A stretch of DNA of 63,852 nt, filler included, from Reticulomyxa filosa (lineage: Eukaryota; Protista; Foraminifera), in the NCBI GenBank assembly GCA_000512085.1. It is 20 parts of 20 records of this genome, joined end to end, with 100 filler letters (N's around TTAATTAATTAA, not from the genome) between each part and the next. Parts side by side here need not be neighbours in the genome. Positions count along the whole stretch, not along the records: positions 23,151 to 34,415 come from ASPP01023808.1; 19 more parts are not named here. One strand, given 5' to 3'. Made by a program: the position numbers and the translations under genes. Below the pieces are notes generated by a model. That model did not search any database. It was not told where the DNA came from and was given only the letters and a program-made list of their open reading frames with translations. Positions 1-63,852 of the stretch are shown here, piece by piece. Positions within the stretch are counted from its first letter, which is position 1, and every line of letters begins with the position of its first letter.

Positions 1-405
1 TATCTCTCCCTTTCCTTGAAAAGCCATGGACCAACCAATTATCAACAATGGAGTCACGCCGTCGCTCGCGCCCATGCGAAAAGTAAAAGCGATTTTTATG
101 TTGTGAAATATCGAAAGCACTACGAACCTTATGTTATTGTGCAAAGGAAAGGCTTACGTCTATATGACGAAAGGTTTCGAGGGTATGGCTTGAATAAAGT
201 CATGCACATCAAAATGTTGGCTCAATTGGACCAATTCAAATTTTATGTGTATACCCATGGCTTCCTTCTTGCCAAAGATCATAACCATTCGATTGATGAT
301 ACCACTTGGTCCACACACTCCAAGAAAAAATTTTATAATAAATGGCTTGCGCTCAAAGCAAACTATGAAATTATGCAAGGCCTTGGCACGCCTGTGCTTC
401 TTTGA
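1..405 (+). CDS. Glycosyltransferase family 49 (LARGE/B4GAT1-like), C-terminal fragment
   Basis: Motifs HGPTNYQQW, YEPYVIV and YDERFRGYGLNK..HI are typical of GT49. 5' end lies outside the window; stop TGA 403-405. Confidence 0.75.
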   Translation, partial: YLSLSLKSHGPTNYQQWSHAVARAHAKSKSDFYVVKYRKHYEPYVIVQRKGLRLYDERFRGYGLNKVMHIKMLAQLDQFKFYVYTHGFLLAKDHNHSIDDTTWSTHSKKKFYNKWLALKANYEIMQGLGTPVLL

Positions 406-1059
406 TTTCGAACTTTTCCGGCGGCATTCCCAATTACAACATATTGTAAGCTGTCAGGATTGCATTGTCAATTCTTTTTCTTTTGCACATTTAGTGAGAT
501 CGAAATGTGAATCCCATGGATTCAACAGCAGGCTGTGCTTATTGTCATTTGTTAGGATTGTCTATTGCGATATGTTCATCTGGCTGTGTGAATGTATCAT
601 CCAATTCGATTTTTGCTATGTAATACTTTGCACTTTTGGAGCCAAGAGACTGTCGAAGAGGTTGGCAAAAGTGATTTTTCCTGTAGGATCTTATCTCGTG
701 CCAGTTTTGTAGTGAACAAATAAATAACATACTACGTTTAGAGTTATCACTAGGTGGAAGTATTAGTGCTATCTTATCTTTGATATTTGCTAAAGAGTGG
801 AAAGGAAAATATAACTTTTTGTGCTATATATATTCATATCAAGTAAATGCTTGTGTCGGGCAATATAACCACTTTTTGAATTTTCATTTTTACAACAGCA
901 TCACTTATGTTTTCAACAGTACGTCTTCAATAACAGGTTGTGCACTCAAAAATGAGATTAATGTTCATAAGACCTCCAAACACTAGATCACACAAAAAAC
1001 TTAAAAAAGTTGGCCTTACAATTTTCCTTTTTGGAGTGTGCCCGCGAAACAAATAAAGA

Positions 1060-2117
1060 ATGTTGCGCTATTCTAGTGTTGTTCATAAGCATTTTTATCC
1101 GACCGCTTGTTATTCACTTCAAAAAAGCTGGAGCTCAACATATGAAACGTCGGCCAAAATAAGTAAGCACTTTTCTCACTTTGAGAAAAGCCCAGTCTTA
1201 AAAAAGACCTTGACGGCTTTTGAAGACCAAAACAAACGTACATCATAAGCCAAAAAAAAAAAAGAAAAGCCAGCAGTAGAAGTTTTAATGGTAGTGACGA
1301 ATCATACTTCTTTGGGAAACACAGGCAAGAAAACTGGATGGGTAAGTAAATCAACAAAATTGACTCAATATCGATCCCTTAAAAAAAATAAAAAAAAAAT
1401 AGTATCTCCCGGAAGTGAGTCATCCTTACTATCAATTTATAAAAAGAGGTTACAAGATAAAGTTTGTATCTCCAAAAGGGGGATTAGCAGCAGTTGATCC
1501 CGGAAGTGTGAAGTCTTACGCAAAAGATGAAGAATGTGTGAAGTTCTATAAGGACATGTGCGATTCGAACGGAAATTTGAAAACTGTAGCAATTGGTGAA
1601 TTGAACCCTCTTGGCTACCAAGTTGAATGGAGGCATTTTATTTTGTGTTTTAATATTACGAATGGGGCAGCAGTAATGAAGGGGGAAATATATATGTACA
1701 TAGGTGATAGTGCATGCCGGTGGGCACGGCACTATGTGGGATTTTCCAAACGACAAGCACTTGCAGCGTGCCGGAGAGATGATCTATCGTAATGGTGGTA
1801 TTTTGGCAAGTATTTGCCATGGTCCAGCCGGCATATTGAATCTAAAAGACAGTAAGGGCAGGTATTTGATACAAGGGAAGCACGTCACTGGTTTCAGCAA
1901 TGCTGAGGAAGCTGCTGATGATATGACTTCGGTTATGCCGTATTTGCTTGAGGATGAACTAGTCAAACGTGGTGCAAAGTACTCCAAAGCAAATCAACTT
2001 TGGGCATGTCATGTTGTCAGTGATGAGCGTATCATCACTGGCCAAAATCCAAAGAGTGGGCATTTATTCGGTGAATCTATTATCAAAGCAGTAGATACTT
2101 TTCTCGTAAATTGCTGA
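1060..2117 (+). CDS. DJ-1/PfpI family, Hsp31-like glutathione-independent glyoxalase; 4 exons
   Basis: Exons 1060-1237, 1274 (or 1277)-1341, 1403-1621 and 1704-2117 (all GT-AG) splice to VLMVVTNH..KKTGW|YLPEVSHPY..VSPKGG..AGGHGTMWDF..SICHGP..VTGFSNAEE..ITGQNPKS. Nucleophile Cys-His present. N-terminal extension resembles a transit peptide. Confidence 0.88.
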
Positions 2118-2581
2118 TATAATGTGACTGTTGTGTTGATGTGTATTGCTCTTTCTTCAGTTGGTCCTTACACTCTTGAAAAGTTTGGATGGCTATGTTT
2201 CTTTTGATGAAACTGTTGCAAGACTTAATTCGAAAAACGTGTACTTTCTGTTTATTCGTAGCAAAGAGTTAATTACAACAGAAATTTTCACACAATTATT
2301 GTGCTAGAAAGACTCACTATGTTATCTTCCACATGTATGTTGAAGCTTGAAAGTTATATGACCGAGTTTGTTTAATCGATCTTTTTTTTGGCGTAAAGTA
2401 ATAAAAACAGACTTGGATTTCCATTAAAACTATTCATAATCTAAATTTTTAAAACACTATGCTTTTTAAACTACATTGATTTATTGCGTTAAAAAAAATT
2501 ATAAAAAGTGTTTTTCATGTGCTTAATTTTACATAGCAGTATATATATTTATATTTCAAAAATTAAATATATTATACAGTA

Positions 2582-2681
2582 NNNNNNNNNNNNNNNNNNN
2601 NNNNNNNNNNNNNNNNNNNNNNNNNTTAATTAATTAANNNNNNNNNNNNNNNNNNNNNNNNNNNNNNNNNNNNNNNNNNNN
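2582..2681. other. Artificial contig linker N44-TTAATTAATTAA-N44 (first of 19)
   Basis: Identical six-frame-stop spacer also at 3937, 15563, 18864, 23051, 34416, 35761, 37249, 39444, 44519, 48183, 49305, 50414, 52432, 55771, 57861, 59181, 60283 and 62145 (100 nt each). Confidence 0.98.
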
Positions 2682-4425
2682 AGGAGAGACCACAATAGAC
2701 AAACGTGTTTGTTAGGCCGCGATGACAGCACCTTTTTTTTGAATGGTGTCATTTTGGGTGTGTTGGGTTTACACTGATTCTTTTCTTTCTTTTTCGGCAA
2801 CTGTTGCAGTTTTGCAGAGGAGTATATTGAAGAAGGAATCCTTGAGAAATGAGCTCCATGTTGTATACTTTGGCTTGTTTGGTTGTTTAAAGAAGAGCCA
2901 ACACCATATTCGTAATGTCGAAGAGAACTTTTTCTAAAAAGGGAAAACTTTTTCTTTTCTAGAGAAAAATCATTACTCAAGAAAAAGTAAGGATTTATTC
3001 AAAAAAAACCATTTAAATTTCAATTATCTGTAATTAATCAATTTTTAGAACCAAAAATGAAATACTATACAAAATTTTTAACTATTTTTTTCAATTTGGT
3101 TTTTGTCAAAAATGCCAAAATATTCCAAAAAATTGCAAATTTACATTTTTTTAATAGACATTTATGAATTGTGTCTACGTCTTGTTTAAGAAAAAAGGGT
3201 CTTTTTTTTTTCTTTGGTTGTATCTCTCTTTAGTACCAGTTCATAATTAAGGCGCCAATCGTCTTCTTAGCAAACACTGTATGTCTTTTTTCTTTTTTAA
3301 GTTATTTTGCACTTAAAAAGTGATTTTGTTTTGTTTTGTTTGAACAGTCGCAAACTCCAAAAAAAAAAAAAAAAGACGTCATTTTTGTTTGGATGCTGTG
3401 TATCCTTCTGCAAGAGAAAAAAAATAATTGATTATGGGGTAAGGCCCCCCGTCTCCGCGAGGAGTAATAATGGTTTGATCTAAATTTATACGTGTTTTTT
3501 TTTTTGACGTATCGACTTTGTTTGTTCTTTGATCAACAGCCGCAACCCGTCTGTTCAAAAAAAAATAAAATGTATACTTCCAACTCCCAACTCCCATCAA
3601 AGAAAAATTTCGGGGTTGAAGCCACCCCGCATTGCAAAAAAAATGAAACGGTTTGTTTCTTTTATTTATTTTATTTGTGATTTTTTTTATCAAATATTTG
3701 TGTGTTGTCAATAGGCATGCACCCGTCAACAACAAATTTCATTTACCCCCTCCCCGTTACAAAAACAAAAAAAAGAAATAGATGATTGTAATTGGAGCTT
3801 TTAGTTCCACGACAAAAGTATGCTTTTGTTTGTTCTTGTTAAAAATAAAAAAGAATGTCAATTTGTGATTTATGTATAGTGTTCAATGATCAAAAAAAAT
3901 ATTGTAAAGTTTTTATTTTTTTTATTTTTTATTTTTNNNNNNNNNNNNNNNNNNNNNNNNNNNNNNNNNNNNNNNNNNNNTTAATTAATTAANNNNNNNN
4001 NNNNNNNNNNNNNNNNNNNNNNNNNNNNNNNNNNNNTATGTTATGCTCTTTGTCAGCTGAAGTAAAGGAAAAATCAAGTTGTTATTGTTGTAGATATTTA
4101 GTATCAATGGAATAAGACAGATATTTGCTTTTTTAAAAAATTTTTGTAATTAGTTGTCAAATTTAAATCTTTGAGAAAGTTTCATTAAATTAAATAAATA
4201 TATATTAACGTGGATTAATGTTTATTGTCAAGACTGAAAATCCGACGAGCAACAAACAGTTACATTTGTGAAAAGTTTTTAAAAATTAGGGATACTTGCC
4301 TATCAAGTTGTTTTTCTTAGAGGCATTTTGTAACTAAGTCTATTCTTTTTTTTGCAATCTTTGGCACGGTGCGTCAAGGTGCTCACCATCCAAGCTTTCT
4401 TGGATTCGGAACTCTTGTCAAGTGT

Positions 4426-4848
4426 TCAAATTTTTCGGGGGCTCAATGTCAACGAGTCCATGGCCGCAATCAATTCCAATAAGTCGGCGTTTATAGCAGG
4501 CGGTGACATTGCTTTGAATTCTCCTGTTTTGCGTTTTGGTTTTTTTGTAACCGGTACAACTGCAGGCTGGTGCTGAAAACTTGGACTTGTGCTGTCAGAA
4601 GATTTTTGCAATTTTTCCAACGTCCAATTGGTGCCGTACGTTTCGGAGGTCATAGATCCCATCAACTGATTTTCACTTGTTGTGCAGTTTTCAATATGAG
4701 TCGAAGTGGGTTGTGCAAAATTCCAAGTTTTCTTGTTAGATATAGATAATGGCTTTGCTTTCTGTTTTGTGGACTTGGCTTGCAATTGAGTAAATTTCGA
4801 GTTTTTGCCATACGACTTAACTCGCGTAGTTTTCTGTAATGAGGACAT
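4426..4848 (-). CDS. Hypothetical Ser/Thr/Lys-rich protein (140 aa)
   Basis: ATG-initiated ORF with higher GC than its flanks, divergent from UTP4; no recognisable motif. Confidence 0.45.
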   Translation of the reverse strand: MSSLQKTTRVKSYGKNSKFTQLQAKSTKQKAKPLSISNKKTWNFAQPTSTHIENCTTSENQLMGSMTSETYGTNWTLEKLQKSSDSTSPSFQHQPAVVPVTKKPKRKTGEFKAMSPPAINADLLELIAAMDSLTLSPRKI

Positions 4849-5425
4849 TGTAAAAAGAATTTTTTACTTGAGAATACAAAGCTTTTTACGAAATTTGAAA
4901 AGCAAAACAAATACAAGAAAAGGTTTGTACTTATGACGTCACTTTGATCTTTTGTGTCTCAAAAAATTATGACATTTTTAAATATTTTAGGATGAAATAA
5001 AAAATAAGATTTGTAAAGAACTATCAAAAATTAGCAATCTAATACCGACTGTGTAGCTTTCCAACCTTTAATAAACCAGATTCATATAATCATTTGGGCG
5101 AAAAAGTGAATAGTGTTTAAAAATTCTTTTCACACTTGGTTTTAGATTAAGTTATTGTAAATCTGTGTATTGTTTACCAAAAGATCTAAAAAATACCCCT
5201 AACAAAAAAATATAATATTCTTTGTTACGGCGATAGTATGAATAGAAAGAGGAAAATGTCTGAGTATATGAAGTTTGGCCGAAAATATAGTTTCGACGCG
5301 GTGCTAAAGGTAAAAAAAAAAAGGGAGATGGAAAAAGGCTAGTGAAAAAAATATTGTCTGCATCATTTTATCAATCCATTTGAATATCTTTTTTTAAAAA
5401 AAAGCCGAGCAAGATACCTAAATAA

Positions 5426-7476
5426 ATGTCCAACGTAGAAAACGTGGATGATAATACAAAACCAGATGTAAATGCAGACCAGGCCGAGGTGTCAGCCCCG
5501 GCAGCCACAACGGCAATAACTGTCAAGCCACCAACAGAAACTAAACAAAAAGCTAAAAAAGCAAAAAAGAAGCCTAAGATTGAAGCGAAGAAAAGAGTAG
5601 ACAAAACAACACCATCAACAACAGCAACAGCGACACCCAAAGTCGCAATTCCAATCCCAACAATTGCAGCACAAACAGAGAGAGCCGTACCAACAAAGAT
5701 AAAGACAAACGTGTCAGCAGTAGCAAAGAAACCTGAACTGAAACATGCACTCTTATCATACGCAGATACAAATGTAAATGGAAAATTGAAAGTAGCGAAA
5801 GAAAAGTCGAAAGTGACGGTGCACGTGTTTCAAGGAGTGGACTACCACCCGTCGGCGATAGCAAGCACGGCGCTGCATTGGAGTGACGACTACGGCGCAG
5901 TGGGACGAGAGAATGGGAACATTGAGGTGTGGGACCTGACGGGGTCGTACATTCAGCGCGTGATCCCCGGCGAGGGGCCGAACACAGCTAGGTGTGTATC
6001 GTTTGTGAAGACGAGACGTCCGGGCGAGCCTTTTCGTCTGCTGAGCGCCGGTCTGCACGGATGGGTGCATGACTGGGATATGGAGCGTCTGTCCATCCGA
6101 AGCAAAGTCGGGACGGAGGGTTATGCCGTTTGGTGTATGGCAGTCCAAGAGCTGGAGGGGGCCTTTTTGAACAAAAAAAAAAGTTGAAGTCGAACATAAA
6201 GGAGAGATTAATGGTAATGAAACAAATAGCAACAGCAATAGCAATGGCAATGGAAAGATAGAAGGACAACAAGGAAATTTCCAAAGCCAATATTACGATG
6301 GGTATACGGAAGAGATTGCCCGAATTGCCGTAGGCTGCGATGATGGAATAGTGCGAGTGTACAAGCTGTGCGACGAGATTGTGAATGCGAAGCGCAGACC
6401 CATGGAAGTTGTGTCGACGTTCCAGTACGAAGCGTCACTGGCAGCGACGACGCCAAAGAGCTTGCATCGAGGAGGGGGTCGCTGCTTAAGTGTGGCCTGG
6501 GGCGACGATTGCATTCGTCATATACTGTTTGCTGGGACTTCGGACGGACATATTGTCGTGTTTGATATGAATACAATGGCTGTGACCCAACGCATTGTAG
6601 TGGCGCCATCGCCCCTGGGTGGGGGAGGTCCTGGCAATCATCGTCATTACAATCATCATCGTAATAATAATAATAATTGGCATCATCATCATCATCAACA
6701 AAAGGGATCCATCACTACCAAACCCTTGATCTGGTCGCTCACGTGTCTGACCAAAGGTACCGAAATCGCGTGCTCCACGTCGCGCGGCACCGTCGACATT
6801 TACAGCGTAGCCTTTGGCACTTTGGTTCAGTCCTGTCATGTCGGCACCTCAGACATTGTCAGCTTGCAGTATGTGTGCAGAGAGGATCGTACACCTGCTC
6901 ACGACATGGATGAGGATTATCATTACTCTCAGAATCATTGGCATAATTATCATCGTCGTCGTTTTAGTGGTAATAATAGAAACAATAACAATAATAATAA
7001 TAATAAGAATAATAAGAATAATAAGAATATGAATGATCGACGAATAGTTGAAATATTGGTCGCAGGGTGCAATGATGGACGGGTAGTCGAACTGACCAGA
7101 AAAACCAATGAACATATACCCAACACGGAAGTGCTGATGGATTACGTGGTGAAAAGCGTGACACAGAGCACATTCATCGAGACAAGCCACCATCGGTATC
7201 ACACGCATGACGTGTCGACGGTGAGCGCCTCCTCCAAGTACGTGCTGTCGGGCGGGGTGGACTGTCAACTGATCATTTGCGACACGAGGGACTTTTGGAA
7301 GCATCACATTTGCTCGCCCCTGGCCATCGGATATCATAACAATAGCGACCGCAATACCGCCTTGTTGTCCTTGGTAAGCAGTGTTGATTACGTCAGTCAA
7401 GTTTTGCCTTTTGAAAGTCCAGTGTCTCGTCCAAGCAAAGAGAGTAATGTATCAGAACGGAACTTTTTCAATACTG

Positions 7477-7513
<37 letters not shown>

Positions 7514-9121
7514 TAATAATAATTCTGTTTGGCATCCCTTTGCTCATCTGCTCATGCATCAAAATGACACCTATTTGGACATATGGCACTTTTATTCTGT
7601 TTCGTCCGCTGTCGTCGAGCCGATCAAGCTGCTACACATCGACCCCGATTTCAAAGACGGTAACATCTTGTGCAGCGACATATCCGAAGATGGACGGTGG
7701 ATTGTGGTCGCCAATAGCCATTGCATCAAATTGTTCGATGTCCAAATCGACAAGAAGCCGCAGTCGCAAAATCAGTCGCTCAAAGGCATTGCTTTACGAA
7801 AGGTCTTTGAAACCACGCAGCGTGGCGCCACATGCGTGGCCTTTTCCAAAGATAGCACCTTCTTGTGGCTTGCTCCGACGTACTCGACGCGTCGTCACAA
7901 AACCAAGGCTGGCGCGAATGCGGTCGTAAACGACGAACCGGACGAGAACAAGAAGGAAAGTCCACTCCACAAAGGCAAAACGGTCGCCACGATCTTGGAC
8001 GAAAACGAAGACAACAACAGCACTATCCTCGTGCTCAAATTGAAACGAGACACGAATAGCGTGGATTGCTGGATCCACGCCTCCACGCACTTGGGCGAGT
8101 CGTTTGGCTATTACATGATCAGTGCGCTGTCCATCGCGGATTGTCCTGAATTCAACGAGCTCATCTGTGGAAAGTGTGCTGTTATCATTCCGACCATTGC
8201 CAAGGGTATGGCTATTGAGGTTTTTAGAAACGACACAGTAATAACTACAAGTACTACTACTACTACTACTACTACTATTGCTACTTTGAATAAGAATCTC
8301 CCACTGGGCATTTTTGAAGCCCCTCCAGGGTTGGATAAATGCAATGTCGCGTCTGTCGCATTTCGAGGCATCAAAAAAAAAAAATTGAGTGGTGTGTCAC
8401 ATATGCAAACAATGATATTAAAATATTTTTTAATGATTACGAAAAACCCATTGATATACAAACGACGGCTAATGGCAAGGACAAAAAAGATGATAAAAAA
8501 AATAATAATAATAATAATAATAATGATGATGATAATAATAATGATAAAAGTAAAAATAAGTATACGTCACTTAACTTCAGTGACTCATGGCAATTGCATC
8601 CCTGGTGTTCCAACAATCAAAACGTATGGAGGTCACACACTGAGCACTCCAAATTTGCCTTCCTCAATTTTACTTTCAATTTTCATGCTGCTCACAAAAT
8701 TGTGTTGGTTCGTCCCGAATACTTATTCACCGTTCCTTTGAACAAAGACATGGAACCACACCAACCCTATCGCGCCATCGGACTCAAGCGCAAATTCCCC
8801 GACTCCCCATTTCAAGAAAATCCCGGATTCAACTCCAAACGACTTAAGATTGATCAACTTGTGCCCTCTCCTTTTGACAAAACGTTCAAAGAGAGCGAAA
8901 TCCATAACATGGTCGACTTCAAGAGACGAAAGGCTCCACGTTCCAAAAACGGCATCAATGCTGCTCGCGATCCTTCGGCCCTCAAGGTGATCAGGAAATA
9001 TGATCCTTTGCTTATGGCCACTTATGTCGGTCCAGACACTTTATTGATTGTTCACCTACGTTGGAGCAAAGTTGCCAACAAATTCAAATCACCCATTTAC
9101 AGAAAACTGTATGGCACGTAA
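5426..9121 (+). CDS. UTP4: U3 snoRNP/SSU processome WD40 protein UTP4 (cirhin), intronless, with two apparent frameshifts in poly-A runs
   Basis: N-terminal VHVFQGVDYHPSAI..AVGRENGNIEVWD, RLLSAGLHG, HTHDV..SGGVD and C-terminal YDPLL..IYRKLYGT* match UTP4. The three ORFs join at A10 (6173-6182) and A12 (8373-8384). Confidence 0.85.
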
Positions 9122-11014
9122 AAAAAAAAAAAAAGTATGTTTTTTTGTAAACTCCACTGCACAATATTATTCTCAGTTCCGCTGTTGTTGTTGTTGCTTC
9201 TTCTAGCATCCACATTTTTCTTGATTTATTTACTTCTCGTGAGAAGGGGAGGGTACATAATTTTTTTTTTTTTTTAGTGCAGTAAAAGCGAGTTACTTGT
9301 TTGGCCTGAAAAACTGAAAGAAAAAAAAAATATTGTGTGTTACTTGTCTGTATAATTGAATTATTGGTTTATAGAGGGAAATTTTATGTAAAATTACCTC
9401 TTTTATTGCAATGATTATGTGTGTTTAGTAACACGATTTTGACGACTCCCACAATATACGTTTATACTGCCTTCGCATGTGAGCCTTTTTTCACTTTTTT
9501 TTTTGAGTCTTGTTTTGTAGTTGTTGAAAAGTTAATCTGTTCAGACATTTTTATACTCCTTTCGACTGCGATTGCCCTAGCTCTCCACAATCCTTTTCCT
9601 AAAACACAATGAGCATTTTTTTGTTTATCTTTTGCTTTGGCAGTACAAAACAAATTTGGTGAACGTCTCAAGTAAATGCCATTCGTTGTCAACTGTGAAA
9701 AGTTTTTTCAATTGGCTACTATCAAAAAATTGGCAAAAAAGTCTTCGATTTCCGTGTTATCGTCAAAATAATAAAAATAACAAATATTAATTGATAATCA
9801 AATTGATACAATATTGTTCACTTTTGCAGCATTTGTTAGCTTATTTCAAAATAACTTTAATATGCCGACATTCACACAAAAGACCAACAAATAGACCACA
9901 ACTTTGAAAAAAGTAAACTTTCAATTTTTGTGATTGCTCGTATCACATTTGTGGCATTTGTTATGATCTTGTATGACAACGACATACTAACTAGATCAAA
10001 GTGTGAACTTTTTTATTACTAAAACTGTTCACTTTCACTAAAAGTTTTTTTATTGTTCTTTATTTTCATTTTTGTATCTAGTGATTTATCTTTTTATTTA
10101 ATTTTTTTTATTGAATATTCATTTCGTAGCAATTATTTCGTATTACACTTAAGTAATCAATCTAATACAGTACTTTTTATATATGCTGCCATTAAGAATC
10201 ATTATTCTATCAAACAATATTTGATTAAGTGTAGACTAAACCAATAAAAAAAAATTATAGTAAAGAAAATAACTTTCATCAATATAATTTTTCACAATTG
10301 ATCAACTAATTTGTAAGTTATAAAAATAAAAAATAAACTCAAACTGAAACATCTTGCAAGTAGATGTAGCATGAACAGAAATAGAATTAAAGTGATGTTA
10401 TAAATCTATTACTGTATGACACAAATATTTCAGACTAAACTTCAAGTCATTAGTACAATCGTTTGAATTATAAGTACTTTATTAATTGTTTTTTTTGAAA
10501 AACTGAACATAAAAATCTTTCATTTTTCGTTAAAAAATTGACAATATTAACTTGTTTTTGATCAGCCAACATTATTTTTTCTTGTACGATAAAACATTGT
10601 AATGAATAAGAAAAGAACAAAAAACTAAATCACAAAGATTTTTTTAGAAAAACCCCTAAACTTCTCGAGTTTTTTTTTACAAGTATTTCGCAATTCCACT
10701 AAAATTCAAAATTAGACATGAAAATACCGTTCAGAAGCAAATATGCTTTAATTTTAATTCTATGAAATTTGCAGTAGAATTAAAGAGTGTAATTCTTCTT
10801 GATGAAAAAAAAAAAAGCAGCCCTTTTGAATTAAGTCCTTATTAAATTAATTGGTAATATCCATTGTCTTTTAGGAAGCAAATAAAATTTTTTTTTCAAA
10901 TTAAACTATTAGACAATCTTTGTTTTGCACTTAAAAACTGGGTGCGTAAGACGAAGGTACCTGTTCCTATAGAAAAACTTTTTTGATTGAGATCTTATTT
11001 AAAAAAAAATTATC

Positions 11015-13830
11015 ATGGAGAGAGAGCTGAAGTTTAACGGACCAAGATCTTTTGGATTTCGTGTGCGAAGTACAGTTCGCATGATTTTATTTTTTCCAAC
11101 TTTTGGTTTGTACTTGACTGGAGCAACCATTCTAGCGTTGTTCTTGCGAGGAGGGAAGACATTTGCGCGAACATTTTTGGTGTGGTATACATTGAACCGT
11201 TTATTCATTGGTTTTCTGTTGTTGATGTTATGGCGTATGTTGCGCATTTCCATTGAGTGGTGCATTTCAGCAATGGATTGTATTTTGCGCACTCCAGCGG
11301 AGAACGATTTATTGGACAGACATGAGACAACCCTTTCCTATGACGAGTGGCTTTTTACAGGACAGCAATTGGATAATTTGAACGAGCAAATCTCTTCATG
11401 GAAAAAAACCCGTATGAGCAACGACTACGACTGGGAATTGTTATTGAAGCAATTGGACAATATTCACATTGGTAACATAATTCAGTATATATATATATAT
11501 GGGAGATGCGTGTGTTTTGTAAAAGGGGTTCAAAAAAAAAAAAAAAAAAAAGAATTTAGGACCCTTCCACTTTTCTTTGTTTCTTGTATAAACAAATTTG
11601 TTGAAATAAAATGACATTGTTTATCTATTAACTAACTAACTAAAAAAAAAAAAAGCCAAGCGTGACGGAGATATTCGTAAGATGATGCAGACGATATCCA
11701 ATGTGTTTCGTCGCAGCTTTTGTTCATTACATAATCGACATTTGTATACACAGTCGTACACGGGCACGAAGTCGGCGATAGAGACGTATTACAAGGAAGT
11801 GATAGAATGTATCGACATGATCGTGGAAGGAGGCGAAGGCAAGACCAGAAGCAATAGCAACAGTAATAGTAACAGTAACAGTAACAGTAACAATAACAAT
11901 AACAATAACAGTAACAACAATAGCAATAGCAATGATCACGAGAAGCATACGTCCACATCAAACAATGAAGGCGTAGTCCCCGTTGCATTACAAACCCGTG
12001 ATGACGACGTGTTCGAAGAGGAAACTCAAAAGTCCACACACGACGATACAATGACCACACCTTACGAAAGCATCGGCTTCCCCTTGCAACTGAGCCGGAA
12101 AAACTCGCTTGTTAGCATCAACGATCGCATCGACTTTTTCTATCGATGCAAAAAAAGCTTGGGTCGCACCGCTTTGTGTCTGTCCGGAGGAGGAGCTTTA
12201 GCCATGACCCATGCCGGTGTTATTCGAGCTTTGATCAAAGGCAAATGTTTACCCAAAGTTATCTCAGGTTATTAAAAAAGTACATAATACATATATTATA
12301 TATATATATATATATATTGTATTATGTATTATGTACTAATAAACTTTCCTCACAACAACAACAACAACACGATAACAATAAAATACCATTAAAAAAAAAA
12401 AAAAAAAAAAGGACAAGTGGCGGAGCGATCATTGGTGGGTATTTGGCCACGGTCAGCGACGAAGAGCTGTCGGAGAATTTAGATGGCGTCTTTGGCTACC
12501 AAATGGCGAACAGATTTGGCGTTCGATTTTTGCCCACATTTTGGGAACAACTGACCGGTGCGTATCGCAATCGCGTGTTAATGGACTCGAAAGACTTTGT
12601 TGTCGCGGTGAAGAAATACGTCGGGAATATGACGTTCATGGACGCGTATATCAAGACAAAACGTCACGTCAGCATTTGTGTGGCCTATTCGACGAAAAAT
12701 ACTCCCGACAAGTCCCATGCCCACGCTCTCGTGCTGAACCATATCACCGCCCCGGACACACTCATTTGGAGTGCGGTCACCGCCAGTTGCGCTTTGCCCG
12801 GACTCATGGCCCCGCAGCAATTGTATATGCGATCGTCCAAAGGTAAAGTGGAGCCTTACTATCCTGACGGTGTACAATGGGTGGATGGGTCTATCCAAGC
12901 TGACATTCCTTTGCAACAATTGCAAGAAATGTTTCGCGCAAATTACTTTGTAGTGTCTCAAGTTAATTGATTATAACAATAACACAATTAACGTATACAT
13001 ATACATAAATGTATATACGTATCTAATTTATGTATATATATTTTTATATTTATATTTATATAATTGTATAAGTCCAAACCCTTTTCCATTCATATATATG
13101 CAATGGACACAATTTGTATTGATAGGTAAATCCACACGTCACTCCGTTTTTGATAACAAACCAAGACGAATCTTCGGGCGTTCGGGTGGGCAAAGTGAAA
13201 GGTGGTTTTGGAGTGCAAATTGTGGAAATGTTGGACGATTTGGCGAATCAAACAGTGAACCATCAACTGGACCGATTGGTGCGCTTGAAAGCGATCCCGG
13301 CGGTGTATGGACACAACTTTGAAAAATTTGCCAGACAAAATTTCAGTGGCGATATCACCATTGTCCCCAAATTTCCTTTGAACTTGCGTTTCAAAATCTT
13401 GTCGCATCCAACGGAGGATGACATGATGCAATACATTGCCATCGGAGAAAAGGCCACGTGGAAACATCTGTCGCAAATCCAAGACATGTTACGTATCGAA
13501 AGGGCAATTGACGAAGCCATACTAAAATTGAAGGCAACACGAAGGGACATGTTGGGAATAACCGAATCTCCAAACTCGCATGACATTACCAATGGCAATT
13601 TCACGGGAGCCACGGTTAATGGTTTCGACAAAGATTTGAGTGGCGCTGATCATTATCGCTATAATTACGACAGCACATGGGACTTATCCGAAGGCTATCG
13701 ACTTCGAAAAGAAAAACAAAAGGTCAAAGAAACTGGAGAAAAAGATGTCAACACAACCCAACAAAACTCTCACCATGACGATGATCAATCGCAACACAGT
13801 AATGGCACGCAAGAGATTGAAAGTAAATGA
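11015..13830 (+). CDS. Patatin-like triacylglycerol lipase (TGL3/TGL4/SDP1 family); 4 exons
   Basis: Exons 11015-11471, 11656-12267, ~12411-12961 and 13126-13830. Motifs GRTALCLSGGG (oxyanion), ISG|TSGG (GxSxG), WSAVTASCALPG, VDGS, VSQ|VNPHV and GDITIVP; N-terminal TM segments. Confidence 0.9.
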
Positions 13831-15141
13831 CCTTTCTAGAGTCATCCTTTTGCCGATTTTGAATTGTTCCAAAATATAAAACATCTCAAACCAAACAAAA
13901 AAAAATGCAAAAAGTAAAATTATTATTATTATTATTATCATGTTTTTTTTTTTCTTTATTGGCTTTCTTGTTGTTTATTCGTTTTTTTTTGGAGGGCTCC
14001 TGTTTTTATTTTTTTGGTAACCGTTCGATTTGCACGCAATAGATGAAGTAAAACAAATTAAAAAATCCCTCATCAAAAACTTTCGTTTGCAAAAGGTTTT
14101 GGTTTGTGGATTGGGTTGGTTGAAGAAGCTTGTTAGTTCTTATTTCGATTGTTGATTGTTGATCGTTTTGTTGTCAACAATTCTCAAACGAAAACTTCTT
14201 CTTGCTGGTTGTGTGAGTGGTCGACTTCCATTTTGCTTTTGGAAAGGTACCACTTGGTTTAATAAACTTTCATTATTTTTTTCTTTAATTATTCACTTTT
14301 CTGTGCCCGTGTTACAATAAAAAAAAAAGACAAATTTAAAAAAAGAAAACTTTCAAAAATCTTTTCGTAATGAAATCGTATTGTGTATTTCGTGTGTTTT
14401 GTGACAAAATTAACTTTGATGCATAGTCATACACAGTTTATCGTTTTATTTCATTTACTCTTTTTTAGACATATAAGTTTTTTCTAGTGTGTCGAACATT
14501 TTCTTTTTAATCAAATTTGAATACCTTTTTCATTTTTCCTTGATTGATAGAGCGAGGCATTGGTAGAGACAGTGGATCAATTGGTGAATGGCAATAACTA
14601 GAAAGGAATACAAGTGAAAACGAACAAATATGGGTATTGGTAGCAAAAGATGCCAAACGACAACGAACTAAATAGCAGTAAGTAGAGATGTTAGCAAGTG
14701 CATGTGGTAAAACAAGAAGTAACAGCAGAATACAAAACGTAAACAGAACCACATGTACCTTAACAATATACTTTAGTTTGCAAAAAAATGGTGCATTATT
14801 GCGACTCTGAAGAAGATACTTTTTCTACATAAAAAAATACCATTTTACTCTTATTTTTTTAACATACAAAAATTGATTGATGATATAAATATCACAAACA
14901 TCAAATTCAAGCAAACATAATCAATAGTCGAAAATTGTTTAAAAAAAATAAACGCTAAAACTGTTCTAAAGTACTTTGTTTTGTAAGTATAAGTTTGCTT
15001 TGAGAAGTTATCACCATCAAAAATTTACCTTTTTCAAGTAAGGAAATACCCCGTCCAAAGCCGGGACCACTCACTTAGAAAGGTTTTCATTTGAACTCAA
15101 AAAAAAGGATTGCACAAGAAGCTGTCAATTTTTTTTTGAAA

Positions 15142-15514
15142 ATGGCCATTGCGAATACCCAGACTCTTTCTGATGAAGAACAAGATGAATCCCCCTTATG
15201 GGGTCGCCTGGTGCCAACCTCAAAAACACATCAAGTGTTTGAACTAGTACAAGACGAGACCAAATTTGGTCGAGACAAACAACAAGTTGATTATGAAATA
15301 CCTGAGCCTCAAATTTCAAGTATACATTGTATTATTCGGCGAGTGACCGATGATAAAAAAGTGACCTACTGCCAAGTCCTCGACAGTAGCACAAATGGCA
15401 CTTTCATAAACACGACAAAAATTGGGAAAGGAAACCAAGCAAACATGTTTGATGGTGATGAATTGGTGTTCATCCAAGCATCAAAAAAAGACACAAAAAC
15501 TGGAAAGAAAAGGG
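15142..15514 (+). CDS. FHA-domain protein, 5' exon only (Chk2/Rad53/CHFR-like N-terminus)
   Basis: WGRL..FGRD..ISSIHC..DSSTNGTFIN..GDEL is a canonical FHA. Followed by a GT donor and then the contig end. Confidence 0.85.
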
Positions 15515-15825
15515 GTACAGTTCTCTAATTAAAAAAAAAATGTAAAGTCCGACTCAAAAAAANNNNNNNNNNNNNNNNNNNNNNNNNNNNNNNNNNNNNN
15601 NNNNNNTTAATTAATTAANNNNNNNNNNNNNNNNNNNNNNNNNNNNNNNNNNNNNNNNNNNNGATTAATTGAAGAAGCATTTCAGTTAACAGTACGTTTT
15701 TGAGTTTGTTAATGAAAAAAAAGAAATGCTTGAAATATGATATGTAATTTGTTGGAAAAAAATTTATTTCATTTAATTTAATCAAAAAATCAAATCAGCG
15801 AAAAATTTTTTGCTGGAAGACAGTC

Positions 15826-17520
15826 TATCCCCAAATACGAATAGGACCATTGTTTGGACCAGCACAAACTAATACCACAACTATTATTATTCCTTTTTGA
15901 GTAATTTAGGTGACAAATAAAATATTTCAAGCATGAAGACATTAGCATTTGGCCAACAAATTTATAAAGCGCGACTTGTTAAACACACAACCAAGCCAGG
16001 TCGATCATAAACTAGATAGTTATATTCGTAAAGTAAGTTGATTTTACAATTTGTTTTTGTCATGGTATCTTTAAAAAAGATTTGTTGCTAGCTCTTCGAA
16101 GATGCTGTAATTATACTTTTAAGCTGCAATCTTCAATAACACGCCAAGATAAAATAGTTCATTTTTAATCGCTTGGAAATTTTGTTTAATATTATCCAAT
16201 CATAACATAGTGAGTATTTTTTATTTGAAAAACTTGTTGCTTTTCAACGTTTTGTTTTTTGAACATGAAAAATACAACAATTGAACTGAAAAAAATATCT
16301 ATCTTGAAAAGAAACAAAATGATCTTAAAGAATTATCAGATGTTTCTTTTTTACATATCTTAATGCTTTCAAGTAATCAGTGAATTTACAATTGTCTTAT
16401 TTTATTCAACATACACTTAGCTTAAACTTTGTTAACTAGATAAAACAGCTTTTGCATTGTTTTAATGTTTTATTTTTGATATTGTAATTATTTTTGCTTA
16501 ATTTCGTTTCTTTTAACTATATTAATGTTATTTTCAACTAAGTTTTTCTTATTTCAATAAGTTTTTGTTTTCACTTAATATTCACATTAATATTTTCATT
16601 GAAAATTTCAAATTTATTATTATTGTTACAACTTTCTTTCGCAATAATAATTTTTTTGTAACGTATATTCAAACGATTTGTATATACTTATTTCTGATAT
16701 ACATCCTTTTTTTTTATTACTTTTTTACGTCATTATGTCAAAAAGCATGCTGTTTATTATTTACACGCTATTTTGCGTACTCTTGATGACGCTTTGGCTT
16801 AATGCTTTAATGAAACGATTTAAATGCCAAATGTCTGAATTTTTCAAATAATTTATCAGTTACCAGTTTTTGCACCATATAATCACTTTTTTGTTAGTGT
16901 TTTTAGTCAACTAGTGTCAAATAATCATTTTTATTTGAAACTTAGTTATTGTCTTCGCTGTTTAAGGTTGGATGCTTTTGCTTTCATATAGTATTTTGTT
17001 GGTTTTGTAAATTGTTATTATATTTTCTGAATGCATCAATATAGTATTGTCTATTTTCGATTTGCTTTTTTTGTTTATGACTTTTCTCCAGCAATTTCAC
17101 ATTAGTCAGTATATTCGATATACAAATCGTCAACAGTTACTTCTAGAATAACATGCTTATCAACGTCCGTAATATATAGAATTTCGGAATTTTACTAATT
17201 TGCTTATGTTTTTTATTTGATTCGATTTGTGTCATTGCTTCTGCTGATATTGCTATCTTTGACTTTGGCCCCTTTGAAATGTGGTTATCATTGCTACTGT
17301 CGGAGTTCAAAGGCCAGACTGACTATTAGTGTCACTTTTTGGTATAAAGTCTTCATTTGAGCCAGAATCAACTTTTTCATACAAACATTCGCATCAATGC
17401 TTTTTCTGCAAGTGCGTTCAAACAAAAACACAAATGACTTTAACATACAGTCAGTTGATATTTCAACTTCTTTGCGTACACATTTTCTTTTCGGCTTTAG
17501 TTTCATCTTTCACGATATTG
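15826..17520 (-). pseudogene. Decayed copy of the zinc finger/coiled coil/WD40 family
   Basis: 15826-15860 reads on the minus strand as the family terminus (..GPIRIWG*), near-identical to 50086-50110 and 59895-59920. Around 17260-17280 there is a frameshifted 'FKG.VKD' remnant (cf. 40879). No long ORF. Confidence 0.5.
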
Positions 17521-18485
17521 GATTGAGATTTTTTTTGCGTTTTCTATGACTTAACAGATTTGGTATCGACATATTGCAATTGGCCTTTTCATGCACTTTT
17601 TCTGTCTGTTTCTGTGCAAATTTTGTTGAGTTTTCTTTCAATGTCTTGCAAGATGTTTAGCTTGCTTGGTCCAGAGCGTGGATATTGATGACCACTCTGA
17701 TTTTCGACACTTCGTTACCAACATGCTTAGACGATCTGAACTTTTTTGAACGATGTTACACACATACATAGATTAGATTACGTATAGAACACAATTTGAC
17801 CTTGTTCATTCCTCTTTTTTTAAAGACAAACTATTTCAAAAAATCTTGGCTCATGGAATTTTGATAATCAATAATATTCAAAGGTCCAGCTGTCATAAGC
17901 CTATATCACCACCAAAGCCAAAGGAGCATATTTATTTTACACTTTTGATGACTATGTCCAAAAAAAAAAAAATCCTCTTGAAACGCAATTGCTAATATCT
18001 CATGTGTTGTCATAAAATAAAATAAAAACGCAACTTTGTACATGTTATACATTGTGTTTCTTTGAATATGCTCATTTCTCTTCTCTTTAAAATAATTAAA
18101 ATACCTTGCAAAATAATTAAAATGTAATTTCTCTCAAATGCATTAATTAATGTACAGTTTCCAATAACTGAAAACGGGAAATATACTATCGTGTTATTCT
18201 TCGTCATTATCGTTGCTTTGTTCAGTCAGCTTTCTCTTTTTTTTTCAAAAGATAGATCAGATGGGACTAGGATTATTAAGGAAAAAAAAATCAAAGTTCA
18301 GATAGGCTATCCCTTTACAAGTGTGGGAATAATACTTTCAATTAGTAGATTTTTTTTTCAGAACAATTAATTTTATCCTCAGAGAAAGATAGTTTTAAAT
18401 TGAGAAACTATTTTCATTGTACAAACAACTTGTGAACTGTAACAAGAAAGTGTCTGGTCCCCTATTTTTTTTCCTTCTTTAAGAG

Positions 18486-18799
18486 ATGGGCTGTGTTCCT
18501 TCAACGACAGTGGATCCGTATGCAGTGGATGAAGACCGAGAGGAATTGGTTTCCTTTTATAATTCCTCTAGACACTTCAGAGTGTTGGATGATTCTCGTG
18601 AAGAGACAAGTGTGAGAGTGATGACATACAATATTTTAGCGGACGGTCCCGCATATGCTTTGGGAAATTCGTACTCGTACACAAAAAAGGAGAGCAGAAC
18701 CTGGACATATCGTTTCACAAGAATATTAGCACAAATTGAAGCGTATGATCCAGATATTGTATGCATGCAAGAGTCGACTCTACGTACATATGAACAAAG
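18486..18799 (+). CDS. CCR4/nocturnin/angel-like EEP-family nuclease/phosphatase, 5' exon
   Basis: VRVMTYNILAD..RTWTYRFTRIL..YDPDIVCMQE is the EEP signature. Followed by an intron and the contig end. Confidence 0.85.
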
Positions 18800-18963
18800 G
18801 TATTATACACATATATTGCATATATATATGTACATATATATATATATATGTACATATATATATNNNNNNNNNNNNNNNNNNNNNNNNNNNNNNNNNNNNN
18901 NNNNNNNTTAATTAATTAANNNNNNNNNNNNNNNNNNNNNNNNNNNNNNNNNNNNNNNNNNNN

Positions 18964-19400
18964 TCATAATAAGCATCAAAATGTAGATAATGATATTGGC
19001 ATCTATGATTTAAATTGAACTGATTGTCCACTAGCTACATACATTTGAACGCAAATATGGTCGCAGATAGAAGGGATTGATAGGTCTTGTGAAGGAAAAA
19101 GACAATATGATATGATGAGCAATACCAGTTCTGTGCTCGTAGCACTAAATCCACTCAATCACTCTGCAATCAAGCTATTAATTGCAACAGTCTAGTTTCA
19201 AAAGTTCAAAATAATATCCCCATTCAAAGTACATTGCAACTTTCAATAACACTGAAAATTGAATGGAAAAAAAAATTGGAGTTCAATCATCGAACCGAAC
19301 GGAAGCAATCCAAAGACTATGTTGATAACTCTGCCAATTACATAATTAAAATAATATCTATTTGTTTTGGCAGTATATATGTGCAATTTCTCGTTGAATA
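18964..19400 (-). pseudogene. Degenerate remnant of a lineage-specific hypothetical-protein family
   Basis: Minus-strand fragments (LQCTLNG.., QDLSIPSICDHICV) recall a repeated foraminiferan hypothetical family and are interrupted by stops. Recognition from memory only. Confidence 0.3.
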
Positions 19401-21151
19401 ATATTCCATCAAATAAGATTACCAAGTTTTTTTTTTTCTTCATTTGAAGAAACATCTTCATCATTTCTCCAATAAATCATTCAAATTGTACACATTTGTA
19501 TACACATCATCATCTGTTCGCGTTTTTTCTTTGTCTTTTTTCTAAATATGCAAAAACGATGGGAAAATTTAAAAAAGACTTATATTTCAAACAAACAAAC
19601 AAAAAATGATCTTCGTTTAAACTTTGCTTGCTGATTCGGTTGAGACGCAGCATTCATTGTTACATTTCCTCTTTTCTATACAATTTTTTTTTGCTTGTTT
19701 AGTTGTTTTTAAAAATGGTACTATTCAAAAGACATTGCACAAAACTTCATTTCCAACTTGTGGCTTGTTGTCACATATATTCTCTTTTTCATCTATCTTT
19801 TTCATTTCATTGTGCATTGCACATTTGCGTTCACAATACTTCATGTTCGATTCATTCATTTTCAAAATCAATTTGTAGTTGACGTTATGTAAATGTTCAC
19901 TTTTCTTTTTCATCTTTGTTATGTACACGCAATTGAAGAAAGAATCCATGTTTGTAGATGTATTCTAATGCTCTATGCAAGATACGTTTGTTGTAATAGC
20001 GCTCGTTCAATGATTTACTTTTTCTTTTGTCCCCTCTTTTTCTTTTTTTTCAGTATCATTACCACAAAAAAAACATCATGATTATAAAAATGTCGTCCCA
20101 AAATAACTTTGACTATGATTTAATGATTTCTTTCAACTTCTCTTTTGTTTGGTGATCATTCAAAAGTGACAACTAGAGTATGTGAAGTCGATCCGTTTTG
20201 ATATAGTTACTCAGACTTTCAAGATCATGTCATTTCATCTCGTTACTTCATTCAAGACAATAATTGGAAAGTAGTAAATTCAAACAGTTTATTGGAATTT
20301 ATTGACAATCAACTTTTCACTCATTTTTGGATCTCTCTGATCACTGCTCATTACAGAAATCATTTCTTTTCTCATTTCGTAATATAAAAGCATATTTGTA
20401 AAGTAAGTTTTCGATACGCCTTTTTTGTAAATTTGTACAATGGTTGCGTAATAAGCGGCAACTGCGAGAAATAAATCAATGTACTGTTTAATATCCAAAA
20501 AATGAAGCAGTGAGTTTCAATCATTGAAAGTGACAAATCTTTTATTTTATTTTTTTGAACTTAAGACGACGCAGATATGCTTTAAAAAAATTAGCTTGTT
20601 GATTTTTTTTAACGAAAAGACGTTAATATTCCAAAATTTAACGAAATGATGGCTGGTTTTAAGAAAACGATTGTATAATGACAGCAAAAAAAATGGACAC
20701 TTGGATGTTGAATTTTATTCTGACGTAAGTAAAGTTTTTGGAATACAAGTTAAAAAAAAGCGTTTTTGGAGTCGTATTCTAATCTTTTTTAACAATAAAC
20801 AATGTAATAAGATGCACGCGCAACAAATAAACAAAACATCCAGTCAATCACTAATAAATCTGACCAATCAGTCCCAAAGCCATGTAGATATGCAAATGTA
20901 TTATTTCCTAGCAAAAAATTTTTCTATCATGTTTGGCCCCTACGAAGCGTTCATTCTTTTTTCAAAGCAAAATCCAACAGAAATTTAAAAGACATTTTTA
21001 AATGTTAATATTGAAATAAAAATTTTTTTCCACTTGCAAATTTTAAAGAAGAAATAGTATTGCGGCGTTTTGACAGAACAATATTAAAAGAAAAAATCTT
21101 TTTGTTTTCCCATTTTCATTGCCATAATTTATAATTCAATATTTCTTGAAG

Positions 21152-22059
21152 ATGGCAGAGACAAAAGCTCCAGCACAGGCACCAGCACAAACACAAGAAG
21201 CACAAGCAGCAGCAGCAACTACAGATGTCAGTTGTGTTTCTTCGAGGCTTGTGGACTTGTCAGTTTTTTACAAAAAGTTGACACAATTGCAATGGAAAAT
21301 GTTGAATCACAGAAAAAGAAAGAGCCAAGAAAAGGCCCACCAGTCTCCCACGACACCCTTGTCTTTGGTGTGGCTCACATATATGCATCTTTCAACGACA
21401 CATTTATTGTTGAGTTTATCTCTTTAACCACTATTCTTTTTTTTTTCCTCCCTTTTTGTTCTGCGCATTCCCGCACTTTTTTTTTTTTTTTTTTTCTTCA
21501 TGCACTTTGCGAGTATAAAACGTAATCACACAAATAAAAAACGGGACTATTGGGCACAGCACGTGACAGATCTGTCCGGACGTGAAACGGTTGCCCGTGT
21601 AACCGGAGGAATGATGGTGAAGCACGACAGAGATGAGTCGTCACCGTACGCTGCCATGCAAGCAGCCCAAGAAGTTGCCAAAATGTGTTTAGACCGTGGC
21701 ATCAATGCCGTTCACATTCGATTAAGGTAACCCAATTTAAAAAAATCACCTTTTTTTTTTTTTTTTTAATAAACAAAGAGAGAGGATTATTAATTTTTTT
21801 GTTTGCTTTTTATTGTTTGCCAAAAAAAAAAAAAAATTATAAATATGTGTTGTATAAATAAAAATAATAAAAATTACACCTGCCATAAAATTGCAGGGCA
21901 ACAGGAGGTGTCCGCACAAAAACTCCTGGACCAGGAGCACAATCGGCATTGCGAGCGTTGGCAAGAAACAACTTGAAAATTGGCAGAATTGAAGACGTGA
22001 CTCCTATTCCTCACGATTGCACTCGCAGAAAAGGTGGTCGTAGAGGTCGTCGTTTGTGA
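21152..22059 (+). CDS. RPS14: 40S ribosomal protein S14 (uS11); 4 exons
   Basis: Exons 21152-21226, 21313-21408, 21560-21726 and 21897-22059 give [15 protein letters not shown]|[52 protein letters not shown]. Confidence 0.98.
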
Positions 22060-23157
22060 GAGTTTGTTGAATTAAATAATTTGGTATTGTGCGGCACTTT
22101 GAATGATTTTGTATTATTTTGTTGGCATGCTTTGTCACAAAGAACAAAATTGCTTTTTTAACCAAACTTTACTTCATTGCAATTTTTCTCTCTCATTATT
22201 GTTATTTTGTTTTTTTAGTTTTTTTGAAGGCAAAAAATCTTTGAGATAATTGCAAGAAATTCATTCCAACAAATCTCGTGTTGCTGTGCAATAGTTGATT
22301 TTTGGAGAAGGGGAGGATGGTAATGGTTTTTCTCAATTGACCTCCACATATTTATGGAGTAAACAATGTTTTCGTTAGCAAAATTGCATTCTCATTTCTT
22401 GTTAGTAATTTAATTTCATAACAATTTTTATATAAAATTATCATTTTGTTTGTTAAATTCAAATTTTGGAGGAGAGTAAAAAAAGGGGACGTTCTCCAAG
22501 TTCTTGACTTTTTCTATGCCCCTTTTGGCTGAACAAAAACATTACCAATAGTGCGAACGGTGGTCAATTTCTATTTTATCACGTTTTTTCTGCGCTCTTC
22601 TTCATCTTAAGTTACTCAAAATTTTTCATGTTTAGGAGGGTGTTGCTGTAAAAAAAAAAAGCAAGAAAATTTACGTTTTTTTTGGTTCGTTCTTCATTAA
22701 TTATTTTTTTTGTCCATAAAAAAAAAAAATAAACATTTACTTTACTTCATTGATTTTTTTGATTGCTACATGGTGTCTCTGTTTCAGTTAGGCAAGGTGT
22801 CTTTTCGTGTAGATTACCCCCCCCCAGATCTTTTTGTTTCTAATATTAGTAAACATCTTGCCACATCATCTTCTAATTGGTTGTTTCAGAAAGTGCAAGA
22901 GGGAAAAAAAAGGTGTTATGCGTTCAACAAAAAAAAAAAAAAAGTAGATCGAAACAAATAAACAACACGACGTGGATTCATCGTTGTGTGTTGGAACCGG
23001 ACGTATCCAAAGTTCAACAAACTCAACAAGAAACCCCAAAAAAAAAAAAANNNNNNNNNNNNNNNNNNNNNNNNNNNNNNNNNNNNNNNNNNNNTTAATT
23101 AATTAANNNNNNNNNNNNNNNNNNNNNNNNNNNNNNNNNNNNNNNNNNNNTTTTTTT

Positions 23158-23196
<39 letters not shown>

Positions 23197-23296
23197 ATAA
23201 TAAAATAAACAAATTAAGTAAGCGTATACACATGTCTATATACAAGTAAATGTATATATGTATATACATTTACATATATGTAAGGTATGTGTATAA

Positions 23297-24111
23297 CCTT
23301 GTCTTTGTTTATTGACAGGAGCGGGCAACAACGTTGATAGACTACCCGAGCGTGAGCTATGGGATCCACTGCGACTACTGTGAGATCGACTTCGGCTTCG
23401 ACTTGGACTCAGCGCGCTATGGCTGTTGCCACTTCGGCTGCGACTCGACGCGCGACGCTTGTTCCTTCGTTTCGATCGACTTCGGTCGGGCGAGCGGCTG
23501 TCTGATGCTCGATGTTTATGTCTGTGTCTTGAACGGCTTCTGTCTGGAGATAGACTCTCACTGTTTCTTTTTTTTTTTAAAAAAATAAACAAAAAAAAAA
23601 AGAAGTGCGCGATTTTCCGCAAAAGTTTTTTTCAAAATTTTTTTTTTTTGAAAAAATAAACAAAAACAAACTTCGAAGGCTTTTCTCGCTTTGACTGGTG
23701 CTTCTCTTTGTCTTTGTCTTTGTCTTTTTCTCTTTGTCTGTCTTTATCCCTGTCTTTGCTCTTGCCTTTGCGACGACTCTCTTTGTCTTTGCTGCTCTTT
23801 GTCGGATCTTCTTTGTCTTTCGATTTTTTTGCCTCTTTTTTGTCTTTGCTTTCGTCCGATATTTTCTCGTGATCTTTGCGCGACTTCTTCTCTTTTTTAC
23901 TCTTTTCCTTATCTTTGTCCTTGTCTTTCTCCTTGTCCTTCTCTTTGTGCTTCGATTTCGATTTCTTCTCCTTGTCTTTCTCTTTGTGTTTGCGCTCTTT
24001 TGACTTACTGTTTTTCGTTGATTTCCCTACATCTGTCGCAATATCCAAGTCCTTTTCTTTTTCAAGCGACATTACTGAGTCGTAGTCTTTGGAGGGGTTT
24101 ATATCATCCAT
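23297..24111 (-). CDS. Lys/Glu/Asp-rich plus RS-domain protein (probable splicing-associated), 5' part
   Basis: Exon with KEKDKEK repeats (~24111-23672) and exon with SPDRSRSR/SRSRSG repeats (~23561-23297). Remainder lost at the contig end. Confidence 0.6.
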
Positions 24112-27100
24112 TTTATTAATTCTGCATGAACGCCCCTTTTTCAACAAAGATTTCTTTTCCAGCATGTGGTTACACGTTCTGAGTGTTCAAGTTTTCCTGA
24201 TATTTATTTTCAAAATTGGTACCCATTGTACAACTGCCACAATAAGACAAATTCAAAGCCGAATTGGGACCGGGTAATGAAAAAATGACTAGATTGAAAG
24301 AACTTGTCTACAGAGCAATAAAGAAACAATACTATAAGCTAATGTAAAAAAATAATGTAACACTCGCAAAACTTTAAAAAAATCAAAATATAAATTTCAA
24401 ATTATTTTTAAAACAACTAACAAAAAAAAAAAGTATAACTGTAAAATTAAGATTTAAAAAGTTCGAATAAACTACATTCGAAAAACAGAAAATAAAAAGA
24501 AAGTTAGCTAGAACTTTTTTTTATGTTGTCTTTAAACAAAGTTTCGTAAGGCAATGTGGGACGTCTGCTGATAGTAGTGGTACACTAACTGTAATACGAG
24601 AGGTGTTTACTAAGAATAGAATAGTGATTTCGTAAAACAAAAGAAATTGAAATAATAAAACAAGATAACAAAAGGAAAATAAAGAAAAGCAAGAAAGTAG
24701 AAGTAAGTTTGTTGAGGAAGTTAACCTACTGGGGATTCCTCCGTTCCCTTGGCGTTCAGATACTCGTAATATGGACTTGCCCTAAAGCAGTAAACTTGGG
24801 TTTTAAAACTCTACTATATAACAAAAATGACAATCATTCAATACTTCAATTATTATTCCAAGATGTTGGCTTCTGACACTAGGGTTAGATCTACTGTATA
24901 TACTGGTTCATATTATCAACGATATCATAAATAAAAGATTAATTTGATGAATAATTTCCAAAATTTATTTGTCATTATTGTCTTGAAGTACTCGCTAAAA
25001 GAAAGGAACTAGTTTATCACATGTTGATATTTACAAGTAATAATAACATAAGAAGAATTTACAGATGTAAAGAATACACAAAAATTTAGATACAAGTGAA
25101 AATTCGCAAGTTGGAAATTCGTATATATTTGCAAAAAGAAATATAATAAGAAAAATGACAATGAAGGAGAGCAATGAAAAAGTACAAGTAATATCTAGTG
25201 TAAATCGTAAAAAAGATTGTGATGTCAATAGTAGTTTAACATTACAAAGCAGACCAAAAATGATTATACTTTTAAAAGAACTTTAAAAATTTTGTCGGTG
25301 AGCACAAAGTTTACTGGAATTCTGTCAAATAAAATAGAATATCAAAGAAAAAATTGAAATTGCATTTGGTGTGAAATTGAATGGAAAAATCCGATTTACC
25401 ATTTACAGTATAATGCAAAGTAAAGTTGACACATAAAACGGCACATTATAGAAATGATTGATTTTCTTCATGAAAAACAACATTCAGACCTAATTTTTTT
25501 TTTTAAATATCTATAAATTGTGTAATTTTTAAATATCATTTTGGTTTTTTATTAAATCTTTCATAATTGTTTAAAAAATTTGAATATTTATTCATTTTTG
25601 AAAATTTTCGAGAAAAAGTTGACGATCGTGCTTACGTCGTAACTATGAAACTTGACAACTTTTTGAAAAGCATTTTCAGAAAGTCCTCAAATGCGTAGAT
25701 ATTTGTAAAAAAAAGATTAGTCTTCTACGTTGCGTAGTTTTTGAGAAAAATTAATTTCTTTGCGTTCTACTGTATAATGATAGTGACAGTAAAGAATATA
25801 ATGTAAATTAAATATATAATCGAGAAATACAGCAATCGATTTAAAATATTAGGCCGCAAGTAGGTAATCAAAACAATGAACAAATTACAATATTATATAA
25901 ACAAAGGTGATCAGAAAAATTTTTACAATTTAGTAAATAAGCTAAAACAAGCAAAACCATTAATCTATGAAGAACAAAGTGGATTCATGGTAATAGAGTC
26001 AACAAAATAATATTATAAAGTCTGTCATGCAGGATTAATGTTTAAATTATATAATACCGATATCAAATGAAATATGTTTAAATTACTATAGTCGCTGATT
26101 ACAATATCAATCTTGTAGTGACAAATGAAAACTATAGATATATGCCATTTCGAATCTAAACTGAAACAATCTAATTTTACTAAGTCAGCGAACCCATATT
26201 TAATTTATACATCAAAAAAATAAATAAACAGTAAATAAATCAAAATTTTATGACTTAAATGCCATCATGCTTATTTTACGCTGACGACATAATATTAATT
26301 GTGTTTGATCAAGTTGAAAATGATAAAATATTATAATCAATACAGCAAATGGAAATTGATAATAAATCCCGGTAATATCTATATATTACACGAATAATTA
26401 CACTTTGAAATACATTAAATATACTTGCAAATACATTGGAATTACATTCAACTTGAAAACACTTAGCTAGAATAATAGCTGTTAAGACAATAACTATACA
26501 GTTGCTCGAATATAGTCATCGACCAATCTTGCTAAACAAAACAGCAAATAGAAAACGGTATAATCTGCAACAACTTTCACGATTAAAAGAATTGTAAATG
26601 CATATGATTACGTATCGCCATACAATACTCAAATCAATGAACAAAGTGTTACTATTATCTAGCTAGTTGAATTAATGATTTGTTAACTACTAGCTGGCAA
26701 AATTGTGCGATATTAACATAAACATTTATCAGCAGTTACAACTAACTTGTAAAGAAAAAATACATGCGGTAATTCGCATTGATATAATTCACATTGTTCG
26801 TTACGTACATAATATTCTGTTTAATTCTTGTTGCTACATTAAATTAATCTTTTTTTATCAATGAATTGCAAACTAATATATATCTAATAACGTTTTATAA
26901 TAATTGCTCTGTGTTTGTTACATTTATTCCTAATAAAAAACGTTGTAAAGTAGTCATGTTCGCTTTACTGATTATATCGTCTACATTTGCAATCCAGTTC
27001 ATTTCGTCAAAGAGCATATCCAAATTAAGCAAAAGAAAAGAAATAATGAATGAACAATGAAAACAAAACGAATTCAAAATATCATATTATTCAAAACACT

Positions 27101-27245
27101 AAATGTTCTTTTTCTGAAGAGCTTCTTGCAATCCTTAAACTTTACCTTGTTCGACGTAACTGCCAAAAATGGACATACATTGAAAAGTACAAACAATGAA
27201 AAACGACAAGTAAAAACTACAATTGGATTGACGAAAAACATAAGA

Positions 27246-29843
27246 CTAAGTTTTGTAATTGCTCTTAGTATTTCTAGATTTGCAATAAGCCAAAGCATAA
27301 TTGGACGAAACAAATTGCCTAAATTGAATCTCCAAGCAGTTTAACGCTTCCATTTGCAGATAGTCAAAACTACTCACACAAATCTGTCTTTTTTTGAACT
27401 TTTCTTCCAGGTCAGCGCGTATGCGTGAGTTCACACCGATGGCATAATTCGAATTTTCACTGATGAATGATCTAAAGAGAGATGAAAACTCTTCTTTGAA
27501 ATTTTTGCGGTATGTTTGAACAGCTTTTACAAAATTGTACAAGGGCACGGTGTGATGAGCTTTGCAGTACAACTTCAAGTATTCTGCTGCAATTGGATGA
27601 TCCAGTGTTGCCTGAAAAGTGGACAGAGACGAAGACAATTACAAAATTAAAAAAAAAAAAAGCACGTACACTTACATTCAATGATGCCAATTCTGGGAAT
27701 CCAAGGTTGGTCAAATCCAATGTCCTCAATCCGTGAGAATTTTCAATTATTGTTAATTGTCTCTGGATCTCTGATTTGCGAAGACGTACCCTTTGCTCTT
27801 CCGTTACGTTGATCCGAATGACCGATTCTCGGGACTTGATGAATGTGGATCCTTTCTTTTGACACGAGAAATTTTGACTGGTATCTTCTTGGCACAAGTT
27901 TGGATTTTTGCCTTTGATGGAATTGCAAGAAGAGGATATGGTCAATGAATATTTTGCAGATTTTGTACGCGAGCTTAAAACCGTCTTAAAAATTTCGCAC
28001 AATGTTTTAATTGTATGTTCAATGACCTGAATTTCTGACCATTCTGACAATATCTTATCTTGATCTTCAAAGTCACCGCCTAGTAGGCAGACCTGTAAAT
28101 TTTTATTTTTTTTTGAGAATATAAAAAAAGATGAAGAAGAAATTACTTTTTTATTTTTTTGTTTCGACTCAACATTTCGAGTAAATTCTTGGATAATTTT
28201 GGTCATACGTTCCAATGGGATTACAATCAATTTTTGCAAGGTAAACGAAATGGTAATGGTCAATCCTACAAATAGACTAATCATCAACGCTAATAAAGCA
28301 ATGTTTATTATGTGTCTCAACCTCACTTCTGAGTAAACCGACACTTGAAGGAGCACATTGTTCGACTTCCAACATTGAATTTCGTTTGACCGAAATTTGT
28401 CCGTAGATTTTTGTGCATAAATGTAACTTTCAGTAATTGTTAACGTGACCACTTCTGTTAATTTTTGTTGTTGTCAAAAGATAATCATGTATTTTTAACA
28501 CATGCCCAAACCTGGGTACTTTGCGATAAAACGCTCGACTAAATCATTCAACGTGGTGTCCATTCCATTTTTGGTGTAATATTCTTGAAAAAACTGAGAG
28601 CAATAATTGAAGATGTCGTAACGTTCATTTTCATAAAATGTTAGCAAGAATAAAATTACGACACTTGCCAAAATGACAAGAGTGATATTTTGGATGATTG
28701 TACCTACTACTTTGGTACCAACTTTTGATGTTTGCTTTTCACAAATGGTGTGCACAAGAGAATTTGCATTAAAAGAATGAAAAAGAAAATGCAGAGATTG
28801 CAAAGATATGCTGTGTCAACTTTTTTTTTTGCGTTAATGTCAACACTTTTTTTTTCGTTTGAATTGTCTTTTTTCCAACCAGGAACAGAACAACTACTTT
28901 CTATTCCCAAAAAGCAAAAAGTACAAAGTTTATGCTCACGGCAATTACAAAGCAACTCTTATCAAAGCCAACCTAACCTGGATCCGGTTGTGGTCTTTGC
29001 AATTCTTCTTTTTGTTCCAAAGTCTTTTTGGAAAATTGTTCTTTTTGATTTTTTGCCAATCGTGCAACCCGCGCAAATCTTAGCAGCCGTGACACTGTCA
29101 ATACGGCATCACCGGCCTGACTAGTAGTCCAATTGGACTATTACAGATGCAGTGCACATTACACCAAAAAAAAGATACTTGATTTGCTTATGATTTCAAA
29201 CACAACTTGTACAAAGACACTTAACCCAATTAAAACCGATATCAAAAAATATCCGGGATGTGATACACAAATCGGTCAATAATGTTAATGTGCCAATCAA
29301 ATCCATCCAAAAAAAGCCACTGCCAATGTATTTGGTGTAAGTGGCACATTCCAGAACAAAATCTGTAGCCAATATTAAAAAGATAGTTGTCAAAATTGCA
29401 TCAATAGCTCCGTCCCACTGTTTTGACAGTGCCGCACGACTGATATCAAATAAAAACAATGACACAAATACGCTTCCATCCAATATAACTTGGTAAACGA
29501 TTGTTGATAACAATTTATCCTATTTTTTGTACAAGTTTAACAGAAGATCTTTTGCATTGGATGAAGAGAATTTTCCCCCGTTTTTTTAACAGGATCACAC
29601 CGTGAGAAGCGGACAGCGACCAGCCCTCACTTGGTTCATGGGGGCGGCCTCTTGATATTGTGAATGGACAGACTTTTTTGTCCAATCAATTGCGATTTGT
29701 GAACTATTTGGATCATCAAAAAAAGAAAGTCGAATCTTCGAGTCAATATTTTTCAAAAAGCTCCATCTGTTGGGAGGGCTACGTTTTATAGCGGGCTCTA
29801 GGGTCTTCAGGTCTTGATTTTTAAATTTTTCTTCACAATTCAT
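27246..29843 (-). CDS. Voltage-sensor/6-TM (alveolate adenylyl-cyclase-type membrane module) fused to a C-terminal RGS domain; 8 exons, 677 aa
   Basis: Exons 29843-29631, 29519-29226, 29137-28978, 28900-28821, 28734-28512, 28454-28174, 28092-27676 and 27611-27246, all GT-AG, total 2034 nt in frame. S1-S3: SLFLFDI..ATDFVLE..YIGSGFFWMDLIGTLTLLTD. S4: RLLRFARVARLAK. S5 after SKVG; S6 then LIVIPLERM. RGS: SLN|ATLDHPIAAEYLKLYC..FISENSNYAIGVN..SFDYLQMEALNCLE..FRQFVSS. Confidence 0.82.
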
Positions 29844-29916
29844 AACAGACGATAATTTTTGTTGAATAAATTAATGGAACAAAAATGAACAAGCATAGTG
29901 AAACGTTTACATTACT

Positions 29917-29924
29917 TGACGTCA
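29917..29924. promoter_or_regulatory. CRE-like palindrome TGACGTCA
   Basis: 74 nt upstream of ATG 29843. The same palindrome lies at 4934-4941, 86 nt upstream of ATG 4848. Confidence 0.35.
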
Positions 29925-31271
29925 TCACACACGATCTTTTTTTGCAAAGCTATTTTTGCTCACGTTTTAAAAATGAATATTTCACTGCAGTTATGACATC
30001 TTATTGCATATCTTTTCTTAATTTGACTTTTTGTTTAGTCACACAAAAAAGCAATTTTTCGTATTGCATTCTGATGTCAGAATTTATTGGACTGTGAGAA
30101 TGATTTGCATCAAAGTGACTATCACGTGATATAGATTTGAAGAATTTTAAAAAATTCTTAAGAACCTTCAACTATTGTGTACCATTTATCTCGCTGAACA
30201 TGTGGTCTTACTGCCAGAGGGAAGTATAACACAAAAATTTACTTTTTCGCAAGTTTCACGAAATGTACAACCTAAAAACTAGTAACACTAAAATCGAAAA
30301 AATTCATTTCATGATTTGTTAGAAATTCTTGGTTATTTCAGTGGAAAATGACTCAAGTTGTAGTGCAATGCCCTACTAATTACAGTAGAAGCTTCATATG
30401 AGCGAGGGAATCCTTTTTTCCTCAACAACGTTCACTGTCTTTCTTCTTTCGCTTTTCTGTTTTCTTATTTCTTGTCGTTGAGCTGTTTATCTTGATTATT
30501 TAATTACTTTTGAAAACACCTTTCAGTAATTACTTTCTTATTACACTCAATCTTCCTACAAAGTCAATAGAAGTATAGCTTCCAGCGAGACACAGTGGTT
30601 TAAAACGAAATTAACCCATTTGTAATCAGACGTCATACACCAAAAAAAAAATTTCAAAAAATTGTCTCTCCAAGTAAAAAAGTGAATATATAAATAACGG
30701 CTTAATGTTTTAATTTAGTATTTACAGTTATCGTAAATTATGATATTTACTATTGGGTCTAATCAGATTGTGTTGCATATTGATTAACTGAAGTCTATTG
30801 AATCAAGGTTACTGTTGCTGAATTTTTATTATTTGATATATTTGTTACATCTTTTAAGACAAAAACAATACAAAATTTCTTTAAACTAAGATAATATATC
30901 ACAATTAAAAAGAAACCAATTTACCAGTGCAAAAAATTATTTGATTTAAGCGATCGTTTGCTTGCTGGTTGCTGCTTTGGTCTGAATGCATTTATTTGAT
31001 AATAGTGTTTCACTTTGATGTTTTTGTACTTGATTGCGATGATGCTGGCACTTCTACTTTGGTAAGTTTAATAATAGATTGTTCTATTAAATAATTTTTC
31101 GCTAGTAACAACATTGTGTATATCTATTTTGACTTTATGTTAGTATTTAAACAAATTTTCAGCAAAAATATCCACTGTTCGAAGTTGGAGTTTCATTCAA
31201 CAGCTTTTCCCCTAAAGCCTAAGTTTGTACAATAACGCTTCTAAGAGCATCAAGCAGCAAAACCGGACAAA

Positions 31272-32691
31272 ATGCTCAACAATATGAAGGTTTCTTCGGA
31301 ATATAAATTGAAAATTTGGTCTTTATTGTGCGTTATTAGTGTTGTAGTGTTGTTCTTTTCCGTTCCAAGTCAGTTGCGTTCAACAAAAGAAACAGTTTGG
31401 TTCAATTATTTTTGAATTTTTATGAATTTCAAACATCAAAAGTAAAAATAACCCAACAAACAGTTAAAGAATTACGCTACGGCCACAAGTTCAAAATATA
31501 ACGAAACGATTGCCAACCATAGTTTGATGTACGTACAAAATACGTGTTATAAACGTAAAAAAAAGTGACATTAAAAAAAAAACATATAAAACAAACTTAG
31601 GCTTGCGTGGTCAACCTATTGTGACAAATCTGCAGTTGAGGATTGGAATTGCCCTTATTGCACAAGTGCCAAAAACTTTGAACTGTATGAATACATTGAA
31701 GGGGGAAAAGCAGAAAGTCTGGTTGCAATTGTCGGATATGACAAAACGTATCATCAAGTTGTTGTATCTTTTCGTGGAAGCGCCAACTTGCCTAATTGGG
31801 TGGTTAAGTACAAAATTTTTTTGTTTGTTTGTTCCTTGCAAAAAAGGATGTTGTGCTGTTGACGACGTATAATCCCGTAAAAAAAAAAAAAAACAACGTA
31901 CGGTTTGGGTGTATGGTCACTCATAAAGACTGACCTTCAAGCCTGGCAAGTTTCGTATCCAGCAGTATCCGATGGCCTTGTTCATGCAGGTTTTTACGAG
32001 GCATGGAAGGATTTGGAAGATTCGGTGACGAGTGCATACAAGACAGTGTTGGCAGACTATCCTCAATCACCTGTTTTGGTGACAGGGCATTCGTTGGGTG
32101 CGGCATTGGCAGCATTGGCTGTTTTGGACTTAAAGAATGTCGGAACTGATGACAGTAGCACCTATCCAAGTGCATTTTACGTGCACACGTTTGGACAGCC
32201 ACGATGGGCAAATGCTGCTGTAGCATCGTATTTCGAAAGTTCGGTTAGCTATCATTGGAGAGTTGTCAATATGCATGATATTGTCCCTCAAGTTAAGTCA
32301 CACTTTGAAAATAAATAAATAAATAAATAAATTTAACAAATACATACAAAAATTACAGGTACCAACCACATTTATGAACTACAAGCATACCACTAAAGAT
32401 ATATGGTATTGGTGCGATCGACCACTTTCTTATTACTTGTGCGACTCTTCTGACGGTGAAGACAAAAAGTGTCAATATCTCGCCGGAACTGTCGGAGATC
32501 ATTTGGTAAGTGTCCTCTCCAACATTTATTTAATTTTTTTTTTTTTTTTGGGAATTTCAATCTGCTCATTGTTTTCCTTTTGTGTTATTTGGCAACAGTT
32601 TTATATGAACACCAAGTTCGTTTGTGGCCAGTTTTCGATGCCAGACAACAAATATCTTCCTCCATCCTGTTTTCCAAATCCCACAAATTAA
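31272..32691 (+). CDS. Secreted class-3 lipase; 6 exons
   Basis: Exons 31272-31394, 31464-31528, 31601-31802, 31929-32291, 32359-32505 and 32599-32691. Hydrophobic N-terminus, TYC..W.C.YC, VSFRGSANLPNWV|TDL, VHAGF, GHSLG, TFGQPR, HDIVP, DHL|FY. Ser-Asp-His triad intact. Confidence 0.92.
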
Positions 32692-33287
32692 TGTGGATTT
32701 TCCCAATGTTTGATTGATCAAAATCTCGGTGTCTTAAAAGTTGTAAAGGTTGTCTTTTAAATACGAAGTTCGCTTTGTAAACTACTTACTTTTCCATTAC
32801 GAAAGAGGTTTTTAAAGTTTTCATTCTTTCCTTTTTTTTTCATCAGTCAATGAAAAATATATGCAAGCGAATCGAACGTTGCAAAATAAAATGGAGTGCA
32901 AGCGACTAGGCTCTCCGAAATCCCTTTTGAACTTTTGGAACAAGTTCGAAGGGAAAAAAAAACAGTGTCTAAGCGGATATTCAGTTATGTAGTTTTTTGT
33001 AGATTTGTAAATTTTGTACTGATACGTTACACCGAATGCAATATTAAGACGAATTAACAAGTTGATATATAAATTAATTTGGAGAACCTTGTTTTGTAGA
33101 AAAATTATCCAATTTCGAAATTTGACAAAATGCACTAGAATTTGGGAAAACTTTGTATTTTGCAATGACGAAACAAATGGCGACTGACAACAACAAGTCA
33201 ACCCAAAACAACATTTCACAACCACAAAATGTTGTTTGTGATTGGCGCAATGACGAAAAACAATTTCGAAATACAGTATCTTTGTGT

Positions 33288-34285
33288 TCACAAATCTTCA
33301 ATGGGTTCAGACATATGGTGATTATTATGTTCATCTTCATCAGGCTCATTAGCATCCTCAAGTCCAAGCATTTGGTCCTCTACATATGCAAAACAACCCG
33401 CAATTGTGTGTAATAAAAAATTGTGCTTACAAAAAAGAGGTTATTATAAACAAATAAGTGAATATATAAATAATACATGTGGTATATATTTAAATGTATG
33501 TACATTACAAAAAAAAAAAAAAAGAAAGACAAACCAAAATTGTCATTTTCATCAGGATAGTTGCCATCAGTATTTTCATTATCCACAGACATTTGCAAAT
33601 TAACATCATTTTCGTCATCAGCTTCCACAGCCAATAACGTGATAATAAACACCAAGTCACTATTCGGAGGTACCAGACCACCGGCGCCGTGAGTTCCATA
33701 CCCTAGCCGCGATGGTACCCACACTTTGGCTTTTTCTCCTTCGCTCATGGTAAGTAAGGCTTCTTCTAATCCCGGGACTTGACTGCTGACGCCCAATTGT
33801 GTGCGATGTTCGTAGTTGGCAATTTTTCGTGGTGTAAACTGCTCCCAGCGACCTTCGAATGTGATTGTTTATTTGTGCTTACTTTTATGTCACTATTTTA
33901 TATACATATATACATATATGTATATATATATATATTGACCAGTATCTCTGTGATGAATATAGCCCAAATATTTATATCGAACAAAAGAATAAGGCAATGG
34001 ATAAGTAGTGCCATTGCCAGGTTTTAATGTTCGAAAATCAATTCGACTGTAGTCGTCATGAGGAAAGGGGTCATCACTATCATCGTTTTCTTCGACATGT
34101 TCGTTGTCCTCATCTTGTTCATCGTGTTCATCATGTTCCTCCTCCTCCTCCTCTTCCTCTTCATTGTCGTCTCGGTTGGATTTCAGTCCCCCTTTGTCGC
34201 GTTTCGTCAGAGCCTTTGTATTTGCGGCGTCATCGGAAGACGGGACGGTAGTAGGTCCCCCAGGCGTGTCGTGATTTCCAACAAC
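33288..34285 (-). CDS. FKBP-type PPIase domain protein with acidic flanks, 5' partial
   Basis: Spliced exons give TLKPGNGTTYP..VRYKYLGYI..LGVSSQVPGLEEALLTMSEGEKAKVWVPSRLGYG..GGLVPPNSDLVFIITLL. Last exon ends TGA at 33290-33288. Confidence 0.85.
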
Positions 34286-34377
34286 TATCCATTTGTATAT
34301 TCGGGATGTGTTTTATGACCCCAAAACTATATGCACGTCCCAAAGTGTTGTGTGTTCCACCAGACGCACTATCAATT

Positions 34378-34415
<38 letters not shown>

Positions 34416-34515
34416 NNNNNNNNNNNNNNNNNNNNNNNNNNNNNNNNNNNNNNNNNNNNTTAATTAATTAANNNNNNNNNNNNNNNNNNNNNNNNNNNNN
34501 NNNNNNNNNNNNNNN

Positions 34516-35627
34516 ACAGACAATATCAACGTCGATGTGGAGTTGAACTTGGGACTATTAAGTCTCACTCCACGAAGTCAGCAATCGGCTGCACAACAAG
34601 ATGGAGGCACAAGGCCGGCACCCCTATTTGCGTCACCACCACAAATAAGGGCTAGTGGTCGAGCCGGGCCAGTGGCACAGCAAAAAATATCGGGTGCCTC
34701 AGCGTCGTCATCAACATCGTCGTCGTCGCAAGGGGCGCTGGCCGCAAATCCATTGGCACGTGCCATAGGCCAAGTAGCACCAGGACCATTAGGTGGATTG
34801 GTACTAACGGCCCCCTTTACGCCGTCGCCACAACGACAAAACGCAGACTCGCGCTGCGGTGGGAATGTAGGCCCTGCATCGGCAGAGGACCTCGATCCCG
34901 AGTTGAATATGAACCTGGGGCAACTACATATTGGGCCCCAGGAACGACAAAGCAGGGGAACGCTGCAACCACTCAATCCATCCACTCCACAAAGAGGGGC
35001 AGATGGCAGCTGTTGTCGCCACATCACGGCACGGGCGACCAATATCGATCGCCGACACAGCCATTGACGCCATCGCAGCAGTGGTTAAACGAGATACGTC
35101 GATCTCCCACACAGCCCCTAACCCACACACAACAACAATGGCTCCCCCTCAGGACCCGCGCCGAGTAAAACAACGGGCTAAATTTCCGGAGCAAGACAGA
35201 TCTACCACTGTCGTGCTCACGCCAGAGAAATATGTGGAATCACAGTCCCCTTCTCAACGCAAAATCGCACCCTTCCCCTTCACACAACAACAACAACAAC
35301 AACGCCAACAAAACCAACAGCAACAATGCCTACCACAACTGCCACAGTGGTCCCAACCACAACAACAACTACAATGGCAACAACAACAACAAGAACGAGA
35401 AAGACAAGAACGACAACGACAAGAACGATAAAGACAAGAACAAGAAAGACAAGAACGATAAAGACAAGAACAAGAAAGACAAGAACGACAACGACAAGAA
35501 CGACAACGACAAGAACGAGAAAGACAAGAACGAGAAAGACAACGACAACAACAACGACTATGGCAACAACAATGTATACCCATCACCTTTGACTCATTTT
35601 TATTATGTAGAGTCAATTGATGAGTGA
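34516..35627 (+). other. GC-richer, intronless low-complexity coding-like segment (overlapping ORFs; possible mobile-element or pseudogene fragment)
   Basis: Overlapping ORFs 34537-35067, 34931-35431 and 35232-35627; internal peptide repeat ELNLGLL/ELNMNLGQL; CAA/GAA/CGA-rich tract 35281-35570. Confidence 0.35.
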
Positions 35628-35688
35628 ACTTAAACACTCTAAATTTTATTTTATTTAAGTAGAAATATAGAGAGGACTTAGTATCCTC

Positions 35689-35760
35689 TAGGCCAATCTA
35701 GGCCAATATCAGCCACTTAGGCACAACATCGGCCACTTAGGCTTCACATCAGCCACTTAG
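35689..35760 (+). repeat. Tandem ~20-bp repeat (..ATC(A/G)GCCACTTAG x3) preceded by CTAGGCCAAT x2, running into the contig end
   Basis: aatatcagccacttag / gcacaacatcggccacttag / gcttcacatcagccacttag read directly. Confidence 0.8.
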
Positions 35761-37474
35761 NNNNNNNNNNNNNNNNNNNNNNNNNNNNNNNNNNNNNNNN
35801 NNNNTTAATTAATTAANNNNNNNNNNNNNNNNNNNNNNNNNNNNNNNNNNNNNNNNNNNNTTTTTTTTTTTTGTTGGTACTTACTTAGTTAATATTTAAA
35901 AGAAAGACCTTTTTTCTTCTCGTAAGAAAGCTCAGCTGTACTTTGTCTTTTTTAAACAGGCTATAGATCTTCTCAACGAAAAAACAATATTCAATGAAAA
36001 TTTTTAAAAAATATATTTGAGTCTTGTAGTTTTAAAAAAAAATAAAATAAAACTCTTTCATCAATAATACCAACTCATTCCGACCCAACACACCAAGAGT
36101 GGCAATGATGCTTGTATTATCTGGTTTAAGTGGCAATGTTGAGATGTTATGTACGGCCAAGCAACGCTGAACATGACACTAAATTATTTGAACTTGAGTG
36201 TCAACTGTCCAATCGTTAGTTGCAAAAAACATATGAAGAAGACTACTGTCAGCATAGCTTACAGTTGCTAAGTGATTGTGAGCGTCTTGAGACAAATACA
36301 GTGCGACATTGATTGGTGAGTACATCTTACAATGAAGATATTTACAACTACTGCCAGGTGTACGACTTATGCTCTTTGCAGAAAGGACAAACACGAAACC
36401 GATAGCATAAGTTAAAGTCACAATAGTCCAATGACATCAACAATTTTTCAACAACAGTATCTTATTTAAAACAGACAATACAAAGTGTTTATTAACAAGC
36501 AATACATATAACTCGCCAAAAACAAAAAGTGTTTTTGCGTCAAACAAGTATTGATCGATGAGTGAAATAACAACTAAATATATTTTATGATTGTCAATTT
36601 AGTGCCACTAACACAGCTGAACGAACTAGTGTAAAGAGTGATTCAAAAAAAATATAACATAACAGCTATGTCAATGTAATGTTGTTTGAGCATCATTTCA
36701 AACGTAACGAGTCAATTAAACAGTAAAATGCAGAATATGAAATTACAATATAATCATTAGATTGCAAGTGATAAAAATGATTACTGCAACAGTGACGAAG
36801 AAGACTACAGTAAATGCACATGTGAACGTGTGTATGATAGTGAGAATGCAGAAATTGATGAATATACTGTTTATATCGATAAATTAAGATAAGCTGACAT
36901 GCGTTTGATAGAGAATTCAGATCGGCTGGTGGAAATCAATAGAAAGACTCTACATCTTACTATCACGACATCGAATATAAAAGCGTATACACATGTTAAG
37001 ATATTTGCTATCTAAAGCAGCTATTACAATGCAGTTAAAGATAATCTTACACTTATATATATATCTTTAAACGCAAAATAAACTGTAAGTAGACTTACAT
37101 ATTGACTATTTACAAAAATTTTCCGAACGGTTTGCAACTATCGTAAACTACAATATATTACTATCAATTGATACACACATGCATAAAAAGTTTGTCGAAT
37201 AAGCAGAAGCTAATTTGATGAAGCAAACGAAACAAAAGTTAAAACTAGNNNNNNNNNNNNNNNNNNNNNNNNNNNNNNNNNNNNNNNNNNNNTTAATTAA
37301 TTAANNNNNNNNNNNNNNNNNNNNNNNNNNNNNNNNNNNNNNNNNNNNACAACACTTCCAGGTCACAACAAGCGAACTTCATGAACTTAAATTTGACCTC
37401 TTCTTTCAAAACAAAAAATGTGAAAGTCAGCATATTTGTAAACGCGATAGTGTGTTTTAAAGATTATCAAAGGT

Positions 37475-38182
37475 TTATTTAGCTTGTGACAAAACAATCG
37501 CAACTATCAATCCGTACAGACCTAAGGCCTCTGCAAATATCAAAATTAAAATCATGCCAACAAACAATGCTGGTTGTTGTCCATTGGCCCGAACCCCAGC
37601 ATCGCCGACAATTCCAATTGCCATGCCTGCTCCAAGAGCTGATAATCCCACACTCAAACCGCTAGCTAAATGAGCATAGCCTTTGTAATGGGTATAGCCA
37701 GATGATTTGACTGCACAAAAAAACAAACTTGCAAACCTTAATTTTCAACATTAAAAGGAAATGACCAGTTTTAAAAAGTGGCTCATTTTGACACATAAAA
37801 AAAACCTATTAACTGTTGCCAACCAAAATGACAGAAATAATCAAGCCATAAATACCCAATATACCAGCCATAACGACAGGGATCATGTTCTTCATTACAG
37901 GATCAGGATTTATCACACCCATCGCCGAAATTCCTACTCCTGATTTCGCGGTGCCGTATGCCGATCCCAAATCTTATGTTTTGTTTTTTTATATGCTTAG
38001 TGTGAACTCAAGTGGGGCCTCAAACCAGTAATATTTTTTTTTTGTACGCGTTGCGTGTGGCTGTACGCTCAACTTGCAAACACAATTGCGGCAGCGACTC
38101 CAATGAAGCCGAAAAACCAACATGCTGTTGATGCGTCGGCATCATCGCATGCTATATTCGAAGCAAGCAAAATATTAAGCAT
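37475..38182 (-). CDS. ATP6V0C: V-type H+-ATPase 16-kDa proteolipid subunit c; 3 exons
   Basis: [15 protein letters not shown]|[77 protein letters not shown]. Confidence 0.97.
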
Positions 38183-38700
38183 CGCAAAGATATATTGAAA
38201 GGGCGAGTGCACTAAAAGAAGCACTGATTATCAGAAACTATGTTTCGGTTTACTTTCAAAAGAAATGGTTTTCGTCAAATGTTTGTTTTAAAAAATTAGT
38301 TTTTGTTATTCTCTTTTTTGTTAATTGCCCTGTTTCTTTGTTAAATTTATTTATGTGAATTATCCAAAAAAATCAAGACACTATATTTTGAAACATGTTT
38401 TAGCCTTATCATATATATTTCAAAAACTTAGAAAATAAGTCAAAAATTGTAAGAACGACAATAAACATAAGTGTCAACATGCTTTCGGAGTGAACTTCGT
38501 CAAAAAGAAGAAAAAGAAGGAAATTTTGAAAATATTATGCTCTTAGCCTAATCTTGCAATTATTCGTTAAGCACAAGAATCTCCATTCCTATGTCAAGGT
38601 AAGATTATCATCAATTTTTCCCCCAAAAAATAGACACCAGTGACGTGTTATTTATCAGTATTAAATTTGTTTGTTCTTTTTTTTTTTTGCATGGGGGACC

Positions 38701-39332
38701 ATGGTGGTGGGTAGCTTTTGTGTCGGAGAAAAGGACGGACAAGAAATGCTGGTATCCCACATTGGGAAATCTTCATTGCGAATTTCTTGTTCTGCAAAGT
38801 GTCCAACGGAAGAAGCGAATCACGGAAAAGAGAAAGAGGAAATGACCAACACTGAGCGAATACTGCATAGCAAAAGCAAGATAATGACAGTGGGACAAAT
38901 GGTTATGGTAAGCGAGCTTGGTGAAAACAGCAAAGAATTTGGGGGAGACACAAAGAAAACAAGTTTGGAAATGAAAGAAGAAGGGAAAAAGCCTGTGTTG
39001 AAAAGACATCAAGAGCACGACCAAGCTGGATTGGAAACGCATGACTTGGTATTGAAACAGATTGCTTACATCAAGACAAGAAATGTGGAAAGAACTCTGC
39101 AAAAATATGAGCCACGTTTATTGAAATGGCGCGATGACGTATACCGCCGAGCTCTAGACAGTGGCGTCACTGAGCAATCGCCTCAAAATCTTAGACTGGC
39201 TGTCATTCAAACTGTTGTGCAATGGTATTTTTTAAATACTTTTGTTTTTAAATTACATGAAAAGAGAAGAATTATGCCAATTGTTTTTTTTTTTTAAATT
39301 ATAGGTTATTTGAAAATGTCCAACCGCCAGAT
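38701..39332 (+). CDS. Hypothetical protein, 5' part
   Basis: Long ORF with coding-like composition, divergent from V-ATPase c. Introns at ~39224-39304 and from ~39345; truncated by the linker. Confidence 0.5.
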
Positions 39333-39406
39333 GATTATACCAAGGTTTGTTTGTTTTTTTTTCCCTCTTACTATTATTATTGTTATTGTTGTTGCTCAAT
39401 TTAAAT

Positions 39407-39443
<37 letters not shown>

Positions 39444-39630
39444 NNNNNNNNNNNNNNNNNNNNNNNNNNNNNNNNNNNNNNNNNNNNTTAATTAATTAAN
39501 NNNNNNNNNNNNNNNNNNNNNNNNNNNNNNNNNNNNNNNNNNNTTTTTTTTTTTTTTCGTTTTACAAAAAGTGTAAAACGAAAAAAAAAAAGTTCAAACC
39601 AATCAACAAACTAAAAAAAAAAAAAAACAC

Positions 39631-40102
39631 CTGTAATTCCATACATCAGGATGACGATAGGGGTGGTCACTTGGGGCGACTTGGCTTGTGGCTCCACTTG
39701 GACACCTTTGGGAAAGCGCCAAAACAAAGGAACTTTCTGTCCATCACTCAAGGCGAGCAATTCGACCTCGTCAAATTTGATAAATTTCCTGTTCCATTTG
39801 GATTCGAAGATGTAACAGAACAATTGCATGTAACCACCAAAACCTACCACTGGCGGGTAGTAGATCTTGTCCAATAGCTTACACGACTTGATCAATGGCG
39901 TGGTTGTCTCATTCTTGTAGTAGGTCAGCTTTGGCTTATGTGCCACGCGGAACCAGTAATACAATACATACGCCAGCACCCACGCCAATGCCAACTTATA
40001 CCAACGTCTTGACGTCGCATCCGAAGAAGTTTTTTGGCCAACAAGCAAGCTTACCACGTTCTTAGGTAAGAAGCGTTCCAAATAGTCTTGCATGCTGCTC
40101 AT
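39631..40102 (-). CDS. ABHD1/2/3 (YheT-like) alpha/beta hydrolase, 5' exon
   Basis: N-terminal TM anchor, YYPP..GGYMQ, ELLALSDGQKVPLFW, PIVILMYGITG. Confidence 0.8.
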
Positions 40103-40452
40103 CTTTTGTTTTTTCACATTATGCAACAAAAAAAAGACCCTTCCACATTCTATATGGCATTACTTAAATTTCCGGAAACTTTCGTTGCATGCTACTTGTG
40201 TGACAAATAAAAGCTTGAAGAAGTGAAAATGAGGCATTACTAATGTCTTGGTATTCGTGTTTATAATTAAAAAAAGATTGTACAATAAAATTTAAAACAA
40301 AAAATACGATTGGAAAAGTATTGTCACTTTCAGGGAGACGTCACTACAAGCAGGTTTTTTTAACAGAGCCATTTTTATACTTAAAAAAAAATTTAAGAAA
40401 AGTTTTGTGCAAGTATAATCAATAATCAAAGCAAAGGAACCAAACATCAAAG

Positions 40453-42643
40453 ATGAGTAGGGCTGAGGATGAAAAACAATATCAAACCGAACTGCTTTCA
40501 GTTCCATTTGAACTTCAGTCATGTTTTGACAAGAACTGGGTTTTGCAGTTAAACGAACCGGAACAAGTTAATAATTTTATTTGTACAGTTTGTAAGCAAG
40601 TGGCCAACAATCCGGTTGAGATCAATTGTCCCCAACATGAAGATTTAGACACAAAATTGATTGCAGGTGAGAATTGTTTGAAGCAATTCCTAGTCAAAAG
40701 CAACAATATGTGTCCAACTCAATCTCATGATGGCTGTAGTTATACTAAAAACAAATTGGCACAACAAAGCATTGAGGGTTTAACTGTGAAATGTCCAAGA
40801 CAATTCCAGCAATGTCTGAATGTATCTGGAAGAAATAAGGAAGGGCAATCATTTGAAAATATGACAGTGATATGCGACTTCAAAGGGCAAATAAAGGATT
40901 TGAATAATCATTTGAATGAAGCATGTGAGTTGGAATTGTCGGAATGTTGGTTTAAATTTTTTGGATGCAATCATATTTGTCCAAAATATAAATTAGAGAA
41001 TCACCTGATTTCAATGATGAAAGAGCATTTCGATTTAGTGATGAAAGCATCTGCAGTGATGCATCAAACCATCCAAAAACTACGAGTTAGATCTGTTTGT
41101 TTTTGTTTTTTTACTCGAATATTTACAAAATTATATAACCATATACATATATGTATATATGTATATTATTTGCACAAATAGGAAATAGCAGAGCAATTAC
41201 AACGGGAACATGAAAGACTAAAGTCAGTAACTCAAGTGAGCGAAAAGAGACAACAAGAAGCAATTTTAAAACTATTTAACGAGAATTATCTTTTGAAGCA
41301 ACAATTGCTGCAACAACAGCAACATTTACAAGCTTCTAATAATTACCAGGTATGCTGTACATAATGATTAACAAATATATACCTCATGACAACGCATATC
41401 TTCAATAGGAAACTCTTGTTCATCAGCTTGAAAAATTGAAACAAGAAATACAAAGTCAAGAAGGAATAATATTGGAAAAAGATAACAAAGATAACGAAGA
41501 AAAAGACGAAAAAGAAAGAGAAGGAGACAAAATGCAATTGAAGTCCGCAAACAAAAAATCAAATACTCCAAGTTTTGATGTATTTCGTTTGGCTTCATTA
41601 ATCAAAACTTTTAGAGGGCATTTCAGTTATGTATACAGTATTGATCATTCAACATCCGATGGTGGCCGATTTCTTTGTTCTGGATCAAATGATAAAACAG
41701 TTCGTGTATGGCATGTAGAAATCGCAAAACAAATGTATTCATTTAAAGAACATTTAGGTGCTGTAAATTGTGTAAAATTTTCACCATATCATTATCATCA
41801 TCATCATTATCGTAATGTCGTTTGTTCTTCATCAGCAGATCGAACTATTCGTTTTTGGAATATCGGTCATAAAAAATCATTCAAAGTATTAAATGGACAC
41901 AAGAACGATGTGAATGGTATTGCATTTTCATCATTTGATGGTGGTCGATATTTGTGCTCTGGGTCACATGACAATACAATTCGTTTATGGAATGTTGAAA
42001 CATTTAAATCATTACAAGTTCTAAATGGACATACAAATACTGTTTGGTGCGTGGCATTCTCTCCATTGCGAAATGGTAATAACAATGCTAGCAAAAGTGA
42101 GAATATTTTTGTGATTGGTGGTAATGGATATACTATTTGTTCTGGATCGTATGACAATACTATCCGTTTATGGGATGCTGAAACAACCAAACAATTGATG
42201 ATATTCGAAGGTCATCACAATGCAGTGCTTGATGTAAAATATGGAACAAGTGGACCAGGAGCTGCAAATACAATATTATCTGGATCTGCAGATGGAAGTA
42301 TTCGTTTATGGGACATCCGATCTAATCGACAAACTCAAGTGTTTAATGGGCATGGAAACTGGGTAACTTGTGTCGAATTTTCACCATTTACAAATAGTAG
42401 TGAATTTGGTAATTCAACTGTATTGTGTTCTGGCTCAATGGATAACACAATTCGTTTTTGGGACATTCGATCAAATAAAAGTGAACTGTATGTAATCAAA
42501 GGACATACCAAAGATGATTCAATATTATGTCTTAAATTTGTATCATTTAAATGGGAAGGGAATACAAAGGAAAGAAAGTACGATGGTGGCTGCTTCAAGT
42601 TGTATTATGGTTCTTACCTTGGCCTATTCACGTTTGGGGATAA
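40453..42643 (+). CDS. RING/TRAF-like zinc finger, coiled coil and WD40 protein of the expanded family; 3 exons
   Basis: Exons 40453-41085, 41182-41349 and 41409-42643. CxxC..CPQH..GENCL..CP..HDGC, CPRQF, CDFKG, CWFKFFGCNH, then ~6 WD repeats. One missing C at ~42623 restores the family terminus GPIHVWG* (TAA 42641-42643). Confidence 0.85.
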
Positions 42644-43329
42644 GATTTTTTTTTCAGATTTTTGAAATTTAAGAAAGTAGGACATAACTTTGTATTATCT
42701 GACTGAATCGATCAATAGAGTTCGTTTTTTTGCTGAAATTGGAGCGCTCTGAAAATATTTTTAAAATAATTTTTCGCATTTTTATTTAGTACTATAGTCG
42801 ATGTCTTGACTGCAAAATTTTGATATACTGAATGTAATTGTAGAGACGTCGCAAAACACAGAGAAAACAAAAAAACTTATTTTTGGAAAACGAGGAGTAA
42901 TTTTACATTTCATAAACCAATTATTTTGTCACAAGATATTGCACTCGTTTATCTATCTGATGAAACTTGTATACTGAGTGTATCATTTGAATAACCTTTC
43001 TTTTTTTTTGTTTCAGAATTGACTCCCATAATCGTAATGTTTTATCAATTCAATATTACTATCACTTAAAGAAAATTTCATATCCCATCCTTTTTGTTTG
43101 TATTAACATATCTCGTTATTTGTTCTCTTGTCTCCAAAAGTTTAGCAAAAAAAACCTTTAAATGAAAAAGGGTACAAAATTCAACGTTCGTATTTAATCT
43201 ACAAGAATACTTGCCATACTTCTGCTACAAATAAAAAATAAAATAATAACTACTATAACACTAAAATTGGTAAATCTCGCATTTTAGGAAGATTTTTTGC
43301 TTGTCAAACCAACGTGACCTGGTGAACTG

Positions 43330-44398
43330 ATGAATCAACAAAAAAAGAAAGAGGAAGAAATAAAAATAGTAATTAGAAATTGGCTTCAAACTCTGGAAGT
43401 GCAAATTGGATGGATTGACGATTTTGACAAAATTGTTGCCAAATATGTTAAAAATTTTTCTTTTTTCCAAGTTCAACTGAGAGTATTTTTTTGTTATTGT
43501 TACTTATCTAAAATAGTGCAAAGATTTTGAAGTGATAAAAGTTTTAGAAGGACATATGGGCGATGTAAATAGTGTAAGATTTTCACGAGATGGAAAGATG
43601 ATTGTTTCATCATCAAATGATGAAACAGTTCGAATATGGAATGTTGAGTCAGGTAAACAAATTCAAATCCTCAGAGGACATTCAGATTGGGTCAATGTTG
43701 CAGTATTTTCACCAAATGGAAAGACTGTTGCTTCATGTGCGGATGATAGAACAATTCGATTGTGGGATATAACATCAGGAAAAGAATTAAGGAAATTTGA
43801 AAAAAAAGCATACACAGTAAATTTAAATTTTTCCCCTGATGGTAAAACCATTGCGTCGGGTTCAACAGACGGAACAATACAATTATGGGATGTAAATAGT
43901 GAAAAAGAGATTAAAAAATTGTTAGGACATTCAGATACTGTACGAAGTGTACAATACTCATCAGATGGCCAAATGATTGTATCATCATCTAAAGATGATA
44001 CAATTTGTATATGGAATATAAAATCAGGCAAAAGGTTAAAAGAATTAAAAGGACATACGGATACTGTAGAAAATGTAAACTTTTCCCCAAATAATCAATT
44101 TATTGTTTCATGTTCATATGATAATACAATTCGAATATGGGATGTAAAATCAGGAAACCAATTGAAAATATTGAAAGGACATAAAAGTGATGTAAATGAT
44201 GTAAAATATTTTCCAGATGGTTCAACTATTGTGTCATGTTCAGATGATGAAACAATTTGTTTATGGGATGTAAACTCAGGACAAAAAATACAAGAATTAA
44301 AAGGATGTTCTAAGCGTATATTAGGAATTGATATTTCACCAAATGGCAATATAATAGCATCAGGCTCTAGAGATCGTATAATTCGAATTTGGGGATAA
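43330..44398 (+). CDS. WD40 beta-propeller (7 repeats) with short EEEI..W..GWI.DFDKIV leader; 2 exons
   Basis: Exons 43330-43446 and 43517-44398; seven GH...WD/WN repeats ending IRIWG*. Confidence 0.9.
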
Positions 44399-44683
44399 AA
44401 ATAAATAAAAAAATCTAATTTGATTATTTTATGAATTGATAACTTTTTGTTAGTTGTTTAAAAAAGAAAAAAGAAAAAAAATGAAGATATTGATGTTATA
44501 TCTATTTAATTGAAATAANNNNNNNNNNNNNNNNNNNNNNNNNNNNNNNNNNNNNNNNNNNNTTAATTAATTAANNNNNNNNNNNNNNNNNNNNNNNNNN
44601 NNNNNNNNNNNNNNNNNNCTAACGTTTTTTTTTTTTTTTTTTTTTAAAATAAAAAAAAAATGAATTTTAAAAAAAATGGTCAG

Positions 44684-47600
44684 CATTGGGACCAAATGCT
44701 TGTTGTATCCACGGAGATGTGCGATTTCCAACATGGCATCGTCTGTTGTTGGTGCAGTTTGAGAACGCATTGCGGCGATGGAACTTGAGCGTGGCAATAC
44801 CGTATTGGAACTGGGCCAACTCATCGCTTGGTGGTTTCCCGGATTTGGTGACACGTGTAAACTTCACCGACCCAGAGACGCAAATTACGTATAAAAACCC
44901 GTGGTGGAACTATCGCATTCCAGATTACACGGTGCAACGTGGGGAAGCGTTTAACCCAAACAACACGTGCAAATACGTTTGTCGAAATCCTCAGCCAGAA
45001 CTATTCGAATACACACGCCCAAACAATTTCCCTGTGTCATTTTACAGACAACTGCTGCAATCGTATGAGTATGATAACTGGATCGTTTTCGACTTTATGT
45101 TTAGTTTATTTAAACAAAAAAAAAAAAAAAAACAACTCATAAATAATAAACTGTAATGCATTTATTATACATGTACTAAATGTTATTTACTTTACGTATA
45201 TATATATGTGTACATGTATATATTTTTTGAATCTTCTCTCTCATTCTTAATATGTGATTTTAATTGTTTAACCATAAATACAATTTTTTTTTTTAAAAAA
45301 AAAAAAAAAGGTTTGAAATACCACACAACAACGTACACAACTTGATTGGTGCGACAATCTTGGACTTACTGACGGCGACCTTTGATCCCTTGTTTATGCT
45401 GCACCACATGGGCGTGGAGAGATACTTTTTGATTTGGCAACAACTGACCGAGTATCGCAACATAAGCTACCGTCCAAACTCAACACAAATCAACGAGTAC
45501 TTAGGGTGCTTTGTGGAAAAGTTCCACATGGGCGATCGTCTGATGCCATTCAATGGGAGCAGTGGGCAAAACTACGACCCGACCACCAGCAAGTTCGGGT
45601 ATAGTTCGTTCGACACAATGAACTGGGATCAAATGCATTACTCTTACAATCCCTATCCGGAAGCTTTCTTTGGGCCTTTCAAAGACGTTGCGGAGTTGGC
45701 CAATTTCTTGCATGCCCAAAAGTATGAGTCGGAGAGGTTATACTTGGGTTGGTACTTACCCGATTTGCCGTTTACGTATCGCATCCACTACGCTGCAAAG
45801 AAATACGGTACCAACACTGTTATTGTTAATGGATCGTTTGCCAAACTCGGCTCGTCCCCGACCGTGGCAGGTCTAAACAAGTTTTTATTCCGTGTCGACA
45901 TCACCGAGGCCATGAACTCATCCGGACTTGCCTTGGACAACCTCGTCGAAGTTGACGTCTTTGTTACCAGCGACAAAGACAGCAACACACCTGCTGTCAT
46001 CATTCCTCACCCGGCCATCATTTATCGCTCCGATGGACAAGAGGTCTTCCGTCTCTTTTGGGGACCTGAGTACTTCAATATCAGTACTGGCGAAGACATT
46101 CGAATCATCTTAGGTTCTCTTTGTGCATGCTCATGTTTTTCCAAAAAAAAAAAAAAAAAAGAAGGGGAAGTTCAAAACATTCTTTGATGCAAGTTATACG
46201 TAGCATGAAGTTTTTTTTTTAAAAAAACCAGTAACAATAGTATTGCTAAATTAATAAATAAATTGAATATTTTTTTTAAATAGGAACCGAGGTAACGCGC
46301 ACCTCACAAACCAGTCAAGGCCAACAAGGCCTACAACTGATCAAAAAAACTGAAAAACAGACTTCGGTGATTTTGGGCAACCAATTCAGTAACGTGTTGC
46401 GCGTCGACCAAAACGAACTAGTGTTCACACAAACCACTATCGGAAACGCTGTCAATGTGTCGGTGTCCACACTAGTATTCAACAGCAACGTTGTGACTCA
46501 GTCGTTTTACAGTGACGAAGAGCAGGTCGACTACGGCCCAACCATCCTCACGCAAGAGGGGCCAAACATTTTCCAAATCGCCGACTTGAAAACGCAGATC
46601 CACATTTATGCCGATCAAATCGCTTCGCAGGGTTTCCATGGGACTATTTTCACCAACTCTACTGCGCAATTCAGAAGCACCGAACTTGGCCACGTAATCA
46701 AAAAAAAAAAGTGTTTCAAAAACGTAAAGATTCAACCCCTTTTTTTTTTTTTTTTAAAAAAAAAAAAACAACAATGAAATAGGCGGTAGTGCCTCTCGAC
46801 AGAGAGTTGCTAAAGTATGACCACGAGCTGTACGGAAACGTGTTTATATCGTATAATTTGGAAGAGGTGGACTTTGTATCGTGCGGGAACTCGTCATTGA
46901 TTGGGTGTCTGGTGAATGATGAGACGAGTTGGAACGATTGTAATGTGGGCGATCAGTGCTTTGGTAGCTTTCCGATTATTGACAAAGCAGGGATCCGGTA
47001 CTTTGTGGCCAACAACAAAACTCTGTGCGAAATGGGCATGAAGATTGCGTTTAATGCGCAATATGTAACGGCAGTATCGAACGCGACCAGCACGGCTTGT
47101 AAGAATCTCGGCATTCCACACAACGCACGATGGACTAGTCATGTGATTGACTCTGCAGGCGCAAACGTGCAGTTTGGCCTATCGCTCGGTGGGAAACAAT
47201 GTGAGGCGTCGTATTGGATTGAGGGCCCTGTCGATAAAGGCTGGTTCGCTGTTGCATTGTTTGGTCCTTATCATTTTATTGGGAGCAGCGCCACGCAAAT
47301 GCAAGGCTTGTCCATTGTTGCCACAAACACCGGCAACTCGTGGTCGTTTGCGCTGTACCTTTTGCAAGGATCTGGACAACATAGCATCAGTGAACTTCTC
47401 ATTTGCGATCAACAGGTCGTCAATGGTCGTATCCGCGCCAATTGCTCCAGCACACTGATCCCAGAACGAACTGTACCTATTTTCGCTGACAAATTCTTGG
47501 ACTACATGCCATTAAACTTCCCGAAACTTGAACCTGATGTTTCTTACTACTATCTTACTGCGTGGAGAAATTATTCTGATCCTGGTTTGTTTGTTTTTTT

Positions 47601-47814
47601 TGCCAAAGGGGAGGGCATTCGGTATGAAATAAAATTTTGTTGGATGCTTTAATGTTGTTGCAAAAACTATATAGGGTTCAGTCAGAGACATGATAAATAC
47701 TTTATTGGAGGCACTTATCAATTCACTTCGGAAATATCCGGCGCTGTCTCCTTCGTTGCTCAGCCAAAACTTTTGGTTTTTATTCTGTGCTTGTTTTGGT
47801 GGGCTATCTTCTAG
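44684..47814 (+). CDS. Type-3 copper protein (molluscan hemocyanin/tyrosinase-like unit) plus cupredoxin-like, DOMON-like and GPI-signal-like tail; 5' partial, at least 5 exons
   Basis: Exons 44684-45098, 45311-46113, 46284-46693, 46783-47584 and 47675-47814. CuA ACCIHG..FPTWHRLLLVQFENAL..IPYWNW; CuB FEIPHNNVH..FDPLFMLHH..VERYFLIWQ; beta-sandwich GSFAKLG..LFRVDITEAM..PHPAII; RYFVANNKTLCEMGMKI; GWFAVA..QMQG..QRHD; terminus SEISGAVSFVAQPKLLVFILCLFWWAIF*. Confidence 0.85.
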
Positions 47815-49404
47815 AACAAACATAGCGATGATGAGGGAAAGGGAAAAGGATGGAGAAAATGGAGGAGGGAAAGGGGAAATAATGCATATAACACCTTCAT
47901 TTTGTGGTTTACGGCAAGTATACTTGTACATTTGCTTTTTGTAAGTTCCTTTTTTATTGTTTGATATCATTCAATTACTTTTTTTGACCCAAAAACACAA
48001 TGCAACATAACTTGCAATTTTTGTTTGCATTTCGCCAGCACGGACTATGTTCCCTCAGAAAGGAGTTTGATTTTTGCAAGAAGAAACAAAAAGTGTGGAT
48101 GGACATCAATGACATCCGAAATGTACGAAATAATACATTAGGTTGCAAAGAAAACTGAACGTATAAAACATATCTTATGATGNNNNNNNNNNNNNNNNNN
48201 NNNNNNNNNNNNNNNNNNNNNNNNNNTTAATTAATTAANNNNNNNNNNNNNNNNNNNNNNNNNNNNNNNNNNNNNNNNNNNNAACAAAAGTTATATTTTT
48301 TATCAATAATTCTTCAGAAATATAGTCTTACAGAATTATTTCATCACTCAAATATGATTTTTAAATTTGTAAATTTTTCTGTTTGAGATTTTATCTTTTG
48401 ATAACATATAACTGACAAAAGTATTTACAAAACAGAGCAATATCGAATTGTATTTCATAGAGAATAAATAAAGAACACAAAAAGTTTATTTATGAAAATT
48501 GATTGAATGAATATTTTTTTTTTACTGATTGATATCAAATTGTCAGATATTGATTAATATGATGTACAAAATTTAGTTTCGCCTTTCAAAGCAGCAAAAA
48601 GAATAGTTAAAATATTGCAAATGCGAACCAGTTTAAAAAAAAACGGGGAAATGGAGGCGTATGTATTGAAAAAGAGTTTGGACTTATTACAGATGGATAC
48701 CTTATCCTTAACAATGCGTTACTCGTTATTGAGAGACAGGCATTTAGCCTTGGAAAAGTATTGGCTCGTTCGACATGGCAAAGGCAAAGCGAAAACCAAG
48801 AAACTAGGTTGTCACACACCATTTTGCTGTCACTATTGCAGCAGCCAGAGTGACAAACACAACATTAGCGAACAACTGAGACAAGCAAAGATCTCCGTAA
48901 ACACAAGACTAGATGCATATACCAATATCAACAATATTTCTATTCTCAGCACAGACACCAAAGATAGCAAGAATAATAATCCGAGTGAAACGATGAACAA
49001 AGAGCCAGTGTAATTATTGTAGCAGCTGTTGGATATAACTGTATTACAAAACAGTCACTATTTACCAAGTATTTCTACGAAAATGGCTTTGACTGCTATA
49101 CTATCTATCATTACACATCCACTACGTCTTAATATACATTACAATAATCATTGTCATTATACTTATTAATGCAGCTGCAACGACCTCTTTACTTATCAAT
49201 TGAAATGCTAACACAGTCATACGTTGCCATGAATTTGGAATATTTTATTTTATCAACTCACTATTGTTCAATATTTACTGCAATCCAAGAGAAAAAGAAC
49301 AATCNNNNNNNNNNNNNNNNNNNNNNNNNNNNNNNNNNNNNNNNNNNNTTAATTAATTAANNNNNNNNNNNNNNNNNNNNNNNNNNNNNNNNNNNNNNNN
49401 NNNN

Positions 49405-49473
49405 AGTAAAACAAATGATGAGAATAAATTAAAAAGTGATAGTTCAATCAAAGGCCCAATTTATGTTTGGGAT
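49405..49473 (+). pseudogene. Degenerate 3' end of a WD40-family gene
   Basis: agttcaatcaaaggcccaatttatgtttgggataa = SSIKGPIYVW.., a variant of the GPIRIWG* terminus, convergent on the gene at 50086. Confidence 0.5.
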
Positions 49474-50085
49474 AAAAATATGTAAATAAAGCTTTTTGAT
49501 TTATCTTTTTTAAGATATCATATTACCAAAAACGTAAATATTGAATGTAAACGGATTCTTAAAATAATACTTTTTCGACATCTTTGTTTTTAGATTGATA
49601 TAAATGGATATAGAATGTGATATCGTGAAAGATATATAGATAGAGCTATCTTAAGATGGACTATTCCTGAGATTAAAAGGGTCTTTTTATCTGATTGCAT
49701 TCTTTTGAGTTGTTGATCATCATATCTTGCTTCAGGAGAAAATGTTGTTTTTGATAATGCACAATGATGCCCTTTTTTTTTTTATCCTGTTTTAAGTGTT
49801 CGATACCATACAAAAAAACAATTTAAAAATTAGTAGTGAAGAAAACGCAATACTAAAAATATTTTGCAACTTATTTTGATATTTGATACAAGTCTTATTG
49901 GTTATGCTTTTCAATTCTTTAAAAAACATCGAATACAACTTTTTCAATTTTTTTAAACAACAAAATAAAATAAAATATATCGTTCAATGCTTGCATTCGA
50001 TCAAATCAAGCAAGTTTGATATCACCTTACTTTAATCAAAGTTTTTTTAAAAAAATTTTATTTCTTATCCGACAAAAAAAGTAAA

Positions 50086-50413
50086 TTATCCCCAAATACG
50101 AATAGGACCATTTTCTGAACCATAACACAAATTCAAACCATATGTAACATTCTTTGTATCATTTTTCTTTTTCAATGCAATAAATTTAAGACAATATATT
50201 CCATTATATTCTTTATTATCTCCTTTAATCATATACAGCTCATTTTTATTTGATCGAATATCCCAAAAACGAATTGTATTATCACTTGATCCAGAACAGA
50301 TCACATTTGAAACACCATTACTATTCTTTATCACAAATGGTGAATATTCAACAGACAATACTTGCATCATATGTCCATTGAACATTTGAATTTGTTTACC
50401 AGATCGAATATCC
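50086..50413 (-). CDS. WD40 family protein, 3' fragment
   Basis: DIRSGKQIQMFNGH..ICSGSSDNTIRFWDIRSNK..LCYGSENGPIRIWG*; paralog of 41409-42643 and 59895-60282. Confidence 0.85.
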
Positions 50414-50513
50414 NNNNNNNNNNNNNNNNNNNNNNNNNNNNNNNNNNNNNNNNNNNNTTAATTAATTAANNNNNNNNNNNNNNNNNNNNNNNNNNNNNNN
50501 NNNNNNNNNNNNN

Positions 50514-51099
50514 ATATAGATGGTAATGATAATAAAAGCAAGAAATATTTGATTGTGAAAACATATTATTGAATTTTTAGAAGAAGAAGAAGAAAAATTT
50601 TATCAAAAAAATTATGATAATTCAAGGAAAATCAGGATCAGGAAAAAGTTTATTTTGTAGACATTTAGAAGAAATATTATGGAATAAATATAAATCTAAT
50701 TCACAAAATTATATTCCTATTTATATTTCATTACCAAAAATTTATCATAAAGAAAATGAAAAAGATATTATTTTACAATTTTTACAAAGTAAAAATATTA
50801 CTAAAGAAACTATAAATTCAATTCGTGAAAAAATATCATTTATATTTATTATGGATGGATTTGATGAAATATATGATTTTTATCGTAAAAATAATCATGA
50901 ACAATATTTTTATAATCGTTTTAATTTAAATCAATGGAATGCAAAAATAATTATTACATGTAGAAGTAATGTATTAAATGATGAAGATATTAATAATAGT
51001 TTAATTAATATAAATAAAAATCAAAATATAATAACATCAATGATATATTTATGGCCATTTACAAAACAACAAATGCATAATTATATAGAAAAATTTGTA

Positions 51100-51138
<39 letters not shown>

Positions 51139-52431
51139 TGGACATCACAAGAATATGAAACAACTTTAAATAATTTTCCAAATTTACAAAAAATGATAGA
51201 AGAACCATTTCTTCTTAGACTTATTTTAACTGTATTACCATCATTAGTAAAACAATATGGTATAGGAAGTAAAATTTCAAAAACACAAATATATGAAGTA
51301 TTTAATAATCAATGGATTGATACTCATTGTCAAGATATTATTTCTAAATTATCAGAATTACGTATTCAAATAAATATTAATAAAATTAAATTAAAATTAA
51401 AACAATATTGTCTTAATTTAGGATTTGATATGTTTTATCAAGGAAATCAAGTTGCAATTGAATCAGAATATCAATATCAAAATAATGATGAAATTTTAAA
51501 TAAATTAGATCCAATAATAGAAAAAGAAAATAAAAATAATGAATATGAAAAAATAGATATAAAAATAATAGATAATAAAGAAGAAAAAGAAGAAGATATT
51601 TGGGAAAAATATTTTAATGCTGATAGTATTGCAAAATATGTATTAAGAAGAATAGGTGAAAATAAATATCAATTTTTACATAAATCTTGTCAAGAATATT
51701 ATGCTGCACAAAAAATTATATATGATATTATTTCTTGGAAACCTAATCTTATTAATATTAATTATATTGATAATCAACAATTTCAACAACAATTTGAAAT
51801 ATATGTATCAAAATTATTACTTAATTATAAATTATTAAATGAAGAAATTGGAATTATTCAATTTATTGCAGATAGAATTCATGATACAAACTCAATATTT
51901 ATAAATTTAAAATCAAGATTATTTCGAATTATTGAATCATCTAAAAATAATCCAAAAGTATCTATTGCAGCATCAAATGCAGCTACTATACTTAATATAG
52001 CAAAAGTTAGTTTAAGTAATAAAAATTGGGATAAAATAAATATACCACATGCTATTTTAGATTATGCTTTTTTGGAAGGAACTAGTTTTAAAGAAGCTAA
52101 TTTAGATTATGTAAGATTTTTTCATTCATTCCTTAATTTTGCAGATTTTACAAATGCATCTATTAATCAAATAAATTTTGGTGAATATGGTTATCTTAAA
52201 GGACATTCAAAAATAGTTACTTTTGCTCAATTTTCACCTGATGGTTCCAAAATTGCATCAAGTTCATATGATAAAACTATTCGATTATGGGATGTATTAT
52301 CTGGAAAACAAATTCAAATTTTTAAAGGACATTCATCAATTGTTACTTCAGTTCAATTTTCACATAATGGTTCTAGACTTGTTTCAAGTTCTTATGATAA
52401 AACTATTCGAATATGGGATATATTATCTGGT
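50514..52431 (+). CDS. NACHT NTPase, pentapeptide repeats and WD40 (NLR-like), internal fragment
   Basis: Walker A GKSGSGKS, Walker B FIMDGFDE, IITCR, EPFLL, YQFLHKSCQEYYAA, AASNAATILN, pentapeptides (ILDYAFLEGTSFKEANLDY), then GHS..WD repeats. Confidence 0.92.
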
Positions 52432-52707
52432 NNNNNNNNNNNNNNNNNNNNNNNNNNNNNNNNNNNNNNNNNNNNTTAATTAATTAANNNNNNNNNNNNN
52501 NNNNNNNNNNNNNNNNNNNNNNNNNNNNNNNTTTTTGACGTGCAATTTGCACAAACTGTTTTGTTTTAATTTTTTTTAATTTCTCTTATTTGAAAAAAAG
52601 GGACAACCAAGCGTCGTATCATCTCGTCAGTATCCACAAAGATTTCGAACTTGTCATGATTTTTTGTCTTTTTGTTGAAGAGTTGAATCCAACAATTTTT
52701 TTTGCAT

Positions 52708-54028
52708 TCAAAAATAAAAAAAATGGTTTAAAGTAAATCGCACAATTGAGGAAGTGCATAAGCAAAGTAGAAAAAGATGATATAAAAAAAAGTTTAATCC
52801 TTTTGCACAGCAAGTGTAGTAACCTTCTATCTCCTTTTTTTGTTTTACTTCTTTATTCCCAGTTTTGAGGTCGTCAACGGATTGGGTGACAATGCTTTCA
52901 ATAGTGCCAATGACGGTGTCCTGTGAAGTAATATTTTCAGTGAACATTTCCAATAAACTACAAATTTCATTTGTTTTTTGTTCCGCCAATAGTACTTCAT
53001 CTTTTTCTGATTCAATAGCTTGCAGCATTTGTTGACTTTCGCGCAAAAATAATCTTTTTGTATCATCAAAGAAATTCATTTTTTTTCAATCACTTTTTTT
53101 TAAAAAAAAAGATTTACTAAAACGCTTCCTCAGATGGGGAAATGGTATTACGATCTTGTTCTGTTGAGAAGCAACTGGTAAGGTACGAGATTTTGGTATA
53201 AGCCTTGTGTCTAATTTTACTACTGGAAGACGAGGTATGATCATTGCATCCGTCAATTTGATCAGGTTACTGTTGTATGCTTTCTTTTTATAATCATTTA
53301 ACATTTCTTGGATGAACATATCGCATCCCTCTGTGTTAGTGACAATGACGTGTGTGCATATGCATCGTCTAAAATACTAGACAAATCATGTTGAAATTTC
53401 ATTTTCGAACGGATCAAACTCTTCATTTCACTAAATAATCCGTCAATCCTAAATTTCAAACAAATTAGTACTCGTTTTTGATATTGAAAATAGTTATGTT
53501 GTTGCATTATTGATGATTCATTACTATCTGATTTATCACGTTCAAATCAAAAAATGGACAAACTTAATAAATTTTGCAGGTCAAGAATTTCTTTGTTTAT
53601 ATCTTTGATAAATAACAAAATGGTATTCTCGAATTGATATTTATCATCATCATTCCAACTTTTTGAAATTGATTTGTATTGATTACTTTGTCCTAAACCC
53701 AATATGTTTATTCTCAAGTAATCCCCACGGTTTTTGCATAAATAATCAAACATTCGGTCTGTGCTTCGATTCTGGATTTTTTTTATTTTTATTTTTTTTG
53801 TCATCTCCAAATTTACTTTTCTTTTCTTTATCTCCTATACAAAATCAATTAAGGTATTGATTGCTATAAAATACATAACAAAATTGTTCTAACCGTTTGC
53901 AAACAACTTGTTATCACAACTGATACATTTTCTTTGGCTTGGATATATCGTTCATATTGCTTATTCTCGTCATTACATTTTTGTTTTACAATATCGAAAA
54001 AGTTTTGAGTTTGATCAAATCCAACCAT
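52708..54028 (-). CDS. Qa-SNARE, syntaxin-18/Ufe1-like; multi-exon
   Basis: N-terminus MVGFDQTQNFFDIV; YLCKNRGDYL..WNDDDKYQFE; SNARE motif EICSLLEMFTENITSQDTVIGTI..LKTGNKEV with zero-layer Gln; hydrophobic C-terminus. Exon ends not fully resolved. Confidence 0.7.
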
Positions 54029-55870
54029 ATTTGTTCGTTCCAGCTTTTTTTTGGAATTACTTCCCTTTTTCCTTTCTTACAACAAAAAAAAAAAGACAAC
54101 CCACAAGACCTGATGCATTTATTTTTTTTTAAAAAGAGAAATATGGTTTTAATTCTACAAATTCGCTTTTATAAAATTGTTTTATACAATCTATAGCACT
54201 AGTAAGAGTTGCAAATAAAACAAAAACTTATCACAAAATTTATTATTGATAATTTTAATTGTTCACACAAAAATTTATTGTGTACACAAACGAAGGAAAT
54301 TACAAAATAAGATTTATTTCAAGAAGAAAAGAAAATTATCAACATTTATATATTTTATTTAGCTTTACTATATCTCTTAAGGACTCCGCAATAACTATTG
54401 GGTTTTTTATTTTTTTATTATAAGAGCCTTGTACAATTGACTGTAAAATACTTTAATAACAGCTGTTCGAAGAGAAGAGAATATATTTTCCACTATCCTT
54501 ATAGCTGTTAATAGGACCTTTTCTTAGTACAGTCTTTCTAGCTCAGATTTATACAAGGCAAGTTCTATCTCTATATCCATCATATTTGTTTCTGTGGTCG
54601 TCTCTTCGATGATGTTGTTGACGAGTACTTTCCATTGATGGAGTTTCAATTCCAATTCCTTGGGTTGGTTGTTCATTTCTTTGGTTCATATCTGTGGCAC
54701 CGTATTAGCCGATGAAAACAAAAAGTTTAATCGAAAATGCAATCTTTTTGCGTAGTGTCATCTACCCAATAGCTTTTTCCTCTTTTTTTTAAAAAAGAGA
54801 AATTTACAACAATAACAACCAACAATACAATAATAATAATGTACATATTATTATCATTGTTGTTAACAATATAAGCACGTACACTACTTAAGTACTGCCA
54901 ATAAAATTTAAGAAATCATCTTTGGTATTTGCGATTTCTTCAATATTCCAAGTACTTCTTTTCTTTCATCGTGATTCTCTTGGATATGTTAATTATAAAC
55001 CAGCAGTAGTATCTCATCACAGGTAACAAGAACTCACCAGAAAAACAAATACTTGCACCGAAAAAGAGCCATATTAACACAGGAGAGCGGAATACGATAA
55101 TCAGATCACTTACTTTATTTTTTTCCCATTTCAATGCGTTTTTTAAAATTGCATTCATTTTGTTGTAATTTTTTTTTTAATAATAATAAAAAAAATTGCA
55201 CGGACAATAACGTGATTAAAAAAAAAGTTTCGAGTTAACTTTTTTTCACGTTGCGCATGTTTCTTTTACCTATTACAAGTTTATTCAATAACATCAAGAA
55301 AAATTGGTTGTAGTTGGGATGATGTTGTTACGTCGCAGATAACTGACAGAGCCAAACCACATTTGTAGAAGCAGAACTTTTTTTAAAAAAAAGGAAAACT
55401 TTTTCACTTTCAAAAAAAATTATTCAAAAAAAAAAAAAAAAAGGTGTGAATAATATTTCATTAAATATTCATTCCAAAAGACAGTTATACTTTCAATTAT
55501 GTGTCAACAAGTTGTTTTTAGAAATGAAATGTTATCAAAAATGTCAACATTCTTTACTTTTTTTTTTAAGTAATTTCGTCTAAAATATCAAAATATTTCA
55601 AAAATTACAATTTTTCACTTTTTTTTTATAAACACATAACGTTTTACTGAACAAAAAAAAAGGGCTTTTTCTTTCTTTTTTTTGTCGTCTTCACTTGTGC
55701 CAACTTGTATCTAGGGTGATATTACCCTCACAGTCCAACCTTGCAACAGTATGGTTTTTTTGTATTTTTTNNNNNNNNNNNNNNNNNNNNNNNNNNNNNN
55801 NNNNNNNNNNNNNNTTAATTAATTAANNNNNNNNNNNNNNNNNNNNNNNNNNNNNNNNNNNNNNNNNNNN

Positions 55871-57860
55871 GTACCCCGGAACCTCATGAACGACTTGGAA
55901 CATTCGCCATTAACTTTACAAAATGAGATTGTGAAAGTCAAAACTTTGGACCGAAAAGTAAACAACATTAACGAGGCTTTGCCTGAGAACAAACTACTAG
56001 AGTTAGACGGACTGGAAGAAGACAAGGAAAATATCATGCCTAACGGTCTTACTTCGACTTGGGAAGCAAACAATGTGAAGATAAATGGTATACGTTCATT
56101 TTCAACAAGTTGTAGGCAAGATCTAGAAAATCAATTAGCTGTAAGATTATTAGACTTGGAAAAAGCAGTCGCAAGTCAGGCAATGGAGAAGCCAGTCGAA
56201 ACAAAAGTAGTGGTGGCAAGTCATGTCTGTGTAGACAAGGAGAACAGCGACAATAGTGCCATAGAAAACGCACAACTAGTAAGGACAATCGATAGACTCG
56301 ACCACACCCTTAAACAAAGAAAAAGAAGGGATGCAGAAGCGGAAATCGAAAAAATGGGCCAAAAAGGCAAATATTTGGACTCCCACGGATTATTAGAGGT
56401 GAGACCGTTGGGAAAAGTCGTGGCAAATCAAGAACCGGCAGAGAGAGTGCAAAGCGAAATCTCCAAAGAAAAAATATTGGTACATAAAGGAGACAGCTCT
56501 GGCGTAGCCCCGCCTGATAACAGGCAACCGAGACCAGTTCGGATGGAAATGGATGAAGAGAACGCCCTCAAAGCATCGGAGAGACCAGATGCAATAGGGT
56601 TTAAAATGGGGAGTCATGACGGTGCAAACAAAGAAAGGGGTACTCATGTCAATTATCGAATAGGCAGAGTACAAGACCCGAATAGCGACCCTATTGGGGG
56701 ACAAAGATTACAAGGGGCAAAGGAGCAAAAGCCGAGAAAGTGGCCCAAAAAGGCAAAGACTTCGATATCCCTGAAAAATTAGCAAAAAAAACAGGTCCGG
56801 ATCGAAAGTTGGCGAAAAAGTCTCAAAGTTCCGGGAGAACCCCAGACAAAAAAGCCTTCTCAACCGAACAACATCTTAATTGCAAAACCCCACGAAGGGG
56901 TGAGTTATAGATGGCTCCCTTCCAAGATATTAGCGCCGCCACCCTCAATGACGAAATCCAATGTCGAGGCGGACTCAGTATGGCAACAAGCTACCACCAC
57001 AACACCAACACCAACTCCCCAAAAGTGAAAGTGAAGTCGAACCACGTGCACAAAGCCTCCAATAGTCAAACAAGCACTGGTAAACCTGAAACCAAGGGTA
57101 ACCCCAAATGGATTTTCCCAAATGAGAAAAATCAACAACTAATGGCTACCCCACCACCTCCTCCTTCTCAGCAAGAAATTAAATGGACACCCCTCATGGA
57201 CAATCTGGAAGGAAATGCCTATCGGCAATCATGGTCTCCAATTCATGCTATGCAATCTCAACCATTATCACCTTATTCAAATGGTCAACGCGTCACCAAG
57301 CCTGCTGATACTGTTGAAGCAGGTGATTATTTCTCTGCTCGCTCACCCCTTTTGCAAATTCCACCAAGAGGAGGCCAAATTCAGCCCTCTCCGTGTGACA
57401 AGTCATTTTTAATCGGCAATCGTACACGGCAGCCCCATCGGATTCTTTTGTCGAACGGGAAACATCAACTAAGGGGCAATTGGAATCAGAACATCAAAAA
57501 ATTGGTGCGACGGAGAACAAATCGAAGTTGGAAATGGAAAGCTAGTAACCAAGTGTGGTGGTAGGCAGACTGCTATGCAAATGACACAATTTGATCCGCC
57601 GTGCGACATCCTCAAACAAATGCATTGTCCCTCATCAATCGTACTCCCGCGACGGATCGCAGATGGACCAAATCATCCATCATCATCGCCGCCGCCAACA
57701 ACGCAAGTCACAACCAAACAGCCACAACTGTTACAACTGGCCGAACAACAAGTCCGACCCATGAACAGTAAAGAAAGCGTCCGAGATGAGAGAAAGTCCT
57801 CAAGCCAGACCAGGAGTAATACATACGTATTGGAAACGCCAAAAACTCCAAATGGCGAAT
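55871..57860 (+). other. GC-richer intronless run of broken ORFs (possible retroelement ORF1/gag-like or pseudogene)
   Basis: Tandem same-strand ORFs 55886-56782, 56911-57564 and 57575-57860; coiled-coil then Pro/Ser/Gln-rich; no poly-A introns. No RT or transposase motif seen. Confidence 0.3.
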
Positions 57861-58014
57861 NNNNNNNNNNNNNNNNNNNNNNNNNNNNNNNNNNNNNNNN
57901 NNNNTTAATTAATTAANNNNNNNNNNNNNNNNNNNNNNNNNNNNNNNNNNNNNNNNNNNNAAAAAAAAAAAAATTTTATAAAAAAAAAAAAAAAAAAAAA
58001 AAAACGAAAAGGAA

Positions 58015-59002
58015 ATGTATGAATACTTGTGCAAACAAGAACACGGATATTTGAAATCATTGTTATTTGTGTATCTGATAAGCCATCACATCTACTTATT
58101 TGAAGCGGAGCCACATATGAATGTGATTTGGCTGGACATTTTCAAGCACTTGCAAATGATGAAATTGTGTATCTTTCCATATTTGTTGCCATTGATTGGC
58201 CATATGATCGGACCACTGCTCGCCTCTACGTCCGAAAGGACAATGCCAAGTCACGACACCACGACGCGATGCCTTTCTGCACACATTCTGTCGCAGTTGA
58301 TCGGCTGCAATATGTTTCCATTACAAAATCCTCCATTTTTATCCATTTGGTATTGCAAGCCCAATTTATGTTCTCGCGTCATCTCTGGGCCTGTTGATAT
58401 CTCCAGTGCTGTCAATACGAATATGAATACGAACATGAATATAAACACAAATACTGGAGACGCGATAAATGAAGAGAAGAAACAGACCAGTGACGATAAT
58501 AAACTATATGAACCGACCAATTGGCACGAACTGCTATCCTCGAATTCGCTTCTGATGAACGCCATTTACGAGCGCTACAAACATCGATTGGAACAAAAGT
58601 GGACTGTGTTGCTACGACGTTTGCGGGTCGTTCTGCCCTTCTTTCAAGTCGACACGCGTGACACAATGGCCGGCGATGTCGAAAACAGCTCCGGCAGTTC
58701 CATTGCTGCCACGTATGGAAACTCGGCCTTGCTCAAACTTTTGAGGGGTGCAATCGATCAGCTGACGAACATGGGATTCGATTGTCGAGGCATGAGCGAA
58801 AGCGAAGCCATGGCATTAAATGCTGGAGGCATTAAAATGGCCGGACTTTTGAATGAAAATCCTTTATCGCTTTTTCAACTAATCCCACGTGACTTTGTCC
58901 ATTTGCATTCCAAAGAATGGATGCAACCAATTGAATTTATGTTTAATTATCATCCGTCGTTAGAGGATCATATTAACACAATGGTGGCATCTCATTACCA
59001 AA
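58015..59002 (+). CDS. SMG8-like nonsense-mediated decay factor, internal exon
   Basis: YLKSLLFVYLISHHIYL..LDIFKHLQ, PPFLSIW, RLEQKWTVLLRRLRV and SLFQL..FVH follow the order of conserved SMG8 blocks as I recall them. Confidence 0.55.
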
Positions 59003-59136
59003 GTTTTTCCATATATACACATATATATAAATATAAATGTATATACATTTATATATATGTATGTATATGTATATATACATATATATATTCTTCTCTATTA
59101 ATCATTACAACAAAATGAAATAAAACTACAAAATAG

Positions 59137-59180
59137 CAAATAACAAATAACAAATAACAAATAACAAATAACAAATAACA
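59137..59180 (+). repeat. (CAAATAA)6 minisatellite at contig end
   Basis: Read directly. Confidence 0.9.
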
Positions 59181-59894
59181 NNNNNNNNNNNNNNNNNNNN
59201 NNNNNNNNNNNNNNNNNNNNNNNNTTAATTAATTAANNNNNNNNNNNNNNNNNNNNNNNNNNNNNNNNNNNNNNNNNNNNCCAAGGATCATCAATTTCTC
59301 ACCAGATTAAACTTGTTGTTTCTTAAATTATTGTTCAAAATAATGTTTCTGTTATTTTACATGCCCAAGTGATGTAAAAGCATATAGGATATGATATAAT
59401 GAAGGATATATTCTCTTTGAGCTTAGAAAGTTATCTTAAGATGAACTATTCCTGAGATAGTAAAGGATTTTTTATCTGATTTCATTTTTGAATTACTGAT
59501 CAATTATATCTTCAGGAAAAAATGTTGTTCTTAACAATGCACCCTGTTGTCCTTTTGCTTTATCTCTTTGAGTGTTCAATACTATACAAAAAACAATAGC
59601 AAATAGACATAAAAAAAATATTTTTAAAAAATTAGTAGTGATTTGCAATGAAGAAAACACAATACTTGAAACACCTTGCAATTTATTTTGATATTTTGAT
59701 AAAATATTTTGTGAATTCTTTAAAAAACATTGAACGAAGCTTTTTTAATGTTTTTTAACAACAAAGTAAAATAGAACACATCTTTCAATACTGGCATTCA
59801 AGCAAATCAAACAAGTTTAATATCATCTTACTTTTCTTTTAATCAAACTTTTCAAACAAAAGCATTTTCATTTCTTATTCGATAAAAAAGTAAA

Positions 59895-60282
59895 TTATCC
59901 CCAAATATGAATGGGACCGTTGCTTGAACCATAACACAAATTCAAATCATATTTAACATTTTTTGTCTTACATTTCTTTTTCAATTCAATAAATTTAAGA
60001 CAATATATTCCAAAATATCCATCTCCTTCGATTATATACAATTCACTCTTATTTGATCGAATATCCCAAAAACGAATTGTATTATCCAATGATCCAGAAC
60101 ATATCACATTTGAATTACCAATACTATTCTTTATTACAAATGGTGAATATTCAGCAGACAATACATAATCTGTATGTCCATTGAACACTTGGATTTGTTT
60201 ACCAGATCGGATATCCCACAAACGAACACTTTTATCACGTGATCCAGATAATATTGTATTCAATAATTCATTTGATCCATAT
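59895..60282 (-). CDS. WD40 family protein, 3' fragment
   Basis: NTILSGSRDKSVRLWDIRSGKQIQVFNGH..LCYGSSNGPIHIWG*. Confidence 0.88.
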
Positions 60283-60561
60283 NNNNNNNNNNNNNNNNNN
60301 NNNNNNNNNNNNNNNNNNNNNNNNNNTTAATTAATTAANNNNNNNNNNNNNNNNNNNNNNNNNNNNNNNNNNNNNNNNNNNNTGATCATTGTACTTCGGG
60401 GCTTACTTGTACTAATTATTTTGTTTTTATTATTTTTTTTTTTCAAACAAAACAGATATCCATATAAATATATATTTTTAAAAAATATACAAGATATAAA
60501 ATGGTGTGCTCTATAGTCTTTGTGCTTGTAGTCTAGAATAAAAATTCACACCATTTACAGG

Positions 60562-61960
60562 TTAATCCAATAACAAATCAATCTTTTTCCCAACCAGATA
60601 CTTGGCGTAAATTGTCATAGATAGTACGAAGTTGGTCATTTGCAATTCGTTGTAACTGCTCTCACATCGAAGGGAACGCCTGCTTACCAATATTCCACGA
60701 ACTTGCAGATTTTTATGTGCTTCTTGTATTCGCACTTTCAAATATTTCATTGTTTGCAAGAAATTGGGCCATTGGAATGTTTTTGGTGGCAATAATTCTG
60801 TTATCATAACCATATCGTTTGCTTTGTTTTTTTCATTTGGTATTTGATTTAGTCACCAATGTTATATATGTACAAATACACAACACACAAACAAACATGT
60901 TGGTATTTGTCCACAATCTAATCAAAGATACTATCTAATTGGGTCGTTGCCAATCTATGTTGTTTAATCTGTGAGCGATCGTCGTGAAGAAGCATCATTT
61001 ATTGTGGATCCAGCTGGCTTTTTTTCCTGACAAACAAATCAACAGAATTCTCATACGTAGTTTATATCCATGTTTACATCATTGATTTTTTTCTTCAAAC
61101 AAAAATATATATTTATATATATGTATATAAGATAAGATATTTGCAACATTAATGAATGTACACAAACATGAAATAACACAAAGGATCACAGTGGATAAAA
61201 TGACAGGTGAGGTCGTGCACTGTGCTTCATTCAAGGACAACAAATGCATACGAATTGGTTTTGCGATTTCTTCGGACTTGGGCTGTTGAGTTAGGTTTTG
61301 GTATTGAAATCTAGCAGCGGTACTGTCGGCAAAGTGATAGAGATCCACGGACGAAAAAGTTTATTGCTGGACGGGCTAGAGTGTGTGTTTTAATGTGTAC
61401 ATTTTTTCAAAATCTTTTGATATCCAATGAATGATTTTCCACTTTTTGTTTGGTAATTCACTCCATATTGTTGAACGGGATTGTTCTTGCGAGATATTTG
61501 TTTCCATAGAAATCGGTTCTGATTTTGCCCATTTGATGTTGGATTTGCTCATCAGGCAAGCAGCATTTGCTTCGATATCTTTTTCTTCAATCATGGCTCC
61601 ACCATCTTTCTTTTTTTTTCTCTTTCTTTCATTCCAAAATTAAAATTAAATAAAATAATAATTTGTTTCTTTTTTTTTTTTTTTCTTTCATTTATTTTTT
61701 TTTACGTTCTTTTTTCTTTTTTTTTTTTCATTTTCCTTTTTCTTTTTTTTATCTACCTTTTTTTTTTCTTATTCATTGTCACATTTTTTTTTTCTTATTC
61801 ATTGTCACATTTTTTTTTATTAATATCTTTTTTTTTTTCTTCTATATCTTTTTTATCTACTTTTTATATCCCCCCTTAATAATTATTTTCCCCACTTTTC
61901 CACCAAACCCTTTGGAAAGATATACACCTTCTGCCACGTTCTTGATGCACTGGAATCTAT
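60562..61960 (-). CDS. Hypothetical multi-exon protein, 5' partial
   Basis: Coding-like minus-strand blocks (60562-60826, ~60940-61030, ~61200-61605, ~61890-61960) separated by AT/TA-repeat introns; no motif recognised. Confidence 0.4.
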
Positions 61961-62244
61961 ACAGAAACAAACAAAGTTATATATAATTTTTTAAATAATA
62001 ACAAAAAAATATACAATACCAATGATAACTGGGACATAATTTCCAATTTTTCTTCCTGTAGGAAACCACTACAACTTTTTTTTTTTATATTATATAAACA
62101 AAAAAAATATAAAATATATAAATTTTTTTCTTTGAAGGGGAATTNNNNNNNNNNNNNNNNNNNNNNNNNNNNNNNNNNNNNNNNNNNNTTAATTAATTAA
62201 NNNNNNNNNNNNNNNNNNNNNNNNNNNNNNNNNNNNNNNNNNNN

Positions 62245-62720
62245 CGGAAGTTGCCTTTGGCAATGTATCAAAGCCAAAGTGTGTTGGTGTTTGACTCGGA
62301 GATTGTGTTGTGCAGGAGCTGAATGAACAGCGAGTGTTACTCATACCACAAACAAAGACAACAGTATAAGCGAATTGGGAGTTACCCAAAAGATGTTCAA
62401 TTATTGAGCCACTGTGTGGTCGCATGCGATACGAAAGAAGCAAAAGAGCCATATGTGTTGTCATTATCATTTGGAGGCCGACTGTAACATAACATTGTTA
62501 ATGAAGTACAAGAGTGTGTGTGTGGACACCCCAATGATAATAATAATGATAATGAGAAATGGATCGGTGACGATAAAAGAGAAGAAAACTGGAGCAAGTG
62601 TCGATGGGCATTGGTCATGTCATCCACATGTTCTCCATTGCTAATAACATGTGGATTGCCTGTTCCAAGAGACTGCCCATGCCTTTGTGTCGATCGACAA
62701 TGTTGAATATTTTAATGATA
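62245..62720 (+). pseudogene. Pseudogene of a kelch-like beta-propeller family
   Basis: KLPLAMYQSQSV..EIVLC*..ECYSYH..YKRIGSYPKDVQLLSHCVV..LSFGG*/TLLMKYKSV/..IGDD..LLIT follows the recalled family pattern, with in-frame stops and frameshifts. Confidence 0.65.
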
Positions 62721-63460
62721 TCTTTTTGAAGACCCCCTGCGGAACGATTTCCCTCAACTATAGTCAGTCACATTTGTCCAATCCTATTCGCTTTGTTTCA
62801 TCAAATCCATAACTTCTTAGTTACTCGAATTTTCTCCTCAGTTGTACTTTTTGCATGGACTGCAATATAATGCTTCCAAAATTGTGCAAAGAACAAAAAT
62901 AAATAAATAAATAAAGACATAGTATACTTTTTGACGAAATTGCTTAGTTTTTTTATTCTATTTAATTTTTATTTTTTTTCCCCTCATTTCTAGATTTTCA
63001 TTTCTATCAAGATAACCAGTAGGGCGACACCTCTCTATTAAAACAGGTTATTATGCAAACAAATTAACAAATTGACTTTTCAATTCATTCTTGATATATC
63101 ACTTTGTATGGACTCCATTGAAAAAATATTTGCAAACAATGAATTTTTTTTTTTCAAACTGATTTATTTGGCAATTTTCAAAAAGCTTGTTCCAGTCGAT
63201 ATAAAACTATATACTAAAACGCTTTCACTTACATCAATTTAATTCGTTTCCATATGTTGCACTGGCAAAAATTTGCAAGCGTTGTTATTGTGAATATAAG
63301 TGTTTTCATTGGATATAAACTGCATAATTAGTACACTACTGTTTTACTTTGTTATAATTTTGCAGAGAAAAAGTGGCTAAACCCCCACAAAATGAACCTA
63401 AACGCAGAAAAAAAAGGAGAATAGTGTACCCCTCCTAAAAGAAGAAATTTTCAAAAAATA

Positions 63461-63822
63461 ATGGAACCAGCCTGGATGGTTTACACTTTCACAGCAGTCC
63501 TGTGCTTTTGTACACTTTTGTGTGTTGGAATGTTGGTAATACATTTGCACCACATCTTGCGGTGGCGAGCACAAGTGACTATGATGAAGAAAATGGGAGT
63601 CGAAAATGACAGCAGAATGATGAACAAGCAAATGCAACTCCTGTCTTTATTTGCACTAGTAAATTATGCGTTGTATGCATTGGCAATGACAGTGGTAGTA
63701 TCCTGGGAAGCATTGTATTTTGCAGGGGTACCCTTCCACAGAGTTGGATGCATTATCGAGGCGCTAGGAATTATTTTGTTCCTTGGAGGAAAGACTTCTA
63801 TGTATTCTCTTTTTACGTACAG
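63461..63822 (+). CDS. Multi-pass (7TM/GPCR-like) membrane protein, first exon (TM1-TM3); absent from the ORF track
   Basis: MEPAWMVYTFTAVLCFCTLLCVGMLVIHL / QLLSLFALVNYALYALAMTVVV / GCIIEALGIILFLGGKTSMYSLFTYR; open to the window end; GT donor at 63823. Confidence 0.7.
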
Positions 63823-63852
63823 GTTAAAGTACTTTTCTTTTTTTTTTTTTTT

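What the first reader, a model, noticed from the sequence alone, without database searches (positions are those of the whole stretch)
29051..29089. Hidden S4 helix R-L-L-R-F-A-R-V-A-R-L-A-K in an exon absent from the ORF track
Seen: minus-strand exon 29137-28978 reads SNWTTSQAGDAVLTVSRLLRFARVARLAKNQK, with five basic residues at exact i+3 spacing separated by hydrophobic pairs. Candidate counter-charges lie in S2 (ATD..LE) and S3 (WMD). Established: this is the hallmark of a functional voltage sensor. Its retention argues the sensor is still under selection.
Basis: partly seen in the sequence, partly recalled or inferred. Interest (0 to 1): 0.75.

Follow-up and report, generated by a model that had tools for sequence, protein, structure and literature searches.

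The report
Voltage-sensor protein ending in degenerate RGS
This stretch encodes the charged helix of an ion-channel-type voltage sensor in a pore-less membrane protein of a single-celled eukaryote that ends in a G-protein regulator (RGS) domain, so membrane voltage may feed into G-protein signalling, although this copy has a shortened sensor helix and likely cannot switch G proteins off itself.

Summary
The motif is real: R186-R189-R192-R195-K198 (plus K201) at i+3 in exon 29137-28978. It is the only such motif in the window and occurred in 0 of 60 simulated windows. It is S4 of a 677-aa, eight-exon gene of Reticulomyxa filosa. The public model RFI_27444 cuts off half of S4; homologues favour the longer exon. 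Architecture: S1-S4 sensor, two more membrane helices around a small outside domain, a helical stalk, then RGS; no channel pore. The membrane module is the one known from Paramecium/Plasmodium ACalpha cyclases. At least 24 distinct homologues join it to RGS, 23 with an arginine-rich S4. Four acidic counter-charges are kept. Best reading: a likely voltage-coupled, probably non-catalytic G-protein adaptor in a diverged family member. Voltage sensing, splicing and expression are untested. I found no paper on sensor-RGS fusions; the scan noted this fusion before in two other genomes.

The parts
27246..29843 (-). Whole gene, 8 exons in my model (677 aa): 29843-29631, 29519-29226, 29137-28978, 28900-28821, 28734-28512, 28454-28174, 28092-27676, 27611-27246
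   Evidence: All introns GT-AG, 57-111 nt, one open frame; 440.9 bits as one domain on the family profile against 364.7 bits in three pieces for the public model
29436..29513 (-). S1 helix (res 74-99) with D96
   Evidence: Hydropathy peak; D/E in 70 of 70 homologues
29343..29417 (-). S2 helix (res 106-130) with D111, L121 (charge-transfer position) and D124
   Evidence: D124 acidic in 70 of 70; position 121 is F in 45 and L in 22 of 70; D111 acidic in 46 of 70; E128 not conserved
29244..29324 (-). S3 helix (res 137-163) with D144 and D154
   Evidence: Acidic in 69 of 70 and 70 of 70
28978..29137 (-). Exon 3: S3-S4 loop, S4 and the start of the cytosolic linker; the public model uses it only from 29078
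   Evidence: Best of 14 open joins scored; 29137-29079 is 47% AT against 58-81% in the seven introns
29051..29098 (-). S4 core (res 183-198): R186, R189, R192, R195, K198; K201 follows at 29044-29042
28642..28698 (-). Fifth membrane helix (res 262-280)
   Evidence: Hydropathy peak; aligned in the family
28321..28635 (-). Small alpha/beta domain, predicted extracellular (res 283-368; spans intron 5)
   Evidence: Three helices, four strands and a short helix in the model of kin P0004; sidedness inferred from helix count
28249..28311 (-). Sixth membrane helix (res 372-392)
   Evidence: Hydropathy peak
27988..28230 (-). Cytosolic helical stalk (res 399-452; spans intron 6); no G-[YF]-G motif
   Evidence: One of the best-kept segments against kin, 57% identity; PF26726 is precomputed on kin; motif search
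27279..27611 (-). RGS domain (res 557-667), degenerate: P579, L580, G615, Q652, Q655 at RGS4 positions E87, N88, N128, D163, R167
   Evidence: Pfam PF00615 E 4.6e-6; family profile to RGS4 E 4.4e-21; columns

Best explanation
The motif is the S4 helix of a pore-less six-helix membrane protein whose voltage-sensor domain likely moves with membrane potential and would pass that movement through a helical stalk to a C-terminal RGS domain, which in this copy probably works as a non-catalytic docking module rather than as a GTPase activator. Shown: the motif, the domain order, the family of sensor-RGS fusions, the kept counter-charges, the shortened S4 and the changed RGS contact residues. Predicted: the eight-exon splicing, the sensor fold (modelled on kin only) and the topology (sensor, cytosolic linker, helix 5, outside domain, helix 6, cytosolic stalk and RGS). 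Inferred and untested: voltage-driven S4 movement, coupling to the stalk, and binding to a G-alpha or another partner.
For: S4 motif unique and not matched in simulations. The spliced sensor scores higher than the public model on 60 of 74 homologues (11 lower, 3 tied) and aligns through S4 in 53 of 74, against 4 of 74. 29 of 91 homologues cover both S3 and RGS (24 after removing 5 cluster mates), and 28 of the 29 keep an i+3 basic run. All 17 Ion_trans matches among 59 scanned homologues end at profile position 105-127 of 241, that is S1-S4 without the pore. A model of kin P0015 has only voltage-sensor-bearing chains in its top 13 matches (Z 9.2-10.3, Ci-VSP 9.7). In those matches the aligned range mostly ends at kin residues 201-204; from end points only, this suggests the stretch kept in this copy is the canonical membrane part of S4. 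Residues 52-458 match a profile of 15 cyclase/PDE/HD-bearing members at 189 bits in one piece. D96, D124, D144 and D154 are kept. Most known sensors have 4-6 continuous charges (PMC10651576, passage), which this copy has. RGS4 Glu87/Asn88 to Ala abolishes GAP activity (PMC10794492, passage), and Asn88, Asn128 and Asp163 are the key G-alpha contacts (PMC8252600, passage); all are changed here. Glu87 is E in 28 of 31 RGS-bearing kin but Pro here.
Against: No measurement of voltage dependence turned up for any recombinant member of this module; a 2023 review says definite characterisation of the cyclase form has not been done (PMC10651576, passage). S4 is eroded against close kin: 12 basic residues in 13 of 15 by my count (the script picked the wrong run in the other 2), six here; an 8-residue gap in 6 of 7 pairwise alignments. 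The terminal branch is 0.95 against 0.12-0.46 for 10 of the 13 other members of its clade, though this depends on sampling. Helix 5 is poorly kept (27% to kin against 77% among kin), which could mean broken coupling. Position 121 is Leu, not Phe. Fold matches were weak by Foldseek (no E <= 0.001), and unrelated helical bundles reach Z 9.1. No partner for the RGS domain was tested. The window's own spliced protein was not folded.
Confidence: 0.42

Rival explanations
1. The sensor in this copy is a relic: S4 and its charge pairs are kept for folding and topology, and the protein is a drifting paralogue or is driven by the outside domain rather than by voltage.
For: Half of the S4 charges of close kin are lost, the branch is long, helix 5 has diverged and the RGS is degenerate. 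The public model of the same-species paralogue P0005 shows no S4 run at all, though it may be mis-spliced like this gene's. Channels with S4 arginines and little voltage dependence exist (CNG channels; recalled, no call).
Against: The loss spared a continuous five-charge core and all four invariant acids, and the copy has Arg at a position that is neutral in 15 of 15 close kin. S4 hydropathy (0.78) lies within the kin range of 0.70-1.29. The 2034-nt frame has no stop or frameshift.
Confidence: 0.28
2. The protein is a voltage-regulated GAP: voltage sets how fast its RGS domain switches off a self-activating G-alpha.
For: The RGS fold is intact in kin (TM about 0.8 to RGS4/RGS8). Outside the close clade, 14 of 15 keep Glu87, 11 of 15 Asn88 and 13 of 15 Asn128. 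Bikont G-alpha subunits are reported to be self-activating and controlled by GAPs such as 7TM-RGS (PMC3865004, whole text).
Against: This copy has Pro, Leu and Gly at those three positions, and Asn128 is absent in all 16 close-clade members. Asp163 is kept in 1 of 31 and Arg167 in 2 of 31 family members. The reading fits the outer family members better than this gene.
Confidence: 0.17
3. It is an ion channel subunit, as proposed for the Paramecium cyclase.
For: It has six membrane helices and an S4; a conductance was reported for the Paramecium enzyme (PMC3283738 and PMC12414865, passages).
Against: No G-[YF]-G motif in the protein; the motif after the stalk is seen in P0035, P0053 and P0060, of which the last two carry a cyclase domain. 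Ion_trans matches never reach the pore half. The segment between helices 5 and 6 models as a soluble alpha/beta domain.
Confidence: 0.05
4. The public gene model is right: the transcript joins 29269 to 29078, so only part of S4 is made and there is no intact sensor.
For: It is the deposited annotation, and it scores higher than my join on 11 of 74 homologues.
Against: It scores 99.4 bits against 110.3. It uses an AAG acceptor (my own intron 4 does too) and treats a 47%-AT stretch as intron. The same model keeps three inserts that kin lack or that read as intron sequence.
Confidence: 0.06

Closest known systems
ACalpha 'ion channel/enzyme fusion' adenylyl cyclases of Paramecium, Tetrahymena and Plasmodium (Weber et al. 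2004, seen only as cited in PMC10651576 and PMC3283738) and Phytophthora PPTG_13136/13761 (PMC12223298, passages)
   Same: Same membrane module: S1-S4, two more helices around an outside domain, helical stalk. Res 52-458 match a profile of cyclase/PDE/HD-bearing members at 189 bits; Atlas structure neighbours are cyclase and PDE clusters of this type (TM 0.39-0.44).
   Different: No cyclase domain and no G-F-G motif; the output is RGS. S4 is shorter than in most members.
Pore-less voltage-sensor proteins: Ci-VSP/TPTE, SLC9C1, Hv1
   Same: A sensor domain used without a channel pore; kin model matches Ci-VSP at Z 9.7 and SLC9C1 at Z 8.9; four S4 arginines as in Ci-VSP (PMC10651576, passage).
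   Different: The output is separated from S4 by two further membrane helices and an outside domain, so coupling cannot be the direct S4-enzyme linker of VSP; no phosphatase or exchanger domain.
7TM-RGS proteins (Arabidopsis RGS1; Trichomonas and Naegleria 7TM-RGS; PMC3865004 whole text, PMC9283941 passages)
   Same: Multi-pass membrane protein with a C-terminal cytosolic RGS domain in a bikont.
   Different: The membrane part is a voltage-sensor module with six helices, not a 7TM bundle; the GAP contact residues are lost in this copy.
HCN channels
   Same: The long S4 of the family gives HCN1/3/4 as best sequence matches (E 0.002-0.03).
   Different: No pore and no cyclic-nucleotide-binding domain; this copy lacks the long S4; the match is weak and may reflect the simple arginine repeat.

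Membership tests
Voltage-sensor domain (S1-S4) | S4 with basic residues at every third position | tested here: met
   Five in hydrophobic context plus K201
Voltage-sensor domain (S1-S4) | Acidic counter-charges in S1-S3 | tested here: met
   D96, D124, D144, D154 acidic in 69-70 of 70 homologues and kept here
Voltage-sensor domain (S1-S4) | Aromatic charge-transfer residue three before the inner S2 acid | tested here: inconclusive
   Leu121; Phe in 45 and Leu in 22 of 70 homologues; the role of this position is recalled
Voltage-sensor domain (S1-S4) | Four-helix sensor fold | tested here: inconclusive
   Supported for kin P0015 (top 13 matches all sensor-bearing chains, Z 9.2-10.3; Foldseek E 0.06 and weaker); the window's own spliced protein was not folded
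Voltage-sensor domain (S1-S4) | Voltage-driven charge movement | not testable with these tools
   Needs electrophysiology
ACalpha-type sensor/cyclase fusions | Sensor + helix 5 + outside domain + helix 6 + stalk | tested here: met
   189 bits over res 52-458
ACalpha-type sensor/cyclase fusions | Class III cyclase domain | tested here: not met
   Pfam finds RGS and no Guanylate_cyc; the frame ends 10 residues after the RGS domain
ACalpha-type sensor/cyclase fusions | GXG motif after helix 6 | tested here: not met
   The only GxG is at residue 137; motif described in PMC3283738
6TM voltage-gated ion channels | S5-pore loop-S6 with selectivity filter | tested here: not met
   Ion_trans matches of 17 of 17 kin stop at 105-127 of 241; no filter motif
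Canonical RGS GAPs | RGS domain | tested here: met
   PF00615 E 4.6e-6, 27.5 bits against a cut-off of 23.9
Canonical RGS GAPs | Glu87-Asn88 dyad, Asn128, Asp163 | tested here: not met
   Pro579, Leu580, Gly615, Gln652
Canonical RGS GAPs | GAP activity on G-alpha | not testable with these tools
   Needs an assay
HAMP-containing receptors | Dimeric HAMP bundle after the last membrane helix | not tested

The most novel reading that the evidence does not exclude
Foraminifera and other protists have a family of receptors in which membrane voltage directly controls an RGS domain, giving electrical control of heterotrimeric G proteins with no GPCR and no ion flux. The ACalpha membrane module would then be a general voltage transducer plugged onto cyclases, phosphodiesterases, HD domains and RGS, and this copy a retuned short-S4 version.
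Probability: 0.3. Interest if true: 0.85.

Novelty: new variant of a known kind. Interest (0 to 1): 0.55.

Why it matters
Few proteins other than channels are known to be driven by a voltage sensor (phosphatase, Na+/H+ exchanger, possibly the protozoan cyclase). An RGS output would link membrane potential straight to G-protein timing in organisms whose G-alpha subunits are thought to be controlled by GAPs. It also gives a second readout for the old question of whether the Paramecium/Plasmodium cyclase module senses voltage without a pore. This gene is a natural short-S4, GAP-deficient variant, more useful as a comparison than as the lead example. The public annotation hides half of its S4 and should be corrected.

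Tried and rejected
No RNA holder was listed for the gene, which is no evidence either way. No whole genome is held, so paralogues and G-alpha genes of this organism were not searched. Pfam, PDB sequence search and word-based homologue searches with single exons or the public protein found no sensor match; only the full HMMER scan and profiles did. The first metagenome scan found nothing; the second gave 3 loci, of which L003 is a cyclase-type member and L001-L002 cover only the membrane part. Complex prediction of a stalk dimer was not available. Foldseek with the full-length kin model listed only RGS-fold chains. The D163/R167 columns were mis-indexed and were replaced. The per-segment identity for S4 rests on an alignment in a different register, so I do not use it. 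One of the 15 open joins (29321/29094, which removes S3) was left out of the scoring. Monophyly of the RGS fusions was not tested: in a FastTree of the membrane module they fall into three groups with weak deep support. Two papers on RGS architectures were not held (the DOI of the second was recalled). Neighbouring genes on the contig (lipase class 3, FKBP) give no functional hint.

Full report
Setting. The window is a string of short contigs joined by N-spacers; the gene lies on the piece 23151-34415. A search with exon 2 returned one protein, P0001, named by its source as hypothetical protein RFI_27444 of Reticulomyxa filosa, a foraminiferan.

Observation. The motif is there on the minus strand as described: R186, R189, R192, R195, K198, then K201 in polar context. 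It is the only five-charge i+3 motif in the window's six frames, and 60 Markov simulations gave none.

Gene model. From splice sites and frames I built eight exons with GT-AG introns of 57-111 nt and one open frame of 677 aa. The public model agrees over most of the length, but it joins 29269 to 29078, dropping the end of S3, the loop, R186 and R189, and it keeps three inserts. A profile from 35 homologues, without this protein, scores my model 440.9 bits as one domain and the public one 364.7 bits in three pieces. Of 14 open joins scored, 29226/29137 is best (110.3 bits; next 107.9; public 99.4). The margin over neighbouring joins is small, so the exact 5' edge is less certain than the inclusion of S4; the five best joins all contain the whole motif. 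The spliced sensor beats the public one on 60 of 74 homologues (11 lower, 3 tied). The disputed stretch is 47% AT against 58-81% for the introns. Skipping exon 3 alone gives a stop at residue 205; skipping exons 3 and 4 stays in frame. Splicing is predicted, not observed.

Anatomy. Hydropathy gives S1-S3 and two later helices; S4 scores 0.78, within the 0.70-1.29 of 16 kin. The last exon is an RGS domain (E 4.6e-6). The AlphaFold model of relative P0004 (pLDDT 74, pTM 0.61) shows S1-S3, one long S4 helix, helix 5, a small alpha/beta domain, helix 6 running into a helical stalk, and RGS; the RGS part matches RGS8 and RGS4 at TM about 0.8. The model of P0015 (Nonionella stella) matches sensor domains of TPC3, Nav, Cav, Ci-VSP, Kv1.2 and KvAP in its top 13 rows (Z 9.2-10.3, 117-142 residues). 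Foldseek ranks the same families first but with E 0.06 or weaker, and unrelated bundles reach Z 9.1, so this support is moderate.

Family. HMMER over 1.84 billion representatives gave 76 hits including itself. Of 59 scanned, 26 carry RGS, 9 a phosphodiesterase, 4 a cyclase and 1 an HD domain; 17 match Ion_trans, all ending at position 105-127 of 241, and 10 carry both Ion_trans and RGS. With later additions, 29 of 91 homologues cover both S3 and RGS (24 distinct clusters), and 28 of the 29 keep an S4 run. Residues 52-458 match a profile of 15 enzyme-bearing members at 189 bits, and the Atlas lists ACalpha-type and PDE clusters as structural neighbours. So this is the ACalpha membrane module with RGS as output. 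Named members of the close clade are foraminiferal; the source organisms of the rest are not given.

Is the sensor intact? D96, D124, D144 and D154 are kept and are acidic in 69-70 of 70 homologues; E128 is not conserved; position 121 is Leu (Phe 45, Leu 22 of 70). Close kin have about 12 basic residues in S4, four of them in an outer arginine-glycine run; this copy has six. Ungapped scoring puts R189 on a neutral residue (Met in 12, Leu, Ile or Val in 3) in 15 of 15 close kin. In 6 of 7 pairwise alignments that register comes with an 8-residue deletion of the outer run; the seventh shifts by six residues. The copy thus lost the outer charges and the hydrophobic inner end, and has a continuous five-charge core. 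Structural ranges against Kv1.2 and Ci-VSP end at kin residues 202-203; from end points alone, the kept core would be the canonical membrane span. The gene pairs with its same-species paralogue P0005 (support 0.83) inside a clade of support 1.00, on a branch of 0.95 against 0.12-0.46 for 10 of 13 others.

Is the RGS a GAP? The family profile aligns to RGS4 at E 4.4e-21. RGS4 Glu87/Asn88 are required for GAP activity (PMC10794492, passage), and Asn88, Asn128 and Asp163 are the critical contacts (PMC8252600, passage). This copy has Pro, Leu, Gly and Gln there, and Gln at Arg167 (whose role is recalled). Among 31 RGS-bearing kin: Glu87 in 28, Asn88 in 17, Asn128 in 13 (0 of 16 close, 13 of 15 outer), Asp163 in 1, Arg167 in 2. 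Outer members look like possible GAPs; this copy does not. Non-catalytic scaffolding RGS domains are known (PMC3971589, passage).

Mechanism. Most likely (0.42) S4 moves with voltage against the S1-S3 acids, shifts the helix 5/helix 6 pair and the stalk, and changes access to an RGS domain that docks a partner without catalysis. Only the parts list is shown; movement, coupling and partner are inferred. Rivals: a structurally retained, voltage-insensitive relic (0.28), a true voltage-regulated GAP (0.17), the public splice (0.06), a channel (0.05).

Literature. The cyclase form is known and not definitely characterised as recombinant protein (PMC10651576, passages); Phytophthora members lack the pore helix (PMC12223298, passages); the GXG motif follows helix 6 (PMC3283738, passages); bikont G-alpha control by GAPs is argued in PMC3865004 (whole text). 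Seven searches for a sensor-RGS fusion (listings only) showed no paper describing one, and the main text of an RGS-architecture survey has no hit for 'ion channel'. I did not open its supplementary architecture figures, and two other surveys were not held; they could list the fusion. UniRef labels the protein only as RGS domain-containing. The scan noted the same fusion in two other genomes; I had this reading before that look-up.

Verdict. Observation confirmed; interpretation partly supported; a new variant of a known module. Interest 0.55: the family is of real interest, but this copy is a diverged member and nothing functional is shown.

Noticed in passing
L003:3764-6397 (+): An intronless, bacterial-looking contig encodes an 877-aa ACalpha-type protein (long S4, G-F-G motif, class III cyclase) between a solute-binding protein gene and ORFs that read as ABC-transporter permeases and ATPase.
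   Followed up: partly
close kin P0002-P0004, P0006, P0015, P0085-P0090: All 15 close kin examined have a neutral residue, mostly Met, interrupting the S4 arginine series where the window has R189. Gaps of this kind are tied to gating-pore currents (PMC10651576, passage), so these kin might leak protons or cations.
   Followed up: partly
window 27611-29843, public model P0001: RFI_27444 appears mis-spliced at four places: S3-S4, and inserts kept before exon 4, in intron 6 and in intron 7.
   Followed up: yes
P0005 (RFI_35292): Same-species paralogue with RGS and a weak kinase match (E 0.0002); its public model has no S4 run, possibly also mis-spliced or fused with a neighbour.
   Followed up: partly
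window 28821-29137: Exons 3 and 4 together are 240 nt, so skipping both stays in frame (597 aa) and would remove S4 and be expected to flip the topology; there is no evidence that this form is made.
   Followed up: partly
P0067, P0053, P0060: The same membrane module is also fused to an HD domain (P0067) and to PDE plus cyclase (P0053, P0060); the Atlas lists spirochaete and Fibrobacterota clusters with it.
   Followed up: no
window 31528-32691 (+) and 33380-34312 (-): A class 3 lipase gene and an FKBP-type isomerase gene lie on the same contig; ribosomal protein S11 is on the previous one.
   Followed up: no

What the first reader, a model, noticed from the sequence alone, without database searches (positions are those of the whole stretch)
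27246..29843. Voltage-sensor-RGS fusion: candidate membrane-potential-controlled regulator of G-protein signalling
Seen: five scattered ORF-track fragments plus an exon the track missed splice through seven GT-AG introns into one 677-aa frame with six TM helices and a C-terminal RGS fold. Established: the membrane half follows the N-terminal ion-channel-like module of Paramecium/Tetrahymena/Plasmodium adenylyl cyclases motif for motif (FFWxDL, Arg-rich S4, SKVG, 'LVxxPIERM', 'ExxxIExTI'). Voltage sensors are known to drive phosphatases (VSP) and these cyclases, and RGS domains are known fused to 7TM receptors in plants and protists. Seen: the cyclase is absent and an RGS lies at the C-terminus. 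Inference: membrane voltage could set Galpha GAP activity directly, an electrical input to G proteins that needs no GPCR. This would suit a giant reticulopodial cell. I know of no description of this architecture.
Basis: partly seen in the sequence, partly recalled or inferred. Interest (0 to 1): 0.92.

Follow-up and report, generated by a model that had tools for sequence, protein, structure and literature searches.

The report
Voltage-sensor membrane module fused to RGS
This is a real foraminiferan gene in which a voltage-sensor-type membrane module, otherwise known from protist adenylyl cyclases, is joined to a regulator-of-G-protein-signalling domain; the fusion is conserved and apparently undescribed, but its voltage control is untested.

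Summary
On the minus strand, 29843-27246, eight exons join through seven GT-AG introns into one 677-aa frame with no stop. It is Reticulomyxa filosa gene RFI_27444 (ETO09934.1, 'hypothetical protein').

Exon 8 passes Pfam's RGS cut-off. Exons 2, 3, 5, 6 and 7 match, in order, a profile of the membrane module built without any R. filosa sequence.

The same architecture occurs in Bolivina argentea, partly in a Nonionella stella fragment, and as single uninterrupted ORFs on environmental scaffolds. It is therefore not a gene-model artefact.

Voltage control of GAP activity remains inference. In this copy the classical G-alpha contact positions of RGS4 are all replaced, and no RNA data were listed.

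Verdict: a new variant of a known kind. Architecture is near certain, mechanism unproven, interest moderate to high.

The parts
29631..29843 (-). Exon 1: start codon at 29843 and a 71-aa cytoplasmic N-terminus
   Evidence: The ATG has in-frame stops upstream. It is phase 0 with donor GTGAGG. Similarity to the homologues' N-termini is only weak.
29226..29519 (-). Exon 2: helices S1-S3 of the voltage-sensor bundle, with all the family's conserved acidic residues and the FFWxD motif
   Evidence: It scores 79.8 bits against a module profile built without R. filosa sequences. tblastn gives 45-48% identity to P0006 and P0009. Homologue similarity extends past the GenBank donor, to 29247.
28978..29137 (-). 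Exon 3: S4 helix with four Arg and one Lys at every third position, then the start of the cytoplasmic linker
   Evidence: The translation is. It scores 10.0 bits on the S4 part of the module profile. The GenBank model drops its first half.
28821..28900 (-). Exon 4: a 26-aa piece of the variable S4-S5 linker; the least certain exon
   Evidence: Only frame compatibility and GT-AG borders support it. It has no homology support. GenBank uses a different, longer version of this stretch.
28512..28734 (-). Exon 5: SKVG motif, S5 helix and the start of the S5-S6 ectodomain
   Evidence: It scores 33.4 bits on profile positions 243-314.
28174..28454 (-). Exon 6: the rest of the ectodomain, the S6 helix and its cytoplasmic extension with the 'LIVIPLERM' motif
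   Evidence: It scores 61.6 bits on positions 323-413. With the GTTGAG donor at 28173, it joins exon 7 without an insertion, as in all homologues.
27676..28092 (-). Exon 7: 'LLGGD' turn and the 'E-x-x-VIE-x-TI' helix, a variable linker, then a conserved segment of about 60 aa of unknown fold before the RGS
   Evidence: It scores 33.6 bits on positions 414-454. The pre-RGS segment has no Pfam family.
27246..27611 (-). Exon 8: RGS domain and the stop codon (27246-27248)
   Evidence: Pfam RGS scores 26.8 bits against a cut-off of 23.9. The family profile hits RGS4 at E 4.7e-9. All of the top 50 Foldseek matches are RGS-fold domains, RGS proteins plus GRK and SNX RGS domains.

Best explanation
Shown: this is one real gene, R. 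filosa RFI_27444. It encodes a multi-pass membrane protein with four parts: an S1-S4 voltage-sensor-type bundle; two further helices (S5, S6) flanking a folded ectodomain of about 80 aa; a conserved cytoplasmic helical linker that continues from S6; and a C-terminal RGS domain. The membrane module with its linker is the same evolutionary unit that sits in front of the catalytic domain in ciliate, apicomplexan and oomycete adenylyl cyclases, and that is also fused to phosphodiesterases. In Foraminifera the output domain is an RGS, and the module tree is compatible with a single origin of that fusion.

Inferred: the module acts as a sensor, with movement of the S4 charges in response to membrane potential and possibly input from the ectodomain. 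It would pass a conformational change down the S6-linker helices. That change would alter how well the membrane-tethered RGS reaches or acts on GTP-bound G-alpha at the plasma membrane, so that electrical state tunes the lifetime of the G-protein signal.

My confidence in the architecture is about 0.95. The figure given for this entry is for the mechanism.
For: Gene and fusion: the frame is open across 8 exons. The exons are colinear with an independent module profile. The GenBank model ETO09934.1 also joins the membrane part and the RGS. Homologues with the same architecture come from the Bolivina argentea transcriptome, and a Nonionella stella fragment carries the linker plus RGS. Two metagenome scaffolds carry the whole protein as one uninterrupted ORF: 806 aa at L001 494-2914 and 756 aa at L003 799-3069.

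Link to cyclases: hhalign of the foram family against ciliate and oomycete cyclases gives probability 99.9%, E 1.6e-34, over 367 columns from S1 to the ETxxIExTI helix. A structure search finds ciliate 'Guanylate cyclase domain-containing' clusters (TM 0.70) and apicomplexan 'Adenylyl cyclase alpha, putative' clusters (TM 0.59).

RGS. The RGS-fused modules form one group with 100/99 support.
Against: No experiment or expression data exist for this protein, and no RNA run was listed.

In this copy the positions aligned to RGS4's G-alpha contact residues are T, P, L, G, Q and Q instead of S85, E87, N88, N128, D163 and R167 (transitive alignment). GAP activity of the R. filosa protein is therefore doubtful. 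Other forams keep E87, have N or S at position 88, and have S, T, C or P at position 128.

The RGS is joined to the module by a variable, probably disordered linker, about 65 residues in this copy and more in most homologues, followed by an unexplained conserved segment. That is a looser coupling than in VSP.

S4 here is shorter than in other forams, which carry about 10 Arg.

Voltage regulation of the parent cyclase family has not been shown with recombinant protein (PMC10651576).

I could not check that R. filosa has G-alpha subunits.
Confidence: 0.4

Rival explanations
1. It is a membrane-anchored RGS-like scaffold with no voltage control and, in this copy, no GAP activity. The six-TM module only places the protein in a membrane or has its own separate function. 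The RGS fold binds a partner without accelerating GTP hydrolysis, as in the SNX13/14/25, GRK, axin or AKAP10 RGS-homology domains.
Against: By sequence profile the closest solved relatives are R4-type GAPs: RGS4 at 4.7e-9, then RGS8 and RGS1. Other family members keep E87 and N or S at position 88. The S4 arginines and the acidic partners are conserved across the family, which argues that the sensor is under selection. The same module is repeatedly fused to signalling enzymes, which fits a role as a regulatory input.
Confidence: 0.3
2. The input is chemical rather than electrical. The conserved folded ectodomain between S5 and S6 binds an extracellular ligand or ion. The signal travels through S6 and the helical linker in the manner of receptor-type sensors, and S1-S4 is a static scaffold.
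For: The S5-S6 loop is an alpha/beta domain of about 80 residues, with pLDDT above 90 over most of it, conserved from forams to cyclases. No pore helix or selectivity filter was matched. S6 runs on as one long helix into a helix-turn-helix. The S5-to-linker part weakly resembles HAMP histidine kinases (TM 0.29), and the profile touches the Tsr TM2/HAMP region at E 1.7.
Against: The HAMP-like resemblance is not statistically supported. Strict conservation of a long Arg-every-third S4 and its countercharges is hard to explain for a static scaffold. Paramecium cAMP formation is reported to follow hyperpolarisation (PMC10651576, PMC12414865).
Confidence: 0.2
3. It is an artefact: two neighbouring genes wrongly joined (a membrane protein and a small RGS protein), or a decaying pseudogene.
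For: No RNA evidence exists for this locus. Exon 4 is unsupported by homology. The GenBank model differs from the present one at four places.
Against: The same order of parts is found in single uninterrupted ORFs on two metagenome scaffolds and in a Bolivina transcript. The frame stays open through 677 codons while every unspliced frame has 34-42 stops. Intron 7 joins the conserved pre-RGS segment to the RGS exactly as in the homologues.
Confidence: 0.03

Closest known systems
Ion-channel/adenylyl-cyclase fusion proteins of Paramecium, Tetrahymena and Plasmodium (AC-alpha type; Weber et al. 2004, cited in PMC10651576 and PMC12414865)
   Same: They share the whole membrane module and its cytoplasmic helical linker: S1-S3 with FFFWLD, an Arg-rich S4, the SK(V/I)G motif before S5, a folded S5-S6 ectodomain, 'LV-x-PIE-x-M' after S6, and the 'ET-x-x-(I/L)E-x-(T/A)I' helix. 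hhalign gives probability 99.9%, E 1.6e-34. Structure search gives TM 0.70 to ciliate and 0.59 to apicomplexan clusters.
   Different: There is no class III cyclase domain, and the 'LGFGEAG' stretch that starts it is missing. A variable linker, a conserved 60-aa segment and an RGS domain follow instead. On the module tree the RGS group is separated from the cyclases by a long branch.
Voltage-sensing phosphatase (Ci-VSP / TPTE)
   Different: VSP has four helices only and a short linker to a PTEN-like phosphatase. This protein has two extra helices, an ectodomain, a long helical linker and an RGS output. There is no detectable sequence relationship beyond the shared fold (16% identity).
Seven-transmembrane RGS proteins (plant AtRGS1 type)
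   Same: Both have an RGS domain permanently tethered to a multi-pass membrane domain at the C-terminus. This fits regulation of G-alpha at the membrane without a classical receptor-GEF step.
   Different: The membrane part here has six helices of the voltage-sensor (Ion_trans) type, not a 7TM receptor-like fold. The origin is independent.
Phosphodiesterase fusions with the same module (environmental P0017, P0018, P0024; Tetraparma gracilis P0065; Perkinsozoa cluster)
   Same: They carry the same VSD-plus-PF26726 module (profile E about 1e-20 from the foram family). This shows the module is a portable input joined to different outputs.
   Different: The output is a PDEase_I domain placed N-terminally. 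P0017 also has a cyclase-homology domain C-terminally (E 1e-61 to a Blepharisma cyclase). None has an RGS.

Membership tests
Voltage-sensor domain (S1-S4 of the voltage-gated ion channel superfamily, Pfam Ion_trans) | Four-helix transmembrane bundle with the VSD fold | tested here: met
Voltage-sensor domain (S1-S4 of the voltage-gated ion channel superfamily, Pfam Ion_trans) | S4 with basic residues at every third position | tested here: met
   Exon 3 has R-x-x-R-x-x-R-x-x-R-x-x-K. Other forams have about 10 Arg in the same register.
Voltage-sensor domain (S1-S4 of the voltage-gated ion channel superfamily, Pfam Ion_trans) | Conserved acidic countercharges in S1-S3 | tested here: met
   The Asp residues invariant in the family (end of S1, two in S2, FFWxD and LLxD in S3) are all present in exon 2. 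Their exact mapping onto Shaker's charge-transfer centre was not resolved.
Voltage-sensor domain (S1-S4 of the voltage-gated ion channel superfamily, Pfam Ion_trans) | Pfam Ion_trans score above the gathering cut-off | tested here: inconclusive
   Single exons of the window give no hit. Among homologues, P0006 scores 26.0 and P0016 28.0 against a cut-off of 25, while the others score 17.7-23.4. The joined window protein was not searched.
Voltage-sensor domain (S1-S4 of the voltage-gated ion channel superfamily, Pfam Ion_trans) | Charge movement in response to voltage (gating current) | not testable with these tools
   This needs electrophysiology.
Voltage-gated ion channel (pore-forming) | S5-P-loop-S6 pore domain with a selectivity filter | tested here: not met
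   Structural matches cover essentially the sensor bundle: about 110-130 aligned residues, mostly model residues 1-142, with no coherent pore-domain match. The S5-S6 loop is modelled as an alpha/beta ectodomain. The domain was not folded alone, so a divergent pore is not fully excluded.
RGS domain (Pfam PF00615) | Profile match above the gathering cut-off | tested here: met
   Exon 8 scores 26.8 bits against 23.9. Homologues score 31.6-39.4 bits. The family profile hits RGS4 at E 4.7e-9.
RGS domain (Pfam PF00615) | All-helical RGS fold | tested here: inconclusive
RGS domain (Pfam PF00615) | G-alpha contact residues of GAP-active RGS proteins (RGS4 S85, E87, N88, N128, D163, R167) | tested here: not met
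   In the window protein these positions are T, P, L, G, Q and Q, by transitive alignment. Other family members keep E87, have N or S at 88, and have S, T, C or P at 128. The alignment around position 128 is uncertain by two residues.
RGS domain (Pfam PF00615) | Acceleration of G-alpha GTP hydrolysis | not testable with these tools
   This needs a biochemical assay with a cognate G-alpha.
Protist ion-channel/adenylyl cyclase fusions (AC-alpha type) | N-terminal six-TM module with S4 and the PF26726 helical linker | tested here: met
   hhalign gives probability 99.9%, E 1.6e-34. PF26726 is precomputed in the foram homologues. The window's exons 6 and 7 carry the motifs.
Protist ion-channel/adenylyl cyclase fusions (AC-alpha type) | Class III cyclase catalytic domain (PF00211) | tested here: not met
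   No Guanylate_cyc hit appears in any exon or in P0001. The gene ends at the stop at 27246. The 3 kb downstream on that strand has no long ORF in its first 2 kb and only short, unscreened ORFs beyond, the largest being the low-complexity K/E/D-rich one at 23632-24165. It is not a member; it shares only the input module.
7TM-RGS (AtRGS1 type) | Seven-helix receptor-like membrane domain | tested here: not met
   There are six helices, of voltage-sensor type.
HAMP-linked receptors | HAMP domain after the last TM helix | tested here: inconclusive
   The topology is helix-turn-helix with a conserved Pro. Statistical support is lacking: Pfam HAMP gives no hit, Tsr 192-237 scores E 1.7, and the HAMP-kinase cluster has TM 0.29.

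The most novel reading that the evidence does not exclude
Foraminifera have a voltage-controlled regulator of G-protein signalling. Movement of the S4 charges, passed through S6 and the PF26726 helical linker, would switch the GAP activity or reach of the tethered RGS. Membrane potential would then set G-alpha signal lifetime directly, without a GPCR. This would be a further class of voltage-sensor-coupled enzyme beside VSP, the AC-alpha cyclases and SLC9C1.
Probability: 0.2. Interest if true: 0.85.

Novelty: new variant of a known kind. Interest (0 to 1): 0.6.

Why it matters
Few proteins are known in which a voltage sensor drives something other than a pore. The named examples are VSP, Hv1, SLC9C1 and the protist cyclases (PMC10651576). 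Here the same portable sensor module is joined to cyclase, phosphodiesterase and, in Foraminifera, RGS outputs. That points to a modular toolkit in protists that wires one membrane sensor to several second-messenger and G-protein pathways.

An RGS output would link the electrical state of a giant, streaming, multinucleate cell to G-protein signalling. The idea is directly testable by expression and voltage clamp. Orthologues such as Bolivina's, which keep E87 and N88, make better first targets than the R. filosa copy.

The work also corrects the public gene model of RFI_27444.

Tried and rejected
RNA evidence: the look-up of sequencing runs listed no run.

Single-sequence searches that failed: phmmer of exon 8 against PDB found no RGS. 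The word-indexed search with the GenBank protein's membrane part found only itself. Pfam on single membrane exons found nothing.

HAMP idea for the post-S6 linker: not supported statistically, so it is kept only as a resemblance.

First intron-6 donor (28147, 686-aa model): rejected in favour of 28174, because it inserts 9 residues absent from all homologues.

GenBank model ETO09934.1: rejected as the best model for three reasons. It reads through intron 6 (18 extra residues absent from all 7 homologues). It adds an insertion at intron 7. It skips the end of S3 and the first half of S4, while homologue similarity runs past its donor.

Literature searches for a described VSD-RGS fusion found nothing relevant. 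One search for R. filosa G-alpha was uninformative.

Complex prediction was not used, because no foram G-alpha sequence was in hand.

Joined protein: it was never handed to a search or fold tool. Searches were done exon by exon, by reference, or with database proteins. The exons were joined only inside scripts, to count length, stops and hydropathy.
Full report
**What is there**

The piece 23151-34415 is AT-rich eukaryotic DNA. On the minus strand between 29843 and 27246, the scattered ORFs can be joined through seven GT-AG introns of 57-111 nt. The result is one frame of 677 codons with no internal stop. The unspliced region has 34-42 stops in every frame.

My first attempt gave 686 aa, because I took a later donor for intron 6. 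The donor GTTGAG at 28173 removes nine residues that no homologue has. It makes exon 6 end and exon 7 begin at adjacent positions of an independent profile (413|414).

The joined protein was not given to any search or fold tool. All searches used single exons by reference, or proteins returned by the databases. The exons were joined only inside scripts, to count length, stops and hydropathy.

**Identity of the gene**

An exhaustive phmmer search with the exon 6-7 reading frame found a 700-aa protein that is 100% identical. It is ETO09934.1, hypothetical protein RFI_27444 of Reticulomyxa filosa, listed in UniProt as X6M7Q3, 'RGS domain-containing protein'. The locus is therefore already annotated as one gene joining the membrane part and the RGS.

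The public model is faulty in three ways:
- It reads through intron 6, adding 18 residues absent from all seven aligned relatives.
- It carries an insertion at intron 7.
- It skips the end of S3 and the first half of S4, although similarity to homologues continues past its donor.

Exon 4 (26 aa) lies in a variable linker and has no homology support. No RNA run was listed, so splicing at this locus remains unconfirmed by reads.

**Is the fusion real?**

Yes. Relatives with the same order of parts come from the transcriptome of the foraminiferan Bolivina argentea. A Nonionella stella fragment carries the linker plus RGS. Two metagenome scaffolds encode the whole protein as a single uninterrupted ORF: 806 aa at L001 494-2914 and 756 aa at L003 799-3069. 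Both carry precomputed Ion_trans (weak) or PF26726 hits together with RGS.

R. filosa has a second, more divergent paralogue, RFI_35292.

A maximum-likelihood tree was built from 39 module sequences, a subset of the hits: P0038-P0039, P0041-P0045, P0047, P0049, P0051-P0052, P0054-P0060, P0063-P0064 and P0067 were left out. It places all RGS-family modules on one side of a branch with 100/99 support. This is compatible with a single origin of the fusion. The two R. filosa rows are long branches and come from imperfect gene models.

**The membrane half**

Hydropathy gives S1, S2, S3, S5 and S6. S4 is the amphipathic helix of exon 3, with four Arg and one Lys at every third position. Exon 2 keeps every acidic residue that is invariant in the family, at the end of S1, in S2 and in S3, and it keeps the FFWxD motif.

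Pfam Ion_trans matches the S1-S4 part of the homologues. P0006 scores 26.0 and P0016 28.0 against a cut-off of 25; the others are just below.

No pore domain was matched. The S5-S6 loop is modelled as an alpha/beta ectodomain of about 80 residues, with pLDDT above 90 over most of it, and S6 continues as one long helix into the cytoplasm.

**Relation to the cyclases**

A profile of the foram family found phosphodiesterase-bearing relatives. From these I reached 48 proteins, many carrying Ion_trans, PF26726 and Guanylate_cyc, from Blepharisma, Stentor, an oomycete and others.

Profile-profile comparison of the foram family with eleven of these cyclase-family proteins gives probability 99.9%, E 1.6e-34. 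It covers 367 columns, from S1 through 'LV-x-PIE-x-M' to the 'ET-x-x-IE-x-TI' helix.

A structure search of the ESM Atlas returns these clusters, all carrying PF26726, which the Atlas names 'Helical_RasGEFs':
- ciliate 'Guanylate cyclase domain-containing protein' (TM 0.70);
- apicomplexan 'Adenylyl cyclase alpha, putative' (TM 0.59);
- a perkinsozoan phosphodiesterase cluster.

It also returns a stand-alone spirochaete cluster, which carries no common Pfam family. A separate Atlas search with the R. filosa protein adds a bacterial HD-GYP cluster.

The window's own exons carry the motifs. The cyclase domain and its leading 'LGFGEAG' stretch are absent. The gene ends at the stop at 27246. The 3 kb downstream on that strand has no long ORF in its first 2 kb and only short ORFs beyond, which I did not screen. 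The module therefore looks like a portable input unit joined to different outputs.

**The RGS half**

- Exon 8 passes Pfam's RGS cut-off (26.8 against 23.9 bits).
- Homologues score 31.6-39.4 bits.
- The family profile finds RGS4 (E 4.7e-9), RGS8 and RGS1 first among solved structures.

Combining the alignments, the positions that in RGS4 contact G-alpha (S85, E87, N88, N128, D163, R167) are T, P, L, G, Q and Q in the R. filosa protein. Other family members keep E87, have N or S at position 88, and have S, T, C or P at position 128. The fold is RGS, but GAP competence of this particular copy is doubtful.

Between the helical linker and the RGS lies a variable stretch, about 65 residues in this copy and more in most homologues. 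It is followed by a conserved segment of about 60 residues with no known family.

**How it most likely works**

Shown: the architecture, its conservation, and its homology to the cyclase input module.

Inferred: the module senses membrane potential through S4, possibly together with something bound by the ectodomain. It passes the change down the S6-linker helices to alter the action of the tethered RGS on G-alpha at the membrane.

The reviews I read state that Paramecium cAMP formation follows hyperpolarisation. They also state that recombinant proof for the cyclase family is still missing (PMC10651576, PMC12414865). Even the parent mechanism is therefore not settled.

The rivals are:
- a membrane-anchored, non-GAP RGS-homology scaffold;
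- a chemically gated sensor that uses the ectodomain;
- a gene-model artefact, which is very unlikely.

**Novelty**

In the searchable library I found no paper that describes a voltage-sensor-RGS fusion. A 2023 review of voltage-sensor proteins names channels, SLC9C1, the protist cyclases, VSP and, by my own knowledge, Hv1, but has no occurrence of 'RGS'. The proteins and their domain hits already sit in public databases.

I rate it a new variant of a known kind: a known portable sensor module with a new output. Interest is moderate to high. Experimental proof of voltage-controlled GAP activity would raise it considerably.

Noticed in passing
window 27246-29843 (-): The public model ETO09934.1 / RFI_27444 (700 aa) has splice errors. 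It reads through intron 6, adds an insertion at intron 7, omits the end of S3 and the first half of S4, and uses an intron of about 20 nt after exon 3.
   Followed up: yes
window 31905-32318 (+): This ORF has a strong class 3 lipase match (Pfam Lipase_3, 96.3 bits), including the GHSLG serine motif. It is probably one exon of a neighbouring gene.
   Followed up: partly
window 33380-33796 (-): The start of this ORF matches the C-terminal half of an FKBP-type peptidyl-prolyl isomerase (FKBP_C, 51.7 bits, profile positions 40-94). It is probably the last exon of a neighbouring gene.
   Followed up: partly
window 23236-24165 (-): Two low-complexity ORFs lie here: one rich in Arg-Ser repeats (23236-23622) and one rich in Lys/Glu/Asp/Ser (23632-24165). 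Neither has a Pfam family. They might belong to an RS-domain protein.
   Followed up: no
P0017, P0018, P0021, P0024 (JGI and Logan environmental contigs): These are triple fusions: an N-terminal cyclic-nucleotide phosphodiesterase, the same voltage-sensor module, and a C-terminal cyclase-homology domain. The last is missed by Pfam but matches a Blepharisma cyclase at E 1e-61. One polypeptide may therefore both make and break cyclic nucleotides.
   Followed up: partly
ESM Atlas clusters: Bacterial stand-alone proteins of 337-380 aa (Spirochaetota) and HD-GYP fusions (Fibrobacterota) resemble the module in predicted structure (TM by the row 0.58-0.66 for the spirochaete clusters, only 0.29 for the HD-GYP cluster). 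The sensor unit may therefore be older than eukaryotes.
   Followed up: no
P0005 = RFI_35292 (R. filosa paralogue): This is a second R. filosa family member. Its S4 region has no arginine ladder and it has a partial protein-kinase match after the RGS. It could be a degenerate sensor, a further fusion, or a mis-joined gene model.
   Followed up: no
window 27676-27870 (-), and the same segment in all homologues: A conserved segment of about 60 residues sits immediately before the RGS domain (consensus I-K-S-R-D-S-V-I ... E-E-E-I-Q). It has no Pfam family and an unknown fold.
   Followed up: partly

What the first reader, a model, noticed from the sequence alone, without database searches (positions are those of the whole stretch)
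44684..46113. Molluscan-hemocyanin-like functional unit in a protist
Seen: CCIHG (Cys placed for the Cys-His thioether), FPTWHRLLLVQFENALRR, NPW, RNPQPELF, FEIPHNNVH and FDPLFMLHH, then ERLYLGWYL..GSFAKLG..LFRVDITEAM..PHPAII. Established: this whole series, including the beta-sandwich, matches mollusc hemocyanin functional units better than generic tyrosinases. Five Cu-ligand His are visible; the first CuA His would lie before the contig start. The poly-A introns match the host style, which argues against animal contamination. Relevant to hemocyanin origins and to O2 handling in sediment protists.
Basis: partly seen in the sequence, partly recalled or inferred. Interest (0 to 1): 0.78.

Follow-up and report, generated by a model that had tools for sequence, protein, structure and literature searches.

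The report
Anchored hemocyanin-type copper protein of foraminifera
A single-celled foraminiferan carries its own gene for a copper protein built like one unit of snail and octopus blue blood pigment, fused to a predicted heme-binding domain and a predicted cell-surface anchor, so it likely works as a surface phenol-oxidising enzyme rather than an oxygen carrier.

Summary
The contig (44619-48182) carries a five-exon, 5'-truncated gene, annotated in NCBI as a Reticulomyxa filosa tyrosinase. It encodes a tyrosinase core plus the molluscan hemocyanin beta-sandwich (PF14830, 31 bits, cut-off 24). It is not contamination: a paralogue whose gene models break at three of the same introns exists in R. 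filosa, and relatives occur in Bolivina argentea. It is not a hemocyanin by architecture. All three full-length relatives have one unit, a signal peptide, an unknown beta domain, a copper-less phytocyanin-like domain resembling the FU-h tail, a DOMON fold with a heme-type Met/His pair, and a hydrophobic C-terminal anchor. In the best tree, foraminiferal units form their own clade (100/99). It sits beside molluscan units and unnamed environmental proteins (99/98 together), with unresolved order; AU tests did not reject placements with FU-h (p 0.097) or fungi (p 0.057). Most likely it is a latent surface phenoloxidase whose heme recharges the copper pair. No activity was tested. Ten literature searches found no report of the family.

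The parts
44619..44683 (+). 3' remnant of an intron at the contig start (poly-T/poly-A, ends in AG); the 5' exons with signal peptide and first CuA His are not on this contig
   Evidence: tblastn of six relatives found no 5' part elsewhere in the window
44684..45098 (+). Exon A: CuA half of the tyrosinase core; Cys-x-His thioether motif (Cys 44704, His 44710), third CuA His 44737
   Evidence: PF00264 59.8 bits; PDB hits led by hemocyanins; positions
45099..45310 (+). Intron, GT..AG, 212 nt, 17% GC, poly-A run of 17
   Evidence: splice restores the hemocyanin spacing before FEIPH; the paralogue model P0007 reads through at the same place
45311..46113 (+). Exon B: CuB site (Glu 45315, His 45324, Asn 45327, His 45336, His 45402/45405), hemocyanin beta-sandwich (about 45729-46031, Leu 45846), start of domain X
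   Evidence: PF00264 46.8 bits, PF14830 31 bits over cut-off 24
46114..46283 (+). Intron, GT..AG, 170 nt, 24% GC
   Evidence: paralogue model P0004 reads through at the same place
46284..46693 (+). Exon C: rest of domain X, an unassigned, predicted beta-rich region of about 160 aa
   Evidence: conserved with the paralogue; no Pfam hit; low model confidence
46694..46782 (+). Intron, GT..AG, 89 nt, 19% GC
46783..47584 (+). Exon D: phytocyanin-like domain without type-1 copper ligands (to about 47064), then most of a DOMON-fold domain (from about 47119; Met 47299, inner His 47380)
   Evidence: family profile hits stellacyanin E 0.003 and cucumber basic protein E 0.006; fold search on the paralogue model; alignment
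47585..47674 (+). Intron, GT..AG, 90 nt, 32% GC; the NCBI model P0001 reads into it
   Evidence: the paralogue model P0004 ends at the same donor
47675..47814 (+). Exon E (new): terminal DOMON His (47689), short linker, hydrophobic C-terminal tail (about 47770-47811) of GPI-signal type, stop 47812-47814
   Evidence: His aligns with the His of P0008, P0092, P0011; GPI reading is by eye, no predictor run

Best explanation
This is a resident foraminiferal gene for a single hemocyanin-type dicopper unit fused to a phytocyanin-like domain, a predicted heme-binding DOMON domain and a predicted membrane anchor, and it likely works as a latent cell-surface phenoloxidase. Shown: the gene, its introns, the domain order, five of six copper His, and the family in two foraminiferal lineages. 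Inferred mechanism: the protein is secreted and held on the outer membrane, and two coppers bind O2 as in all type-3 sites. The beta-sandwich covers the substrate pocket until it is displaced or cut. The opened site then oxidises phenols or protein Tyr/DOPA to quinones that cross-link extracellular matrix (cyst wall, organic lining or cement). The DOMON domain would hold a b heme between Met715 and His815 and pass single electrons to bring the resting Cu(II) pair back to the O2-binding Cu(I) state. The copper-less phytocyanin domain and domain X would be structural spacers or docking surfaces.
For: Host gene: four GT..AG introns of 17-32% GC that splice to one 855-aa frame. A paralogue lies as two adjacent models on an 8068-nt R. 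filosa contig, with breaks at three of the same introns. Relatives come from Bolivina argentea, a rotaliid, whereas R. filosa is a monothalamid. Single unit plus anchor: 3 of 3 full-length relatives (P0008, P0011, P0092) have one core and an N-terminal hydrophobic stretch. P0008 has a transmembrane-length segment, and P0011 and the window model end in a hydrophobic tail. The active-site series Cys-x-His, waterkeeper Glu and Asn after the first CuB His is as described for type 2 PPOs (PMC11803259; positions). Asn at that place is said there to allow tyrosinase activity. DOMON: the model region 449-604 of the paralogue matches cellobiose dehydrogenase cytochrome domains (Z 6.8, rmsd 4.1, 125 aligned), dopamine beta-hydroxylase (Z 6.5) and pyranose dehydrogenase cytochrome b (Z 5.8). 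Only foraminiferal rows extend over that region. M-x-G is invariant in 5 of 5, and a His follows 91-106 residues later in 4 of 4 complete sequences. This compares with Met286/His379 in a CYBDOM protein (PMC10691727). Precedent: tunicate Tuphoxin, a single hemocyanin-related unit with a copper-less cupredoxin domain, proposed as a tunic phenol oxidase (PMC9395347). Molluscan hemocyanin itself turns into a phenoloxidase when opened (PMC4041863 passages).
Against: No activity, expression or location was measured. The active-site residues are shared by hemocyanins, so they do not tell enzyme from carrier. Two Bolivina-like members (P0011, P0012) have Asp instead of Asn after the first CuB His. The DOMON call rests on Z under 8 in a model of mean pLDDT 59 made for the paralogue. 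Pfam DOMON gave no hit at E 10, and the comparison with one bacterial DOMON was weak (score 21.8, shuffles up to 19.4). Met and His were matched to heme ligands by motif and spacing, not by superposition. P0092's C-terminal tail stayed under my hydropathy threshold. I found no paper on quinone tanning in foraminifera (listing only). The electron path from heme to copper is an analogy recalled from cellobiose dehydrogenase.
Confidence: 0.55

Rival explanations
1. It is a surface oxidase or oxygenase for a non-phenolic substrate, or an O2 scavenger, in which the heme supplies the electrons during every turnover.
For: The Met/His pair is kept in 4 of 4 complete members. Ordinary phenoloxidases take their electrons from the substrate and need no cytochrome (recalled). 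Some type-3 enzymes have other chemistry (PMC11803259).
Against: No membrane cytochrome b561 or flavin domain is in the chain to feed the heme (no such Pfam hit). The pocket residues are those of phenoloxidases and hemocyanins.
Confidence: 0.2
2. It is a true oxygen-binding protein (store, buffer or sensor) at the cell surface.
For: It has a complete hemocyanin-type unit with the shielding beta-sandwich (HHalign probability 97 against molluscan). A Leu aligns to the conserved Leu of the molluscan LGG loop in 4 of 5 members. A heme could repair oxidised copper.
Against: One O2 site per about 1000 residues, held in one layer on a membrane, stores little. It lacks the 7-8 tandem units that define respiratory hemocyanin (PMC11803259). 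One Bolivina transcript model (P0009) lacks the whole shield, though it may be an assembly artefact.
Confidence: 0.13
3. It is an old transfer from a mollusc FU-h-type gene, later fused to DOMON and an anchor; the function is as in the main reading, but the family says nothing on hemocyanin origins.
For: FU-h is the only molluscan unit with a cupredoxin tail, and the foraminiferal phytocyanin-like domain matches it (HHalign probability 95.6, score 48.9, shuffles up to 17.6). AU tests did not reject foraminifera plus FU-h (p 0.090; p 0.097).
Against: The free trees keep all 18 molluscan units together without foraminifera (99/98; 98/93). Identity to FU-h-type rows (27.1-29.7%) lies within the range for all 18 molluscan units (22.7-29.7%). 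Tunicate proteins also carry the cupredoxin domain, so it may be ancestral.
Confidence: 0.1
4. The contig is animal contamination or a mis-assembly.
For: The contig is short and 5'-truncated; read coverage could not be checked.
Against: Paralogue with breaks at shared introns in the same species. Orthologous architecture in a second foraminiferan. Only 23-30% identity to any molluscan unit. Exon GC of 46-48% lies within the 32-49% of seven other long frames in the window.
Confidence: 0.02

Closest known systems
Molluscan hemocyanin functional unit, especially FU-h (PPO type j; PDB 3QJO, 9KZL, 1JS8)
   Same: Tyrosinase core plus PF14830 beta-sandwich, Cys-x-His thioether motif, Glu/Asn beside the first CuB His, and a copper-less phytocyanin-like domain downstream.
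   Different: One unit instead of 7-8; about 160 aa inserted before the cupredoxin domain; added DOMON domain and membrane anchor; the Cys of the molluscan second core disulfide is absent; own clade outside FU a-h in the best tree.
Tunicate Tuphoxin and urochordate 'hemocyanins' (PMC9395347; clade B of PMC3730353)
   Same: Single secreted hemocyanin-related unit, often with a copper-less cupredoxin domain; proposed matrix phenoloxidase.
   Different: No TSP1 or EGF domains; DOMON and anchor instead; non-animal host. No named tunicate sequence was in my trees.
Heme-binding DOMON domains (cellobiose dehydrogenase cytochrome domain, CYBDOM)
   Same: Predicted fold and M-x-G plus terminal His spacing (PMC10691727).
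   Different: Fused to a type-3 copper unit, with no flavin or cytochrome b561 domain in the chain; a second invariant G-x-H 25-30 residues after the Met.
Fungal long tyrosinases and plant catechol oxidases (PPO types l and i)
   Same: [quoted passage not shown]
   Different: The shield matches the molluscan type (probability 97) and not the fungal PF18132 type (0.85).

Membership tests
Molluscan hemocyanin (type j) | PF00264 core followed by PF14830 beta-sandwich | tested here: met
   (31 bits, cut-off 24); P0092 26.9 bits; P0008 only 12.6, P0011 and P0004 no Pfam hit, but the five align as one profile matching molluscs
Molluscan hemocyanin (type j) | Six copper His | tested here: inconclusive
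   five in the window; the first lies off the contig; all six in P0008, P0011, P0012, P0092
Molluscan hemocyanin (type j) | Cys two residues before the second CuA His (thioether) | tested here: met
   Cys 44704, His 44710; feature from PMC11803259; the bond itself not testable
Molluscan hemocyanin (type j) | Two core disulfides (PMC3658974 table 1) | tested here: not met
   Cys pair of the first is present in complete relatives; the Cys of the molluscan YCDF position is replaced in all six foraminiferal rows; which Cys pair up is recalled
Molluscan hemocyanin (type j) | Leu placeholder over the active site | tested here: inconclusive
   Leu 45846 aligns to the molluscan LGG Leu, kept in 4 of 5; that this Leu is the placeholder is recalled, search found no paper
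Molluscan hemocyanin (type j) | 7-8 tandem units per chain | tested here: not met
   3 of 3 full-length relatives have one unit; the window's 5' end is missing, its paralogue's N-half has one core
Molluscan hemocyanin (type j) | Descent from within the FU a-h radiation | tested here: inconclusive
   outside it in the free trees (99/98), but AU p 0.097 for grouping with FU-h
Molluscan hemocyanin (type j) | Soluble decamer with reversible O2 binding | not testable with these tools
   a hydrophobic C-terminal tail argues against it
Tuphoxin / urochordate clade | Single unit with cupredoxin-like domain | tested here: met
Tuphoxin / urochordate clade | TSP1 domain joined to the tyrosinase domain | tested here: not met
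   no TSP1 hit in any foraminiferal protein, while the same scan found it in P0072
Fungal long tyrosinase (type l) | PF18132 shielding domain | tested here: not met
   no Pfam hit; HHalign probability 0.85
Fungal long tyrosinase (type l) | Placement with fungal sequences | tested here: inconclusive
   free tree separates them (99/98); AU p 0.057
Phytocyanin (type-1 copper) | Phytocyanin fold | tested here: met
   mavicyanin Z 6.2, rmsd 3.0, 83 aligned; profile hits; PF02298 below cut-off
Phytocyanin (type-1 copper) | Cys and His copper ligands in the C-terminal loop | tested here: not met
   Ala/Ser at the Cys place and Leu/Ala/Ser at the His place in 5 of 5; ligand positions recalled
Heme-binding DOMON | DOMON fold | tested here: met
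   rows 3-6, 10 and 13 (Z 5.2-6.8), all DOMON-type; Z under 8, paralogue model
Heme-binding DOMON | Met and His axial ligands | tested here: inconclusive
   motif and 91-106 spacing kept in 4 of 4 complete sequences; no residue-level superposition was available
Heme-binding DOMON | Bound b heme and electron transfer | not testable with these tools
   needs protein

The most novel reading that the evidence does not exclude
Foraminifera possess a new kind of surface redox enzyme: a type-3 dicopper oxidase wired to its own b-type cytochrome and anchored in the membrane. It is a non-animal branch of the lineage that produced molluscan hemocyanin. That would show the ancestral unit was a single enzyme with a cupredoxin tail, exchanged between early animals and foraminifera before the units multiplied.
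Probability: 0.3. Interest if true: 0.85.

Novelty: new variant of a known kind. Interest (0 to 1): 0.7.

Why it matters
The surveys I read place this lineage in animals only: molluscs (type j, PMC11803259), plus brachiopods and tunicates (clade B, PMC3730353). A well-supported foraminiferal clade beside it gives an outside reference for what the hemocyanin unit was before it became a blood pigment. It favours a single enzyme with a cupredoxin tail, and it raises a testable case of ancient gene transfer between protists and animals. The fusion of a type-3 copper site to a predicted heme DOMON domain on a surface anchor was not found in my searches. If the heme is real, it is a natural single-chain system for studying electron delivery to a dicopper site. 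It is also a first candidate enzyme for hardening the organic layers of foraminiferal shells and cysts.

Tried and rejected
No sequencing run was listed, so there is no coverage or expression check. Word-seeded protein searches returned only the window's own protein and two Bolivina models; the other relatives came from the unseeded search (85 hits at E 0.001). Pattern scans found no relative in metagenome contigs or GTDB genomes; these are insensitive to spliced or distant genes. PF14830 was not found in 401 genomes of one bacterial phylum, with no control ringing. The single-sequence fold of exon D was unusable (pLDDT 33). Domain X got no assignment: no Pfam hit, HHalign to FU-h tails 0.08 and to the phytocyanin-like domain 0.08, low model confidence, barely tested. 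I dropped the idea that it is a second cupredoxin; the long KLH1-h alignment is partly biased, since two FU-h tails were in the folding alignment. Atlas feature searches gave only leads (0.84 for the whole protein; unnamed bacterial clusters at 0.94 for the last domain). phmmer of the paralogue tail against PDB gave only noise. Our earlier findings held nothing. Trees: 85 cores were extracted and 11 duplicates or fragments dropped (74 rows, quick tree). That set was cut to 48 rows (careful) and to 40 rows with the beta-sandwich added (careful). Foraminifera as direct sister of molluscs was seen (89; 84/46) but rejected as a claim: the alternative had AU p 0.32 and the longer alignment left the fork open.

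Full report
Setting. The window is a chain of short contigs joined by N44-TTAATTAATTAA-N44 spacers. The finding lies on the contig 44619-48182. A protein search returned this gene's own database entry, 'tyrosinase, partial [Reticulomyxa filosa]', with precomputed PF00264 and PF14830. The domain pair is therefore already in automatic annotation.

Gene. All quoted motifs are present. Five exons (44684-45098, 45311-46113, 46284-46693, 46783-47584, 47675-47814), joined at GT..AG introns of 17-32% GC, give one open frame of 855 aa. The contig starts inside an intron, so the signal peptide and first CuA His are missing. The NCBI model starts later, reads into introns and lacks the last exon. The splices are supported by homology, not by RNA. 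The first restores the molluscan spacing before the CuB helix, and the last supplies a His and a hydrophobic tail that full-length relatives also have.

Hemocyanin likeness. Pfam gives PF00264 on both first exons and PF14830 at 31 bits over a cut-off of 24. Against PDB, hemocyanins lead for both exons. A profile of eight foraminiferal rows scores single hemocyanin units at 142-178 bits and the best other protein at 68.6. The foraminiferal beta-sandwich matches the molluscan one at HHalign probability 97, unnamed environmental relatives at 77 and the fungal shield at 0.85. Identity to molluscan units is only 23-30%.

Family and contamination. An unseeded search of 1.84 billion representatives gave 85 hits. 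Six are close relatives with one copper core or tail each: two adjacent R. filosa models on one 8068-nt contig that together form a paralogue (P0007, P0004), two Bolivina argentea transcript models (P0009, P0012), and two unnamed records (P0008, P0011). A later search added the full Bolivina form P0092. The paralogue's models break or read through at three of the window's intron positions. R. filosa is a monothalamid and B. argentea a rotaliid. The unnamed two are inferred to be foraminiferal because each pairs with a Bolivina sequence (100/98 and 100/100). Contamination is thus very unlikely, although coverage could not be checked.

Architecture. All 3 full-length relatives have an N-terminal hydrophobic stretch and a single unit. 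P0008 ends in a transmembrane-length segment; P0011 and the window model end in a hydrophobic tail; P0092's tail fell below my threshold. An AlphaFold model of the paralogue tail (18 rows, mean pLDDT 59) was searched against 48,161 chains. Residues 53-164 match the hemocyanin beta-sandwich (Z 6.9; not independent, since molluscan rows were in the alignment). Residues 332-429 match phytocyanins (Z 5.5-6.2). Residues 449-604 match DOMON-type domains: cellobiose dehydrogenase cytochrome (Z 6.8, rmsd 4.1, 125 aligned), dopamine beta-hydroxylase (6.5) and pyranose dehydrogenase cytochrome b (5.8). All are under Z 8. The phytocyanin-like domain keeps two Cys but lacks the copper Cys and His in 5 of 5 (ligand positions recalled), and it matches molluscan FU-h tails (probability 95.6, score 48.9 against at most 17.6 in 30 shuffles). 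It was not shown to be closer to FU-h tails than to plant phytocyanins. The DOMON region has an invariant M-x-G and a His 91-106 residues later in 4 of 4 complete sequences, like Met286/His379 of an insect CYBDOM (PMC10691727, passages). Pfam did not detect DOMON, and one bacterial DOMON aligned only weakly, though its last His fell on the same column. About 160 aa between beta-sandwich and phytocyanin domain remain unassigned.

Phylogeny. With core plus beta-sandwich (40 rows, 407 columns), foraminifera (100/99), molluscan units (99/98) and ten unnamed environmental proteins (97/99) each form a clade and together stand apart from other protist and fungal sequences (99/98); their order is open. 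The core-only tree agrees (93/95 for the three together, 84/46 for foraminifera plus molluscs). AU tests rejected nothing: molluscs plus environmental clade p 0.32, foraminifera plus FU-h p 0.090 and 0.097, foraminifera plus fungi p 0.057. Limits: only two molluscan rows in these trees are tied to a name (Bradybaena similaris and Gigantopelta aegis); the rest are labelled by architecture. No named tunicate, brachiopod or annelid sequence was included, though one environmental protein has the TSP1-tyrosinase order that PMC9395347 reports only for tunicates. Direction and date of any transfer are not shown.

Mechanism. A single anchored unit is a poor oxygen store, and it lacks the tandem units that define respiratory hemocyanin. 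The simplest reading is a latent phenoloxidase on the cell surface, shielded by the beta-sandwich like other type 2 PPOs (PMC11803259, parts 1-3 of 7 read), making quinones that cross-link extracellular matrix. The closest functional precedent is tunicate Tuphoxin, itself only a putative enzyme (PMC9395347, parts 1-4 of 8 read). The heme would re-reduce the copper pair; this step is an analogy and the least certain. Rivals are a heme-fed oxidase of other substrates, a true O2 binder, and an old FU-h-derived transfer.

Literature. Ten searches of the held library (listings only unless named) showed no title or abstract on a foraminiferal hemocyanin-like or tyrosinase-DOMON protein. Searches listed only 15 of 1,940, 15 of 205 and 12 of 32 papers. 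Read as passages: PMC3730353, PMC6992001, PMC10691727, PMC4846438, PMC4041863, PMC3658974 (94, and section 7 in 106). Supplements searched for Reticulomyxa gave none: four files of PMC11803259, one file of PMC9395347 and the files of PMC3730353, one of which was not searched; unseen tables may bear on the novelty claim. Iyer et al. 2007 on DOMON was not held, and subscription journals are mostly outside the library.

Verdict. A real host gene, not a hemocyanin by membership, but a new architectural variant and new taxonomic branch of the hemocyanin-type copper proteins. Interest 0.70.

Noticed in passing
P0009 versus P0092 (Bolivina argentea models): The shorter model lacks about 143 residues from position 382, covering the whole shielding beta-sandwich: either a constitutively open splice form or an assembly artefact.
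   Followed up: partly
P0026 and P0088 (Bradybaena similaris): A land-snail single-unit protein with signal peptide and cupredoxin tail on a long branch in the FU-h clade; it has Leu-His where other units have His-His at the last CuB His. A possible secondary return to a single-unit protein.
   Followed up: partly
P0086, P0018 (MMETSP and JGI), P0081 (ENA): P0086 and P0018 have tyrosinase, a weak PF14830-like region and a peptidoglycan-binding domain; P0086 and P0081 end in an M10 metallopeptidase. A fused protease could self-activate the enzyme.
   Followed up: no
P0024, P0034, P0043/P0089, P0052, P0065, P0072, P0079 and others: A well-supported clade (97/99) of unnamed environmental single-unit proteins related to hemocyanin, one with TSP1; host not identified.
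   Followed up: partly
window 47380 (His742): A second invariant G-x-H in the DOMON region, 25-30 residues after the Met, in 5 of 5 members; role unknown.
   Followed up: no
window 39544-44518, 49405-50413, 50514-52431, 59281-60282: WD40-repeat genes and a P-loop (NACHT-like) frame, judged by eye from translations; these belong to families recalled as expanded in this organism.
   Followed up: no
window 1403-2114, 21088-21727, 33383-33868: By eye: a DJ-1/PfpI-like gene, a ribosomal protein uS11-like gene and an FKBP-like gene; ordinary.
   Followed up: no
whole window: Twenty identical N44-TTAATTAATTAA-N44 spacers join unrelated contigs; neighbours across a spacer are not genomic neighbours.
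   Followed up: yes

Follow-up and report, generated by a model that had tools for sequence, protein, structure and literature searches.

Results

The locus and its gene model

The window, by which we mean the whole stretch of Reticulomyxa filosa DNA that was analysed (63,852 nucleotides), consists of short unrelated contigs strung together with 100-nt spacers of N, and the genes flanking the contig described here are therefore not its genomic context. This contig carries a gene for a multidomain protein from a foraminiferan, entered in the protein database as ETO23759.1 (P0001) and labelled 'tyrosinase, partial [Reticulomyxa filosa]'. Its five exons (44684-45098, 45311-46113, 46284-46693, 46783-47584 and 47675-47814, here A to E), separated by four GT-AG introns, join into 855 codons with zero internal stops; GC content is 17-32% in the introns versus 41-48% in the exons. 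The features are listed below with positions counted from the first base of the window.

44619..48182, strand not given: contig of 3564 bp bearing the putative copper–heme fusion gene (NCBI contig record for P0001)
44624..44683, + strand: likely upstream intron (GT at 44624, AG at 44683)
44684..45098, + strand: exon A, CuA half, with Cys 44704 and His 44710 (Cys-x-x-His, candidate thioether) and His 44737 (Pfam Tyrosinase, E 3e-16)
45311..46113, + strand: exon B, CuB site, with Glu 45315, His 45324, Asn 45327, His 45336 and His 45405 (Pfam Tyrosinase, E 1.8e-12)
about 45705-46031, + strand: hemocyanin beta-sandwich in exon B; its LG motif includes Leu 45846 (Haemocyan_bet_s above cut-off, E 3e-7)
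46038-46687, + strand: domain of about 160 residues, probably beta-rich (alignments; kept in the paralog P0002, only partly in the Bolivina protein P0003)
46284..46693, + strand: exon C, most of the ~160-residue domain (alignments)
46688..47064, + strand: cupredoxin fold of the phytocyanin type, lacking a type-1 copper site (profile E value and homolog model)
47119..47733, + strand: likely DOMON-fold domain, exons D and E (Atlas, hhalign and structure matches to the Bolivina model)
47299-47301, + strand: candidate heme Met (alignment; invariant in three of three proteins)
47689-47691, + strand: candidate heme His, in exon E (alignment; kept in both of the two proteins that reach it)
47675..47814, + strand: exon E, with the candidate heme His, the last strand, a predicted omega site at Ser 47737 (25 residues from the end), a hydrophobic tail and a TAG stop; absent from the NCBI model

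Because the contig begins just ahead of what is likely a further intron, the start codon, the signal peptide and the first CuA histidine lie beyond its edge; the homolog from Bolivina argentea extends about 130 residues further at the N-terminus than the window model, and the first CuA histidine is among them. An earlier reading of the sequence alone had proposed that the copper unit continues in frame across the junctions 46693/46783 and 47584/47675, and this holds up: both are GT-AG (phase 0 and phase 1, respectively) and keep the frame, as do the upstream junctions 45098/45311 and 46113/46284. The homolog alignments agree, with no insertion in the Bolivina protein at the first junction and none in the paralog at the third, while the annotation of the paralog enters the intron at the same places as the second and fourth. 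The last exon, read in a frame that the ORF track had left unreported and ending in a hydrophobic tail, is likewise borne out: when the seven possible acceptors after 47584 and simple read-through were scored against the Bolivina sequence, the acceptor at 47675 came first of the eight (24.5), followed by 16.5 for the next and 9.0 for read-through. The motifs quoted in the sequence-only reading were all found in their places. The NCBI model, in comparison, starts downstream of the CuA histidines; at three junctions it includes residues from read-through, and at its end it continues into the last intron in place of exon E. On the evidence of these alignments the proposed junctions are better than those of the NCBI model, and the public gene model, which lacked the CuA histidines, the candidate heme histidine and the predicted anchor, can be corrected.

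The remaining contigs carry ordinary genes for a member of the DJ-1/PfpI family (1704-2114), a long WD40 protein (6171-8738) and an FKBP-type isomerase (33383-33868), along with genes of the TRAF-zinc-finger and WD40 kinds and a NACHT-pentapeptide-WD40 gene (40426-44398 and 50581-52431), whose GC3 of 0.04-0.31 is very low against most other genes of the window. One contig of 1245 bp (34516-35760; 49% GC) carries several reading frames, spread over both strands, that stay open for about 170-180 codons, and is probably low-complexity coding sequence. Contamination as the source of the copper gene was considered and rejected on its poly-T/poly-A introns, a paralog in the same species, a homolog in another foraminiferan and a GC3 compatible with the window (0.55, versus 0.35-0.55 in most of its other long ORFs and 0.04-0.21 in the WD40/NACHT genes).

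A small family with one domain order

A full HMMER scan of 1.84 billion representative proteins with exon D as query returned three proteins, one of them the window gene itself. The second (P0002, ETO24211.1) is a Reticulomyxa paralog with 45% identity over exon D and a partial model of 604 aa, which reads into introns at the places of those in the window gene and ends at the corresponding last donor; a last exon absent from the annotation is probable here too. The third (P0003) is the Bolivina argentea protein, taken from EukProt (865 aa; 26% identity over exon D, E 7e-6), which appears complete, from a hydrophobic N-terminus through an entire copper unit and matching C-terminal domains to a stalk rich in Thr and Glu and a hydrophobic end. 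Its identity with the window model is 42% over 250 core residues and 24% in the C-terminal half (381 columns), and it has about 45 additional residues with three cysteines preceding the copper core. Searches with word-index tools returned only the window gene and its paralog; as they missed the known Bolivina relative, they carry little information on the range of the family.

From the N-terminus, the domains are a two-copper unit like that of mollusc hemocyanins, a hemocyanin beta-sandwich, a domain of about 160 residues without a family, a phytocyanin fold, a DOMON fold and a GPI-like tail, and the full-length protein of the second foraminiferan genus has the same order. For the ~160-residue domain (exon C) we found no match in Pfam, none in the Atlas and none to the protein's other domains. 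We regard the whole as a real, conserved and apparently undescribed architecture assembled from known parts.

The two-copper unit

Five copper histidines are present in the window gene, the first being off the contig, and all six in the Bolivina protein, with Pfam Tyrosinase above its cut-off. Against solved structures, exon A scored 57.5 bits with the best mollusc hemocyanin unit and 32 with the best tyrosinase; over about 320 continuous residues of the Bolivina protein the corresponding scores were 96 and 46 bits. No solved tyrosinase comes nearly as close to the copper unit of the window gene (44686-46031, upstream of the coordinates flagged in the sequence-only reading) as mollusc hemocyanin units do, and the unit comes with a hemocyanin beta-sandwich. 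Both marks of the hemocyanin core, the Cys-x-x-His and the Haemocyan_bet_s sandwich, occur in the window gene. The seven to eight tandem units of a soluble hemocyanin multimer are not seen: the full-length Bolivina protein has one unit and a hydrophobic tail, and the 5' end of the window gene lies off the contig.

The beta-sandwich and the leucine of its LG motif, which we take to be the residue that blocks the copper site, are kept in both Reticulomyxa paralogs. In the Bolivina protein Pfam detected no beta-sandwich and the hemocyanin match ends near residue ~390-400, so that the conserved part is the catalytic core; around residues ~383-470 this homolog appears to be without most of the sandwich lid. 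The waterkeeper Glu and the Asn at HisB1+1, whose roles in type-3 copper enzymes have been described (PMC11608171), are both present in the window gene. Mollusc hemocyanins carry the identical pair, and therefore it does not discriminate between an enzyme and an oxygen carrier.

Pattern scans gave 4 loci from 19 pattern matches in metagenomes and 2 from 17 in genomes: the motifs in five of these loci (L001-L005) are those of ordinary bacterial-type tyrosinases without Cys-x-x-His, and L006 showed none. Among plasmids, 8 of 72,556 records matched, at 24-31% identity and in the core region only. PF14830 was not found in the 301 genomes searched, among which no positive control matched either.

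The cupredoxin

Profiles built from the foraminiferan sequences matched cucumber basic protein with E values of 4e-4 and 9e-4, while matches of single sequences were below significance (E 0.6; Cu_bind_like at E 0.15 in the Bolivina protein). A structure model of Bolivina residues 541-830, with a mean pLDDT of 52.7, was made from an alignment of four rows, one of which, the 25-residue row of exon E, is misaligned. Its first domain matched umecyanin (Z 9.4, rmsd 2.7, 97 residues aligned) and mavicyanin (Z 9.0), followed by ephrins (Z 6.0-6.5) and by KLH1-h, the unit with the FU-h tail (Z 4.7). Cys 46939 and Cys 47026 correspond to the disulfide of the phytocyanin family. At the type-1 ligand positions, which we placed by assuming the numbering of 2cbp (cucumber basic protein), the window protein has Ile, Ala, Leu and Met; the His, Cys and His are lost in all three proteins, and the Met is lost in two and kept in one. 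Of what makes a blue-copper phytocyanin, then, the conserved disulfide and the fold, the latter taken from the Bolivina model, are found, and the type-1 ligands are missing.

As judged from these profiles and the model, the domain is a phytocyanin fold without copper ligands, in agreement with the initial description of a cupredoxin-type domain lacking the full ligand set. The likeness then drawn to the FU-h tail survives only as a weak fold match: identity with that tail was rejected on the Z of 4.7 for KLH1-h against 9.4 for umecyanin, and the domain is not positioned like an FU-h tail, because the ~160-residue domain separates it from the beta-sandwich. Without type-1 ligands the cupredoxin cannot serve as an electron relay, and a copper-to-heme wire through it is unlikely. 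The redox chain running through the domains is thus not supported in the form first envisaged; sites of the tyrosinase type, moreover, draw their electrons from the substrate.

The DOMON domain and its candidate heme ligands

The DOMON-like segment with candidate Met and His ligands that had been seen in the sequence is upheld by three moderate lines of evidence that agree. In the Atlas, DOMON and DUF568 clusters came first (0.89-0.88, where values below 0.9 are a lead only), with 185 shared features and DOMON annotated on 47% of the members of the top cluster. With hhalign, the foraminiferan alignment matched a profile of six bacterial DOMONs, drawn from 6 of 301 genomes, at probability 57 and E 1e-4, scoring 34.1 over 54 columns; none of 60 column shuffles (maximum 18.9) or 364 block shuffles (maximum 24.9) reached this score, and other beta-rich regions of the protein gave 10.9-15.9. 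The second domain of the Bolivina model matched the DOMON of dopamine beta-hydroxylase (Z 7.8, rmsd 3.7, 140 residues aligned), the cytochromes of CDH (7.2) and PDH (7.1) and ethylbenzene dehydrogenase (6.2), with superoxide dismutase beneath them at 6.1 and lower, all at Z below 8, a level which the tool calls common.

Several searches were negative for this domain. Foldseek gave nothing at E <= 0.001, though some of the same entries ranked high; Pfam found no DOMON in any of the three proteins, and the window protein alone scored -0.7 bits on the bacterial DOMON profile; a sequence search of the PDB with the DOMON segment returned only two antibody domains (E 0.4-1.1). The global mode of hhalign gave no match, a mixed alignment (A4) misplaced the C-terminus, and a single-sequence fold of exon D reached a pLDDT of 33.

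The candidate Met aligns with the Met of the DOMON profile, and the candidate His aligns with its His in a weak alignment (probability 2). The spacing between the two is 100 and 95 residues in the foraminiferan proteins versus 85-91 in five of the six bacterial DOMONs, and is 93 in the fly protein CG8399 (PMC10691727). A further His at 47380-47382, in a G-x-H motif, is invariant in all three proteins and may serve instead as a ligand to heme or a metal. Taken together, the profile and model matches point to a likely DOMON fold with Met and His at the positions of heme ligands.

Anchor, glycosylation and surface location

A GPI-anchored protein has a signal peptide and, towards its C-terminus, an omega site, a spacer and a hydrophobic end without charges. 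By a simple rule of our own on the omega site and hydrophobic tail, distinct from PredGPI, the window model and the Bolivina protein both pass, each having small residues 22-25 positions before its end and a hydrophobic tail without charged residues, and the read-through version does not; 22 of the 915 possible terminal segments of the window pass, the gene's own included. The Bolivina protein also begins with what is, by eye, a hydrophobic signal-like peptide. From these features a GPI anchor is the likeliest reading of the tail, with a terminal membrane helix as the other possibility, and the predicted tail and signal-like peptide accord with the surface location originally suggested. The many N-x-S/T sequons that had been remarked on are a real excess in the window model (17, versus a mean of 8.0 in 5000 shuffles; p 0.0014) and in the paralog (p 0.005), and there is none in the Bolivina protein (12 versus 10.7; p 0.39).

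Discussion

Proposed function

We give about an even chance to the reading that this protein is a phenoloxidase tethered to the cell surface, in which a membrane-near DOMON, likely binding heme and resembling plant AIR12, would act as an indirect reductant. The protein would be secreted, glycosylated and held by a GPI anchor on the outer face of the cell, where its distal two-copper unit would bind oxygen and oxidise tyrosine or catechol groups to quinones, and these in turn would cross-link extracellular material such as an adhesive, the cell coat or a cyst wall. Such cross-linking is one of three possible roles put forward in the sequence-only reading, beside oxygen capture and prey oxidation. 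In Reticulomyxa the beta-sandwich would cover the copper site until it is opened, and Bolivina appears to be without most of this lid. The ~160-residue domain and the copper-less phytocyanin would form a stalk and not a wire. The heme of the DOMON could be reduced by ascorbate or by a membrane cytochrome b561, as in AIR12, a GPI-anchored heme DOMON that is reported to be reduced by ascorbate (PMC10784552; bioRxiv 10.1101/2024.12.25.630297), and once reduced it might turn quinone back into catechol or return resting met-copper to the reduced state. Such a step would be relevant to monophenols that cannot regenerate the catechol themselves, and some monophenols do need a reductant for turnover (PMC11608171). 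The Tuphoxins of tunicates, the closest relatives without a respiratory role, also have a hemocyanin-related unit with a copper-less cupredoxin and have been proposed as tanning enzymes (PMC9395347). What surprises most is that a protist should have a unit like those of mollusc hemocyanins fused to a DOMON of the heme type. The proposal is weakest on the binding of heme and on whether the heme is coupled to the copper site at all.

Alternative readings

If the protein is a surface phenoloxidase, its DOMON could still serve as no more than a stalk, or as a module binding sugars or catechols, with heme absent or unrelated to the copper site. Tyrosinases need no external electrons for catechols, and in the Bolivina model the Met and His regions, which would have to face one pocket, both have pLDDT below 50. 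The top structure match of this domain, moreover, is the DOMON of dopamine beta-hydroxylase, which is reported to bind no heme, yet DOMONs without heme are also reported to lack the Met/His pair (PMC10691727). Here the Met is kept in three of three proteins and the His in two of two, despite only 26% identity over exon D, and we consider an uninvolved DOMON rather unlikely.

A tethered single hemocyanin unit could instead capture or buffer oxygen at the surface, with the heme domain repairing met-copper. The nearest solved relatives are indeed mollusc hemocyanin units (96 versus 46 bits), both Reticulomyxa paralogs keep the beta-sandwich and the LG-motif leucine, and Bolivina argentea inhabits hypoxic sediment (PMC8153729). 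It is this low-oxygen species, however, that appears to be without the lid, and one unit with no multimer-forming repeat, spread as a surface monolayer, would presumably store little oxygen, which makes an oxygen binder improbable in our view.

Electrons might also pass inside the protein from the heme to the two-copper site, by fold-back or via the cupredoxin, in line with the redox chain that the sequence-only reading thought possible. Both redox modules are found in one polypeptide in two genera, cytochrome domains of the CDH type are among the top structure matches, and the cytochrome domain of CDH passes electrons to the copper of LPMO. Against this, the cupredoxin has no type-1 site in any of the three proteins, and about 400 residues in two or three domains stand between heme and copper site; we hold such a chain to be very improbable.

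That the last exon or the anchor has been misread, the true end being transmembrane or secreted, or the gene a decayed copy, is highly doubtful, for although tails of the GPI type also arise from T-rich DNA elsewhere in the window (21 of 914 other segments) and the NCBI model terminates differently, the acceptor at 47675 scores highest of the eight options when compared with Bolivina and brings back the aligned His, the Bolivina protein likewise has an omega-like site and then a hydrophobic tail at its end, and 855 codons are open.

Significance

Beyond the surface phenoloxidase that we prefer lies a bolder claim, which we think unlikely: that foraminifera hold a true member of the mollusc hemocyanin lineage with a built-in cytochrome, whose Met/His heme re-reduces the two-copper site. 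If true, this would be a type-3 copper monooxygenase or a self-repairing oxygen binder driven by electrons from the membrane, and the hemocyanin unit with its beta-sandwich either predates animals or crossed between animals and Rhizaria. Of the two halves of the protein, the one with the copper unit and beta-sandwich may matter more. Surveys of type-3 copper proteins, as far as their accounts go, place the hemocyanin-type unit with molluscs, brachiopods and tunicates (PMC3730353, PMC3658974, PMC9395347), and the main texts of PMC3730353 and PMC3658974 do not use the word 'Rhizaria'. A conserved hemocyanin-type unit in foraminifera bears directly on the origin of mollusc hemocyanin, and the protein becomes a candidate for an enzyme that hardens the cell coats or adhesives of foraminifera. 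Foraminifera have been treated as relying on diffusion for oxygen (PMC11025005), and the available text of PMC8153729 has no occurrence of hemocyanin, tyrosinase or copper. In literature judged mostly from abstracts we found no report of a hemocyanin-like protein from a foraminiferan or of a fusion between tyrosinase and DOMON, though the sequence tables of the three type-3 copper surveys could list a rhizarian entry; nor did we find there any protein in which a type-3 copper unit shares its chain with a heme-type DOMON and a lipid anchor.

Comparison with known systems

One close likeness is to the functional unit of molluscan hemocyanin, FU-h in particular (KLH1-h, PDB 3qjo/3l6w), which shares the two-copper core with its Cys-x-x-His, the beta-sandwich and, later in the chain, a copper-less cupredoxin (PMC4041863). 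Molluscan hemocyanins, however, have seven to eight tandem units where the foraminiferan protein has one, and the extra ~160-residue domain, the DOMON and the GPI-like tail are found only in the latter, whose host is a protist and whose cupredoxin is phytocyanin-like (Z 9.4 to umecyanin, versus 4.7 to the unit with the FU-h tail). The tunicate Tuphoxins, compared here by their published description only, share a secreted hemocyanin-related tyrosinase domain and a cupredoxin-like domain without copper ligands (PMC9395347).

Plant AIR12, the DOMONs of CYBDOMs and the cytochromes of CDH and PDH share the DOMON fold and the Met/His pair, and AIR12 is also described as GPI-anchored and outward-facing. 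AIR12 stands alone, whereas in CYBDOMs the DOMON is joined to cytochrome b561 and in CDH the partner is a flavin domain; in the literature examined, as far as its accounts go, no type-3 copper unit is reported as a fusion partner of any of them. With phytocyanins (cucumber basic protein, umecyanin, stellacyanin) and the ectodomains of ephrins the foraminiferan protein shares a fold and a disulfide; its type-1 ligands are lost, as they are in ephrins and, from the description available, in the FU-h tail (PMC9395347), and here the domain is an internal one. Membrane tyrosinases of the gamma subclass, finally, are also type-3 copper proteins held at a membrane, but as described they have a Cys-rich region, a transmembrane helix and no Cys-His bond (PMC3658974), whereas the foraminiferan protein joins a core of the alpha/hemocyanin type to a predicted GPI tail.
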